Positions 1 through 64,000 of a stretch of DNA of 64,000 bases are shown here, in pieces (within the stretch, counting starts at the first letter, position 1; every line of letters begins with the position of its first letter). Both the position numbers and the translations under genes were made by a program. The notes beneath the pieces were generated by a model. That model saw nothing but the letters and a program-made list of their open reading frames with translations. It had not been told where the DNA came from and made no database searches. This DNA comes from Podarcis bocagei (lineage: Eukaryota): assembly GCA_964188305.1 (NCBI GenBank), contig OZ076886.1; one strand, written 5' to 3'.

Positions 1-164
1 CCCCCCTTGCTCTGAGCACTGGCTCCCCTTTCTGTGAATCTTCCGATTCACTGGAAAGACTCGGAGATCTCGGGCCGCTGTCATCGCTCATATTTCCTTC
101 GGATTCCTCCCCCTCGCTCTCTGTTTCCTCCCTTTCCTGTGCCTCTGCTCCTGAACCCCTGACA
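1..164 (-). repeat. 3' LTR, partial (start of U3)
   Basis: Direct repeat of 5813-5976 (C/T difference at 100 vs 5912). Starts TGTCAG on the minus strand immediately after the PPT. Confidence 0.96.
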
Positions 165-178
165 TCCATCCCCCCCTC
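165..178 (-). other. Polypurine tract
   Basis: Minus strand GAGGGGGGGATGGA directly abuts the TG of the 3' LTR. Confidence 0.85.
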
Positions 179-3100
179 GAAGCCCCCCCTTCCCCCCTCC
201 CCTCCTCCAGGCGTGGGTGTAGGGTGCTCCGTTGTTACGGGGGTAAGTGCCGGATACAGTTCGTTTCCCGTGGCGTCCATCCAACTGGACAAGTCCGGCT
301 CTTCTTCCCTGCACTCGCCGACGTCGATCTCCTCTGCTTCCATCTCTGTGCCGCCGTGCTCGAACCCAAGGTCCTCCCCGAACACGTCCATGTCCGTCTC
401 GTCATCGGTCCCTCCTGGGGGCGTTGCTCGCCCGGGACCCTCCAGCCACTTCCTGCGCCACTGTTCCTCTGGTCGATCATCCCACCAATACGAGGGTTCT
501 GAGGCAGATCCCGAGGGTGACCCCTCCGGGGAGCGTGTGCCCAGTGTCGGCTCCTCGTCCGAGTCAAACCCCCGGAACGTGCTGGCGGAAAGCGTGGGTG
601 TGAAAAGCCAGTCGTCGAAAAACTCGGCTGGCATGGGTCTGTGTGGGAAAAGGGCATGAAACTCGTCTTTGAGCAGAGGTTCTTCCAAAGCGTAGCCCGG
701 CACCCAGCTGTTGGCACTGGCTGGGGTGCCCTCTCTGGCGAGAAGGTATTCTACTCCCTCTTCCCCCCATCTAGAGTCTAAAATCTCTGTGACCTCATTG
801 ATGGGCTCCCCCGCTGGCGACCCCCCCTGCGTGGTCCTTTCCCTGAGCGGGCTCGGTGCCGTCCCCGGCTCTTGAAACCTGTGAGGTGCCTTGTAGGGAG
901 TGAGCACTGATCTATGGAATACCGGATGCATCCTGGATCCCTCCGGAAGTCTCAGCCGGAAAGCCACCGGATTGACCTGTGCCTCGACATGGTAGGGCCC
1001 CAGCTGCTTATGTCCGAGCTTCTTTTTCGCTAACGATCTGGCCGGCACTGCCTGGGCTGCCAACCAAACCCAGTCTCCCACCTGTATTTCTTCCCCAACC
1101 CTCCTGTGTCTGTCAGCCTGCAGTTTGTATGCGTGCTTAGCTAGCTCTAACTGCCTTCGAAGCTGGTCATGGACCTCCTGCAACTCTGACGCGAAAGCGT
1201 CCGCTGCCTGTGGCTCCCCCTCCCCCACTCTCTCTAGTCCCGGGAAGGTTCTGGGATGCCTCCCATTGTTGGCGAAGAACGGCGTCACCCCGGTGGACAC
1301 GTGCTTCGTGTTGTTGTAGGCGAACTCGGCGAGTGGCAGGTAGTCCACCCACGTTGCAGGCTGTTGATTTGCGTAACATCTCAGGTACTGCTGCATGATG
1401 GCATTGACCCGCTCCGCTTGTCCGTTGGTCTGCGGGTGTCTCGCCGACGCTAGGTTGATCTTGACGTTCAGGATGCCCATCAGCTTCTGCCAGAAGTTCG
1501 AGATGAACTGTCGCCCCCGGTCGGACAGTATAGACCGAGGCAGCCCGTGAACCTTGAACACGTGATCTATGAACAGTTTGGCGGTCTGTTCCGCTGTGGC
1601 CACCTTCGCACACGGAATGAAATGTGCCATTTTGGTTAACAAGTCCACCACCACTAGCACTGCTGTCTTGCCCCTCAAGCTGGGCAGATCCGTGACAAAG
1701 TCCAGGGCCACCCTCTCCCACGGTTCGAGCGGAGTTTGTAGCGGTTCCAGCAGTCCCGCCGGCGGTTTATGCACTGGCTTAGCCCTCTGGCAGGTGTCGC
1801 ACCTCGCGACGTAATCCGCTACCTCCCCCCGCATCTTGGGCCACCAGAAGTCTCTGGCGACTAATTCTATCGTCTTTTCTGTGCCAAAGTGCCCGGCGGT
1901 GGGTGCGTCGTGCAACTGCTGCAGTACCTTGGCGCGGAGGTCGTCTCCCGGCACGTAGAGGGCCCCTTTGCGGATGAGCAACCCCTCGCGTATCTGGAAC
2001 TCGTCGCCCTTCGCCGTGCCTCTGTGCACCTCCTCCATCTTCGCTCGTGCGAAGGAGTCTTCCTGCAGCGCGCTACGTACAGCATCCAGGTCTACGGTTG
2101 CCGAAGCGCACGCCCACGCTTCTGGTGCGAAAATGTGCTTGGCCGCCGCTGGCGTCGCCTCCTCGAGGTATTGCGGCTTCCTGGACAGTGCATCCGCCAT
2201 GACGTTGTTGTCACCAGGGACGTACTCTATCCTGAAGTCGAAATCCGCAAAGAACTCCGCCCAACGTATGTGCCTCTGGTTCAGGAACTTCGCCGTGCGC
2301 CAGTACTCCAGATTCTTATGGTCCGTGCGGACCTGCACTGGGTGTTTGGCTCCGATCAGGAAGTGCCTCCACGCCTTGAATGCTGCATGAATGGCAAGCA
2401 ACTCCCTGTCCCAGATGGCGTAGTTCTGCTCCGACTTGCTGAGCTTCCTGGAGTAGAAGGCGCACGGCCTCCAATCCCCATGCGGGTCTTGCTGCAACAG
2501 GACTGCTCCCACGGCTCTGTCTGAGGCGTCTGTTTCAACCCTCATCGGTTTGCCGGGATTTACATGCAGTAGCTGCTCTTCGGACGCGAAGAGACGCTTG
2601 AGTTTCCGAAAGGACTGCTCCGCCTGCTCCGTCCAGATGAATTTCTTCTTCTTGGAGCTGAGCGTGTCGGTAATGGCCGCTGTCTGCATCGCGAACCCTT
2701 TGATGAACTTGCGATAGAAGTTGGCAAAACCGACAAACCGCTGGACCTCCTTCCGGCTGCGCGGGCTCTTCCAGTCCAACACTGCGCGAACCTTGGCGCT
2801 GTCCATGGCGAGCCCCTTGTCCGACAATTTGTAGCCCAGGAAATCCACCTCCGTCACGTCGAACTGGCACTTCTCCAGCTTGGCGTACAGTCTATGCTCC
2901 CGTAGCCTTTGCAGAACTTCCTTGACGTCACTGTTGTGAACCTCCTGAGATTCTGAAAATATCAGGATGTCGTCCAGAAAGCAGACACACTTCTTGTAGA
3001 GGAGCCCCGCTAACACGTGATGCATGAAAGCTTGAAAACAGTGGGAACCATTTTGTAATCCAAATGGCATAACTCAGTACTCGTAGGTGCCCAGGGGTGT

Positions 3101-4032
3101 GAACATCGCCGTCTTCCACTCGTCGCCCTCCCGTATGCGAATAAGGTTGTACGCCCCTCGCAGATCCAACTTGGTGAACACGCGTCCCTTGCGCACCGTC
3201 GCGAGGAGGTCGTCGATTTTGGGCATGGGGAAAGCTGTGGGCTTGGTTTTCGAGTTCAAAATCCGATAGTCCACCACAAGTCTTTTCTGGGGCGTGTCCT
3301 TCTTCCTCACAAAGTATACGGGACTGCCCCCCACTGCCTTGGACTCCCGGATGAATCCGCGCTCCAAATTATGATCTATGAACTCCCTGAGTTCCTGCAT
3401 CTCATCTTCAGACATGGAATACAGTTTCCCTGTCGGCAGCGTCGCCCCTGGCAGGAGGTCAATCTTGCAGTCATAGGGCCTGTGGGGAGGCAGCTTGTCC
3501 GCCTCCTTCTCGCAGAAAACTTCCAAAAATTCTGCGTACTTGCGGGGGACTGCTTGCAGCGTGCCCAATTGCAGCTGTGCGTCCTCTTCTTCCCCCTCCG
3601 GTCTGGACAGGATGCAGTGTTCTGCACAGTAAGAGGAGCCGAAGGTTAGTTGCCGCTGGTACCAAGCCAACGTTGGACTGTGCCTGTCCAGCCAACTCAT
3701 GCCCAATACTATAGGCGTGTCCGACAGCTGGGTGACATTAAAGCTGATGACTTCTCTGTGATTGCCAATTTGCATCACCATCGGTGGCGTTTGCTTCACC
3801 ACCTGCCCCCCTAGCAATTCCCTGCCATCCACTGTGACAACCTTCAGGGGCAGCGTGGCTGGCAGTAGCGTTATATTGTGCTGCTCGATGAAATCCTGTC
3901 CTATAAAGTCCGCGTTGCTACCAGAGTCAATGGTAATTGGCACTTCCATTGTAAGTCCATTGGGTAGCTGGAGCGATGCGGTGAGCTGCACTACTGGTTT
4001 GGGCGGGAGGGGGTCTGTGGGCTGCAAAATCT

Positions 4033-4105
4033 CTGGGGACTGCTTCACTGACTCGTCTGGCTGGGCCCCAGTGCCTCTGTTTCCAGCCAGACTCCGTCGT
4101 TTCCC
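4033..4105 (-). promoter_or_regulatory. Programmed -1 ribosomal frameshift signal (G GGA AAC + H-type pseudoknot)
   Basis: Heptamer 4105-4099 in the gag frame, 6-nt spacer, 10-bp stem GTCTGGCTGG/CCAGCCAGAC, loop CTGGGG complementary to downstream CCCCAG. pol is in the -1 frame. Confidence 0.85.
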
Positions 4106-5121
4106 TGCTGTGGTTCTCTCTGCTGAGTTGCTTCTGTTACCGTCGCGGAGGCTGCAGTGTGCTTGTGGAGCCTCTGGGGACACTCTTTCACCATGTGCTG
4201 AGGACTGTCACAGAGGTAGCACTTCCTGTTCCCTCTAGGAGGCTTCGCTTTGACTGCTCCCGGTGCTAGGGCTCTGGTTGCTGATTGAGCCCTGGCACCT
4301 CCAACCTCCATAGGTTCCCCCCCTCCTCCTGGCGGAGGCGTGGAGTGCGCACGCGCTGCATCCCTGGGAAAGAAGGAAGGTGCTCTTGCCGCCTCACGTC
4401 CTCCACGCCCTTCGTCCCTGCTCCATGGACGGTCTTCTAGCCGCACCCCAATCGTCAGCGCCCTCTGAACGATCTCCTGAGTACTCCGGGGTCTCTCCCC
4501 CCTCGCAATTTCGTCTTTTACTGCACTGTTCAAACCTTCCCAGAAAAGGTCTCTGACTGGAGCTGAATCTTTGTCCCATTCCAGTGCACTGACCAGTGCA
4601 AAAAAGCGGGAATGATACTGCCTTACACTGGCCCTCCCTTGTTTCAGCCCATGTATCTCTTTTCTGGCGATATCAACGTCTATATTTGATAAAAAACACG
4701 AATCCATCGCTTTAATGAAGGCATCCGCACTTCGGAGTGCCGGATCCTTATCTCTCCACAGATTGCGCAGCCACGCTTTAGCGTCTCCATGCAAATGGGA
4801 TAGAATAAACCCCACCTTCTCTTGCTCATCTCTAAAGTCTTTGTCCAGCAGTTGCAGCGCAAACTGCACATCTGCTCGGAAGTTGGGGTACTGCTGTAAA
4901 TTCCCATCGAAATGAGATACAAGGCTGCCTCCTCTTCTCCCCAGCCCAATTCCCTCCGATTTGGGTCCCGGTTGCCCCTGCTTTGTAAGCACTTCCAACC
5001 TGACTTGGAGATCCTTGTAGGCGGCGGCCGTTTCTTCTTCCCTCTTCCTGGATGCGAGTATCTCAGTGTTTAGATGTGACACTGCATTTTGCAGGGCTGC
5101 TATCTGCTGTTCAGTATTCAT
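4045..5121 (-). CDS. gag: Gag (coiled-coil N-terminus, retrotransposon capsid, CCHC zinc knuckle), 358 aa from the first ATG
   Basis: Open ORF starting MNTEQQIAALQ. Capsid-like LHGDAKAW and QGRASVRQYHSRF...LFWEGLN; knuckle CYLCDSPQHMVKEC. Confidence 0.92.
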   Translation of the reverse strand: MNTEQQIAALQNAVSHLNTEILASRKREEETAAAYKDLQVRLEVLTKQGQPGPKSEGIGLGRRGGSLVSHFDGNLQQYPNFRADVQFALQLLDKDFRDEQEKVGFILSHLHGDAKAWLRNLWRDKDPALRSADAFIKAMDSCFLSNIDVDIARKEIHGLKQGRASVRQYHSRFFALVSALEWDKDSAPVRDLFWEGLNSAVKDEIARGERPRSTQEIVQRALTIGVRLEDRPWSRDEGRGGREAARAPSFFPRDAARAHSTPPPGGGGEPMEVGGARAQSATRALAPGAVKAKPPRGNRKCYLCDSPQHMVKECPQRLHKHTAASATVTEATQQREPQQGNDGVWLETEALGPSQTSQ

Positions 5122-5208
5122 CTCGTCCGACTTTCGTGAGCTCGCAAAGCACCAATCTTCACCCCTCGCTGCGTCCACTCACGCTGCGAGGCTTTTGGTG
5201 CAACTGGG

Positions 5209-5218
5209 GACGGAGCTT
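5209..5218 (-). other. Self-priming-type primer binding site
   Basis: AAGCTCCGTC lies 2 nt after the LTR, has no TGG, and is perfectly complementary to GACGGAGCTT at 5366-5357 inside the LTR. Confidence 0.8.
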
Positions 5219-5220
5219 AC

Positions 5221-5976
5221 TGTCAGAGCTGCTTCCAGGTCCCAGCTCACAGAGGACCACGCTAGCCGGTATTACTGTACAAAAGTCTTTATTGAGTTAC
5301 AAGTTCCATTTTCAAGCCGCAGCGTGCAGCTCTACGTCTTAGAAGCTAGACCAGCGAAGCTCCGTCTGAGTCTCCGCCTCCTGTACACCAACTTAATACT
5401 CTAGCCTTACTCCACCTCTTCCTTCTTCCCTTCCTCCTCTGGGTCCCTCTACCCCCCGTGGTCTCTTCCTTCCTGGACTCTTCTGACGCCAACCCCCCGG
5501 ACTCTGCTCCCTCTTTGCGGCGGGCTTTAGGACCTGGCTCCCTATCCGGACTGCTTACTGTGCCGCCTTCCTGTGCATTTGAACTTGGCGCGCGCGCGCA
5601 GCCTTCGACCTTCCTCTTGACCGTTTCCTCGCTCCCCGATGGAGGTGTGGCCAATCCTAACTCCTGCCTTCCCGCTTGCGGCGAGCCGCCAGCTCCCGAT
5701 GCCTGCGACCCCTCCCCCCTACTGTGCTCTGGTGGGGAAGCTGGTCCCGATTTCCAACTGCTGCTCTCTGAGTCTCCTCTGGTCCCTTCTTCCTGGTGTG
5801 TCCCCCTAGGCGCCCCCCTTGCTCTGAGCACTGGCTCCCCTTTCTGTGAATCTTCCGATTCACTGGAAAGACTCGGAGATCTCGGGCCGCTGTCATCGCT
5901 CATATTTCCTTTGGATTCCTCCCCCTCGCTCTCTGTTTCCTCCCTTTCCTGTGCCTCTGCTCCTGAACCCCTGACA
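5221..5976 (-). repeat. 5' LTR, 756 bp (TATTAA 5398-5393, predicted TSS ~5366, AATAAA 5293-5288)
   Basis: 6-bp terminal inverted repeat TGTCAG/CTGACA, identity to 1-164, and promoter and poly(A) signals in the correct order. Confidence 0.93.
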
Positions 5977-7261
5977 CCAACTAAAACTACCTGATAAGAG
6001 CGCTGGCTAGGGGTGGTGCAGGCTTAAATACTCTACACTTGCCCCACTCCCAGCTAGCATCTGGTTGCAGTGTGCACTAGGTCACTCCTGACCACATGCC
6101 TCCAAATCCATCGAGGAACCAGGCACAACACTACCCCACCAGGAGGGTAAAAATCCTTCCTTTTGCATTCATATGGATGCTTTATCCCTGTCTACAGAGA
6201 AAGCATGTTGTGTGATGTATGAGCTATCAGAGGATATTGATGTTGTTCTACAAGGAGCAGTTCCTCTCCACCCATGAAGGGATTCTAATCATGAAATGAC
6301 AGGGTGAGCCCCCACCTGGAACCAAATCCCTCAACCTGCAATTATAGTCTATTAATATTCCATTACACTCTCTTATTAAGTAAAGTTTTCCACCACCAGT
6401 TTCTGAGAAGCATTTGGAAAACATTTTATCTTAATAAGAATAACCCATCATGCACAGAAAACTGGGAGACTTCTCATTATCACACTCCCTTTATGGGAGT
6501 TTATCTCTTTGCAGCTGCCACTCGTGAATTCCACACTGTCTGGCTCTGGAAAATAGATCGTTTTGATGGGTGATTTTGAGTGACAAAGGCAGAGAGGGGT
6601 CACGGAACATGCCAGGAGAAAAGCCAATCAAATAGAGATGCAGAATGGGCTAAAGAGCTCCTAGGAGTCGTGCACTGAACATTGGCACCTCTGATTGGCA
6701 TTAACATGCTTTGCTTGCTTCAGGGCCTCTTTAAAATGCCATTTGCATTGATGATAGTATAATTGACATTGCTCCCTAAGGAGGACTAATGGATTGTGGG
6801 AAGCTGAAATCTCAGAGAAGTCCTGCAATTCGGGGAGCTGGATCTCTTGATCACTCCAATATAATTTAGAGGACTGGGTTGTGCTGAATAAGGACAAGGA
6901 ACAACCCCCCTATTTTGTTCCAGTTTTCAAGGAGCATTCGTATTAAATCCAACCAGACACTTCACTCCTAATACCACTTTGTTTTACTGGCTGGTGGACT
7001 GCCTGATTTTATGGCTTACGTTACTCCCATAATACGGCACACATTAAATTTTTACAGTGACGTTATAAAATGCAAACTGTTAAAGGCGGCCTTCATTATT
7101 ATTTCTGCAGTGAAATTTCAGCCATATTACCACATTAGCAATAGAATCCTGAAGGCCAGATGTCAGTACCTGCATGCAAAGCAACCCTTGATGTGCTTAA
7201 TTTATTTTTAAGAGATTGGAAGAATAATGCAAGAGGTGGAAAGTGAGTCAGTAGATGACAT

Positions 7262-7885
7262 AGCCTGGATAGCTCAGTTGGTTAGAGCATTCTTCTTCTT
7301 CTTTGGCGATCACTTGTAGCTGAGTAAGATCGTCTTCCATAAACATGGTTTTAACAATAGTCCGTAAGTGATTGTGGAGGCCAATTCTGGACCCACACGT
7401 CCTTCCACAGCAGGGATATTGGTTCCCGGTTGGGAGTTGATCATGGTGTGGATTTGCCAAGCGTGCCTTCCTCTTAGCACGTTTCTCCCTTGGGTTCTGA
7501 GTTTGAGTGTCTTCAAAGTCCACAACACCTTTGGTAAAGGCTGTTCTCCAACTGGAGCGCTTGCAGGCCAGTGTTTCCCAGTTGTTGGTGTTTATACTAC
7601 ATTTTATTATTATTATTATTTGCCTTGAGACAGTCTTTAAACCTCTTTTGTTGATCACCAGCATTACACTTTCCATTTTTAAGTTCGGAATAGAGTAGTT
7701 GCTTTGGAAGACGATAATCAGGCATCCGTACAACATGACCAGTCGGACAAAGTTGATGTTGAAGAATCACTGGTGATCTTATGGTGCTGATAATGTCAAA
7801 GTTGCAGGTTCATTCCCCGTATGAGACAGCTGCATATTGTTTGACTAGATGACCCTGAGGGTTCCTTACAATTCTATGATTCTAT
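7262..7885 (+). mobile_element. tRNA-derived SINE with CR1-like 3' tail, split (7262-7290 and 7782-7885) by an RTE insertion
   Basis: A-box TAGCTCAGTTGG; continuation TGGTGCTGATAA...GCAGGTTCATTCCCC; tail GACTAGATGACC...TTCTATGATTCTA. Related copy at 28741-28863. Confidence 0.7.
7291..7775 (-). mobile_element. RTE-clade LINE, 5'-truncated 3' end with (GAA)n tail
   Basis: Translation TGHVVRMPDYRLPKQLLYSEL...KRFKD...WETLA...RSSWR...CGRTCGSRIGLHNHLR, typical of an RTE ORF C-terminus. Confidence 0.85.
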
Positions 7886-8269
7886 GGTTTGCTTTGCTTA
7901 TTTGCCATAAAGAGTGGATTCTTGACCACATGTTTTATTATTCTGTGATAATATAATAATAATTGTCATTGGCTAAGAAGCAGCAAGAACCAGATGGACC
8001 AATGAAAATGACTTCTTTGAAATTCAACTTGATAGTTTGGGTCCCTATCAAAGAATCATTGGAAGCTGATAGTAGACTCTACATGAGAAGCAGACATTTC
8101 CCCACTAATGAGTGTTTAGAAACTCAACAGTAAGAACAGAGATGCGACTTTGTAACCACCATCTCAGCTGCTATTGGCCATTCAGGAGCGCGTCTTTGGC
8201 TTTCAGACCAACCAAGCATATAGAAATATGTCTTGGGACAGAGACATCAAAGTTATTCATACAGTAAAT

Positions 8270-8388
8270 CAGCCTTCCCTAACTTTGTGTCCTCCAAATG
8301 TTTAGACTACAACTCTCATCACCCTTGACTGGGGCTGCTTGGAGCTGAAGTTCAAAATATCTGGTGGTCACTAAGCTAGGGAAGGTCT
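8270..8388. mobile_element. Short palindromic hAT-type MITE (GACTACAACTCCCATCA family), diverged; relatives near 23480-23585, 33810-33945, 36705-36842, 52500-52570, 57280-57360, 57785-57905
   Basis: Imperfect inverted arms CCTCCAAATGTTT.GACTACAACTC / GAGCTGAAGTTCAAAATATCTGG recur across the window. Confidence 0.6.
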
Positions 8389-8545
8389 CAATAACTGGAT
8401 TTTGCAGTTTGACTTCTGAGACCCTTTGTAGCCCAGATCTTTAGAATTGCTTCAGCAGTATATAAACTGAACGGTTCTATCACACAGAAAGTTTAGCAAA
8501 TCAGACACAATAATATTTGGATGATTTTATGTCCTGTGATATAAC

Positions 8546-8723
8546 GGGGCCAGAGCTATGTTGCAGGGCAACTGCTTTGAATGCAGGAGGTCCCAGTTTC
8601 CATCCCTAGCATCTTCAGGTAGATCTGAAGAGGTTCCTCATCCGAAGCCATAGAGAGCCTCTGTCAGTCAGTGTAGACAGTGCAGAGCTTGATAGACCAG
8701 TGGTCTGACTTGGTATAAGGCAG
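8546..8723 (+). mobile_element. Squam3-like tRNA SINE, diverged; further remnants near 26090-26150, 28610-28690 (-), 30445-30620, 50755-50812
   Basis: Matches the recognisable CTGCTTTG.ATGCAG.AGGTCCCAG...CAGTCAGTGTAGACA...TGGTCTGACT.GGTATAAGGCAG body. Confidence 0.65.
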
Positions 8724-8913
8724 AACTATTTTCACTCAATATGTTGCTTGAAACTTGGACCCCTTTCCCAGCTGCAGGAACCCCATGAGTTCCCATTTAT
8801 TTATTTGCAGCAGAAGCCATTGCTACAGTATTCCTTCCCACCTTCATTATTTTAAAAAATATTATTTCTCGCTTCTCGTGACCTCTGGGCTCTAAGAAAA
8901 TCAAAGAGGGATC

Positions 8914-9073
8914 CTTCTCCAGAGCCAGGCATTCTGCAGCAGCTACAAATACTTTTTAAATTTAGAATGCTTTGTAAAATGCATTGGGGGGGGGGGAATT
9001 GAAGCTACCACAGCCAGCCATTTGTGGCTATTTGGTCCAAAATGCCTGACTCTAAAAAGGGACTCCCCTTTGG
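8914..9073 (+). repeat. Direct repeat copy 1 (160 bp)
   Basis: Identical to 9677-9834 except G-run length (11 vs 9). Confidence 0.95.
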
Positions 9074-9676
9074 ACTTCCGGAGGCGGCGCGAAATGGCAA
9101 TGGCGGTCCTCTTCGCGCTGTGAAGAGGGGCTCTGAGGAAAAGGGTCGTCCGCTACGGCAGAGCGGAGACCCGTCAAGAAAACCCACAGGCAGAGTGAGC
9201 TTGTGGTTGTGGGACTCGGCGGGCACCAAGAGCGACCCTGGAAACGAAGAAGAAACCCCGTAAGGGGCTCCGGAACGTGAAAGGGGGAGCGGTGCTGTGA
9301 GTTCATCGCTCTTTCCTCGGAAGTGAAGCCGCGCGGCTGCTGCTGATGAGCGCTGACCTTTCTTCTTTGAACATTCGACTTCAACAACATACTCGTGAGT
9401 AAGAACTACAAGATTTGGGGACTAAATTTCTGAATTCGGCTGAAAACGGGAGAAGTTAAAAGGAAGTCCGTCTTCCGACTCTGCTTAAGATCAAAGCAAA
9501 GACCCTGATAAGCGGGAAGCACTGAAAGGGGGACTTTAAAAGAAGTTGGTTTTTACCGTGCAAATTCGGAACTCGTTATTTAGAAGTAAAAAGGACTATC
9601 TTCGTGTAAATTGATTGAATCTGACTTGAAATTGTTCCTCTCCCTGGTGGATTACAAATAACTTTGAGAAACCAGT
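9074..9676 (+). mobile_element. CpG-rich insert resembling a LINE-1 5' UTR/internal promoter, with no ORF or poly(A)
   Basis: Begins (GG)ACTTCCGG...AAATGGC...ATGGCGG (ETS and YY1 motifs, as at L1 5' ends). CpGs are retained, unlike in the flanks, and the sequence becomes A-rich toward the 3' end. Confidence 0.55.
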
Positions 9677-9834
9677 CTTCTCCAGAGCCAGGCATTCTGC
9701 AGCAGCTACAAATACTTTTTAAATTTAGAATGCTTTGTAAAATGCATTGGGGGGGGGAATTGAAGCTACCACAGCCAGCCATTTGTGGCTATTTGGTCCA
9801 AAATGCCTGACTCTAAAAAGGGACTCCCCTTTGG
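9677..9834 (+). repeat. Direct repeat copy 2 (158 bp)
   Basis: Matches 8914-9073. Confidence 0.95.
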
Positions 9835-9930
9835 CCTTTCTCAGAACGAAAGGGAAACAGGGGTATGGAGGCAGGTGGCTCCCAATTTTGGCTCCCAGGT
9901 GGTGTCTGCACCCTCCCTTAACACACCGTA

Positions 9931-10576
9931 CATTATACCTTGGTTCCCAAACGCTTTGGTTCCCAAACGCCAAAAACCCGGAAGTAAGTGTTCCGGTTTT
10001 CAAACGTTTTTCAGAAGCTGAATGTCTGATGCAGCTGTCCGTTATTGTTTCTGGGGCACCTGCATGAATCAGAAGCTGCGCCTTGGTTTTCAAATATTTC
10101 AGAAGTCAAACAGACTTCCGGAATGGATTAAGTTTGGCGTTTTTGGTTTTTGCTATTTATTTTGCATTTTTGTTTTTGAGGCTTTTTCCATTAATTTGTT
10201 TTTGTGACTGTGTGGAACCCAGTTCACTTACTGATTGATTGATTGATTGATTGTGTGACTGTGGAAATGAATAAAAGCCCCCCATCCAAACAATGACTAT
10301 CATCAGTGCAGGTAAGAAATGTTTTTGTTTTTTAAAAAATCATCTATAATACTGTCTTATTTATTTTATAGTACAGTACATTGATTATTGCTTTCATTTT
10401 ATCAATCAATAGCCTCGTTAGATAGCAAAATTCATGCTAAATTGCTGCTTTAGGGGGTTGTTTTTAAAAGTCTGGAACGGATTAATTCCTTTTCCATTAC
10501 TTTCTATGGGAAAGCATGCCTTGGTTTTGAAATGGACTTCCAGAACGGATTAAGTTTGAGAACCAAGGTACCACTG
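9931..10576. mobile_element. Non-autonomous Tc1/mariner (Tigger/pogo-like) DNA transposon
   Basis: Right TIR AACCAAGGTACCACTG followed by TA; degenerate left TIR preceded by TA (TA-CATTATACCTTGGTT); internal subterminal repeats. Confidence 0.75.
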
Positions 10577-13500
10577 TACTACTTTTTTTTAACCATAAGC
10601 ATTAAGATATTTACTCAGATTAGATTTAATATACACAATTATTAAAATCATACTTAAAGCAGCTTGAAATGAAAATCAACAAAAATACAGTATAAAAGCA
10701 ATGAAATGACATATTCAGTAGAATAAGAATATGTTCCAGCTGCTATTCCTCTTACTACCTACAACAGAGCAGAGTTTCTGGGGTTCTAAAACCTGATTCT
10801 GCTGGTTACTTAGCAGCTGACTGCTGAGTGATGAGTAAGTTTCTCAGTGTTTTAAAGATTATCATAGCAAACGCTAAATGTAGCAGTGTGGGAGGACATC
10901 TGTTTCAGGCAAAGTTCTTGCAATACTTTAGGAGCTACAATAATTTAGTTCTTTGAAATTGTTTTAAAGATACAGCATCAATACAACAAGAAAAATACAT
11001 TTTATTGTTTCACATGCACAAGAGAACGTGGAGTTATAGCCTAACTGTGGCATGATAGGGAAATGTGTATTTATGACTATGGAAGACTTGTTTATGATAG
11101 TATCAAAGGGTGAATTTCTATTTTACATGTCTTCCAGCAAAAGAGGTAGTCATAACCACTATAGTTCTTACCCAAGTTCAAAATCCCTTTTAATCTCTGT
11201 ATCTTTGGAAGAGAGTCTTGTGTCTGTTTATTTGCTATTTAAGTGAAATCATCATTTTACACTATTTCATGTAGTTACCTTAGATCTTTTTTCCTTTTTC
11301 AGATTAAGTGTTCTATAAATGCTGTTAAATAACTTATGCATTCATTAAATTATACATTAACAGAAGGACCTTACAGAGCATTCCCAATGCTGGCTAGGGA
11401 GCAGTGAAACAGAATGGAATGGTAGAGTCATCACTCACAGCAGGCAGGGTGGAAGGTGTTTGTGTCAAGGAGGGGGTAAAATCCTGCCCTCCTTTTGTAT
11501 ACCAGCTTAAGGCTGGTGCACCAGACAGGCCTGGATTGGGCTTCTTTCCAGATGCTAGACCAGTTTAGGATTCAGTAGATCCTTGGCTGGCCTAACTCTA
11601 CCTTTGCTTCCTAAATACCCTGCTTTGAGGCTCTCCACCTATGAGAACATTGCCTCTGCTGTACTTTCTTTGGATACAGCAGGGGCCTCCATGGTGGTGG
11701 AGCCAGCAGATGCCAATGGACAGGGATGCCCACTGCCTCTAGACTATTGCTAGCAGTGTGGATTCAGCTTTGTGCAGCATACAAATCATATATTTAAAGA
11801 ATTCTGGTAACTGTAGTACACCCCTGGCAAAGCAACAGTTCCCTGTAACAAGGTACAGTTACCAAGATTCTTGGGAGGAAGTCAAGTGATTTAAATGTAT
11901 GGTGTGTACACAGCCTTGGTCTGTAAGACTGACCAGTTGATGATTGTCTCTGATGTCAGCATTTCACTCCTCCGTTGCTGGATGTGTGATTGTTACATCA
12001 CATGTCTGTGTTTACTTTCGAGGCTTGGGAAGTGTGAGAACGGAAGCCAGTCTTATCTCTTCCGTTTGTATTGTACTTTTCTATTTACTTTCTCTCTCTC
12101 TCGGAGTATAAGTGAGAGGACGCCATTATTGCTTTGTCCTGCATATATTGCTTAATAAATACATAAAATGCACACTCCTAAGCTCCATGTCGTCTCTGCT
12201 ATACTCTGCTGATAGAGTGTGCACATATCTTTTGATATGTGTCGCTACTGTGCACCGGGACTGAAGACTGGAGAATGTCCTGGGCTGCGCTTCATAAGGA
12301 AGGCACTCAGAGAGGTTTGTCTCATCCCCAGGGCTGCATGTGCCCCCCAGGCATGTTCCAACATCTACATCCCTCTGCTTTCTAACCCCCCATCCTTACC
12401 TAGCAACAAACCCATTGACTCACTTGTGAAAAAACACGCTGGGCAGGTTGCATAGACCCTTTGATGAAGGTTGCCTCTAAGGTCTATCCTGTTAAAGGAC
12501 TGAAAATTAGAGCCATTCCCAAGTAGTCTCAGATCATTTTACCTTTGATGAACTCACCACTTCTACAGAGTACATAGAGAGAGTCATATTGCACTTCTAT
12601 CAAGAGAAATATATCTGGGGCTCCCAGGAGATTACGATAAGTATTTTTTCTGCGTGTGGGAGGCAATGCAAACAAATATCTGGTGCAGAGGATTTGTGTC
12701 TCAAAGCAAGAATCCTTCTTCAAATGTATCTGAAAGCAAAGTTTGGGAAAGTCATTTACGGAGACTTTTTAGAAGCTTGGGGGTAGGGATGGAGAGAGGG
12801 ACAGTTCAAAAATGAAATATTCTGTAGAAAAATATAAAGGCTGAAGGTCCTTGTCAGTAAAAGAGAAGAGATGCTAACAGGATTTATTAAATGCAATTGC
12901 TCACCGAGTACAAAGATGTTTGACTTAGGGACATTGAAATAAAAGTGGAAATGGCCCAACAGTCACAAATAAAAGCAAAGAAAACCTCTGACAGCCTTTT
13001 GAAAATGATTTTTTTTAAAAAACCAAAGCAACAACCCACCCATTATCTACTTCTTTTGACTTTAGTTCCAAGCAGTCTGTGCTTACACCAAGAGCATATT
13101 GACTTTGTGAAATAGGAAGTGGGGGGAGGCGATGTTTGCACATGAAAGAATAGCTGTAAGAGCTAGGCAGAAAATGCCAGAAAAATATATTCTCTGTTAA
13201 AAATGACTGGATTTGTCATCATCACAGGTAACATGGTTCGAAGTGCAATAGCTGCAGGCTCTCACCCTAACCTGGGACTAAGCTCCCTTAAATGCAAGGG
13301 CACTTACATGGCTAGCAGTAGACATGGTTAGGACTGCAGTCTAACTTCTTCAAAATGAGAGGTGCTATGGAGCTAGCTTATCTGTCATCTAATTTCTAAT
13401 AAAAATAGGGTGGATGTTGCTCCACAAACATTTTTGCCCTGAATAGAATGCCTCCTCTTTTTAGTTGTTGTTGTTGGGTTGTTGTTGTTTTTTGCATCCT

Positions 13501-14653
13501 TTTGTGAAAGGGCGCAAAACTGTTGGCAAAAGGGTGTGTGGCAGTCTTGAGAGTGTAAGAAGCAGGAACACATTGCTGTTGCCAAGGGAAAGGAGGAGAA
13601 GGAATGTTCAGGCCAGGGAAACCTAAGTGGAGATGGTTGAATAGTATGGCTGAGTTTGAGGATGGCATTGAGTTGTGTGCAGTGAGGAAAATGCTGGGTG
13701 TTCTGAGCATGGAGCAGGAAACACTATTGTTAGCTGGATCCCACCTGATGACTCCAAGAGTTGCACAACTTGATCAATGATTAAATCCATAGCAATATCA
13801 AAAGTTCTAAGAGACCATGTCAGACCATACTTTTCTCCCTTCTCCTTTCCCTACTCAGCTCTCTTACTACTCATGAAAACAAATGGACAGTTTACCACAC
13901 TGCTAGTTTTACTGAGGATAACACGTTTTTAAATGGAACCACCACCTCTGCAGCATCTACTCTGTAAAACAGAGTTTAAAAACAGAGAAATGATGTATGA
14001 AGCAGAAAGGAATATGGCCCATTGGCTAGGCAGCTGCATGGCCGCAAAGAGAGTTGAAATTCCACCACAGTCCATGTGACTGAGGGCACTTTTAAGCTAC
14101 TTGTTTATGGAGCACTCATGCTTTGTATGCAGGGAGAATTGATGACACTGGCTGCTTAACGAGCATTGATTTAGAATCATTTGTGGGGAGGCAAGATAAA
14201 GTTGCATCAAAGCAAGTGTTATCCAGGACATTTCCAACCCACTTTACTTATGGCAAAAAGTCTGATCTTTTGGAGAAGTGGGTTGGTTGTGCAAGACCTT
14301 CCAATGGAGTATAATTGTGCAACCTGTACTTACCAGTGTGTGATTGAATCTCATCTGAAAATAGCAGCAGTCTGGAAGCAACCTGAGTTTCTATTTTAGC
14401 CACAGTAGCTCAACTGTAAGTAATGTGGAAACAACAGTGATTCAGTGAATTATGATGCCTAGACTATTAGATTTTAATGTGGGAAACTCAGATTCATAGT
14501 CCCATTCAACCATGAAGTTCATTGACTAACCTTGGGAAAGTGACTATCTTTCAGCCTTTCAGAGGATGAGTATTATACGAGAGAACTCCCCATGCATGGG
14601 AGGAAGGAGGGTTATCAAACAAATGTAAGTAAGGTCTCACAGAGTCATTTTTG

Positions 14654-14656
<3 letters not shown>

Positions 14657-14703
<47 letters not shown>
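14657..14703. repeat. (TA)n microsatellite, left flank of the Penelope-like element
   Basis: Direct observation. Confidence 0.95.
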
Positions 14704-14707
<4 letters not shown>

Positions 14708-14784
14708 CTTTCGTAGATTTTCACGGGTACAGGAATGCAGGTTTTGGTGTCTTCGGGTGTCTTCCCGTGTAAGAGTTGGGGTGT

Positions 14785-14829
14785 CTAGGCGACGTTTCGA
14801 CGAGGTCTCACTCGTCATCTTCAGGCTGG
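14785..14829 (-). ncRNA. Minimal hammerhead ribozyme motif (inverted pLTR copy)
   Basis: Exact reverse complement of 15748-15792. Confidence 0.7.
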
Positions 14830-15094
14830 TGCTTTCGGCTTCTTGTTACTAGAACAGAGCAGGATCTCAGTGTTTGAGTTCCTATAAATACTGTTGAGGG
14901 GGTGTGGTGTATAGCCTCCAACGTTCTGGGCAGAGAGGGAGTTCCCAGGTTAGTGTGCCTTTTCTTCTTTTGTTCCTTAATTACTTGAGGGATATCTTGA
15001 GTGATTTCTTGAGTGATATTCTGAGTACCACTTAGGAGGGTCATTAGGTGTGGATTAGTTGCTAAAGCTTTCGTGTCTTGACCTCTTGAGCTTG

Positions 15095-15515
15095 AGCGGA
15101 ACATCACCACAAGAGAATAATCATGGAAGCCATCGAGATAGAGAAACACCCTCACAACATGAACAAGCGTGACGACACGTCCCGCCTGCCAGACATCTGG
15201 AAATTAGCCCTCCCCACAAAAACCGACACCAGAACCAGAGACACACAGAACGCCATCTCCAATCAACCACACCAGACCCAAACCCAGACCCTCTCCACAG
15301 ATAAAGTACAGACACCATCCAGTAGCCAAACCATAGTGGCACCTCCGGATGCTGCACCCCCCTGCAATCCCTACACAGATCTGGCTGGCACAGGGCACAA
15401 AACCACAGCTCGCCCCTATACACGAAGCCAAGCCAGAGCACAACTAAGTGCAGTACAGCCATCTTCTCAGAAAAACTCTTTACAAGCTCAAGAGGTCAAG
15501 ACACGAAAGCTTTAG
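15095..15515 (+). pseudogene. 3' fragment of the Penelope-like ORF (end of GIY-YIG endonuclease + T/Q/P-rich tail)
   Basis: ORF-track 15123..15515; E-A-I-x-I...N-x-N-x-R-D-D...L...W pattern. Confidence 0.8.
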
Positions 15516-15747
15516 CAACTAATCCACACCTAATGACCCTCCTAAGTGGTACTCAGAATATCACTCAAGAAATCACTCAAGATATCCCTCAAGTAATTAA
15601 GGAACAAAAGAAGAAAAGGCACACTAACCTGGGAACTCCCTCTCTGCCCAGAACGTTGGAGGCTATACACCACACCCCCTCAACAGTATTTATAGGAACT
15701 CAAACACTGAGATCCTGCTCTGTTCTAGTAACAAGAAGCCGAAAGCA

Positions 15748-15792
15748 CCAGCCTGAAGATGACGAGTGAGACCTCGTCGAAACGTCGCCTAG
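15748..15792 (+). ncRNA. Minimal hammerhead ribozyme motif
   Basis: CTGAAGA-T-GACGAG(tgagac)CTCGTC-GAAAC-GTC: core CUGANGA, 6-bp stem II, GAAA, GUC cleavage triplet ending at 15786. Confidence 0.72.
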
Positions 15793-15837
15793 ACACCCCA
15801 ACTCTTACACGGGAAGACACCCGAAGACACCAAAACC

Positions 15838-15840
<3 letters not shown>

Positions 15841-15884
<44 letters not shown>
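15841..15884. repeat. (TA)n microsatellite, right flank
   Basis: Direct observation. Confidence 0.95.
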
Positions 15885-15890
<6 letters not shown>

Positions 15891-16260
15891 TAAATGGATT
15901 CCATCACTGTAGACAGTAATAAGAATGAATTGCCAAGTGATGTATCTTTTCTGAATGTTTGACTTTATATTTTCAAAGATATTCTCTGTCCTCCTGGACA
16001 AATAATCTCCACAGTGGCTTGCACCCATTTGCCCACACACCCAGAAGGAAGACTCATGAGAGAGAGCTGGAACACTAGGTGGAGGAACTGTAAACCAACA
16101 GTAAATCAATTAACCAGCTAATTCAGGTAGAGAAGCCTCCCTTAGGCATGTGTTGCAGGTGTAGGCTGTGGCTCCCCATTGATGGATGGGGATGAATTAA
16201 CTTCCTCCTTGCTATTTCAGTCTTGGAGCTGAAACCAGCACGAGCAGCTAGGCCCCACTG

Positions 16261-16506
16261 AGAGTTTGAGTTTTGGATTTGATATCCCACTTTATCACTA
16301 CCCGAAGGAGTCTCAAAGTGGCTAACATTCTCCTTTCCCTTCCTCCCCCACAACAAACACTCTGTGAGGTGAGTGAGGATGAGAGACTTCAGAGAAGTGT
16401 GAGTGGCCCAAGGTCACCCAGCAGCTGCATGTGGAGGAACGGGGAATCGAACCCAGTTCACCAGATTACGAGACTACCGCTTTTAACCACTACACCATAT
16501 TGGCTC
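16261..16506 (-). mobile_element. tRNA-derived CORE/MIR-type SINE (Squam2-like), full length
   Basis: Minus strand TGGTGTAGTGGTT (A box), GGGTTCGATTCCCC (B box), GGGTGACCTTGGGC core. Near-identical family member at 31930-32173. Confidence 0.8.
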
Positions 16507-19500
16507 ACCACACTGTTAAGCATTCACCTAAAATGTGCATGCCAGGCCTGAAGTGCACCTCAAGTTCCCCCAGGCACAAAGCACTGGTAGGACCCTGAAG
16601 GATGCCCTCCACCCAATAATGCCTCAATATTTTCTCACCCACTTCCTTACCTGCCAGTACTCAATGCCCCCATGGGCCACCAACCAGGTGCTTGTGGGGA
16701 ATGAGGTTAAAGCTTCTTCCCTGGTGGTTCAGCTGTTTCTGTTTCTGAATGCATGCTATCAAGGGAGACTTGGGTATGTGGCATTGATGCTTTTCCTCAG
16801 CAAACTGCAGTTTTCTGATTTATTACAGAGTGCTTTAGACACAATTCTGTGTCTTTGTAACAATTAGCACTTAAGGTACAATTATGATTCATTCTGAAAA
16901 GCCGTGTGTACAATTTGCTTTGATGTGCTTGAATGGAAAACCTCTATTCAAAATGCTAAGAGCCAAGTTTTTCACATTTCACTTCCCTGGGTTTTAACAA
17001 CTGAGGTACTGCAGGATATGTACTGTATATGATTTTATTTTTATTTTTGTAATGAGGGGAATGCTGTACAATACAGAAAATAAAGACAGCTGTGTTGGGT
17101 CATTAAACAAATATCAAAATCTACGTTGGGGTTGTACCTTTAATAGGTCAACCCAAATATTACAAAAGAGTGTGCAGTCTTTCAAGTTTTCTGGAATCAG
17201 GCTAGATGTCAAACAGAACAAGTGAGGGGAGAGGAGAGAAGTTGGCTGATGGTGAAGCCATGAAACTTGCATCTAGCCAGTCTTGAGACAGACTGGGAAG
17301 AGGTAGTAGATATTGAAAGGAAGCTCTGCAAGGTGCTATGCAGGTTTCAGGTCACACTTAAGACTGTTGGGAGGAAGAAACACACAATAGGCAAGACTTT
17401 TTTCAGCCAGAACTCACTGGAACTCAGTTCCGGCACCTGTCAGGTGGGTGCCACTGCCATTATAAGAGAACAAGGGAGGTGTTTGCGGTGAGCTCTGGAA
17501 CCTCTTTTTCTGGAAAAGTAGTATAAACATTGGGTGATAACTATACATATAAAATCCAGCCAAGAATTTCAATAGGTGGTATTACTCTGAGTTTTACTCA
17601 GAGTAGACCTGTTGAAATTAATGGCCCTAACCTAGTTATCTTCATCAATTTCAATTGGAGAAAGTCAACATAGCACAAAGGATATTGCTCCATCAGTACA
17701 AACATTTCTGTTTGCCTGATGGAATGATCTCCCTTCTCTCCCTCACCCAGGACTCTGTTCTGGGGGTTCTCCTGTTGCTCCCCTGCTCCAAGCCAATCCA
17801 CCGATGCAGGAAAGCCCCATTGCATTTGCATGAGTTTTCACTACTAAGACCAGTTAGTTGAATCCTGCTCAATGGTTCTATTATGCAAAAAAACTTATTT
17901 GAACGCTACCTCTTGAAAATTTCTCCTAACTTTGATGATTGCTGCATGCAATTTGTTTGATTCATTGGCAATGTTTGAAAAAATGCAGGAGAATTTTTTT
18001 GCAAAGCATGCACAGACACACACATGGACAGACTACATTCAGCAGTGATGAGGGCTAGAGAAAACTGTGCAAAACAAACTAAAAAGAAAAATGCAGACCA
18101 TAGCAGAGTTTAACAGTGTAGCAAGACCAGAAACTTTACCAGAGAGAAAGCAAGCTGATATTTTAGAATAAATCATGGTGTATTGAGAGAGAACCTGGAA
18201 TTACATTCTATTACATTTACCCACATTTTTAATACTGTTCTTATGTGACCAGCCATGAACTTTGTAAAGATATGATATATAAATGTTTTAAATAAATCTA
18301 TATGGTAGTAATACAGAGCCAGTATTTCTTTCTTGCTTGCTTGCTTATAAGACAATTCTTCCAAATCTCCATTCTGGCTTAACCTCTGCAGCATGCCTGC
18401 AGGATCAGAGCGATCAAGATCTGTACTTTCCTCAGATCCACACATCCTGAACTTGTGAATGTGAATATTTCCACAGAGGATATGTTTTGGTTCATGATTG
18501 TAAGGATTTTCAAATCTGCTCATCATTGTTTCTGATTTGATAGCACTTCTTCATGGGTAAATTCCAAGACCTAAAAATAAACAAATAAACTCTAATCTCG
18601 TTTCCCTCTAAATGCAGAATAATTTAGGAATGGCACAAATCCACACTTTCCTAAGTCACAGTTGTATTCTTTTGTTTCTATTTTTGTATTCCTGAAAATA
18701 AAAAAGATGCAGAAAATAACATGACATGCCAGAGATACAAATAACACGTGCAGTTAATAATATATAACAATGATGCTTATATATATTCTTTAACCCAAAT
18801 GCTCTTTCAAGGCTTCTTTTAAAAATACATTGTTTAAGGCCCACCATAACAAAATGGTAGAATGTCTACCTACAGTCCATGACCTTTGCATGCACACATG
18901 ACTAAGCAGCACTGTGCCTTCAAAAGAAAACAAGTGCACAGCTGGATAAAGAGTTATTGGGGACTCTGACCTGCTTAATATTTATGCTGAAACTCTGGCA
19001 CACTTCATCATAATCTTGCTGACAGTTCAGTGCTTTCCAAGAGACACTGTACAGGCAGATACTTTTCTAAATCCTCAGTGTACCTAACGAAGACTGAGAT
19101 TTCTGCCTTGAAGTACAATAACAGCAAGGACATGCTACTGAGAGTTACTGCTACCCAGAGGTAGCAAATCAAGGTTAATCACACATAAAGAGTTAGCAAG
19201 TGTGCACTGACTTGTCCCTTAGAGCATAAAATGTGTCTTCACTGAGGGCTTCATTGAATCACCTAAAATACCCAAGGTTGTATCAGAGGTTGAAGAATCA
19301 ACAATCCTTGTTTATGGGGACAGAGAATCTCAGGGTGCCTTAGTGCTACCACCTTGACGGTCGTTTCATGCCTTTGTCTATTTACCTGCACTTCTTTCTA
19401 TGCTATCTACACATTTCTTCATGGCTCAGATCAGGAGTGCCAGCTTGGCCCCATAACTATGGGTGTCTGGGGCCGTGGGTGTCATGCAGTGTGCATGGCC

Positions 19501-21501
19501 CTGGCACCAAAACTTGTGGGTGCCCGGCCCCTTCATGGGGAATTTTTGTGGGTGCTCAGGCACCCAGTGTTCCAAGGAGTGGGCACCCATGGCTCAAATA
19601 AAGATTCTGCTTTGTTTAACAAAGACTGTAGTCCTATGCACTTACTTTGGAGTAGGCTCACTAAATGTAGGCAAACTTATGTCTGTGTAAATATCTATAG
19701 AATTGCACTGATGGTTATGTATTCCAAGAAATGAAGCAAAAACTTCAAATTAAGTGAGAACTTTCTGCAGGCCCCTTTAAATTCAGAGATAGGATGAACC
19801 ATTTCAGGAGTGAGGTAAGATGAGGGCTGGTTATCTCCAGATATGTCAACGACTGAAATATTTACACTGTGGTGCAGAGATCTGGTGGGGAACATTAGGC
19901 ATGCTCAAGTGAAGTAGGCCTTTTAATATGGATCACATGGGTCCTAGTTTATTTACCTCCTTGATTAGGGATGGGCAAGTCTGCTAATTTTGGTTTCTCT
20001 CAGTTCTTCATTTTACCCCAGTCATAAGTTCTCCACATTTCCACACCAACTCGCAATATCTTCTTTTTATTTTATTTTAATCGTGAAATATTATCAGCAT
20101 TTTAGTGTGAATTTCTCCTTTACATGCAGTTTTGACTGAAATTTTGCCCAATATACACATTTTTGCAAAGCTAATTTTCCCAATTTAACATCTTTTTGCA
20201 CACATTGCTTGGCTGGAGAACAGATGTACAAAAATTCAGAGATGTGTGAACACTGAGGGATGACTGTGGGCTCCTCCACAGAAAGCACTAGTCTTAATGG
20301 TTTTCTGCTTGTCCCATAGTTTCTTGTCATGTGTCCAAGCAGTTTTACACCCCCCAAAACTTTCTCTGGGAAAACCCACTCTTTACTTCTGAGTCAGAAC
20401 AAATGCTGATCCACAGAAAACCCAATTGACATTTACTCCAATTCAGCCCTAAAGAGCGGGTTTTCCCAGGGGAGGGGCTCAGGACAAGTGTAGATGAATG
20501 TTTTGGCTTGTGCATTGCTTCAGAAAGTTTGAATTAGATAATTTTGTGTTTAAATTCAAACTGAATCAAATTTACCCCCTAACCTACCTCTGAGAGAGTC
20601 TTCTGAGTATACTGAGTATCTTTTCCAGAACCATGATCTCTTTTTTTCCTAATGAAGCAGCAAATGTGAGAGAAACCTCCTTGTTCTTCTTGCATCTCTC
20701 CTACTGGTTCTAATCCAGAACTAGGTATCTGCACCCTAGAACCATGGCTCATGCTCAGATTTGGTAACATGGCTTAGCTACTCCTCAAAAAATTTCACTA
20801 GCATTCTGTGTTCCTAGCCAGGTTTGCAGAAGCATGGCAAAAGAATGGATTTTCCTACTCTTTCTATGTAAGCTAAAGGGTGAAAGGAGTTTCATACTGT
20901 GTGATCTTTATTGGGAGAATGGAACCTGAGTATATTGGTGATTAGGGTTCATTAATGTGTAATTAATAATGACTTAAAAGACATGAACTTTTGCCTAAGG
21001 TATGGTAAAGAACTGTATGTCACCTCCAGGTTATAATTTGCTCTAGGATATAATTTGCTCTGAGTTGCAGAAAAGTATTTATGCGCTGAAAGTAAAGAGC
21101 AGTTTACATGACTTTTAAAACATAATTTCTTTATTCCTTTAACATTTCACATGAGCCTCCATGGAATAATACCACTGATGCAAACTTAAGACAACACAGT
21201 GACTCAGTGAAGCTCAGTTGACTGGAAAGACATGTTGTTTGCTGAGTCACATCAATGTAGGTCGTGACTGTGCAACAAATGGAAAATGTACACAACAGGT
21301 TGCGCGGCAAAGAATAGGTCTGATTGCTCCATCAGTTGTCAGAATAAGAGGAGTTTGCCATTGTTTCTACTGAACAAACCATCTGCTTAAAACAGATCTG
21401 GCCATGAGATGGGACATTTCTATGGTGGCAACTCCAGCTGGCCAGGTGAGCTGGTGTGTTAATGTCACATAACTATTTACTTCATTGTAATCTCAGGGAA
21501 A

Positions 21502-21850
21502 GGGACGCGGGTGGGGCTGTGGGTTAAACCACAGAGCCTAGTACTTGCCAATCAGAAGGTCAGCGGTTCGAATCCCCGCAACGGGGTGAGCTCCCATTGT
21601 TCGGTCCCAGCTCCTGCCAACCTAGCAGTTCGAAAACACAAAGTGCAAGTAGATACCTTCCAGCGGGAAGGTAAACGGTGTTTCCGTGCGCTGCTCTGGT
21701 TCGCCAGAAGTGGCTTAGTCATGCTGGCCACTTGACCCGGTAGCTGTCTGCGGACAAATGCCGGCTCCCTTCGGCCAATAAAGCAAGATGAGCACCACAA
21801 CCCCAGAGTCGGTCATGACTGGACCTAATGGCCAGGGGTCCCTTTACCTT
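21502..21850 (+). mobile_element. Sauria SINE, full length
   Basis: GGGACGCGGGTGG...GGTTCGAATCCCC...GGGGTCCCTTTACCTT; TSD TAATCTCAGGGAA at 21488-21500 and 21851-21863. Confidence 0.92.
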
Positions 21851-22830
21851 TAATCTCAGGGAAGAAATATATATATGCAAAATAAGAGAATAATTTTAAA
21901 AACAAATGTATTAGGGCACAACCCTAGGGGGTTATAAGAGAGAGTGGGTTTCCCCCTCTGCCTATGGAGAGGAAGATCTGCCCTTACAAACCTCCCTATT
22001 GAAGGGGCAGAGACCTCTTCTGCCTCTGCTGCCTCTAATGGTGGTAACAGCAAACAGTGAGCAGATCAGATCTTTCCCCAAACTTGACCCTGAAATTGGG
22101 GGAAATCATACCAGCTGTGAAGCTGGCATACACCTGTGCTGTACAGCTCCTTCCCCTTCCTCTTTGGTTGGTGTCAGCCTGGCAAAACTTTGGAATTCTC
22201 CCATCTCCACTTGTCAGGGTGGTTCCACACAATCTGGTCTTTCTCATTGTTGTAGATATGCTGCCAGAGTACCAAGTGCATTCAGTGACAAATATCAGCA
22301 TGGTCCATCATGCACCTTAACACACTTTTGCAGAGGAGGAATAATCATATAGCTGGACAAACTAGATGTGAAGTTAATTGAATGAATGCAATGGATGTGT
22401 ATACCATTTGTTGTGTAAATCATCACCACTGATGTGAATAGGAGCTTCCTTTCAGATGCAAATTGCAGTTTTGGAGAAGCAGTGCTTGTTGGGACCAAGG
22501 AGAGAGATACCCCTCCCCTTTCCCTGCTATCTCTAGCTTGCTCAGGCTTCCCAGTGGCTGCTATTTTCATAACTAAAAACATAACTGGGCAATAAAACCC
22601 AACCTTGTCCTAGGAGGAAAAAAGGTAAGGTGCAAATGTGATGAATAAAACAGTTTAGGAGACTAGGGAGCTATTTCAGGGTCTATATTCCATATTTTAT
22701 GTTGCCTTATGAATTCCACATATTAACCCCTTTCCCCCAAGTTTGGTCATAACCTTGGACCTGCCATTGTGGTGCTATACTACATCAGGAATATGTTTGA
22801 AGTAGCCAGACATAGTAATTTTGGAAAGTA

Positions 22831-23175
22831 AAGGTAAAGGGACCCCTGACCATTACGTCCAGTCATGACCAACTCTGGGGTTGCAGCACTCATCTTGCTT
22901 TATTGGCCGAGGGAGCCGGCGTACAGCTTCCATGTGGCCAGCATGACTAAGCTGCTTCTGGAGAACCAGAGCAGCGCACGGAAACACCATTTACCTTCCC
23001 ACCAGAGCGGTACCTATTTACCTACTTGCACTTTGACATGCTTTTGAACTGCTAGGTGGGCAGGAGCTGGGACCGAGCAACAGGAGCTCACCCTGTTGCG
23101 GGGATTCGAACTGCTGACCTTCTCATCAGCAAGTCCTAGGCTCTGTGGTTTAACCCACAGCGCCACCCACGTCCC
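22831..23175 (-). mobile_element. Sauria SINE, full length
   Basis: Reverse complement of the same family; TSD AATTTTGGAAAGTA at 22817-22830 and 23176-23189. Confidence 0.92.
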
Positions 23176-26100
23176 AATTTTGGAAAGTACCCTGTATTAA
23201 ATAAGGAAGTCCAAAAACTGCACAGGCATCATTACCTACCTGAATATAATGATGTGCTAAACCAATGGCAGCTACCCTGAACCATGTGCTGGGGGGTCAC
23301 ACAACTCATTGATTAAGCTTCTTCTTTGTTTAAAGCCATCCAAAGCTGAAGATGGCTATAAAGAAGAAAAGTAAAAAATCCAACTAGAGAAGGCACACAT
23401 TTTTACCAGGTGCTGCAGAGTTTGTCCCCAGTTTGGGCTAGAAGCATAGCTTCCAGTGAAAACGCTGTCAGGTGCAGCCTATGTGGTGCCAACCAGATAT
23501 TATGGTACTACAGTTTCTATAATCCCTGATGGTTGGCCATCTTGAGTGGGGCTGATGGGAGATGGCCATGTTAGCTAACCCTGTGCCAGCTTTTCTTGTA
23601 GGCCCAGGCCTATCTGTTTTCTAATGTGTTTGGGCTCTTTTCCAGAAATAGAGGGATTCTCTGCTGCAGGGAGGGGCAGCTGTATATCTCCCCTGTCCTG
23701 CTCCTGATGCCCTGTTGTATTCAAGATGAGGAGCTAACATAGCTCCTTATCCTAAATCTCTCTGATTCTGTGAAATGACACCCGCCCCCATCCCTTCACT
23801 GAATCAAAACCTTCAGCCATGGGATGTGCATATGGGATGCGCATAATGACTGAAGATTTCTGAGCCCATGAAAGGTAAGGAAAATCCTCCTCTTCACTGC
23901 TTCAAAAGGACCTTGGGATGCAAGGTTTAGTGCAGCTCAGAAGGAAGATAAAATCTGAAGAATGAAAAAAGCATAGCTTCTTTGTTGTCTTGGAGGGCCC
24001 TCAGGCAGAGTTCCTTAATACCTTTATAGGTAGATCCTGAGCATGCTGGCTTGAAGTCCTCAGTTGAGTCAATGTGACTTGCTTCCTATTATGGTTGCTT
24101 TAAGACTGCAGTGTTAATGTGATTGATTACCGAGTACCTATAAGGTAAAAGAGTCTGTCAGCAAAGACTCACACCTTTCTATTGATCCAGTCAGTTCACT
24201 TATCACTGATGTTATTCAGGCCATTTTCGCTTCAGCAATCTTTGTTTCTGTCTCCAGCAATGATAATGATCTTAGAAACAAGTTTCACGCTAGGCCCTGG
24301 AGTCTAATGAGTGTTGTGTGTTAGATGACATTGGCTGTGTTGAGGACAATTGTAGAAGAGATCAAATATTAATGAAGACTGCATTTGCCTTAGATAGGCT
24401 TAACAGCAATATCATATTCTTGAGGCACTTCCAGATGACCTGTTTATTGATTGTTCATCCTGATTTGTTTGCAGGGAGGTTAGATAATGTTATGTCCAAA
24501 CAGGTGTTATCCCCAACTTGCCAGTGCATCTCCCCCATCACTTTCCTTGCAACAAAAGGCCAATCTTTTGGAGAAATTGTTTTGTTGTGCAAGAGCTCAA
24601 AATCAGTTTTAATTGTATGCCATGAATTTACTCGTATGTGACTGAACCACACTAACAGTACTGATAATTATTATCCTTATTTGATTTATATTGTTTATTT
24701 TGGCCCATTGGTTATCAAATCATCAAAAACAAACCAACAGACCATAAGAGCAGCTTTCCTGTATTTCCTCTTATTCTTGACAAGTAATTGTCTTACTGGG
24801 GTGGTAACTACAAACACTCATGCTTTAGGGTACAATGGAACTGGAGTCCTAAAAGTCCTGTTAAAATAGGAAGCTGCCTTATACCAGGTCAGACCATTCG
24901 TCCAGCCAGCCAGCTTCAACTGGGAGGGGAAGGGTTAACATTTTGGATTATATCTTTTGATCTAGAGTGCATAGGAACTCCCTTTTAAAAAAAGGAAACT
25001 AAGAGTCTGAGATCTCTGCTTGCTTTGGGAACCAGAAAATCCCACTCCTTCTACCTGTCTATCAGTGGTCCTTTGATTGTGCATTTTCATAAGAGAAAAT
25101 GAATCTACACTTTATGTTCCAAGTGGCTGTTCCATAAATCTAGTTTCTGAACAGGATCTTATATTGACAATGATTTCAACTTTCTGTCCTCAGTACTAGT
25201 AATACTAGATACTAGTAATCCCTCTTGAGAGAGAGCAGGGCAGAAGCAAAGGGAACAAGGACAGAATGTATAGCATAGCAGCACCAATAACTAGGCATTC
25301 ATTGCCTTTCCATTTTAGACTTCCGTGTTTAGTTTTCAACACCAGCTTAAAACTTCTTGTTCCAATTATTTACACAAGCTTACCATGCCATGTGACCTAT
25401 TTTCTTCTGACCTCTGCCCTTTTATGGTTTTGCCTTTGCTTTTGCTTTGTGAAGTTGATTTTATTACATACACCACTTGGAGAGTCCCCCAGTCCCTCTT
25501 GAGTTAGTGGTATAGAGACTTAAGCATAAATAAATAATGTGGGAAAATATTCCAAGCAAACAAGCCAAATCATTCAGACATCCATTTAGCAGCAGCAGGA
25601 AACTGTCATGCTTTGGAATAGAAAGTGGCTGTTCCAAGTCAACTGCTGTCAGCAAAAGACATCCCATATGCAACCAGTACTAAATCCTTAATGTGTCAAT
25701 GTCATTCCATGGGGAGGGCAGGATACCAACTTCTAATCCTGAGCTCATCTAGAGAATTGACAATATCAACAAGTAGTCATTTGAAGGTCACTGTTCAATA
25801 AAACAAATATCCCCCTATTGGTTTTATGAAGGCAGACTTCCTCTTCAGTGAAACCATCTCCTCCACTTTCTTACTGACTGGACCCTTGCAATGTATTTGT
25901 TGTTTGTAATTGGGTCTGGCCAGAGCTGCATCCCATCCTGCCCATTTGCTTTCTTTCCAAACTGCCCAAGAGAGTCACCCCTCTCTGAGTTCAAGGAAAG
26001 AACAGTTACAGCTCAGATAGAAAGGTGAAGATGAAAGGTCCTTTAAATGTACCCTATTTGCTCCACAGAGGAATGGAACAAATGTAGAAGAGGGAAGGTC

Positions 26101-28740
26101 TGTAGTTCAATGATTCAGCATCTGTTTTACACGGGAAAAGATACCAGGTTTTTTTCCACCATTCAAGCAAGTTCGGGATCTTCTAATTGGCAAAGTGCAC
26201 TGCAAAAAGCAAACAGTGAATTCCTGCCAAAAGTTCTCTCACTTCCATGAGATGTCACATAGACCGCATAATCTGTCTCTCTCTGAATGCTCTTCAAAAG
26301 TGGTCACCAATATAGCGCCCATAGTTGCCAATGTGCCCACTTGTACCTGCTATGATGCTCATGAAAGGTCTCAGTAAATCTTCCTGCAATCCACAGTATA
26401 TGATAAAGTGTTCCTCATGCTAGCTTCTATTTGGCTCAGGCTCTACCACATGCGTGAATGGCAGCCATTTTGTATTATGCCACACCCACAGCAGCCATTT
26501 TGTGACTGGTAACCATGGCACTTTATCAAAATTCCAAATGTGCCTACTGGTCCAAAATGGCTGCTGACCCTTGCTCCACACCAAAAGAGTCATTTCCAAG
26601 GTCACAGAGTTCTCTTAGCAACACATAAATAAGACACTGTGATTTGGTACAGAAAGGTCTCCTTTCAATTTTATTGTACTATGTCTGCATGGACATGGGG
26701 AAAAATCTGTAGTAGCATTTATGTAGCATGCACATCTCATTCACGGGGCAGCACTTCCCTTTAATTGTTATAACATCTAAAAAATTCATCAGCCTAGGGG
26801 TGGTGAGGATATGACAAAATGGTAGAAGACAAGACACAGTGAAGTTGGAATGCCTTGGCTTGTATAATAATCACCTGGCAGCAGTACAATGCTGACTCCT
26901 AAACAAAGTGCAACAAGGCTATACAGTCAATCCATTAGATTATGGCTCTTTTTTACCGTCAGTCTTTCAACAGTACATGATTTGAAACTGTTGACACCTG
27001 AGCTGAGGAAGAACCTTAATTCTGTAGCCAAGAAACCCTCCACAATTTGATCACAAAAGCAAGGTCAAAATGCACTATTAGAATGCTGAAATTTGATCAC
27101 ATCTGGGACTTCATTCCCTGCTTTTGTGTCCATGTCCTTAAACCAACTGGGAGTTTAGCTTTCAGAAGAAGAGGAGAGGGAAAATGCACATTTGATTTGG
27201 AAGCATCTCAAGGCTGTAGAATGGCCTGAAAGAATATTTTCTCTTGTTAATTATGCTGTTTTAAATGTGCATTTTATATTTGTCATCCCTTAGTAATGTT
27301 TTCTTTTGAAATGTTCAAGATGATTTATTTGTTAACTTTGATGCGCTAAATGTACATTCTGTAGTTGATCTCCTTTGTAATGCTATATTTTGAAACCTTT
27401 AAGGTAATATTTTTGTTTCCTGTTAATTATGTTGCTTTGAATTATATTTCACTTTCTTCTGTAATGTTTTATCCTGGATTGTTTTATTTGAGGTTTTAAT
27501 ACTGAGATTTTTTCTTAAACATATAAAGTGGCATAGAATTTTTAAGTAAGTAAGTAAGTAATGGAAACACGGGCATAACAAGGGACAAATGTGCCATTTT
27601 AAAAATGTGCTTGCCATTTGCCTAGCACCAGACATGGCTCACAAAGTAAAAACATGTAACTCACAAAGAAAGTGCTAGTCTGGATTTGGAGGAATGAAAT
27701 TGTTTACATTAGGTGTAATCTTAAGCATTTTTACACAACGTCTCTCCAATATCAATGGAACTTAACTCTACTAAGTGTGTTCAGGATTATGGCCACAACA
27801 ACTCATAACTGAATGCCTGCAGGCAGTGCTGCCTAGCATCCACTAGGAAAGTGGGAGGCGTAGAAGCCAGCAGCAGGCTGAGCCAGAGCTAACTAATTCT
27901 AATTTTGTCTCCATGCTCCTGCCGAGTTTGCTACAAAGGGCAACACTGGGACCATGGAGGAGGAAAGTGAGAGGCAGTGCCACCCTTTAGTGGTTGTAAA
28001 TAAGAAGCCAGGTAGGTGGCTGGCTGGCTGAGGGCAGATTAAGGTTGGTGGGGCTGTGCCCCATTTGACCTAAAAAAAGGAGCCCTCACTGCCTGCTTCT
28101 CACCCTCCCCAAGGTATTTGAATATGATACGTCTTAAATTACTCTCCACCCAGTGGCATCTAAATGCAATTCTGCATGAACTTGCTCCACTCTGTTCTGT
28201 AAGCATTAGAGTTAAAATCTTAACATTGCTAAGTTTTTGTGGATCAATTTTCCCATAAGGTCTCATATCTGAGGATGCCTCAGAAAGTATAGCAAAGAAG
28301 AAATTATGCCCCTCTGCATAGTAATAGATCTTGGGACCACGTCCTGTACCCTGTTGTGTTAGCAAGCTATCTCTTGCGAAATCGGGAACCAGTTCAGGTA
28401 GAGGAGAAAACTCTTGTGCATGTGGTGCTGCGGAACAGAGAGGAGCATGGGCTGTGTGTTGCCATAGCAATGATGTTCCTTAGGAATGGGAAGCAAGCTG
28501 CTTTTCAAAAGCCATGATAAGATCTGAACCCCCTGAGCAAACAGAAGGAGAAGAAAGACTGCTGCTTCATACTTCACAATTTGGGAAACATATTGCTCTT
28601 TTTAAATTATTTCCCAGTCCTACCTGGAGATAACTAGGGATTGTACCTGGGACTATTTGCATGCCTAACACATACTCTGCCATTCAGCTGTGATCTTTCC
28701 AACTTTCTTATTACTGGAAAACATATGGAATATAATCTCC

Positions 28741-28863
28741 TAGAATCATAGGGACCCTGAGGATCATCCAGTCCTACCCTCTGGAATGCATGGATAGGCA
28801 GCTGGATGGAACCTACAACCTTGGCATTATCAGCACCACACTCTAACCAACTGAGCTATCCAG
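28741..28863 (-). mobile_element. tRNA-derived SINE with CR1-like tail
   Basis: Minus strand CTGGATAGCTCAGTTGGTTAGAGTGTGGTGCTGATAATGCCAAGGTTG...ATGATTCTA; same family as 7262-7885. Confidence 0.7.
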
Positions 28864-28909
28864 TCCGTATAAGAGAAAATTGATTGTGACAATACTTCTT
28901 GCATAAATA

Positions 28910-28947
<38 letters not shown>

Positions 28948-29480
28948 ACAGACACACACACACACACACATGCATGCATGAAGTATTGTCATAATCAATG
29001 CCTGCTTTATTTATGTAGCAAGACCCATCAAAGTGTATTGCTTAAACATCTTAAATATATCGCTGCTGTGAATATTCTGATAAGTTTCCAGATAGCAGGA
29101 GCCACATTTTGCTTCAGCTTGCTCTCCCAGCATGTGATGAGTTAAGCTCTAGTCACATTCAGGACTTGCCCTGATGGAACAATTGTCTTAGAGCGATGTT
29201 GAATTCCTTGCTATATTTTTACTTCAATCCGCTCTTCCTAATGCACATAAAGTTGTAAGGTCACTTACGTAACTTGGTACTGACTCCATGGAGTAAGATG
29301 AAAGCAAGGGCCATGGCAACATTCTTGCTATATCCATGTGTAACCAAAGCTCCAGAGTTAAAATGGATGTCATACATTTCAGGTGAGAGAGAGCTAGAAA
29401 CACATGGATGCATATTTCAGATTCAACTATCTGAAAGCTGTTTATCTATAAGCACTGCCAAGTTGAACCTCATTTCAACA

Positions 29481-29609
29481 NNNNNNNNNNNNNNNNNNNN
29501 NNNNNNNNNNNNNNNNNNNNNNNNNNNNNNNNNNNNNNNNNNNNNNNNNNNNNNNNNNNNNNNNNNNNNNNNNNNNNNNNNNNNNNNNNNNNNNNNNNNN
29601 NNNNNNNNN
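29481..29609. other. Assembly gap (129 N)
   Basis: Run of N. Confidence 1.
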
Positions 29610-31150
29610 AGAAGATCCTGAAAAATCTGTGATAATCTTGCAGCTTTCATTCTGAAATATTCTCCCTGTATAGATGGGGAGCGGCTGCCTTAATATCAAA
29701 ATATGAACTGTCGGGAGTAAAAATGTAAGAATATTAGAATGCAGGAGCACATTATAATCTCCAGAAGCTCTAAAGGAAATGATAAGAAGTGGAGCATGAA
29801 TATGTAGAAGAATTTACAGAAGGTGTAATCTTTTTTTTATCATCATCATGTGTATTTAATCTCAATGTGCCACATCACCTCAACTTTAATCTGATGTCCA
29901 CAGGTAGAGTAAATGTTCTGAGTGAAAGTGTTTGGAAATGAGAAGATGATCAGGACTGAATTTTTATAGGGCATTTGATGCATTTCAATGCATGGTTTTC
30001 GACTTGTGTTTCAATCATTGGTTCCGAAAGCTGGTTTTTCTGGTCTCTTTATCCCGTAGGTGGCACTGTTGTGCCATAGCATGCTTCAGACTTCTAATGA
30101 GCTCAGGAATGATCAAGGGAATGGGAAGGGAAAAACACATACACAGAGAGAGTGAAGCTAGCAAAAAGGGGGAAAGGAAATGGGGGTGGTGGTGGTGGAA
30201 GAGAAGACTTTTTCATTTTAAAACTTGCTTATCTGAAGATTTCTTCATAACTTTTTAACTCTTGGAATTCACTGCTTCTGAAATGGAAAAGAAAAAAGCT
30301 GGTGACTATTCCTGCATGACTAGGCTTGGTCTATATTCACATCAGGCCATGTCAGAAGTGAGAGAATCCTTTCCTCCAACTCTTAACAGCCTCGCATCAC
30401 TAAGGGGGATACAAATGGGATTCTCTGTCCCTGTTCCAGAGCAGGGGTCATAGTTAGTCCACATGCTTTGCATACAGAATGCCCTCGGTGCCTCCCTGGA
30501 CATATCCAGGTAAAATGATAATATATACTAGGGCTGGGAAGGCCACTGTCTGAGCTTGTTGCCACTTGAAGTATAGGCAGGAGGGTCTGACCCAAAATAA
30601 GGCAGCTTGATATGCCCATATGCTCCACCAGTCTCATTGCTCATCTCCTTCCATGGCTTTTGGAGTCAGCAGGACTCTTCTGTGCCCTACCACAGGTGGA
30701 TGGTCAGGGGAAGAATAAGGTATCTGAGGAGAAGGGCTATCAGTGGCTACTAGTGAATTGGAGGCAATAAGGCTTCTGAAAACCAATTGTTGGAAGCCAC
30801 AGGAGGGGAGAGTGCTCATGTGTTCATGTTCTGCTCACTGGTTTTCCTTTGTAGGAGGGTTAACAAACTGAAGGACATTGTCTTCTTTCTATGTTCCCCC
30901 CGATGGAAATATGCTGATGGGGACTGATACACCCCCACTTTAAGTTGTTTATATGCTGTCTTCTGTTGTATATTACTTACTACAAAGCTCGATGACTAAG
31001 CCCTTTGGGGGATGAAATGTCTGATTACCAGAGCAACGTCCAAGCACTGAACAACTGATACATCACAAGTGGACTCTTTATTACTGCGTTCAAGATAAAA
31101 CCTATTTTGGAAGGAAACTACTTTTGCCATTTAATGGGTGTTTATTGTTT

Positions 31151-31491
31151 GCCTCAGTCCAGTATACCTGAAGGAGCGTCTCCACCCCCATCATTCTACC
31201 CGGACACTGAGGTCCAGTGCTGAGGGCCTTCTGGTGGGTCCCTCACTGCAAGAAGCCAAGTTACAGAGAACCAGGGAGAGGGCCTTCTCAGTAGTGGCAC
31301 TCGCCCTGTGGAACACCCTCCCACCAGATGTCAAAGAGAAAAACAACTACCAAACCTTTAGAAGACATCCGAAGGCAGACCTGTTTAGGGAAGCTTTTAA
31401 TGTTTAATGCACTATTGTATTTTAATATTTTGTTGGAAGCCGTCCAGAGTGTCTGGGGAAACCCAGCCAGATGGGTGGGATAATAAAAATA

Positions 31492-31537
<46 letters not shown>
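31151..31537 (+). mobile_element. L2-type LINE 3' end with (AAT)n tail
   Basis: YLKERL...RTLRS...RAFSVVA..LWN.LP...FRRH.K..LF, then conserved 3' stem-loop and tail; same family as 32840-33620. Confidence 0.88.
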
Positions 31538-31848
31538 GACAGTTGCCTTGATATTATCTTGTGTCTATTGCAGAAGCCATTGTATCACCACCCTGTTTAT
31601 TGTTTCATTGTAATCCACACTAGAAGCATCCTGGAGGACCGACTCAGAGGGATTTATTTACCACTGGAAGATCTATTATCCTCACTTTTGTAGTGCAAGT
31701 TCTTCTGAGATTTTCCCAGCATTGACTCCTATATAAAATGAACAGCGGATTTGCACTTGCATGGATAATTTTGATTATTCATTTGAGACAAAAACTACCC
31801 AGAATGCATAGGATCTCACAGGAAAACAGAGGGGCCAAGGACTTAAAG

Positions 31849-32257
31849 CAGGCATAGAAGAAGAAGAAGAAGAAGAAGAAGAAGAAGAAGAAGAAGAAGA
31901 AGAGGAGGAGGAGTAGGAGGAGGAGTAGGAGTTGGAGTTTGGATTTGATATCCCGTTTTATCACTACCCGAAGGAGTCTCAAAGCAGCTAACATTCTCCT
32001 TTCTCTTCCTCCCCCGACAACAAACACTCTGTGAGGTGAGTGAGGCTGAGAGACTTCAAAGAAGTGTGACTAGCCCAAGGTCACCCAGCAGCTGCATGTG
32101 GAGGAGCGAAGATGTGAACCCGGTTCACCAAATTACGAGCCTACCGCTCTTAACCACTACACCACACTGGCTCATCCCTGACCACTGGTTCTGTTAGCTA
32201 GGGATTATGGGAGTTGTAGTCCCAAAACATCTGAAGGGCTAAGTTTGCCTATGCCTG
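31849..32257. mobile_element. Palindromic hAT-type MITE interrupted by a SINE
   Basis: Ends CAGGCATAG / CTATGCCTG; imperfect 8-bp TSD ACTTAAAG / TCTTAAAA. Confidence 0.65.
31858..32173 (-). mobile_element. CORE/MIR-type SINE (Squam2-like) with expanded (CTC/CTT)n tail
   Basis: Homologous to 16261-16506; (GAA)n/(GGA)n at 31858-31930 on the plus strand. Confidence 0.82.
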
Positions 32258-32839
32258 TCTTAAAACATAATATACTAATTTCTAGACTTTCAGCACTATT
32301 AAGGGGACAGCTCCCTGGCTTCCCAGTGATAACTAAAACTCACCATCCCAACTTTTTATGAACAGTTCCTGAGGACATAGGGACTTGGATCATTTGGGGG
32401 AAGCAAGGTGACTTGGTTGGACTGAAAAAGATTTTTTAACATGCAAGAAAACAAAATATATTGAAGTAGAACACAGTTTGCCTGGGGCTGAGACCAGTTA
32501 CCATAGAGGTGATTGTACCATTTCAGTCTGCAGGTAGTGGCTTACATAACAAAATGCTCTGTCGGGGTGGGGGGAAGAATCCAAGCACATGGCCAAACTG
32601 AGGTTAGCCACATGATTAATCCCAGCTTGCAGATGCAGAAGCCATGGTCAATTATTCTGTGAACTGCCCTGAGACCTCCAGGTATAGGGCATTATATAAA
32701 TACAATAAATAAAACAACAACAACAACAATAATAATAATACCTTGGGAGAGGTGTAAGGGGGCTTAAATCCTTTGCTCTCCACAGTATCTGCAGTCCAGT
32801 TCATCCCCTCTCCATGCTTTGGGGGGAAAGCTCTCTCTA

Positions 32840-33620
32840 GAGGATTCCCTGGTCCTGAATGGGGTAACTGTGCCCCTGAAGGACCAGGTGCGTAGCCTGG
32901 GAGTCATTTTGGACTCACAGCTGTCCATGGAGGTGCAGGTCAAATCTGTGTCCAGGGCAGCTGTCTACCAGCTCCATCTGGTACGTAGGCTGAGACCCTA
33001 TCTGCCTGCAGACTGTCTCGCCAGAGTGGTGCATGCTCTGGTTATCTCCCTCTTTGACTACTGCAGTGCGCTCTACGTGGGGCTACCTTTGAAGGTGACC
33101 CGGAAACTACAACTAATCCAGAACGCAGCAGCTAGACTGGTGACTGGGAGCGGCCACTGAGACCATATAACACCGGTCTTGAAAGACCTACATTGGCTCC
33201 CAGTACGTTTCTGAGCACAATTCAAAGTGTTGGTGCTGACCTTTAAAGCCCTAAACGGCCTCGGTCCAGCATACCTGAAGGAGCGTCTCCACCCCCATCG
33301 TTTTGCCCGGACACTGAGGTCCAGCGCCGAGGGCGTTCTGCCGGTTCCCTCACTGCAAGAAGCCAAGTTACAGGGAACCAGGGAGAGGGCCTTCTCCATA
33401 GTGGCACCCTCCCTGTGGAACGCCCTCCCACCAGATGTCAAAGAGAACAACAACTACCAGACTTTTAGAAGACATCTGAAGGCAGCCCTGTTTAGGGAAG
33501 CTTTTAATGTTTGATGTATTACAGTATTTTAATATCTTTTTGGAAGCCACCCAGAGTGGCTGGGGAAGCCCAGCCAGATGGGTGGGGTATAAATAATAAA
33601 TTATTATTATTATTATCATT
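32840..33620 (+). mobile_element. L2-type LINE, 5'-truncated, RT C-terminal region with premature stops
   Basis: VRSLGVILDSQL...LVHALVIS..DYC.ALY.GLP...KLQLIQNAAARLV...HITPVLKDLHWLPV...FKVLVLTFKALNGLGP. Confidence 0.92.
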
Positions 33621-34828
33621 ATAGAGCAATTGGGAATTTCTTCGTATATATTGCAGATTGCAAACTATAGATTGGGAATCAATGGGGAGAACTGCCTCAG
33701 TGAGAACTAAGCTCAATAGGGAAATTTCACTGAAAATACCCAAGTATACCCAAAGTTGGGATTCACAATTTAATAGTGTGGATTTGATTTTTACATATGA
33801 GGCCCTAAATTGACCTTCCCCAACGTGGTATCCTGCAGGTGGTTTAGATTACGGCCCCATTCAGCTCCAGTCAGCATTGTGAATGGTCAGGAATGATGGA
33901 AGTTGTAGTCCAACAATATCTGGAGAGTCAGAGGTTAGTCACCCCTCGTTTAGACCATGTAATGCACAGAAATCAGTAAGCAAGGCTAGAGAAAATTGTA
34001 TTTATAATAATACAGAGCCATTGCTCATTAAAGTTAATGGTCCTGGTTGAGGTGGACTGCAGTTTTGGGCTCAGTATGAGTCAGTTTTTCATATCCTTAT
34101 AATGGTAAACTCCAGTGCACAATTCTTTCCAGAATCCCTTGATAACATTTAAGTATCTTTTTTGTCTTTGAGTTTCTCAGTTAGTAATAAAATTCCAAGA
34201 CTGTGCTTGATTCTCCATGGGATTTGAAAATCTGCTGTGCATGGATAATTAGTCTTCCTCAATTGCTTCTAGAAAGAAGTGCTATTTATTTAAATTAGTG
34301 CACACCACAAGGTTTGCACTGGCAGGTCTCACAAAATATACCTAAGGTGGCCAAATTTGGGTGATACAGTTAAGCCAGCATATCTATTTTTAATTAGTAA
34401 GGCTAGAAAATGATGATCAAAAAAGTGCTTTGATGTACTACTGTTACTGACTCTCTTCCAAACAAAATAGTTTCTCAGTATCAGAAGAGGAAGCATATTG
34501 TTGAGCAGTCATTTCATAAACAATTCAACAATTGTTTGATCTCACCTCACAGATCTCCACTGTGAATGATGTCCCTATAGTGTAAATATAAGCAAATAAA
34601 TGAAAAATGAAAGATATGAAGGAAAGGCTTGCAAAAATATCAGTATATCCTTGGAGACTGCTAATCTGATCCACGAACAGTAAGCCATTCATTTATTCTT
34701 TCATTTTATCAGCTGCCCAGTAGCAAGAGCTCTTTGTGTAATGTATGATGTAAAAAAACAAAAACAAAGTTAAAATCACAATTACAATAAAAAAAATAAG
34801 AATAAGCAAATCTACTGTAATCTAAGTA

Positions 34829-35059
34829 CAGTGGTACCTTGGGTTAAGAACTTAATTCGTTCCGGAGGTCTGTTCTTAACCTGAAACTGTTCTTAACCTG
34901 AAGTACCACTTTAGCTAGTGGGGCCTCCCGCTGTGGCTGCTCGATTTCTGTTCTCATCCTGAAGCAAAGTTCTTAACCCAAGGTACTATTTCTGGGTTAG
35001 CGGAGTCTGTAACCTGAAGAGTCTTTAACCTGAAGCGTATGTAACCCGAGGTACCACTA
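34829..35059. mobile_element. Tigger/pogo-like MITE
   Basis: TA-CAGTGGTACCTTGGGTT ... AACCCGAGGTACCACT; same family as 58632-58873. Confidence 0.88.
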
Positions 35060-35838
35060 TACACCTAATGTAACTCTTTGGAGCCCAGCCAAAGTTAGGA
35101 TGGTGTGCCTGTGTTCAAGAAAAGGTAGGGCACAGAACATCATTGCATCCCCACTACATATATAGTCTTCCAAAAACAGTGTAACTAGGCTTGCACAACC
35201 AAATTGTCCAAATCCTGAACCAAATTGGGCTGATTTGTGCCAAATCTGGATCAGGTTGGGACAACTACCAATCATTACAGCCCCAGGATTAACCTTTAGC
35301 ATTCAGTCCAGAGTTAGCCACCCCAGATGAAAAATGCAGATCACTAGTTGTTGGCACTGCATAGTTACTTCATGGAGAAGAATATGCCATGAGCAAGCCT
35401 TGAAAGGAAATGCATTAAAACCAAACAGTATGTTAATTCAAGGTGAACTGTCCAGAAATTTTATGAGACCTGTCAACGTCATATATCACATTTGACGTGA
35501 AAATGTAGTAGGATATAGAAAAACATTTCTGTCTGTTCTTATGGTGACATACATCTCCTGACAACCCATGTCTGCTCTTCCCTGCTTCTCCCACTCAAAA
35601 GCCACTAATAGGCTGCGTTGCTGCTACTGGAACCAAGAAGTTTCAAGTAGCAGGAAGGTTTAGAACATTCTGTTATCAACAAATGACAGTGTGATCTTTT
35701 CTTTATGAAGAGTTTCACTATTAAGGCACTCATTCTTGATTCCTTCCTTTCCCAAAGTGAAGAAAAAATATAGCTCTTTAGATCAGTTTTAACAATACTC
35801 AAGCTCTTGGGAATTATCTTTCTATACTTTAATAATGA

Positions 35839-35839
<1 letters not shown>

Positions 35840-35879
<40 letters not shown>

Positions 35880-36585
35880 GCAGCAGCAGCAGCAATATTA
35901 TCCTTATCATCATTAAAATTTCTATACCACCCTTCATCCAAGGTTCACAGGGTGGTTTACAACATAAAAACACAAATACATAACACAGTATCAAACAAAA
36001 ACAATACCCCACCCTGGGAATAGCATTCCACAAACAAGGAGCCATCACAGAAAAGGCCCGTTCTCATGTTGCCACCCTCCAGACCTTTCATGGAAGAGGC
36101 ACACAAAGAAGGCCCTCTGATGATTATCACAGGGTCTGTGTCAGTTTGTATGAGGAGAAGTACTGTCCTTGGGTTATTGTCCTTGAGGTCCTTGATGTAT
36201 TGCAGTCCTAAGCTGTTCAAGGCTTTATAGGTCAACATCAGCAGTTTGAATTGGGCCAGGAAACTAACTGGCAGCCAGTGCAGTTGGGGCAGGATTGGTG
36301 TTATATGATCAAACTGTCTTGCCTCGGTAAGCAACCTGGCTGCTGAATTCTACACAAGCTGAAGTTTCTGAGCTATCTTAAGAGGCAACCCTACATATCA
36401 TGCATTACAGTAATCTAATCTAGAGATCACCAGAGCATAGATGACAGAGGCTATCCCAGTCCAGATAGGGGTGCAGCTGAGCCACCAATCAAGGCTGATA
36501 GAAATCATTCTGCACCAATGGGGCCACCTAAGTCTCAAGTGACAACAGTGGACCCAGAAGTATCACTGAGCTACGTATCCACTGC
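35840..36585 (-). mobile_element. Older L2-type LINE 3' fragment with compound microsatellite tail
   Basis: DHITPILPQLHWLPVSFLAQFKLLMLTYKALNSLG and APCLWNAIP on the minus strand. Confidence 0.82.
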
Positions 36586-37174
36586 TTAGAACTTAGAAGT
36601 TAAATAACCCACAGAGATACTGGGGTTATAGGCTGCAGGGTGCAACATATAACAGTCCTGTCTCATGAAGAATGGAAAGGCTCACTTAGTATCCAATATT
36701 CTACACAGGAATGGCAACCTATGGCCTTCTAAGTGTTGTTGAACTCCAACTCCCATAATTCCTAGTCATTGGCAACGGTGGCTGGAGTTGATGGGAACTG
36801 GAGTTCAACAACATTTGCAGGTTCGTAGGTTTCCTGTCCCTGCACTAAAGGGAGGATGAGACAACCGCATCCTATCATGTTTGCAAACTTATCTTTCTCA
36901 TACATTTCTCTGTATACTTCAGGAGAGTATCAATGCAACACTACAGTGATGTCAGTGGACACTGCATGTGTGCAGCTACTGTAGTAGCAAGGAAACAATA
37001 TAATACAATGACACATGAGAATCTAGATAGTTTATTTATTATGCTTTATTAAACCATAGCCTACTTCCAAAGATATGCCCATTCTATTTTTGTCTACCTA
37101 GTAATCTGAAATCTCATAAGGACTTAAAACTGTCAAGCTGCTGTCAAGGAGATAAAGAAGATAAAGATAAAGAA

Positions 37175-37350
37175 CCACACAACTTTTAGCAGACATCTGA
37201 AGGCAGCCCTGTATTGGGAAGTTTTTAATGGTTGATGTTTTACTGTGTTTTATATGTGCTGTAAGCCACTCAGAATGGTTGGGGAAACCCAGCCAGATGG
37301 GCAGGGTATAAGTAATAAAATAATAATAATAATAATAATAAATAAATAAA
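37175..37350 (+). mobile_element. L2-type LINE extreme 3' end
   Basis: AGACATCTGAAGGCAGCCCTGT...GGGGAAACCCAGCCAGATGGG + (AAT)n. Confidence 0.8.
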
Positions 37351-38565
37351 AATGACATGGTTCAAGCCAAGCTGGATTTTACTAAATGCACTCCCTGCTA
37401 TTGATGTACCTCTGGCATGATGTACTCGTACCTTGCCTAATCTTGTTCTTTGCTGATGGGTTTGTGTTTGTGATCCTGGATCAGCTCTGGGGTTTGGAAC
37501 AGATGACCCTTGAATGTGTTTCAGCCTCATGGGGTTTTTTTTTTCATCATTAATTATTGACTGCTGTCAGAAACTCAGTTCCGTTCTTATCTGATATGGC
37601 AGGTCTAGGCTTTATCAGATATGGCACTTTGTATGCCACAGTTGAATGTTTTAGTGACTACACTGTTCTCCTGACAGATTGCCAAAAGGAATAAAGCATT
37701 TCCAACCAAAAGCTTTCAATCTGACAGATGTGAATGATACAGGACTGATCATCATTGTGTAGAAATGAATTTTTGTCTCACCGTTGCTCACAGGGGAATC
37801 TGCATAATGAAAGTCCAAGTCACAATCTCTGGTTAAAAATAATGTTGGTCTGATGAAAGAACTGGTGAAGTAGAATTTGTCTCCAATGGTTCAAGAAAGG
37901 TTATGCAGAACCAGGGTTTGAGAAGAGCTTGGCAGCAAGTGAAGAAAAACAAACAAACAGATTGATGGCATTGCTGTTCAGTGTGGAAATGCAGGAACTA
38001 GGGAAAGGGACAAAGGACTCTAATAATACTAGATTAGTTTTCACAAAGTGAGAAAGAACCTGGAGGGGATAAGAAGATGAAAAAGTGAAACAGTGAATGG
38101 ACAGGTGGCCAACAATGTAAGGATAACAACTTGCAGAAAACAAAGAAATAATCTTGAATCTCATGTTACCTGAACAAGATGGCTGCTGATTTTATCTCAA
38201 TATAGATGGGAGCCAAACCACATGGAAATAAATTGATATGATGCAGCCCCTATGAGGGGTGGGTTGCTAACCATGTTTAAAGATCCACTTATAAGTGGGT
38301 GTTTACCCATGATAAGCAACCTCCCCCTTCCATCTCAGCTACTAATTACCATTGTTCGTCTGAGCTTTCACTGAGAAAACTAAGAAAATCTCAGCGAACC
38401 TAGAAAATAATAGTTTGAGAGGGAGAGGGAGATTCTCTAACAGAAAATGGTCAATGTAAATGAACTTCTTTTCCCAAGATTCAAGGGAATCCAACTCACT
38501 TATATTTAAGAATATTCTAAAATAGAACATTTTATTTGTAGTGTTCTAGATATGTCCTAGAGTTT

Positions 38566-38913
38566 GGCCTCATCTTCACTATACATTTAAAGGAGTACCA
38601 TACCTCTTTAAACTACCATTGCTTTCAGCAAAGACTCATGGGAACTGTAATTTGTTAAGGGGGCTGAGAATTGTTAGAAGATTCATATTCCCCTTATAGA
38701 GCTACAGGTTGCAGAGTTCCCTGGGAAGAGGGGTTGATTGTAAAACCACTGTACAATCACTGTACAAAAAAACTGTAGCTCTCTGAGGGTAATAGGTGTC
38801 TCCTAATAACTCTCAGCACCCTGAACACAGTACAGTTCCCAGGGTACTTTGTGGGAAGCCATGTCTGTTCAAAGTGGTATGATACTGGTTTAGGATTATA
38901 GTGCAGATGGGGC
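38566..38913. mobile_element. Palindromic MITE (PIF/Harbinger-like ends); partial relative near 11790-11925
   Basis: GGCCTCATCTTCACTATA ... TATAGTGCAGATGGGGC with long imperfect inverted arms (GGGAACTGTA/TACAGTTCCC, GCTGAGA/TCTCAGC). Confidence 0.6.
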
Positions 38914-40484
38914 TTTCATTCCTATTGTGTGAACAGTAGAACACATACAGAGTGAACATTCTAGCATACTATTATTGAATGACATAATAAGATAAAATAA
39001 AGTACATGCTCAGAATGACACATCTGAAAGAACAGACCAATGGGGAAGGCATGTTATAGCAGTCTGCATTCTCTCAAAGTAAAATAAGAAGAAAGGCATG
39101 TTTTCCTTCTTGTTTTAAGTGACTCAGCATGTGCTTTTATCTCCAGCATAGCCTTTCTTTCCTTTTAGTTTTGTACTATACTGGCAGTCTTAAATGTTGC
39201 ACAAAGGACAGCTGGTAATTGGTATTTGGGGGAAAATAAAATGCTGAAATCTTGAAATATTTTGGAAAAGAAACTAAGGAAGGAACAAGGAAGGGCAGAA
39301 CAATGGCAATTATCCCTGTGCTAAAAAAATATACAGATACTGTACTTCTAAGACCTCTTTCCATCATTCAGTTGTGACACTGTTGTTGAATTTATCAGCA
39401 TACTTTTACATCACAAGTGTTGAGGTAAAACTTGTTATCAAACTATAAAGTTTCCAAAATTAATTTTAAAAATTAAGTACAAAGTAGGAGAAAGATAAAT
39501 AAATCTCCTTCAGGTTTAAATTCCCAATTAGTCTGTCCTTCATAGGATACCAGGGAGAACAGTATATTTTTAATCTAAGCCTTAGATTCTAAGCTAGGAA
39601 GTAATACACCTGAGCTTACTTGGTGAGAGAAAGGGTATCAGATAAATGTGCGGTTACAAATATAACCCATAACTTTACATCACTCAAAAAATTGTTCCTG
39701 TCTCTTCATTGGATGCAGAGGCCATACTGGTCAAGCATAAACACTACAAAACACCCATGATGTACCTGAAACAGATCTGGGTGAAATCCAGGTAGACTTG
39801 TGGGAAAATAAGGTAATGTTAAATTTGAATACTTGGAAATTCTGCTGAGATCAACTAACTTTCTGAATAATATGCATGTCTAGGAATCACCAGTGTTCCT
39901 GGTCTGAGATTTAGTACATTTTGGGTAGCTCTCTTATAGTCAAAACAAAAGCATTAACATGTAATTTTCACCAGGTTTGAATGGACGTTAGTGCACTAAG
40001 TGTTGTTTTTTCACACACGAAGGCTTAACTATTTTCTTTATAGATGTACAAGGGATTATTGGGAGAAAGAGGCCATCCATTTTCTTTAGTCTATATCGTA
40101 ATGAGAATTCTATTACTCTCTATGTGCAACAAAATGTATTCAGTGAATAGCCGAAAAAGAAAAAAAAATGTGGTTTTTCAGCTTCATTATGCATTTGATT
40201 CCTCTTATCATTAACAGAGAGGCATAACATTTCTTAGAAAATTGTGTATAAAAGTGGGAAAGTCTGCAACTTTGAAAACCTGGAGAAAATGTCATTACTG
40301 GGAAGGTAAGTTCATTGAAATGAACAGAAGAAGCACAAGATCATGAGAATATTATGAATCAGCTTCAAGTCCATTAGTTTGGTAATGAAAAACAATACAA
40401 AACAAAGGAGTAGAATACAACTGCATATCGAATGACCCTCATCTCAGCATGAAAATCTTTCTGTGCAAGCTACAATTGTCCTTA

Positions 40485-40836
40485 AAGGTAAAGGGACCCC
40501 TGACCGTTAGGTCCAGTCGTGGCCGACTCTGGGGTTGTGGCGCTCATCTCGCTTTATTGGCCAAGGGAGCTGGCGTACAGCTTCTGGGTCATGTGGCCAG
40601 CATGACTAAGCCGCTTCTGGTAACCAGAGCAGCGCACAGAAACGCCATTTACCTTCCCACCGGAGCGGTACCTATTTATCTACTTGCACTTTGACGTGCT
40701 TTTGAACTGCTAGGTTGGCAGGAGCAGGGACCGAGCAACGGGAGCTCACCCTGTAGCAGGGATTCGAACTGCCGACCTTCTGATTATTGGGAAGTCCTAG
40801 GCTCTGTGGTTTAACCCACAGTGCCACCCGCATCCC
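40485..40836 (-). mobile_element. Sauria SINE, full length
   Basis: Same family; near-perfect TSD ACAATT(G/A)TCCTTA on both sides. Confidence 0.9.
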
Positions 40837-42345
40837 ACCACAATTATCCTTACCTGTACCAAATTGTACATCTGCTGCAATTGTGAAGACATGCTGGGAC
40901 AGTTTCCAGTTCCACCAACAGGGTTTTTTTGTTTTGTTTTTAAGTTATAGAGAAATGTGAATACAGTAATTCCAACATGGTTGTATTCCATACTGGAGCC
41001 AGTGGGTATATTGCAGCCTGGAGTGGCAAGTGAAACAGAAGATCAGGACCATGGAAAGCTCCTTGTGAACAAGCTTCAGGGTTAGACTCACCAGACTCAC
41101 TATGAAGCCAGGAGCATTTGCTCCAGAATTAACTGTAGGTGACTGATCATTAAATCTGTTTGAGGAAAGCTGGCTTACATAGTTCTGCAGAGAGGAAGAT
41201 GTGGGTGAAGCCACATCTCCATGAAGGCGCATAGTGTTCTACTCCTGTGGGGATAAAAATGCATCCTGGAGTGCTCTAAGTGAGGCAGAGTGGAGGAAGG
41301 AGTCATCAAAGTCCAAGATGGGGGACAACCCTACCTCATTCACAGGTAACCAAGAATGATCTGACCCTCTTAGATCCAAAGCATTGCCCTTTAATGGTCG
41401 AAGCAATTTGATCAAGAGATGGATGAGGATCTCAATGTAGCCCTTGTGGACAGTGCAGGCAATCAAATGCTTGATGTGAAGAACAGCAAGTGCATGCTTG
41501 GCTTCAAGAAATCACACTATATATGTATAATATTTATTCATCTGTCTAATGAGGTGATGTCCTAAATTATTTAGGAGAATTATTTAAGAATTGATCAGTG
41601 GCAACATAGGCAGTCCAAATGATCATAGGTGCTGCTTAACAAATGTGTCCCCTCCATGGAATATTTATTAGAAGGTTTCAAGAAGGACATACTTACACAT
41701 TGTAACCACAGCCTGCATGTCTCTCAGGAAAGCTAAGCCTGATAAACCTTCTGAAATTTCTCCTTTATAAAAACCATACCTTGACGTATTTTCCTGTCAG
41801 AAGTTTTGAAAATATCATTTGCAGGGTTGTTAAGTCAAATGTAAACATGAACAATGAAGACATTTAGACTATTTAGCGTTTGCTGCAGAGATTGGTCTGA
41901 AGGGACCATGATAGTATTTGCCATTTCAAGAAAACTCTTAACTGCACAGCTCTGCCATGAAGGTCACTTTTTTAAGGAACGTGGAGCATTTGGTGTGCGC
42001 ACACTCCTAACATCAATATTAATGTTATTTGGGTTTGTGGGGGCATATAAAGAGAATATCTTTTCAGAGCTGAACAAGGTTATTGTTGCTTGCAGACATC
42101 AAATAATAAAGGGAATCTGCTCAAGTGGCTAAAAGCTGAAAGGGCCTCTCAGCCAAAATCCCCCATTATCCCTAAATCATAGGGGTTTGGAAAAGACCCA
42201 GTTCATACAGCATTCTGACTAGTGCAGAAGCACGGTGATTTCAGCTTGTGACAAATAATTCAGGAATATGACCTAAAATTGTAATTGTACTCAGAAAACA
42301 GCAGCCACTTGCAGCAGTGGCTAGTGCCCACTGCGACTGGCAGGG

Positions 42346-42413
42346 TGTTGTTGTTGTTTAGTCATTTAGTCGTGTCCGACTCTTCGTGACCCCATGGACC
42401 AGAGCACACCAGG
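42346..42413 (-). mobile_element. RTE-BovB LINE 3' terminus (~68 bp)
   Basis: Minus strand CCTGGTGTGCTCTGGTCCATGGGGTCACGAAGAGTCGGACACGACTAAATGACTAAACAACAAC. Confidence 0.85.
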
Positions 42414-45400
42414 GTATAAGGCAGGGTATAAGGTAGGAGACAAAGCTTTTGAAGTGGACTTTCACCCCCCTGCCTTTATTGATCATTCCACACTCACCTG
42501 TGAGGCTCTTAAGACCAGCTGAATTCCTTGAGATGCAAAGATGATCTACTGTTACTGAGCTGGACTTCCACCATGCCTGCTCTCCATCTGTAGAACAGCT
42601 TTAGATTGATTCATAGTGTCCAAGGATGCTAGATCACAACATCAGAATTCCATTGACAAATGGGGGGTGTCTTAAGTTTCAGCTACTGTTAGGCAAATTT
42701 CAAAGTAAACTTACTTGAAAAACGTAATAATTACAACAAAGATTCTTGTTTGTCTGCCTACTGAGTATGCAACTGAATGCAACTATCAAAACAAGACTGA
42801 CATTTGAGAGTCAGGAGAAATTCCCATTGGCTGTATTGCAAAAACTTCTTTGTTTTATGGATATGTGGGTGTTCAGTTGGTTTATGAAAGGATGTGTCAG
42901 GACATTTTAATAAAAATGAAATTTATCTGAAAATTATGTATACAGGGCAATGGGTCCCATTTTTTCTACCAAGGACCACATGGAAATTTCTGAGGGCCTT
43001 GACATACCACTTAATGATTTTTCTGCCAGTTGCAACAATTGTAATGTCCTGTGCTAGCTGCTGGGAATTCAAATTGCAATAAAAATACAGTTACAATAAT
43101 TATGAATATCTAATGTGATGGATGTGCCATCTCCTACCTTCAACCACAAATCCAGAGAGACACTGCAGGCCACCTGAATGAAGCTCATGGACCACTAGTG
43201 GTCCACAGATCACAGTTTGGGAACCCTGGTTAGATCTTTTTGAGTACCAAGCAGGGAGGAAGCTATGCCCAAAAAATGAATGGAAGAAAATTAGGTCTGA
43301 GGTTTCGTTAACAAAATGATTACACTTACACACATGCCCAGGGCTACTCAAATACTGTAAATCAAATATTTTTAGCTGCCATAATGGTCCACAGAATTGG
43401 ACCATGAACTGCAAGTGCCCATATCTAAAATGGAAGCAGCAGTGACATGAAAGGGTGGGGGATTTGGGGGGGAAAGAACCACTACTGGTCTTGGCTGTTA
43501 AAACAAGGATGAGATATTCCTTAAAAATAAAAATCTGCAAGTCATTTGTTGGGAACTACTGTCTTGTTGGCATTATTTTTTTGTATGCTAATATTGATGG
43601 TGTATTTGTATGAATGTAGCCTGTAGGCTGATTCACACATACTTGAGAGCTATACTAATGGCAAATATGTGAACTATCTCTACTGAAAAGATATGTGTTT
43701 GAATAAGCATATAGTGATACGGAAGTGATTAATATGCTGTGGCTGATTCAAGCACTCATCAATTAACGCAACAGTCAACAACAAAGACCCTAAGGAGCCA
43801 AAGAGCAGAATATATAAACATAAACATAAATCAACAAATGATGTTGAATATGCATGTGTGAATAGGGTTGGCGCCTCTCTGTCTTTAAGGATGAGTCATA
43901 TCTTGTAAGAAATAGGCATGCAGACACAGATGTGCAGGTGTGTGATGGGGAGAAGCTGAGAAACAGGCAAATGCTTTGTTTGTGTGTTAGACATCAATAA
44001 GATGGAAGTTATAACCTGATCTGTCTTTTGTTCTATATCTTTTAGAGATCTAGAAGATTGGCATTAATATATGTGGGGAAATAGTCTTCAGCAGAAATGA
44101 AACTCTATTCTCTTATGGCCTTAGTTGGCTAAAAACGACAGGGACCCTTAAACTAGATAAATATTATTGTAGATAATGCATGAATACAATACTAAAACCC
44201 TGATGATCTGCTTCCTTATGAAAAGCAACAGGGCGGATGTGTGGTGGTGGTGGGGAGAGGTTGTTTAGAGAAGAGCCTGGCTTTTTCCACTGAAGCTCCC
44301 CACAAGGCACATTCTCCATCTATGAAGTCCCAGGTTTATATTTACCTTGCTAAAAAAATGCCATGTATTGCCATGAGATGAAAAAAGGCTATGTGTGGGA
44401 ATAAAAGAGGTAGTGTGTTAGGTGGGGAAGGATTAAGCATCCTCTCACTCCTTACTGCTTCTTTATTAAAACTTGCTCCCTCGCAGTGCTGCTTGTAGTG
44501 AGGAAGTAGGCCCGCAGTCTAATATGACACTGCTCATGTGCACTTTTTTTAAGGTGAGGAAAAGTCACTTAGCTTTGTAATATGCTTTGCTTTAATGGCA
44601 TCATAACTGAGATTTATTTGCTGTTAAATTCTTGACTGGTTAAGTAGCCGTAGACTATTTAAATCAATTTAATTCCTAAGCGATTAATACATTTTGTTGT
44701 CCCAATTCTAATAATGTTTGTCCATAATTGTAGGAAGATCTAAATATAATGTCCTGGTAGAGCAATAAATTCATTTAGGAAGACACCCTGGTGGAGCAAT
44801 ATATTCATTTAGAAATTGTAGGGACATGTTTGGAAACATGGCTATAAATATTTGTCCAGATGGATCTCATTGTGTAGATTGGGAGTTCCCATTACCAAAG
44901 TACTGGCTCTTTAATACCACACCTGTCCTTGCTGATCCGCAGCAAGAAACTGGTCACATGACTTGTGTGTTATCATGTACTGTAAAGCATACACCACTAG
45001 TTGGCCTGAGCAAAGCAGCAACCTAGCCTTAGACGTTGCCCTTCTTAAACCCTACTACACAGATGGGGGAAGAGGTACTGTACCTGACCTAATGTTGGAC
45101 TTGCAGCAATTAGCTTCCTATCCTGCTATCTCAATTTTCTTTTGAGTCAACCTCAAATGCAATTCTTCTGTTGAGTCAACCTCAAATGCTAATTAAACAG
45201 CCTATGGCTTTTTAAACTGTGTCTGGAAGGATTATACTTTCTGCTGCAACAAATCTGAACAAAACTCTCCCTCTTTTCTCTGTTGGGTAAGCAATACACA
45301 GGTCTTAGGACACATTCAATTATTGGTTTCATTTGAAAGCAATGCTCATCTATGGTACAATGTTCCATGAATGAGCCTTGGGAACACCAGCTCCCCTCCC

Positions 45401-47974
45401 TTCCTCTGCTGTGTGTGGCCATGAATACTTTCACTTGTGTTTTTAACTAACCACAATTTAATGCTTTGTTCACACCCAAGCAAACTATGATTTGTTGAAA
45501 CAAGACATCTTCAAACCATGATTTCCAATCCTGTCATGTTTCCATAAACTATAATTAAGATTAGCCACAAGTTTAGGTTTCTGATGTAAACTGTGGTTAA
45601 TTGAAAACTAAAGTCAAAGTTTCTAACCTCCTGCTCTTAATTATTCTAGAGGAGGAGTGTGAACACTGAAGACCAACACAAAACACTAAGCTATACTTCA
45701 GTGCAAGATAGACAGAATTCAAGCTTACAACTGCTTTGAGCTAGATTGTAGTTGTCGTATTAGAACCCACAATTTCCACCAACTGGAGCCAACTGCATAA
45801 AAGAATCAGGAGCCTGGAATTTCATCATTTCATCAGTATAATTTTGATGGTTTGGAGGAGGAAGAATAATTTTGTTGTTGTCATTGTGAAAGATTTGGTC
45901 AGCTATAACCTGAGCTTTCTTCTGCTCTGCTTTGTTTCTCCACCAGCAGATCTGGATTTATCCTCTGTCCATCTCTGTTTTAGAGCTATAACCAAATCAG
46001 GTCACATTATGCAGTAAGCTTCTGCTTCTGCTTCCTGATATGTCGAAACAGCAGCAGCCCCCAAAAGAAAGTGAAAGTCTATACTTCAGCTATCTGCACG
46101 CCAAAGAAGACTGCACCACATTTTCTGCAGTCAGTTGGAGCAATGCAGGCCAAACGTTCATGGACCATCAGTGCATCTCTGGCAAGAAGACAGAGAGGAG
46201 GACTGAAATCTGACTCTAGGAACTGGTTGTGATGCCACTAAAACAGCATCATTTGGTACCCTTATTGCTTCTGTGGCAAGTGATGGCTTAAGGCAGATAG
46301 CAGTGTGAATTTTAAAGTGGAGAGTTTATCTCTGTGACAAATGGTTTGTTTCATTGGCTTTAGAGATCGAAGTAATTGCTGCACGAAAAATATCACATTC
46401 CAAACTTCAACTATTGGCATGCTTGAATTATCTTAACAAGAGGCGCCTAACAAACAGCTTCGATTCATAAGCTGTTTACATAGTAAATGAGGAGGTGGCT
46501 CTTTGGGTTAAGTGCTTTAGTGACTGTAGCAATCTTGATCACACTTAGCTTTGGCCACCCTAACCAAATGCTGGGTGGTGAATATTTCCTTTGACTTAAG
46601 AAAATTTCACTATATTCAATCTCTAATGTACTTCAGCTGCAGAGCAAACTGAATTTCAGTCAAATGCTAAGGAATTGGAGCTAATGAGCTGGTACTGAAC
46701 AATTGCCCTTGGAATCATTGGTTCACTGATTGTCAATCATGTCAGGATTTCAGCTGGAGCAAAGATAGGTTATTCCTATCACCTAAAATCCATTCTAAAG
46801 ATGTGATGCAAAATCTTTGCTCTATTAAACATAAGGAGAGGGCATTTTGTAGATTTTAGTGGGGCTGGGATTACTATCAAGTGTGCAGCCATACAAGCTG
46901 GCCTCACCTTTTCAGCAGAAGTAAAAACTGAGGGAAGATTTAATATAAAGCTGTAGGAAAACTCACTCTAGTGATGTTGTGGCCTCTCATCTTTCAGCTC
47001 CCACTCAGTGCGAGAGTATTCTGTGCCTTCCCAAAGAGCTAAAACCCAAGGGTTTTGAAATTGCCAAAGTGCTTGAAATATTTACACAGAATAGTCTATG
47101 TACGTGCTCATGAATTTGGAGGACATTCCACAGAAGCTCTCTCTCTCACACACACACCACATACGGCCTGTATGTAAGGCATGTTTGCAAATCATACTGG
47201 TTCACTGAAATGGTGCCAGCTCCCTTGCTAGGCCTCACCACACCAAAGAGGAGACTGGTGGATTTTAATGGTGGCATTGTCCTCCATGGACAAATGCTTT
47301 GCAAGTCCTGAAGGACTTGCCACTTCTACTCCCCACTTCTCTTTTGGCCCCTACCCCACCCCAGTTGCATCTGAACACAGCACATCAAGCGTGCAGCATG
47401 AAAACTCAGACACAGCTGGCTGGGACAGCACTGAAGGGGTTCCCATTCAACTACTGTGGAATCAAAGAACTGTGGCATGAAGCCTCTAATAAAAAGCAAA
47501 CAAATTGGCACTGGCGGTGCTAATTGGAATGACGTGCCTTAACTGTGCAGACAGCATCAACTCATTATGTTTTTCTTTCCTTAGCATCTTTGCTGTTGGG
47601 TTCTGGCTGAAAACTTTCCAAGAGTACTGCAGAACTTTAAAGAAGTGTTAATGCAAGTGCTTTTGCTGTGAATATTTCTCTTGACAGTCTCAGAGACTGT
47701 TAGAATTCCATGCTGTTGTTGCTGATGTGGAGTCTCCCCCCTGCCTTTTAGTTTTCTTTTTTTCCATTTCAAGAAAATCAATAAATCCCATTCTGGTTAA
47801 GTGGAGAAAACATCAGGAAGATATAATCAGGCCAGAGTGTAGTTTCACAGCAGGACTTGTGCAAGTGGCAGTGCTAAAGCCAGAAATGAAAGTCATAGCC
47901 TATAAGAGGATGGGAAACGTGCTTTGCTGCAAGCAAATAAATTAGCTGGATTACTCAGGTGCTTAACGCAAAGT

Positions 47975-48200
47975 ATAACCAGCATTATAGAAGAAGACTG
48001 AACTGAGAATTAGGAAGCCCCCATTTTAAATTTGGACTCTGCCACGAACTTACTAGGTGACTTTAGACCAGCAGTTGTCAGTCTTACTGTGACTTTTCTG
48101 CATTTTCTCCACTATTATGATGAAAACAATACTGACCTACCCAACTGGGTTGTAGTAAGGAATACCAAGATATTGAAGTGTTTTGGACACTCTAAGCAAA
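47975..48200 (+). mobile_element. Old MIR/CORE-like SINE remnant; similar remnants near 14440-14630 and 48735-48945 (-)
   Basis: CTCTGCCAC.AACTTACT.GGTGACTTT.G.C and AATACTGACCTACC...GGGTTGT.GTAAGGA pattern. Confidence 0.5.
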
Positions 48201-49776
48201 TATGAGGTATTTAGCGCAGAAGCTCAAAGTTAGGTAAAGTTGAAGTTCAGTTTTAATACATTAAGCTTTAAAATTAGTTTTTAATTTAGTTTTGCCTTGC
48301 TTTCTTTTGTTATTTGAACTCCATAATGCAGTAAGGACAGGCCGTGAAAACATTTCCGCAGGCATTTGCCCTGTTTTTAACTTGTATTATTTTTATGTTG
48401 TATTATTTGCTGCTTTTGCCTCTTTTAAACTGTTTAATTCTATATTCATACTCTTGTAATTTGAACTGTTATAAACTGACCTCAGAACTGTGTAGCAGTA
48501 GACTGAAGCAAAATTGCTCCCATGGTCAAAGCAAAGTAACAGTGACAGAACTGAAGCATACACACTATTATCCTCACTGTTGTTGTTTGACTATATCTTG
48601 CAACATAAAATAGTGTTTTTGCAATGCTTTTGTGGGGCAGGAGGAATTTAAATGTCCTGTTCTAAGGCCAGCAGTTCTAATTTCAAACACATGCTTGTAT
48701 AAACAAACACAGTACAAACACAGCCAATAGAAATGGCTGTAGTATTTATATTCCACCTTTCCTCCATAGAGTTCAATAGATGGTGTACATGTTTTCCATC
48801 TCCATATTGTCCATTTCCATATTATCAACAAGTCTGTTGAGAGACACCAACTGGCCGCAAGTCACCCAATGAGCTTCATGGCTGAGTGGAATTAGGACCC
48901 TGGTTTCTGGGTCCTAGTCTGGCACTCTAACCACTATGTAACACATTCCTATTATTGTAGCAGCTGAAGAAAAACAAATAATTGTTGCTGTCTGTCTCTG
49001 CCACTGCCTGGCTCAGACATCATGCTTGACCACATGAGCTTATCAGAACTCCAGGCATGTAGAAACAAATCATCTGGTAGAAACTAGTCCAGTAGGAAAC
49101 AAAACTACCAGCTTTGTCCAGGGCAGCATCCACATTAGAGGGGAGCTTAATCAAAGATACATTACTTTAATGAAATTCTCATAGAAAATGCAGGACATTT
49201 GATAGAACGTATCTAAATTAATTACTCCCTGCTGCCAAAAGGAAGTTGTATGACAAATTATTTGTTCTGCCTATTCATCCATTCTTCATCAGTCCTCTTC
49301 CTTCCCTGATGCAACATAAAGAGCATACACAAGCTCATTCATGGTGCTGAGTGGATTAATTTGCAATGATCAGAGTTAATACGTGACTTGTTCAACCAAA
49401 ATAGCAGTCAGTATAATAATAATAAAAAATAATAATCTAGATCATTGAAAACCATATTTTAACTGAAAGAATCATTAAAATATTTTGGGTCTGGATTGCA
49501 GCAGGTTCCAATTTTCAATCAAAATAGCATTTTTTAAAAATTGGTGTGAAGGATAACATAGCTGACATGGTGGCTTCCTTTACTGTTTCATACAAACCCA
49601 TCTCAAAATTACACATTCTGTTTAGTTGCATTGCAAACCATTTCTGCTTAAATAAGAAAACGGATAAATTCCTCAGGAACCATTAAGAATTTTTAGAAAT
49701 CTTTTCCTGGGTGCATGGCATTGAAATGGATGAAAACTATCCAAAACCATGCTAGTAGTTCAGCAGCATTTGGAGT

Positions 49777-50728
49777 CAGTGGCGTAGCGTGGGGGGTGCC
49801 AGGGGTGCCAGCCGCACCGGGCGCAACATTTTGGGGGGCGCGTTTGGCCGGCCCCCCTCAAGGAAGCGGGAACCTCTCCAAGGCACAGCGTGCCGTCGGT
49901 AGAGGAAAAAAGCCGAGCAGCAGCAGCAGCAAAGTCGGGAGGAGGAGGAGGTGGAGCGAGCCTGCTAATTCCTTGCAAAGTCGGGAGGAGGAGGTGGTGG
50001 AGCGAGCCTGCTAAGAATTCCTCGCAGCTGGCCATCCAACCTCCAGCGAAGGAGGGCCCCGCTCCACCTTCCGAGGGAGCCTGCTAGGACCCCCGGCTCC
50101 CTGCAGGTGGCTCACAACCCCCGCTAGCCCGGCCGGGGCTCGGGGAGGATGGGAGCCGCCTGCTGGGCTGGCACAGCTGCGTGTGAAGGCGCGGAGGGAG
50201 GCGCTCCCAGGGCTGCCGGCGGCCTTTCCCCGCACGCGAAGGAGCAAGGGCGGCGGCGAGGCTGCGCAACAGCCGCTGCGTGAGAACGAGCCCTTGCCCA
50301 GCCCGGGGGACGATCCGGAGGCCCTCTCCGAGCGCGTCGCGTGTAGCCAGCCTGCCAGCCTGCCTGCCAGGGTGGAGCAAAGCGGCGGAGTGGGGAGAGG
50401 TTGCCCTTCTTCGCACGCACCCCCCCCGTCACGCCTTAAATCCACCCTCCCACAAACTAGGAGCGAGCAGCTGAGAGGGAACAGCTGAGAGCCACGAGCA
50501 GCTTTTTCTGAAAATGCCCTTTAAAAAAAATAAAATCCTAAAATTTATAAACCGCTTGACAGCTACAAAAGCGGTTTGCCAAGAGAATAAAACTGCCAGG
50601 AAACAGTGGTGTAGCGTGGGGGGTGCAGGGGGGGCCGGGGGTTAGGGTTAGGGGGCGCAAATCCACGGGTTAGGGGGCGCAAATTACTTGCCTTGCCCCG
50701 GGTGCTGACAAGCCACGCTACGCCACTG
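49777..50728. mobile_element. Composite non-autonomous hAT-type element (952 bp) with GC-rich cargo and a second internal left end at 50604
   Basis: TIRs CAGTGGCGTAGCGTGG / CCACGCTACGCCACTG; perfect 8-bp TSD TTTGGAGT at 49769-49776 and 50729-50736. Confidence 0.92.
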
Positions 50729-53700
50729 TTTGGAGTGCACCATGTTGACTAACCCTGAGCTAGAGCTCTCAGTGGTCTGACTAGATATGAGGCAGCTTCC
50801 ATTCTTATGTTCCCTTACTGGACTATATTACATTACTGTTGCACCCTGCGAAGTTACACTTTGCCATGTTTCTTCCTATCTCTTTTTGAAGCCCTCTGGA
50901 AGTGAAGACCTTTGAAGTCCACAGGATTCACAGCAAGATTTGGGGAGTAATGGAATGGTCTTCCCAGGAAATATGTGAAATCTTTTGAATGGGAGGTTTT
51001 GAAGCTGAAACCAGATGGGCATTTGTTGGGGCTGTTGTTGATCTAGAGGAGTGGAAGGTAAGTCCAGTTCATGAAGGTCTAAGAAAGTCAATGATGGTAT
51101 GATCCAAGGTTTCTGTGCTTTCCCATGCATATGAGTGTTTGTTCTTCTCTCCTTTATGACATGGCTGTTTGGATGGACCAGAATATAGGCGCTGAAGCAC
51201 TAGAGAATCTTTTTATCATTGCCACTATGAAATCCACTATAAACATTAAAACCCAGATAAATTACAAAAAGCCCAGCCAACCAATCCCAGTAGCTAAAAT
51301 CAGCATAAACCAAAGCAAGGAGAATGTTGGTTCAAAACCTGAAGCCCCTGATAGAATGTCATTAAAAGTCCTGAAAGAACAAAGAAGTCTTCATTTGTCT
51401 AAAAGACCATAGAGAAAACCATAGAGAAAGACCATGTCAGGCAACCCTTGAGGCCCTTTCCCTTGCATCTGTCCATCATAAATCGTTAAATAATTTTAAA
51501 GTATCTTATTCATATTTTGAGCTATTTTTGCACATTCCAAAATTTGGTTATTGTTCCAAATTTAAATTGAAACAATTTATGAACAGTTATGTAAAGCAGT
51601 TGGGCAAATTTGCTCATACCTATTGGTGACACCACCACACTTGAAACATTATTGGAACTTCCATTGTCTTTTGCTAGTCCTGCTCCTTCTCCTTCTCATG
51701 TCCCATCAAAAAAGGTAATGTATGTAAAAGGGTTCATCTAAATTGCATGGACACTTTGATTAGTCCCTAAGCAATTCTGCACATTAGCAGTATGAACTGA
51801 TTTCAGCAGCACATTTCTCCAAAAGCATTTTCTTTCCTCTGCCTGTATAATTTTCATGCATCCTACAAATGTAATGTGTGAAGGAGCCTGCAGTTGAGTC
51901 CGCAATTACCCTTCATATTACCCAGCCTCCACCCAAGGAGACTACAGTGAAACGCCAATGCCTGTTGGAAATAGTGCAATATTCATTTAAACCATATGAG
52001 ATTAGTACTTTGTAAGTACCTTAAAGCCCCTACCCCCAGCTTCCTTTATCTCTTTTGGCTTTAATTCTGCCCCCCCCCCCAACAATTGACCTTTCTGACC
52101 ACTTAATCTTCACGTTTGTAGCTAGCAAGCTGACTGCACTGCCAGTGGAACAAGATACAAGTGGATGTTCTTAGATGTCAAAGAAGAAGGGAATGATCTG
52201 CTGACATGACAGTCTTTGCTCAGCAAACATAACTGGCAGAAAGTATAAATCAAACACTTTATAATCAGACTTCTAGGCAGATATTCTTTGTGAGCTGCCA
52301 ATCATTTGACAGCACAGGAAATTCTTGTTGATGAAGCACAAATGAAAATGGATAGTCCTTAAGAAAAGTCACCTCTTTGCTGACTTCCGACGTTCTTCCA
52401 AATGTAGGAGATTGCCATGAGTGAGGAAGTTAGTTTGATGACTTCAGAGTATGAAAGTTGGCTCTTTGAAATTTCCAGGCATGTGGTTGCCTGATGGCCA
52501 GAGGTGGGAAACCTGTGGTCCTCCAGATACTACTAAACTACAACTCCCATCATCCCTTGCCATTGGTAATACAGTAGCTCCTGCGGTAGAATATGCAATG
52601 CAATTTTGTGTTGATTTGACCTATTTGTTTTATTCCCCCTTTTCTGGCTTTATGTGAGATGTGCCAGGAACAGCACATGAAGCAGCAAAGGAAACTTCAG
52701 GTAAAGGGGAAAACAAGAGGGGGGAAAGCTTTTCCTCTTCCATGAACAACAAGCTTCAGTAGATCACTAGCATTTCAATGAATCCAAAGTTTGTGGAACA
52801 GCTACTCTGGATCCAAGCCATTGAATTTATGTAAAAGATTTCCTACCTTTTTATACAAGCAGTTCTAGCTTTTATCTGTAAGCTGCCTCAAGTCCCATCA
52901 GGGGGGAAATGGGGAATAAATAAATAAGTAATAGTGAGGTGAAATTTGTATAATTTTTGACATCTACATGACCCAAAGTTCTCATCCTAAATAGCCATAT
53001 TCAATTTTAATTGCCCCCTCCCCAAATGAAGATGGATGAGTGGTTATAAGGGCTGCAATGTAGCTAACAAAGATGTTCAACAAGCATCAAAGAATCAGAA
53101 TTTCTAGCTCCTGCTTTGACAGGCAGCCATGGAAAACCCTGAACTGTCTTGCCAATTTGGATGACACCACCCTGGCTCAGCATGCCCAGTCAACAAGGTT
53201 GCTGTTCTATGCTGTTCTTCACCTGCCCACCTTAAATGTGACCCAAGGGGACCCTGTCTGCTCCAGCCCAACCCTACTGAACATGGAGGATGGTATTTGG
53301 GAAGAAGACCAGATGCCTGACATCAAATGAGATAGCAAGTAGCAAGCTGCGGTAAGCACCTGTTTAATTCAGAACGTCTGGTAAACAAAAAGGCAAAACT
53401 AACGGACACTTTGAATGTCGCTGATTAAATCCAGTAATATACACATGCATTATTCCCAAGCTATTAACTTTCTGACACAGCTTAAATTGCCATAAATTAA
53501 ATCTGCATGAATGATTTAGACCCCTGTAGTGCAAAATGTTAAGGAATGATAACAGGGTTGACAGTATATTGAAGCCAAGGGTGAAATCTGCTTCTTGGAA
53601 AATGCTTCTTGAAAAATGGGTTTCATTCCAAAAAAAATAAAAGCCGATTGATTCTGCATTACCCTGCAGTGTATCCTTTTGCAAACAGATGACAATTGAT

Positions 53701-53989
53701 GTAGTCAGTCCTGACAATGAGGTGTGCGTCCGCAGCTGCCCAATGACGTTGCGGGATCACAACCACTCCACATGGAGGGATCACAATCACGCCTTCCTTC
53801 TTCATTCACCTGGGGCATGTGCAGAGAGGAAAAGGTATGGATAACCAAACCAAGGGAAGAATTTTCACATGGGCATCAAGTAACCACACACATCTTCGTG
53901 AATGGCAAGATCTAGAGTCAAACTGGCTTGAAAGCAGCATGCTTAGGATGAGCACGAATGAATCGAAATAGATTAGTTTGTGTGCCACC

Positions 53990-54210
53990 ATAGAACATGA
54001 TGGCCATGTTTAGCTGCACTCTCCGCTACCAGAGGAGCATTCCTCCAATGTCAGTATGCCTCCAAATAGCAGTTGTTGTGAATTACAAATAGGCCAGAGT
54101 TCTAATTGCATTCTTGCAGGATATCCATTGGCATCTGTCTGGCCACTGTAATAATACAAAGCTGGACTAGGCAGATCTTTGGCCCAATCCGGTGGAGCTC
54201 TTCTTATGCA
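53990..54210 (+). mobile_element. CR1 LINE 3' end remnant; another near 30725-30855
   Basis: GGCATCTG..TGGCCACTGT...GCTGGACTAG...TTTGGCC..ATCC.G...GCTCTTCTTATG. Confidence 0.55.
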
Positions 54211-54851
54211 GTCTATAAAATTCCTAATTCAGCTGCTCCTTACATAGCTCTTGTTTTCTCTTTCTGGAAGCCATGGTGATCTCATATTTCTTTACTTAGA
54301 AGAGAAGCAATAAAGCAACAGGGGGAAGCAATGAAGATAATAAAGAGGTATTCTAACTCTACCCCATGCCCATGAAAATATTAGTAATTAACCCATTTAT
54401 TTATTTTATTGCTTTCTGGAAGCCAATGAGAATACAAGGAGATTTGGGATGCCTCTCCCTTTCTCTCCCTCTCCTCCAACCCCTTTCTTTTGTCATCCTG
54501 GGAGTCCTCTCTTACTGTGTTGTTCCCCACCTAAATTCTGTTATAGCTGGCAGAATTTCTCAAATTCCTGCCAAGACTGAAGCACGCAGAATTTGCAGCT
54601 GTTCATTTGCATCTTTCCCCCCCATTTGCACTACCAGTATTCATGCCCACATGATAAAAACTCTGCAAAGAATGTGATCCTCAGCTGATCGCATGTATTA
54701 AAGATTCTTTATTACATGTACTTTTGTCAAAGTGAAATGGCACGCAGAGAATTCAGGACAATTAGTAGTAGCAGCAGTAGCAGCAGCAGCTGTATTTATT
54801 TAAAAACAGAACGGATAATCTCCCAATCTATACTGTCCTCCTACTCCTGGG

Positions 54852-55132
54852 CAGTGGTGAAGCTGCACACACTGCTACCAGGGGCAGAGAGCAGGTGGGG
54901 ACATGGCTGTCACCCCCCAGGGCGTGACATGCCTCCTGGGGGTGTGGTATGCCACCCGCAGGGTCATGGTGCATGTTCTGAAGGTGTGTGATGCATCGCC
55001 TGTGGGGGTGTGGCACCCAGCGTGCATGGGGGGTGCACAGTGCATGTCCAGGGGGCGCCACGATGGCACCCTACCAGAATAGTGGTGCTGGGGGCGGTCC
55101 ATTCCCTCCACACTCTCATTCCTCAGCCAGTG
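54852..55132. mobile_element. Diverged hAT-type MITE
   Basis: CAGTGG... / ...GCCAGTG ends; 8-bp TSD CTCCTGGG / ATCCTGGG (7/8). Confidence 0.6.
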
Positions 55133-57389
55133 ATCCTGGGAAGATTCAGGATTTGGAGCAGGGGGAGGGAGAGGGGGAGGCTCCCACCATTCCTCCTCCA
55201 CGGTCCCTGACACCTTTATGGTAACTCTCCCCATGTTCACTTTCCCAGATATGAACTAATTATTAAGCTGGGAAATCAAATCTGAATGTATGCAACAGTG
55301 CAGTGGGTGGAAACAATTTTCTCTCCAAAGGCTAAGGACGGAACAAGAGCCCCCAAACCCTACTTGCTCCCCTGCTTTAAGGTAACTGTCGAATCCTTCA
55401 TCATATTAAATCCAGCAGGCGGGCAGGCTGCTGCAAATGCTGTCCTGAGGGGTCTGGCCCCCTTAAATAGGCACAGACACACAAGCCCTCATTTTCTGGG
55501 TTACATGAGGACTGCATGGAAGTCTAGCCAAGCATGCTGCACTCTCTAGGGGGTGAAGCAAATGCACCCCCCTCCCCAACTGGAAGGTCAGAGAACAGTA
55601 TTCCCAATCTGCTTTTCCCCCCTGCAGGCCTCATAATGTGCATCTTGGACCATGGATCTGAGCACCAAAAAAATGCAATTGAAGTACAGATCATGGCAGA
55701 AAATCAGTCATGTTTAAATATCAGAACACACTTCAAAACTAATAGCCTCTGATGTTATGTTTGCATACATACACTGGTAATGCCGCAGATTTTTAACAGA
55801 GATCAACAACAAAGGCAAGAACAAGCAAAAGATTAATTTTAATAAATAAAACAGCATCCTTTTCAAAGATCAGCCATCAGAGAAATCATAACAGGATGTG
55901 TGTCCTGTTTTATACAATCAGTTTGGACAATATCCCAGTCTGGATCAATAGATTCATTTTTCTCTAGCCAACATTTCCGCTGCCTTTTATGTGCGAACAG
56001 TCTTTCATAGTAGAATTTGCTCTGGAAGGGGTATACATTTCTGATACTTATGATCTAGGAGCAGATCTGTAAGATTAACAGCATCATTGTCAACACTAAG
56101 TGGAGAAAAGATCAGAGTCGCATGCACACAAAAATGTATATGGAAATATGGTGTGGGATTCAAAATGCCACATGTGAAGTACATGGAGACTTTTAAGCCA
56201 TCCCCTTGAGTCCTTCACAAAGTCATTGCCCAAGCTCAGGGAAACCCTAGAGCAGTATTCTGCAAAAAGACTGCCATCAATGAGTCTCTAGATCACAGTC
56301 ATGAAGTTCTTCCTCTTCTTATGGGTCTTTGGATTCTGTGTTGTCTCTTTGACTCCTATAAGGGCTAGAGAATTGGGGTCTACAAATGGGAAGTCCTGGA
56401 CTAAGGCTGCCACATGAGAATATATTTCACAAGAGACTACAAATAAATGAGACATCTGTTTTATGGAGATCTGGTGCTTAAAATATACACAGTCATGTAC
56501 GAGTTGTCACGTGGAAGTGGGGAGATGCCTGTGCCAACAGCCATGCTTAGGCCCATTAACTCACCAAGAAACTGACCTGGGTATTTCAGCAATTGAATAT
56601 CCCATTAGATTTTACCCTTTGCTGGAACCAGGACCCCAAGAATTGCAAGGGACTCGGGCACCATGCAGGTTAACCCCTCAAACTCACAACAGTATATTTT
56701 GCTTATTGTTCCTCTCACATTCCTTAATATTAAACTGCTGCCTGTTTCAAAGAGTAGCCAACCAGATACCTCTGGGGAGCTTGTAAACAGGATTTGATAG
56801 TGATTGCCATATCCTGCTGTTGTCCCCAGCAGCTGGAAGGCAGAGATATAATGCCTTTTGAACATAGACATTTTAATCAAAGTAGGCAGTAAGAAAAGCT
56901 TTTGCAGCTGGCTGAAAAAGCCTTGGGTGTTCATTTTGTATTGGTTTTAAACCAATATAATCTTCAGATTCTTGGGGTGCTGTACTTATGGTATGTACAT
57001 GAATTGCCTTGAGACATGTGTGAAATGTGATTCATAAATTAATAATAATAATAATAATAATAGATGCAGTGTTGTTCAATCCTTTAAAAAGTATAATAAT
57101 AAATTGTGACATCTGGTGGCAATAAAGTTTGTAAGACTGCATTCTATACCCACTGATTTCAGTGGGACATTTGAGTACAAATTGTAAGTTAATTATAGAT
57201 TGCATGAGCAAGTGCTTTCTTCCTTTGTCCCGTATGATAAGTTTAGTTGCTCTGTTCTGCTTCCATCAGGAATATCCAGTGTGGTGCCCCCAGGATATTG
57301 CTCCCATAATTTCTGACTATTGGCCATACAAGTTGGAGCTAATGGGAGTTGGAGTTCAATGTACTGTACAATGTAACTATCCCTGAGGG

Positions 57390-57443
57390 GTGTGCATGTG
57401 TGGGTGGGTGGGTGTGAGTGTGTGTGTGTGTGTATGTGTGTGT

Positions 57444-57494
<51 letters not shown>
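57390..57494. repeat. Compound (TG)n-(CA)n-(TA)n microsatellite
   Basis: Direct observation. Confidence 0.9.
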
Positions 57495-58631
57495 CAGCTT
57501 TATGCAGGGCAGTCAGTTCTACACACATTATTTCAGAGTTCTCTTTAAGTTGCAGCCTTATGTTTAATAAAACTGGGGCCCTAGTTTAGTTCATATTGTG
57601 TCTTCACTCTGGAATTGGACAAAGAGTTCTACACACTGTCACTCATCAATGTGTATCACATTACGTTAGTTGTACCTTTGTGTGACTTATTTCTTGAAGA
57701 CATATGCTGAGTTTCAGGTCGGAAATAAAATGGAAGCTAATGTGAAAGTCAACTTGAAATATTTTACTTCTAGGACACAAGAAGTTGAGGATGGGGAACC
57801 TGAGGCCCTCCATGTGTTAGACTACAATTCTCATCATTTGTGTCCACTGACCAGGCTGGCTGCAGCCGATGTTGTAACTACATCAGCAAAGCCACAAGTT
57901 CACCAACTTTAATACAAGTAAGATAGGTATCCCCCCCCCCCCGCATTTTTAAAAAGATTGACATAATGCCATGTAAACTAAGGACACTTAAATAAACAAT
58001 TCATTCCCCCGCCCCCAAGTAGAGATGATTTAACAGACACAGATTGCCCTGTTATTGTGGCACCTATAGCATGCAGTGGATAACATATAGGAGTGACCAT
58101 TAATTATATTTTGCCCCATATCAAAGGAAGATGCATTAAAACATTCAAGCTCAGCATAATGACCCTGGAGAGATATAAGTGAGTGCTGATGCAAAGAGAT
58201 AAAGTTTTGTGATTGTGATCTAAGAGAAGGGGTAGTGATATTTTGCTGACATAGATGCAGTCTAGAAAAAGTTAGTGGCATCCTGCCATGGTATTTAAAG
58301 ATGCTCATGAAGACTAGGCTGTCAGTCTGGATATTAATTTTCCCTTGTTAAGTGAAAAGCAGGTTTTGTCCTTTGAAAGTTTGAGGATCCCAAAGAAGGG
58401 CCCCTTAATGCTGTTAATATTATGATTCTTGTTGCAAAATATGCATTTAAGTTGAAGAAAAGGATCCTGGTGTTCACCCACTAGATGGAAGTTCCAGCCT
58501 TGGTTCATTTTCTCACATAGGGCTCAATCCTAACCATGGTTGTTGTTTTTTAGAAGTAAGTCCAACTCAATTCAATGGGGCTAACTCCCAAGTAAATGGG
58601 TTTGGATTTTTTTAGGTGGGGGATGAGAGTA

Positions 58632-58873
58632 CAGTGGTACCTCGGGTTAAGTACTTAATTCATTCCGGAGGTCCGTTCTTAACCTGAAACTGTTCTTAAC
58701 CTGAAGCACCACTTTAGCTAATGGGGCCTCCCACTGCCGCCGCACCACAAGAGCACGATTTCTGTTCTCATCCTGAAGCGAAGTTCTTAACCCAAGGTAC
58801 TATTTCTGGGTTAGCGGAGTCTGTAACCTGAAGCGTATGTAAACTGAAGCGTATGTAACCTGAGGTACCACTG
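58632..58873. mobile_element. Tigger/pogo-like MITE
   Basis: TA-CAGTGGTACCTCGGGTTA ... TAACCTGAGGTACCACTG-TA. Confidence 0.9.
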
Positions 58874-61800
58874 TATTTCTTTTTGAATTCTGCAGCTAAC
58901 TGAGCCCCCCCCCCCAAAGTCTAGACAGCAGTCTATACTCATAAAAATACCCTTTTTCTCATGCTTGCTCTTGAAACTCATTAGTTCTTCACAGAGTGGG
59001 CAAATGTCTGGCATAATGGACTTGAACTGGCCTTTGAATGTGATGGTGAGAGGCAGGAGGCAGAGAAAGAGAATGAGCTGTGTGCTTATAATTCAAACTG
59101 CACTTCTCGTCCTTACTTTTACCTCAAGTCTGTCATGAAAACATGGTATTACATAAGTTTAGACATTTGATTTTATGCAAGTTGCTAGTGGCACGGATAT
59201 CCAGGGATGCCACTCTCTGCTTCGGGTTATATATGTATATGGAAATCTCACCTTGAAGGTTAATTCCTATTTGCCCATACGAGTCGACAACTTGGATATT
59301 ATTATATTCTGTTGTGACTTTGGTATGACCTTTTAAACTGTTTGTGAATTGTTAATGAGTCCTCAGCTCCCAAGTGTTGCAAAACCTGATGATAACACTG
59401 TCTGACAGGTACCATACAGAATACTGCATTTGCATTGGAGGATGTGAGCATTTGTTTCCACTGTCATTTCAGGAATTAATGCATTTTTGTTGTAAATCAC
59501 CAGTGGATCTCTGCCAGTTTATATCAAATGAGGATGGGGCGTGAAAAATTAAAGGCCTCTTCAGAGCTGAACTGTAATACAAATTGGACCTCTTTGCTCA
59601 GTAAAGGAACTGTTCGGGATGAAACTAAAAGTGAGGGATGCCGCTGTGGAGATGTTACCACTTCCCTGTGGCTTAAATCTTTGCTGCAGTAGCAAAGCTT
59701 CGGTGAAAGAATCAACCAGGATGAACACATCACATGGAAGGTAGTTACATGAGCACCATTCTTTGGGGGTATGATCTCCTATACCTTTCAAGCATTCTTT
59801 GCCAAAGAATGTCCTGCCTTACCCTTCTGAAACTCTCATAGGTGCATAATATAACTTCGGAGTAGGCCCTGAAATAAGTTCAGCAAAGCATTTGTGCATG
59901 AAACCACATGCAAGAAAGCACATATTTCCTCTGCATGTGATGGAAGAACAAACTGCACACTTGACTCGTGTGTTTGTGTATAAGTTATATGTATGTATTT
60001 AATCTGACACCAGGACTTATGCCATAATAATTACTATTTCAAAAGTATCCAAATACGTAACAGCCCACAGACTAATTCTGGAGAAAGTAATACTTCCATG
60101 ACAATAGATTATACCGCCTGATGGGCTTTCAATAACAATGTTCACAATGTTCTTGGTAGGTGCGGGGGCTGGGGGCAGGAATTAATTATGGCAATGAAAA
60201 CAGACTTGAAGAAAGTGGATTAAAGCTTCTAAAAATTTGAAGTCAAAATGAAGAGAACCCCATCAGCCACTTTCTATTTGAAGTATTACAAAGGTTAGGA
60301 ATATTGTTAGGAATATCGGACTATAGTTTAGATTTTCTTGGTTTTGAATTGTTTTGTTTTGTTTTGTTTTTAGGAGCAGTTTATTAAGACTCTGCATATC
60401 AAAGAAAAATGAGTGAAGAAACAATGAAATCTCAGAACATTTTGTTAAAGCAAATTGCCTTGAAAACTGACATCAGGTGTTGATTTTTCTAAAATGAGTC
60501 CATTGGGTGCCAAGGCCTCATGACCCACAGTTCCCTAGGGGATAATAAACACACAGACACAGGTATTTAGGTTTCTGGGTTCAAATAGGCCACAACTTTA
60601 CTGGTTACAGATGTGAGTGGCTTGGCTTAGGCACCGGGTGAAGCCAGGCTATATCTCGCCTCCCACCCATCTGCAGGGAGTCCAACTAAGGGTAAACCAC
60701 TAATAGGGGGAGCCCTATGACTTACACAAAATAGGGGCACCCCAAGGGGTCACTGTTGGGGTCATGGCATGGCCCTAGCCCATGTCTGGGCGTTGGACAG
60801 GATCCACACCCCTGGATCCCTTTAACAGGATCCCTTTTATGAGGAGGGGCAGGTGGAGGCTGCAACCTCCCCTCCATCCAAACAAAGGCTTACCCAATGC
60901 CTAGCCTCACAAAGTTGTGGCAATTGCTACAAGGTAAGCAAAAACCAAATGGCTGGTGCCTAGTGGAAAAAAATCCTACCTGGCCCCAACAATATGGCAG
61001 CCGACATTTGTCCATAGCAAGGACATGTCATAGCAAAACATAAAAAAGAGGACAGGTGAGTTGGGAGATCAGGCAAAGGGCACAAGAAAAGGGCTTCTTG
61101 GCCACACCATGGTTTAAGTTTCCCATGCCCATGCCTCCCGCCAACTGGACAGTGGGGCCACCCCTGGGCAGAGCCCCGCCCAGTGCCAGGGATGTAGCCC
61201 AGATGGTGATGAAGGCGTCAATCTCTGCTCCCCGCCAGATCACTGCAGGGATCCCGATGACTGGCTGCAACGCCGCCCACCCAAAAAGGTGAGCGGACTT
61301 ATTAACTGATCTCCTCCTTCCTTGCTTATATATATATTTGATATATCTTGGTATATTTTAAGGCACTCTAAAAGCACTTGCCATGTGCAGTGTATAAATT
61401 TTAAATGGCAATAGTACTACTACTACTAATACACGATAGACAATAATAATAATGGGTTATATTCAACTCACTTTTCCCAGAGCAGACCCTGTGAAATAAT
61501 GAAACCAAGTTAGTCATGGTCCTTAATTTCAATGTTTCTACTCTGAGTAAAAGCTACCTGAATATTTCTTAAGCTTGCCTTGAATAGCACTAGCAGTAAT
61601 AATAGTACTAGATGATAACGATAATAATATTTCTTAAAGTCCCATTTATTTGCTGCATACATTTTAAAAATGCCCGCAGGCTTACAGAAAGAAAATGAAT
61701 GAAGGGAAGAAATTGAAAATAAACTCACACAATCAGTCCTAAGCTAACTGAAGAAAATAAATTATGAATAAGTAAATAAATAACAGAGCACTCCTAAATC

Positions 61801-62049
61801 CTGATCAGCATGTCTAGATGGAGTTAAGATTCAGGGGGATGTGTGCCTCCCCAGTCTCTGGCATCACAAAGACCTCCACTGCGGCTGCTGAAAGTGTGGG
61901 TAGCGGAGAAACTACCACTTGTGGTGTTCTAAGTGGTAGGCGCCAGCATCGGGCTCTGGAATAGTGGGCAGAGCAGTGTTGGAACAGAGAAAGCTATGAA
62001 TCCACTGGGTCCAAAGCTGCTGCACAGGGAAACGCCTTCTGCTCTGGTC

Positions 62050-62088
<39 letters not shown>

Positions 62089-62102
62089 ACACACACACAC
62101 AC
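62050..62102. repeat. (CA)n microsatellite
   Basis: Direct observation. Confidence 0.95.
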
Positions 62103-63142
62103 GGCTTCAGATGTGGCAGTGGCTCTGCCACTTCTGCAAGGCAACCCCAACAGTCTTTCCCTCTATTAGAGTTGTGCTTGTGGCTTTTGTTGTTGCTGTC
62201 ATAAAGCAGGACGTAAATATATATACACACGATTAACCTGTAAGACTCCTTTTTTCTCCTTTAGACTGCAAAATGTTGGCAATACTTTCCATTGCAGACA
62301 TAAAGATTTTGCTCCTTGTTTTTGAAAGCTCAGTCAAGAAAGCTTCAGCTGCAACCAGATAAGCAGCTGACTGAACCTCCCAGTCACGTTTCCATCAGAG
62401 CACGGTCATCAGGCTGGGTCTAGTATTCAGGTTTTCTATGTATGATTCCTTCTTCTTGTGAATTCTCATACTGCAAAAGAGTGGACCAGAGATCCTCATC
62501 ACATTGGTTTTAGCTACTGTTTCCAGTAACTGTAATACTTCACTAATATAAAAAGAGCCCTTGAGACTAATTTAGGAAGAATGAGATCTCATTAATGTGC
62601 TAGCCTTCGAATTTTAGAATACAACAGTCTCCTCTGAAACCAGGACTCAGCTGTACAGGGAGACTCTTGTTATTTAGATGCATGAGCATGTGAAACTTAC
62701 ACGTGCAGGTCCACGAGGATAGCGTAAGATAGAGGCTAAGAATGAGTGGAAGACCATTTGTGCAACATTGAATTCAATGGGACTTGCTCTCAGTTAAATG
62801 CAAAAAGAAAAAAATGGATTGCAGTATGTGAAAAACAACATGCAAAGAGTTGTTGAAAATCCACAACTGGGACCCTGGCTCTCCTTTAAAATACCAACTT
62901 TGCAATGAGCTCACTAGATGTACAGTGATTATTATTTTTCAGACTGAAATAACTTAAAAGCAATGGTCATAAGTCGGCCTCATTTTAAATTAATGGTTAG
63001 GCATGAGTCAGTGCTGCAAAATAATAGATGCATCACTCCAGAGAACCTCAGCTGACATAATGGCTCCAGGAAAATGTCTGAAGTCTTTGGTGCTTTGAAA
63101 ACCCAAATGATGTACCTACAATTTCACATATCTCATGGAAGG

Positions 63143-63201
63143 TTTCTTTTCTTTTCTTTTCTTTTCTTTTCTTTTCTTTTCTTTTCTTTTCTTTTCTTTT
63201 C
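63143..63201. repeat. (TTTTC)n microsatellite
   Basis: Direct observation. Confidence 0.95.
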
Positions 63202-63504
63202 TTCTGCAGCTCCCAACAGTACTCAAGAGGTAGGCTGTGAGGAGGTGTTTCTCTTGACTTGAATCAACACTTTTAGTCTCAAGTGCCTGCCTGTTTGCCT
63301 GAATCACTAAGGTTCAAAGGCCACTGCAAGCATTGTCTTTATTTCCTTACCTACCTAGTTGGCTCCTTTGATCGGATACTAGTAGCGACCTTCCAAGAAA
63401 TAAAATATTCCATGTAGGGTTTAGGCAATGGAACCACTAAGTTTTGTGCACTGCTTAGGTAAGATGCCCTCTGTGAGCACCTGGCTGGATCCCTTCTCTT
63501 TGAT

Positions 63505-64000
63505 AAACGGCCTTGGCCTAGTATACCTGAAGGAGTGTTTCCACTCCCATTGTTCTGCCCGGACACTGAGGTCCAGTGCTGAGGGCCTTCTGGTGGTTCC
63601 CTCGCTGTGAGAAGCCAAGTTACAGAAAAGGATAAGGGGGAAATTTGATAGAACTAAGTTTTAGGATTTGCTGAAATAATTTTGGAGATTGGGATGTAGA
63701 AAGGGGAGGTATGGGGAAGTCGGCGAAGTAAGGTTTAAGAACAAGGGATATGAAATTATACATGTTTGTTTGTGTGTTTATTTGTCTGTATGTATAAAAA
63801 ATGTGAAAAACCAATAAAAATTTTTTTTAAAAAAAGAGAAGCCAAGTTACAGGGAACCAGGCAGAGGGCCTTCTCGGTAGTGGCACCTGCCCTGTGGAAT
63901 GCCCTCCCACCAGATGTCAAAGAGAAAAACAACTACCAGACTTTTAGAAGACACCTGAAGGCAGCCCTGTTTAGGGAAGCTTTTAATGTTTAACAGACCA
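63505..64000 (+). mobile_element. L2-type LINE 3' region split by an insertion at 63626-63835
   Basis: Same family as 31151 and 32840; the sequence resumes exactly after a duplicated 17-mer. Confidence 0.88.
63626..63835 (+). mobile_element. Poly(A)-type retroposon 3' end (probable L1 3' UTR)
   Basis: AATAAA at 63813-63818, A-rich tail, 17-bp TSD GAGAAGCCAAGTTACAG at 63609-63625 and 63836-63852. Confidence 0.75.

Follow-up and report, generated by a model that had tools for sequence, protein, structure and literature searches.

In HIV and MMTV, nef and sag are coding sequences that lie within the 3′ LTR as separate genes on spliced RNAs and are not fused to pol. In the plant CRM group A chromoviruses, by comparison, pol itself extends into the 3′ LTR, as set out in the available text of two reports (PMC3059260, PMC3605345). 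These elements are Ty3/Gypsy chromoviruses concentrated in satellite-rich regions, and the same partial texts describe a CR motif, located downstream, that replaces the canonical cage chromodomain. Integrase C-termini set the insertion target in several systems, and the available parts of the respective papers describe this for the CRM CR motif (PMC3059260), for Tal1 of Arabidopsis lyrata (PMC11735389) and for yeast Ty5 (PMC4700185). The integrase C-terminal region or targeting domain of Tal1 and Ty5, both Copia elements whose mechanisms were tested, directs centromeric or telomeric insertion, and those parts report no LTR overlap. In Ty1, likewise a Copia element, the integrase C-terminus is large and disordered and contains both a nuclear signal and a short segment for targeting (PMC8487063, PMC7459421, PMC2490736; available parts); this module is not LTR-encoded and serves Pol III gene targets. 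At a broader scale, a centromere atlas available in part (10.64898/2026.09.17.752431) reports that satellite arrays of various taxa are enriched in Gypsy elements; its main text as available contains none of the words lizard, Podarcis, chromodomain or CR motif.

Here we examine a Ty3/Gypsy chromovirus of the wall lizard Podarcis bocagei with a pol frame that also enters the 3′ LTR. Because the CRM group A polyprotein frame does the same, the layout is not unprecedented. An earlier note on this DNA had pointed to HIV nef, MMTV sag and foamy bel as known cases of U3 overlap and had held that Gypsy pol normally ends at or near the polypurine tract (PPT). CRM group A, where it is the Gypsy pol that is extended, is the closer precedent and an exception to that rule, going by the portions of PMC3059260 and PMC3605345 available. 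Our search of the literature, which left Repbase reports and subscription journals outside its scope, found no paper on this lizard family.

The element takes up the opening 6 kb of the window, by which we mean the whole 64,000-nucleotide stretch analysed, and the complete copy spans G000:C2:87109409-87115976. It has the features of Ty3/Gypsy elements (gag followed by protease, RT, RNase H, then integrase in the order of the Pfam matches, TG...CA LTRs, a PPT and a short target-site duplication) and the chromovirus feature of a chromodomain at the integrase C-terminus. We refer to the family of the window element as A, to its young sister subfamily as B, and to two distant related families as C and D. 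The annotated features, all on the minus strand, are as follows.

1..164 (−): 3′ LTR, first 164 nt of 756 bp; the remainder lies left of the window at G000:C2:87109409-87110000
165..208 (−): G-rich polypurine tract with runs G4, G6, G7 and G7, reading GGEGGRGGFEGG; run lengths differ among copies
164..634 (−): integrase tail ahead of the LTR (157 aa), acidic and clustered in W/F; omega 0.15-0.20
656..796 (−): chromodomain, degenerate; match to PF00385 at E 4e-4, under the cut-off; omega 0.05-0.07
2..3073 (−): pol past the internal stop (RT end, RNase H, integrase with H2C2, rve and SH3, chromodomain, tail; Pfam)
3074..3076 (−): in-frame TGA within RT, at which the pol of the window copy is broken
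3077..4207 (−): first part of pol, protease and RT start (Pfam)
4045..5121 (−): gag, 358 aa, Ty3 capsid and CCHC knuckle; overlaps pol in a different frame
5221..5976 (−): 5′ LTR, 756 bp, TG...CA
5346..5975 (−): the 209-codon frame as repeated in the 5′ LTR, including its TAG; TATTAAG at 5398, AATAAA at 5293
5977..5981 (−): target-site duplication GTTGG, 5 bp

A tRNA primer site usually starts with TGG; the minus-strand sequence that follows the 5′ LTR (window 5196-5220) begins with GTAAGC. Elsewhere, window 14641-15927 holds a perfect 360-nt inverted repeat (14735-15094 / 15483-15842) with (TA)n runs outside it, resembling a young non-autonomous DNA transposon.

The earlier note had proposed, from the window alone, that pol does not stop at the PPT and reads on through the whole U3. 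The minus-strand frame 2..3073 is indeed open across the PPT to the window edge and contains the peptide quoted there. Window positions 1-164 repeat 5813-5976 at 99%, with position 91 equivalent to 5903 and an ATG at both. Extending leftward, the real 3′ LTR (G000:C2:87109409-87110164) shows 3 mismatches to the 5′ LTR in 756 nt, and in its translation the pol frame reaches a TAG at LTR nt 629. The anticipated tail of about 160 acidic and aromatic plus about 209 LTR-encoded residues was recovered as a 157-aa pre-LTR stretch (38 D/E and 16 aromatic) and exactly 209 LTR codons ending RRKGRRKRW...ASPV. The proposal that the frame passes the TATA element and stops just inside R survived in part: the LTR carries TATTAAG (nt 579) and AATAAA (nt 684), and the U3/R boundary and the TATA role are putative. 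Single-cell RNA reads, of low depth and mixing copies and subfamilies, gave no splice joints and no transcript start or end sites, so we infer rather than observe that the frame covers the whole U3 and stops inside R. The stop within RT and the copy-to-copy variation in G-run length are both absent from the earlier note.

Selection on the LTR frame was estimated by pairwise codon models. The pol frame showed the lowest dN/dS among the six frames in 20 of 21 pairs, the pairs being non-independent. Maximum-likelihood omega for the LTR part was 0.36 (p 3e-6) and 0.39 (p 5e-6); by comparison, the integrase core gave 0.08-0.09, the stretch before the LTR 0.15-0.20 and the chromodomain 0.05-0.07. 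The middle third is weakly constrained, at a non-significant 0.52-0.58 (p 0.06-0.12). Among six other natural LTRs (77-95% identity), five retain exactly 209 codons and one carries a 1-nt insertion, and the stop falls at codon 210 in 95 of 126 distinct full LTRs. Purifying selection on the frame, which the earlier note had proposed as a check across subfamilies, is thus borne out, and the 209-codon length holds down to 77% LTR identity. For families C and D the LTR-frame omegas of 0.50 and 0.47 (p about 0.06) are not significant on the short distances available, and in D the antisense frame is lower, at 0.29.

The earlier note had itself raised chance openness as an objection, pointing to an open antisense frame. 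The DNA is purine-rich and T-poor, and the antisense frame with the same wobble position is open in the window copy with an omega of 0.50-0.57. Such a value is expected, because a wobble-sharing frame shadows the constraint on the pol frame, and stops interrupt this antisense frame in L312, L132 and L308, three of the eight copies tested. Against chance stand the probability of 209 open codons at this composition (0.004-0.009), the fixed length, the third-position excess between A and B LTRs (62 differences vs 29 and 35 at the other two positions) and the same phase in three families. That the frame is open fortuitously, or as a side effect of constraint on promoter or antisense sequence, we regard as already disfavoured and highly improbable. 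On the codon patterns, the LTR frame is very likely coding and under selection.

The variable G-runs bear on whether this frame is joined to pol in each copy. In family A, 13 of 28 parsed copies are in phase, 6 of them reaching nt 629, and 15 are out of phase. Slippage (or assembly error) appears to have occurred after insertion, because three duplicates of one insertion differ in G-tract length. Contigs of a public run, which may come from the same sample, contain a G-run one base shorter at about 12% depth. For subfamily B, phase was counted with a protein query upstream of the G-runs. The 1561-aa full frame was the commonest state among the 150 copies sampled (82/150), next to a 1376-aa short form (14/150) and other lengths (54); 24 of the best 30 copies were in phase, and 15 of the 54 B copies near chromosome ends (see below) were not. 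Three leads were discarded. A DNA search with a short-tract copy returned 30/30 out-of-phase copies, which the protein queries upstream of the tract showed to be query bias. Many 1370-1373-aa family-A frames on C19 are non-independent, as the 14 checked share one flank. Ribosomal frameshifting on the G-runs was rejected as the normal mode, since in-phase copies are commonest in B and C and duplicates vary in tract length. Judged by phase, the LTR frame is likely fused to pol.

Sister families read through in the same phase. In family C, about 54% identical in pol, 27 of 30 copies read through for 115 or 125 codons; the stop is at LTR nt 347, and a variant LTR is 30 nt longer, in frame. In family D, about 42% identical to C over the searched region, 26 of 31 frames (30 loci) read through for 115 or 109 codons, the variant being an in-frame 18 nt despite an LTR length range of 538 to 689 bp. 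The LTRs of C and D (L193:1071-1526 and L303) have no AATAAA, ATTAAA or TATA-like match, and in family D a 42-bp tandem repeat follows the stop codon. A quick tree, from which 8 of 32 rows including four fish proteins were left out, grouped A/B with C and then D as one lizard clade. The tail is longest in A/B, at 157+209 aa vs 80+115 in C and about 16+115 in D.

Similar tails are found in protein databases. Proteins of Podarcis muralis in UniRef carry the same tail at 65-83% identity, with others ending right after the junction, and P. muralis proteins match the sister families in the P. bocagei genome at 98-100%. One of them, UniRef100_A0A670KNJ5, an automatic annotation named 'Gypsy retrotransposon integrase-like protein 1', shares the tail over the whole region at 77-83% identity, although its name is silent on the LTR overlap. 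Further away, Pol of fish Gypsy chromoviruses (Labeo, Cirrhinus P0013, P0014, P0018) appears to cross the GGG.V junction, P0013, P0014 and P0018 ending on a shared R..SPEF motif about 20-25 residues past it. Compared with the lizard tail, this extension is shorter by a factor of five to ten and lacks an acidic spacer; the SPEF ending may represent an abbreviated version of this read-through.

Among the 209 LTR-encoded residues, the first half is acidic and the second basic. Both the pre-LTR and the LTR parts fall on the disordered side of the charge-hydropathy line, a call that rests on composition. AlphaFold run on the single sequence was set aside as uninformative about disorder (pLDDT 45), since it missed the chromodomain itself. 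The LTR-encoded part and the tail match no Pfam family, and ESM Atlas returned no usable match for the tail. In A, B and C, and likewise in three further relatives, the tail closes on a basic patch followed by [VIL]L.W. The codons for this ending differ (GTA TTA AGT TGG in A, CTT CTA TGC TGG in C), so that TATA-like DNA encodes it in A and not in C; it is therefore probably a protein motif. The family D tail is without the basic patch and [VIL]L.W and ends RRSARLK. Other tail motifs are confined to A/B and persist in relatives at 58-59% identity. The motif HxLxP, a putative shelterin-binding site, also occurs in other families.

The chromodomain upstream of this tail is altered. In A/B, N, R and T stand opposite the Y, W and F cage positions of CBX5, to which the A chromodomain aligns (the first position being read from flanking sequence). 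The three-aromatic cage by which Group I chromodomains are defined in PMC3605345, as far as its text is available, is thus absent, though the domain is under strong constraint (omega 0.05-0.07). Families C and D score over the PF00385 cut-off; D keeps all three cage residues and C keeps W.

The A/B clade is concentrated at chromosome ends. On placed contigs we counted 54/136 B and 27/53 A copies within 1 Mb of an end, compared with 1/96 in C, 7/124 in D and an expected 2.6%, each set being the best 150 of about 7,500-8,200 candidates, from which C19 and unplaced matches were dropped. Most of the clustering falls on a single end of each chromosome. The window copy itself is interstitial, at 87 of 120 Mb. 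At about 200 kb inside the ends of ten chromosomes, A/B DNA or satellite was present at 8/9 predicted ends and 0/9 opposite ends; C1, for which no end was predicted, had it at one end. An AT-rich satellite of about 500 bp occurs in 11/54 near-end B loci vs 0/30 for C and 0/30 for D, and among the 150 of 265 matches listed it fills the corresponding ends of C4, C7, C8 and C16. It is also seen at L321:4166-10000 (C7 end), L383, L387 and L105, with 38% GC and a dimer period of about 1000 bp. This satellite, filling one end of many chromosomes, is a candidate centromeric satellite; it was not matched to pLHS, pLCS and pGPS, the Podarcis satellites catalogued in the available text of PMC7397244. 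Because Lacertini mostly have 36 acrocentric chromosomes, according to the portion of PMC10654178 available, the enriched end is probably the centromere end. The 3′ flanks of L215, L230, L351 and L358, and also of L371, L375 and L385, place B insertions from different chromosomes at different offsets in one dispersed, about 99%-identical chromosome-end repeat.

In our preferred reading, to which we give a probability of roughly 0.55, the LTR-encoded frame forms part of a long, predicted-disordered integrase tail with a basic nuclear-import patch and a tether to the satellite-rich, probably centromeric chromosome end. The pol frame, continued through the PPT and the 209 LTR codons, would be translated and would stay on integrase. 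Since the 3′ LTR belongs to the genomic RNA, the LTR could do double duty, its upstream part coding in the 3′ copy and acting as promoter in the 5′ copy. The basic patch and [VIL]L.W, common to the dispersed family C, may serve nuclear entry or a general contact, by analogy with Ty1 nuclear entry (PMC8487063 and PMC2490736, available parts). The parts particular to A/B, namely the longer acidic/aromatic spacer, the longer LTR part and the altered chromodomain, would set the target and anchor the integration complex on chromatin of the satellite-bearing end. The end clustering of the A/B clade fits such a targeting role. LTR coding alone does not explain it, as C and D read through and are nevertheless dispersed, and on our analysis the odds that the tail itself does the targeting are slightly short of even. 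The earlier note had suggested an integrase-fused disordered targeting or activation tail. Our best reading is a tail fused to integrase, disordered by composition and basic at its end; we found no evidence supporting activation.

The tail could instead be a real integrase extension, acting in nuclear import or particle function, that does not choose the target. Because C and D carry read-through tails without clustering, the cage-less chromodomain or the integrase core could equally set it; the A/B chromodomain has lost its cage residues under tight constraint, and in Tal1 a single residue can switch integrase targeting (PMC11735389, available part). We consider this somewhat unlikely, as the tail is longest in precisely the clustered clade and the A/B-only motifs have been kept in distant relatives. 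A nef- or sag-like accessory protein, released by protease cleavage or started at the pre-LTR ATG, is a further reading. Because that in-frame ATG (167-169) comes after the G-runs of variable length, copies that are out of phase still retain a 211-aa frame. At the junction, however, family C has GTG in its place and D lacks an ATG ahead of the LTR start, both keeping the pol phase, and the RNA reads, at their low depth, show no splice joints; a separate protein is improbable on these grounds.

Other explanations concern where the elements sit. The A/B clade could be drawn, as Ty5 is, to telomeric or subtelomeric chromatin and not to centromeres. A/B-like DNA is present in 13/20 terminal 10-kb stretches, with C or D in none, and adjoins telomere repeats at 5/11 non-enriched ends. 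Full A/B elements and solo LTRs lie within (TTAGGG)n with GTTAG on both sides (L331:953-7499; L335:1-10000; L325; L328; left-end coordinates of these loci are on the reverse strand). The only vertebrate telomere-associated element named in the available text of PMC10088271 is the non-LTR Tx1 of Anolis. On the other side, only one end per chromosome is occupied at 200 kb depth, and telomeric flanks account for 2/50 readable flanks of near-end B copies. Some telomere-adjacent copies have junctions common to different chromosomes, suggesting spread by exchange. A telomeric preference is accordingly unlikely. The clustering might also reflect even insertion followed by retention or local duplication in low-recombination ends. 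Matches that are mostly solo LTRs are less clustered, with 6/38 within 1 Mb of an end, and duplicated insertions exist: on C19 (L179-L192), which has large amplified segments and numerous copies of every family, a single family-A insertion recurs at least 14 times with the same flank, and three C16 copies share one flank. Yet C and D match B in youth, with LTR pairs 99.1-100% identical, and are not clustered, and 45 distinct flanks were found among the 50 of 54 near-end B copies with a readable flank, 15 of the near-end copies being nested in A/B-clade elements. Retention or duplication as the main cause is improbable.

A tether at the integrase C-terminus would place the lizard element beside Tal1, Ty5 and Ty1, from which it differs as a Gypsy element with an LTR-encoded module. 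With plant CRM group A it shares the chromovirus class, the frame into the 3′ LTR, the lack of a canonical cage and the concentration in satellite-rich regions, as far as the CRM texts are available. It differs in keeping a degenerate chromodomain upstream of the PPT, in its vertebrate host, in a centromere position that is putative and in having related families that read through without clustering. On the features tested, chromodomain position and host, it would not be a CRM member, the CR motif being judged from that position and not by direct sequence comparison. More speculatively, and with considerable doubt, a vertebrate Gypsy clade may have converged on the plant CRM design, with the cage lost, a 360-residue tail gained and insertion at centromeres, such that elements and satellite together form the wall-lizard centromere ends. 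If so, more than half of that tail would be LTR-encoded, and the dispersed, shorter-tailed sister families would be natural controls.

Together, these findings place a known design, coding in the LTR, alongside clade-specific clustering at one chromosome end, and this pairing is the new interest. Few examples of retroelements finding centromeres are understood, and these come mostly from plants. In the lizard, three related and recently active families share an LTR-encoded tail, and only the longest-tailed, cage-less one crowds one end of each chromosome. Comparing A/B with C/D offers a natural route to the targeting determinant in a vertebrate and makes centromere-directed integration testable. 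The A/B element is a candidate marker for wall-lizard centromeres, and an LTR under protein-coding constraint matters for dating and annotating such elements.
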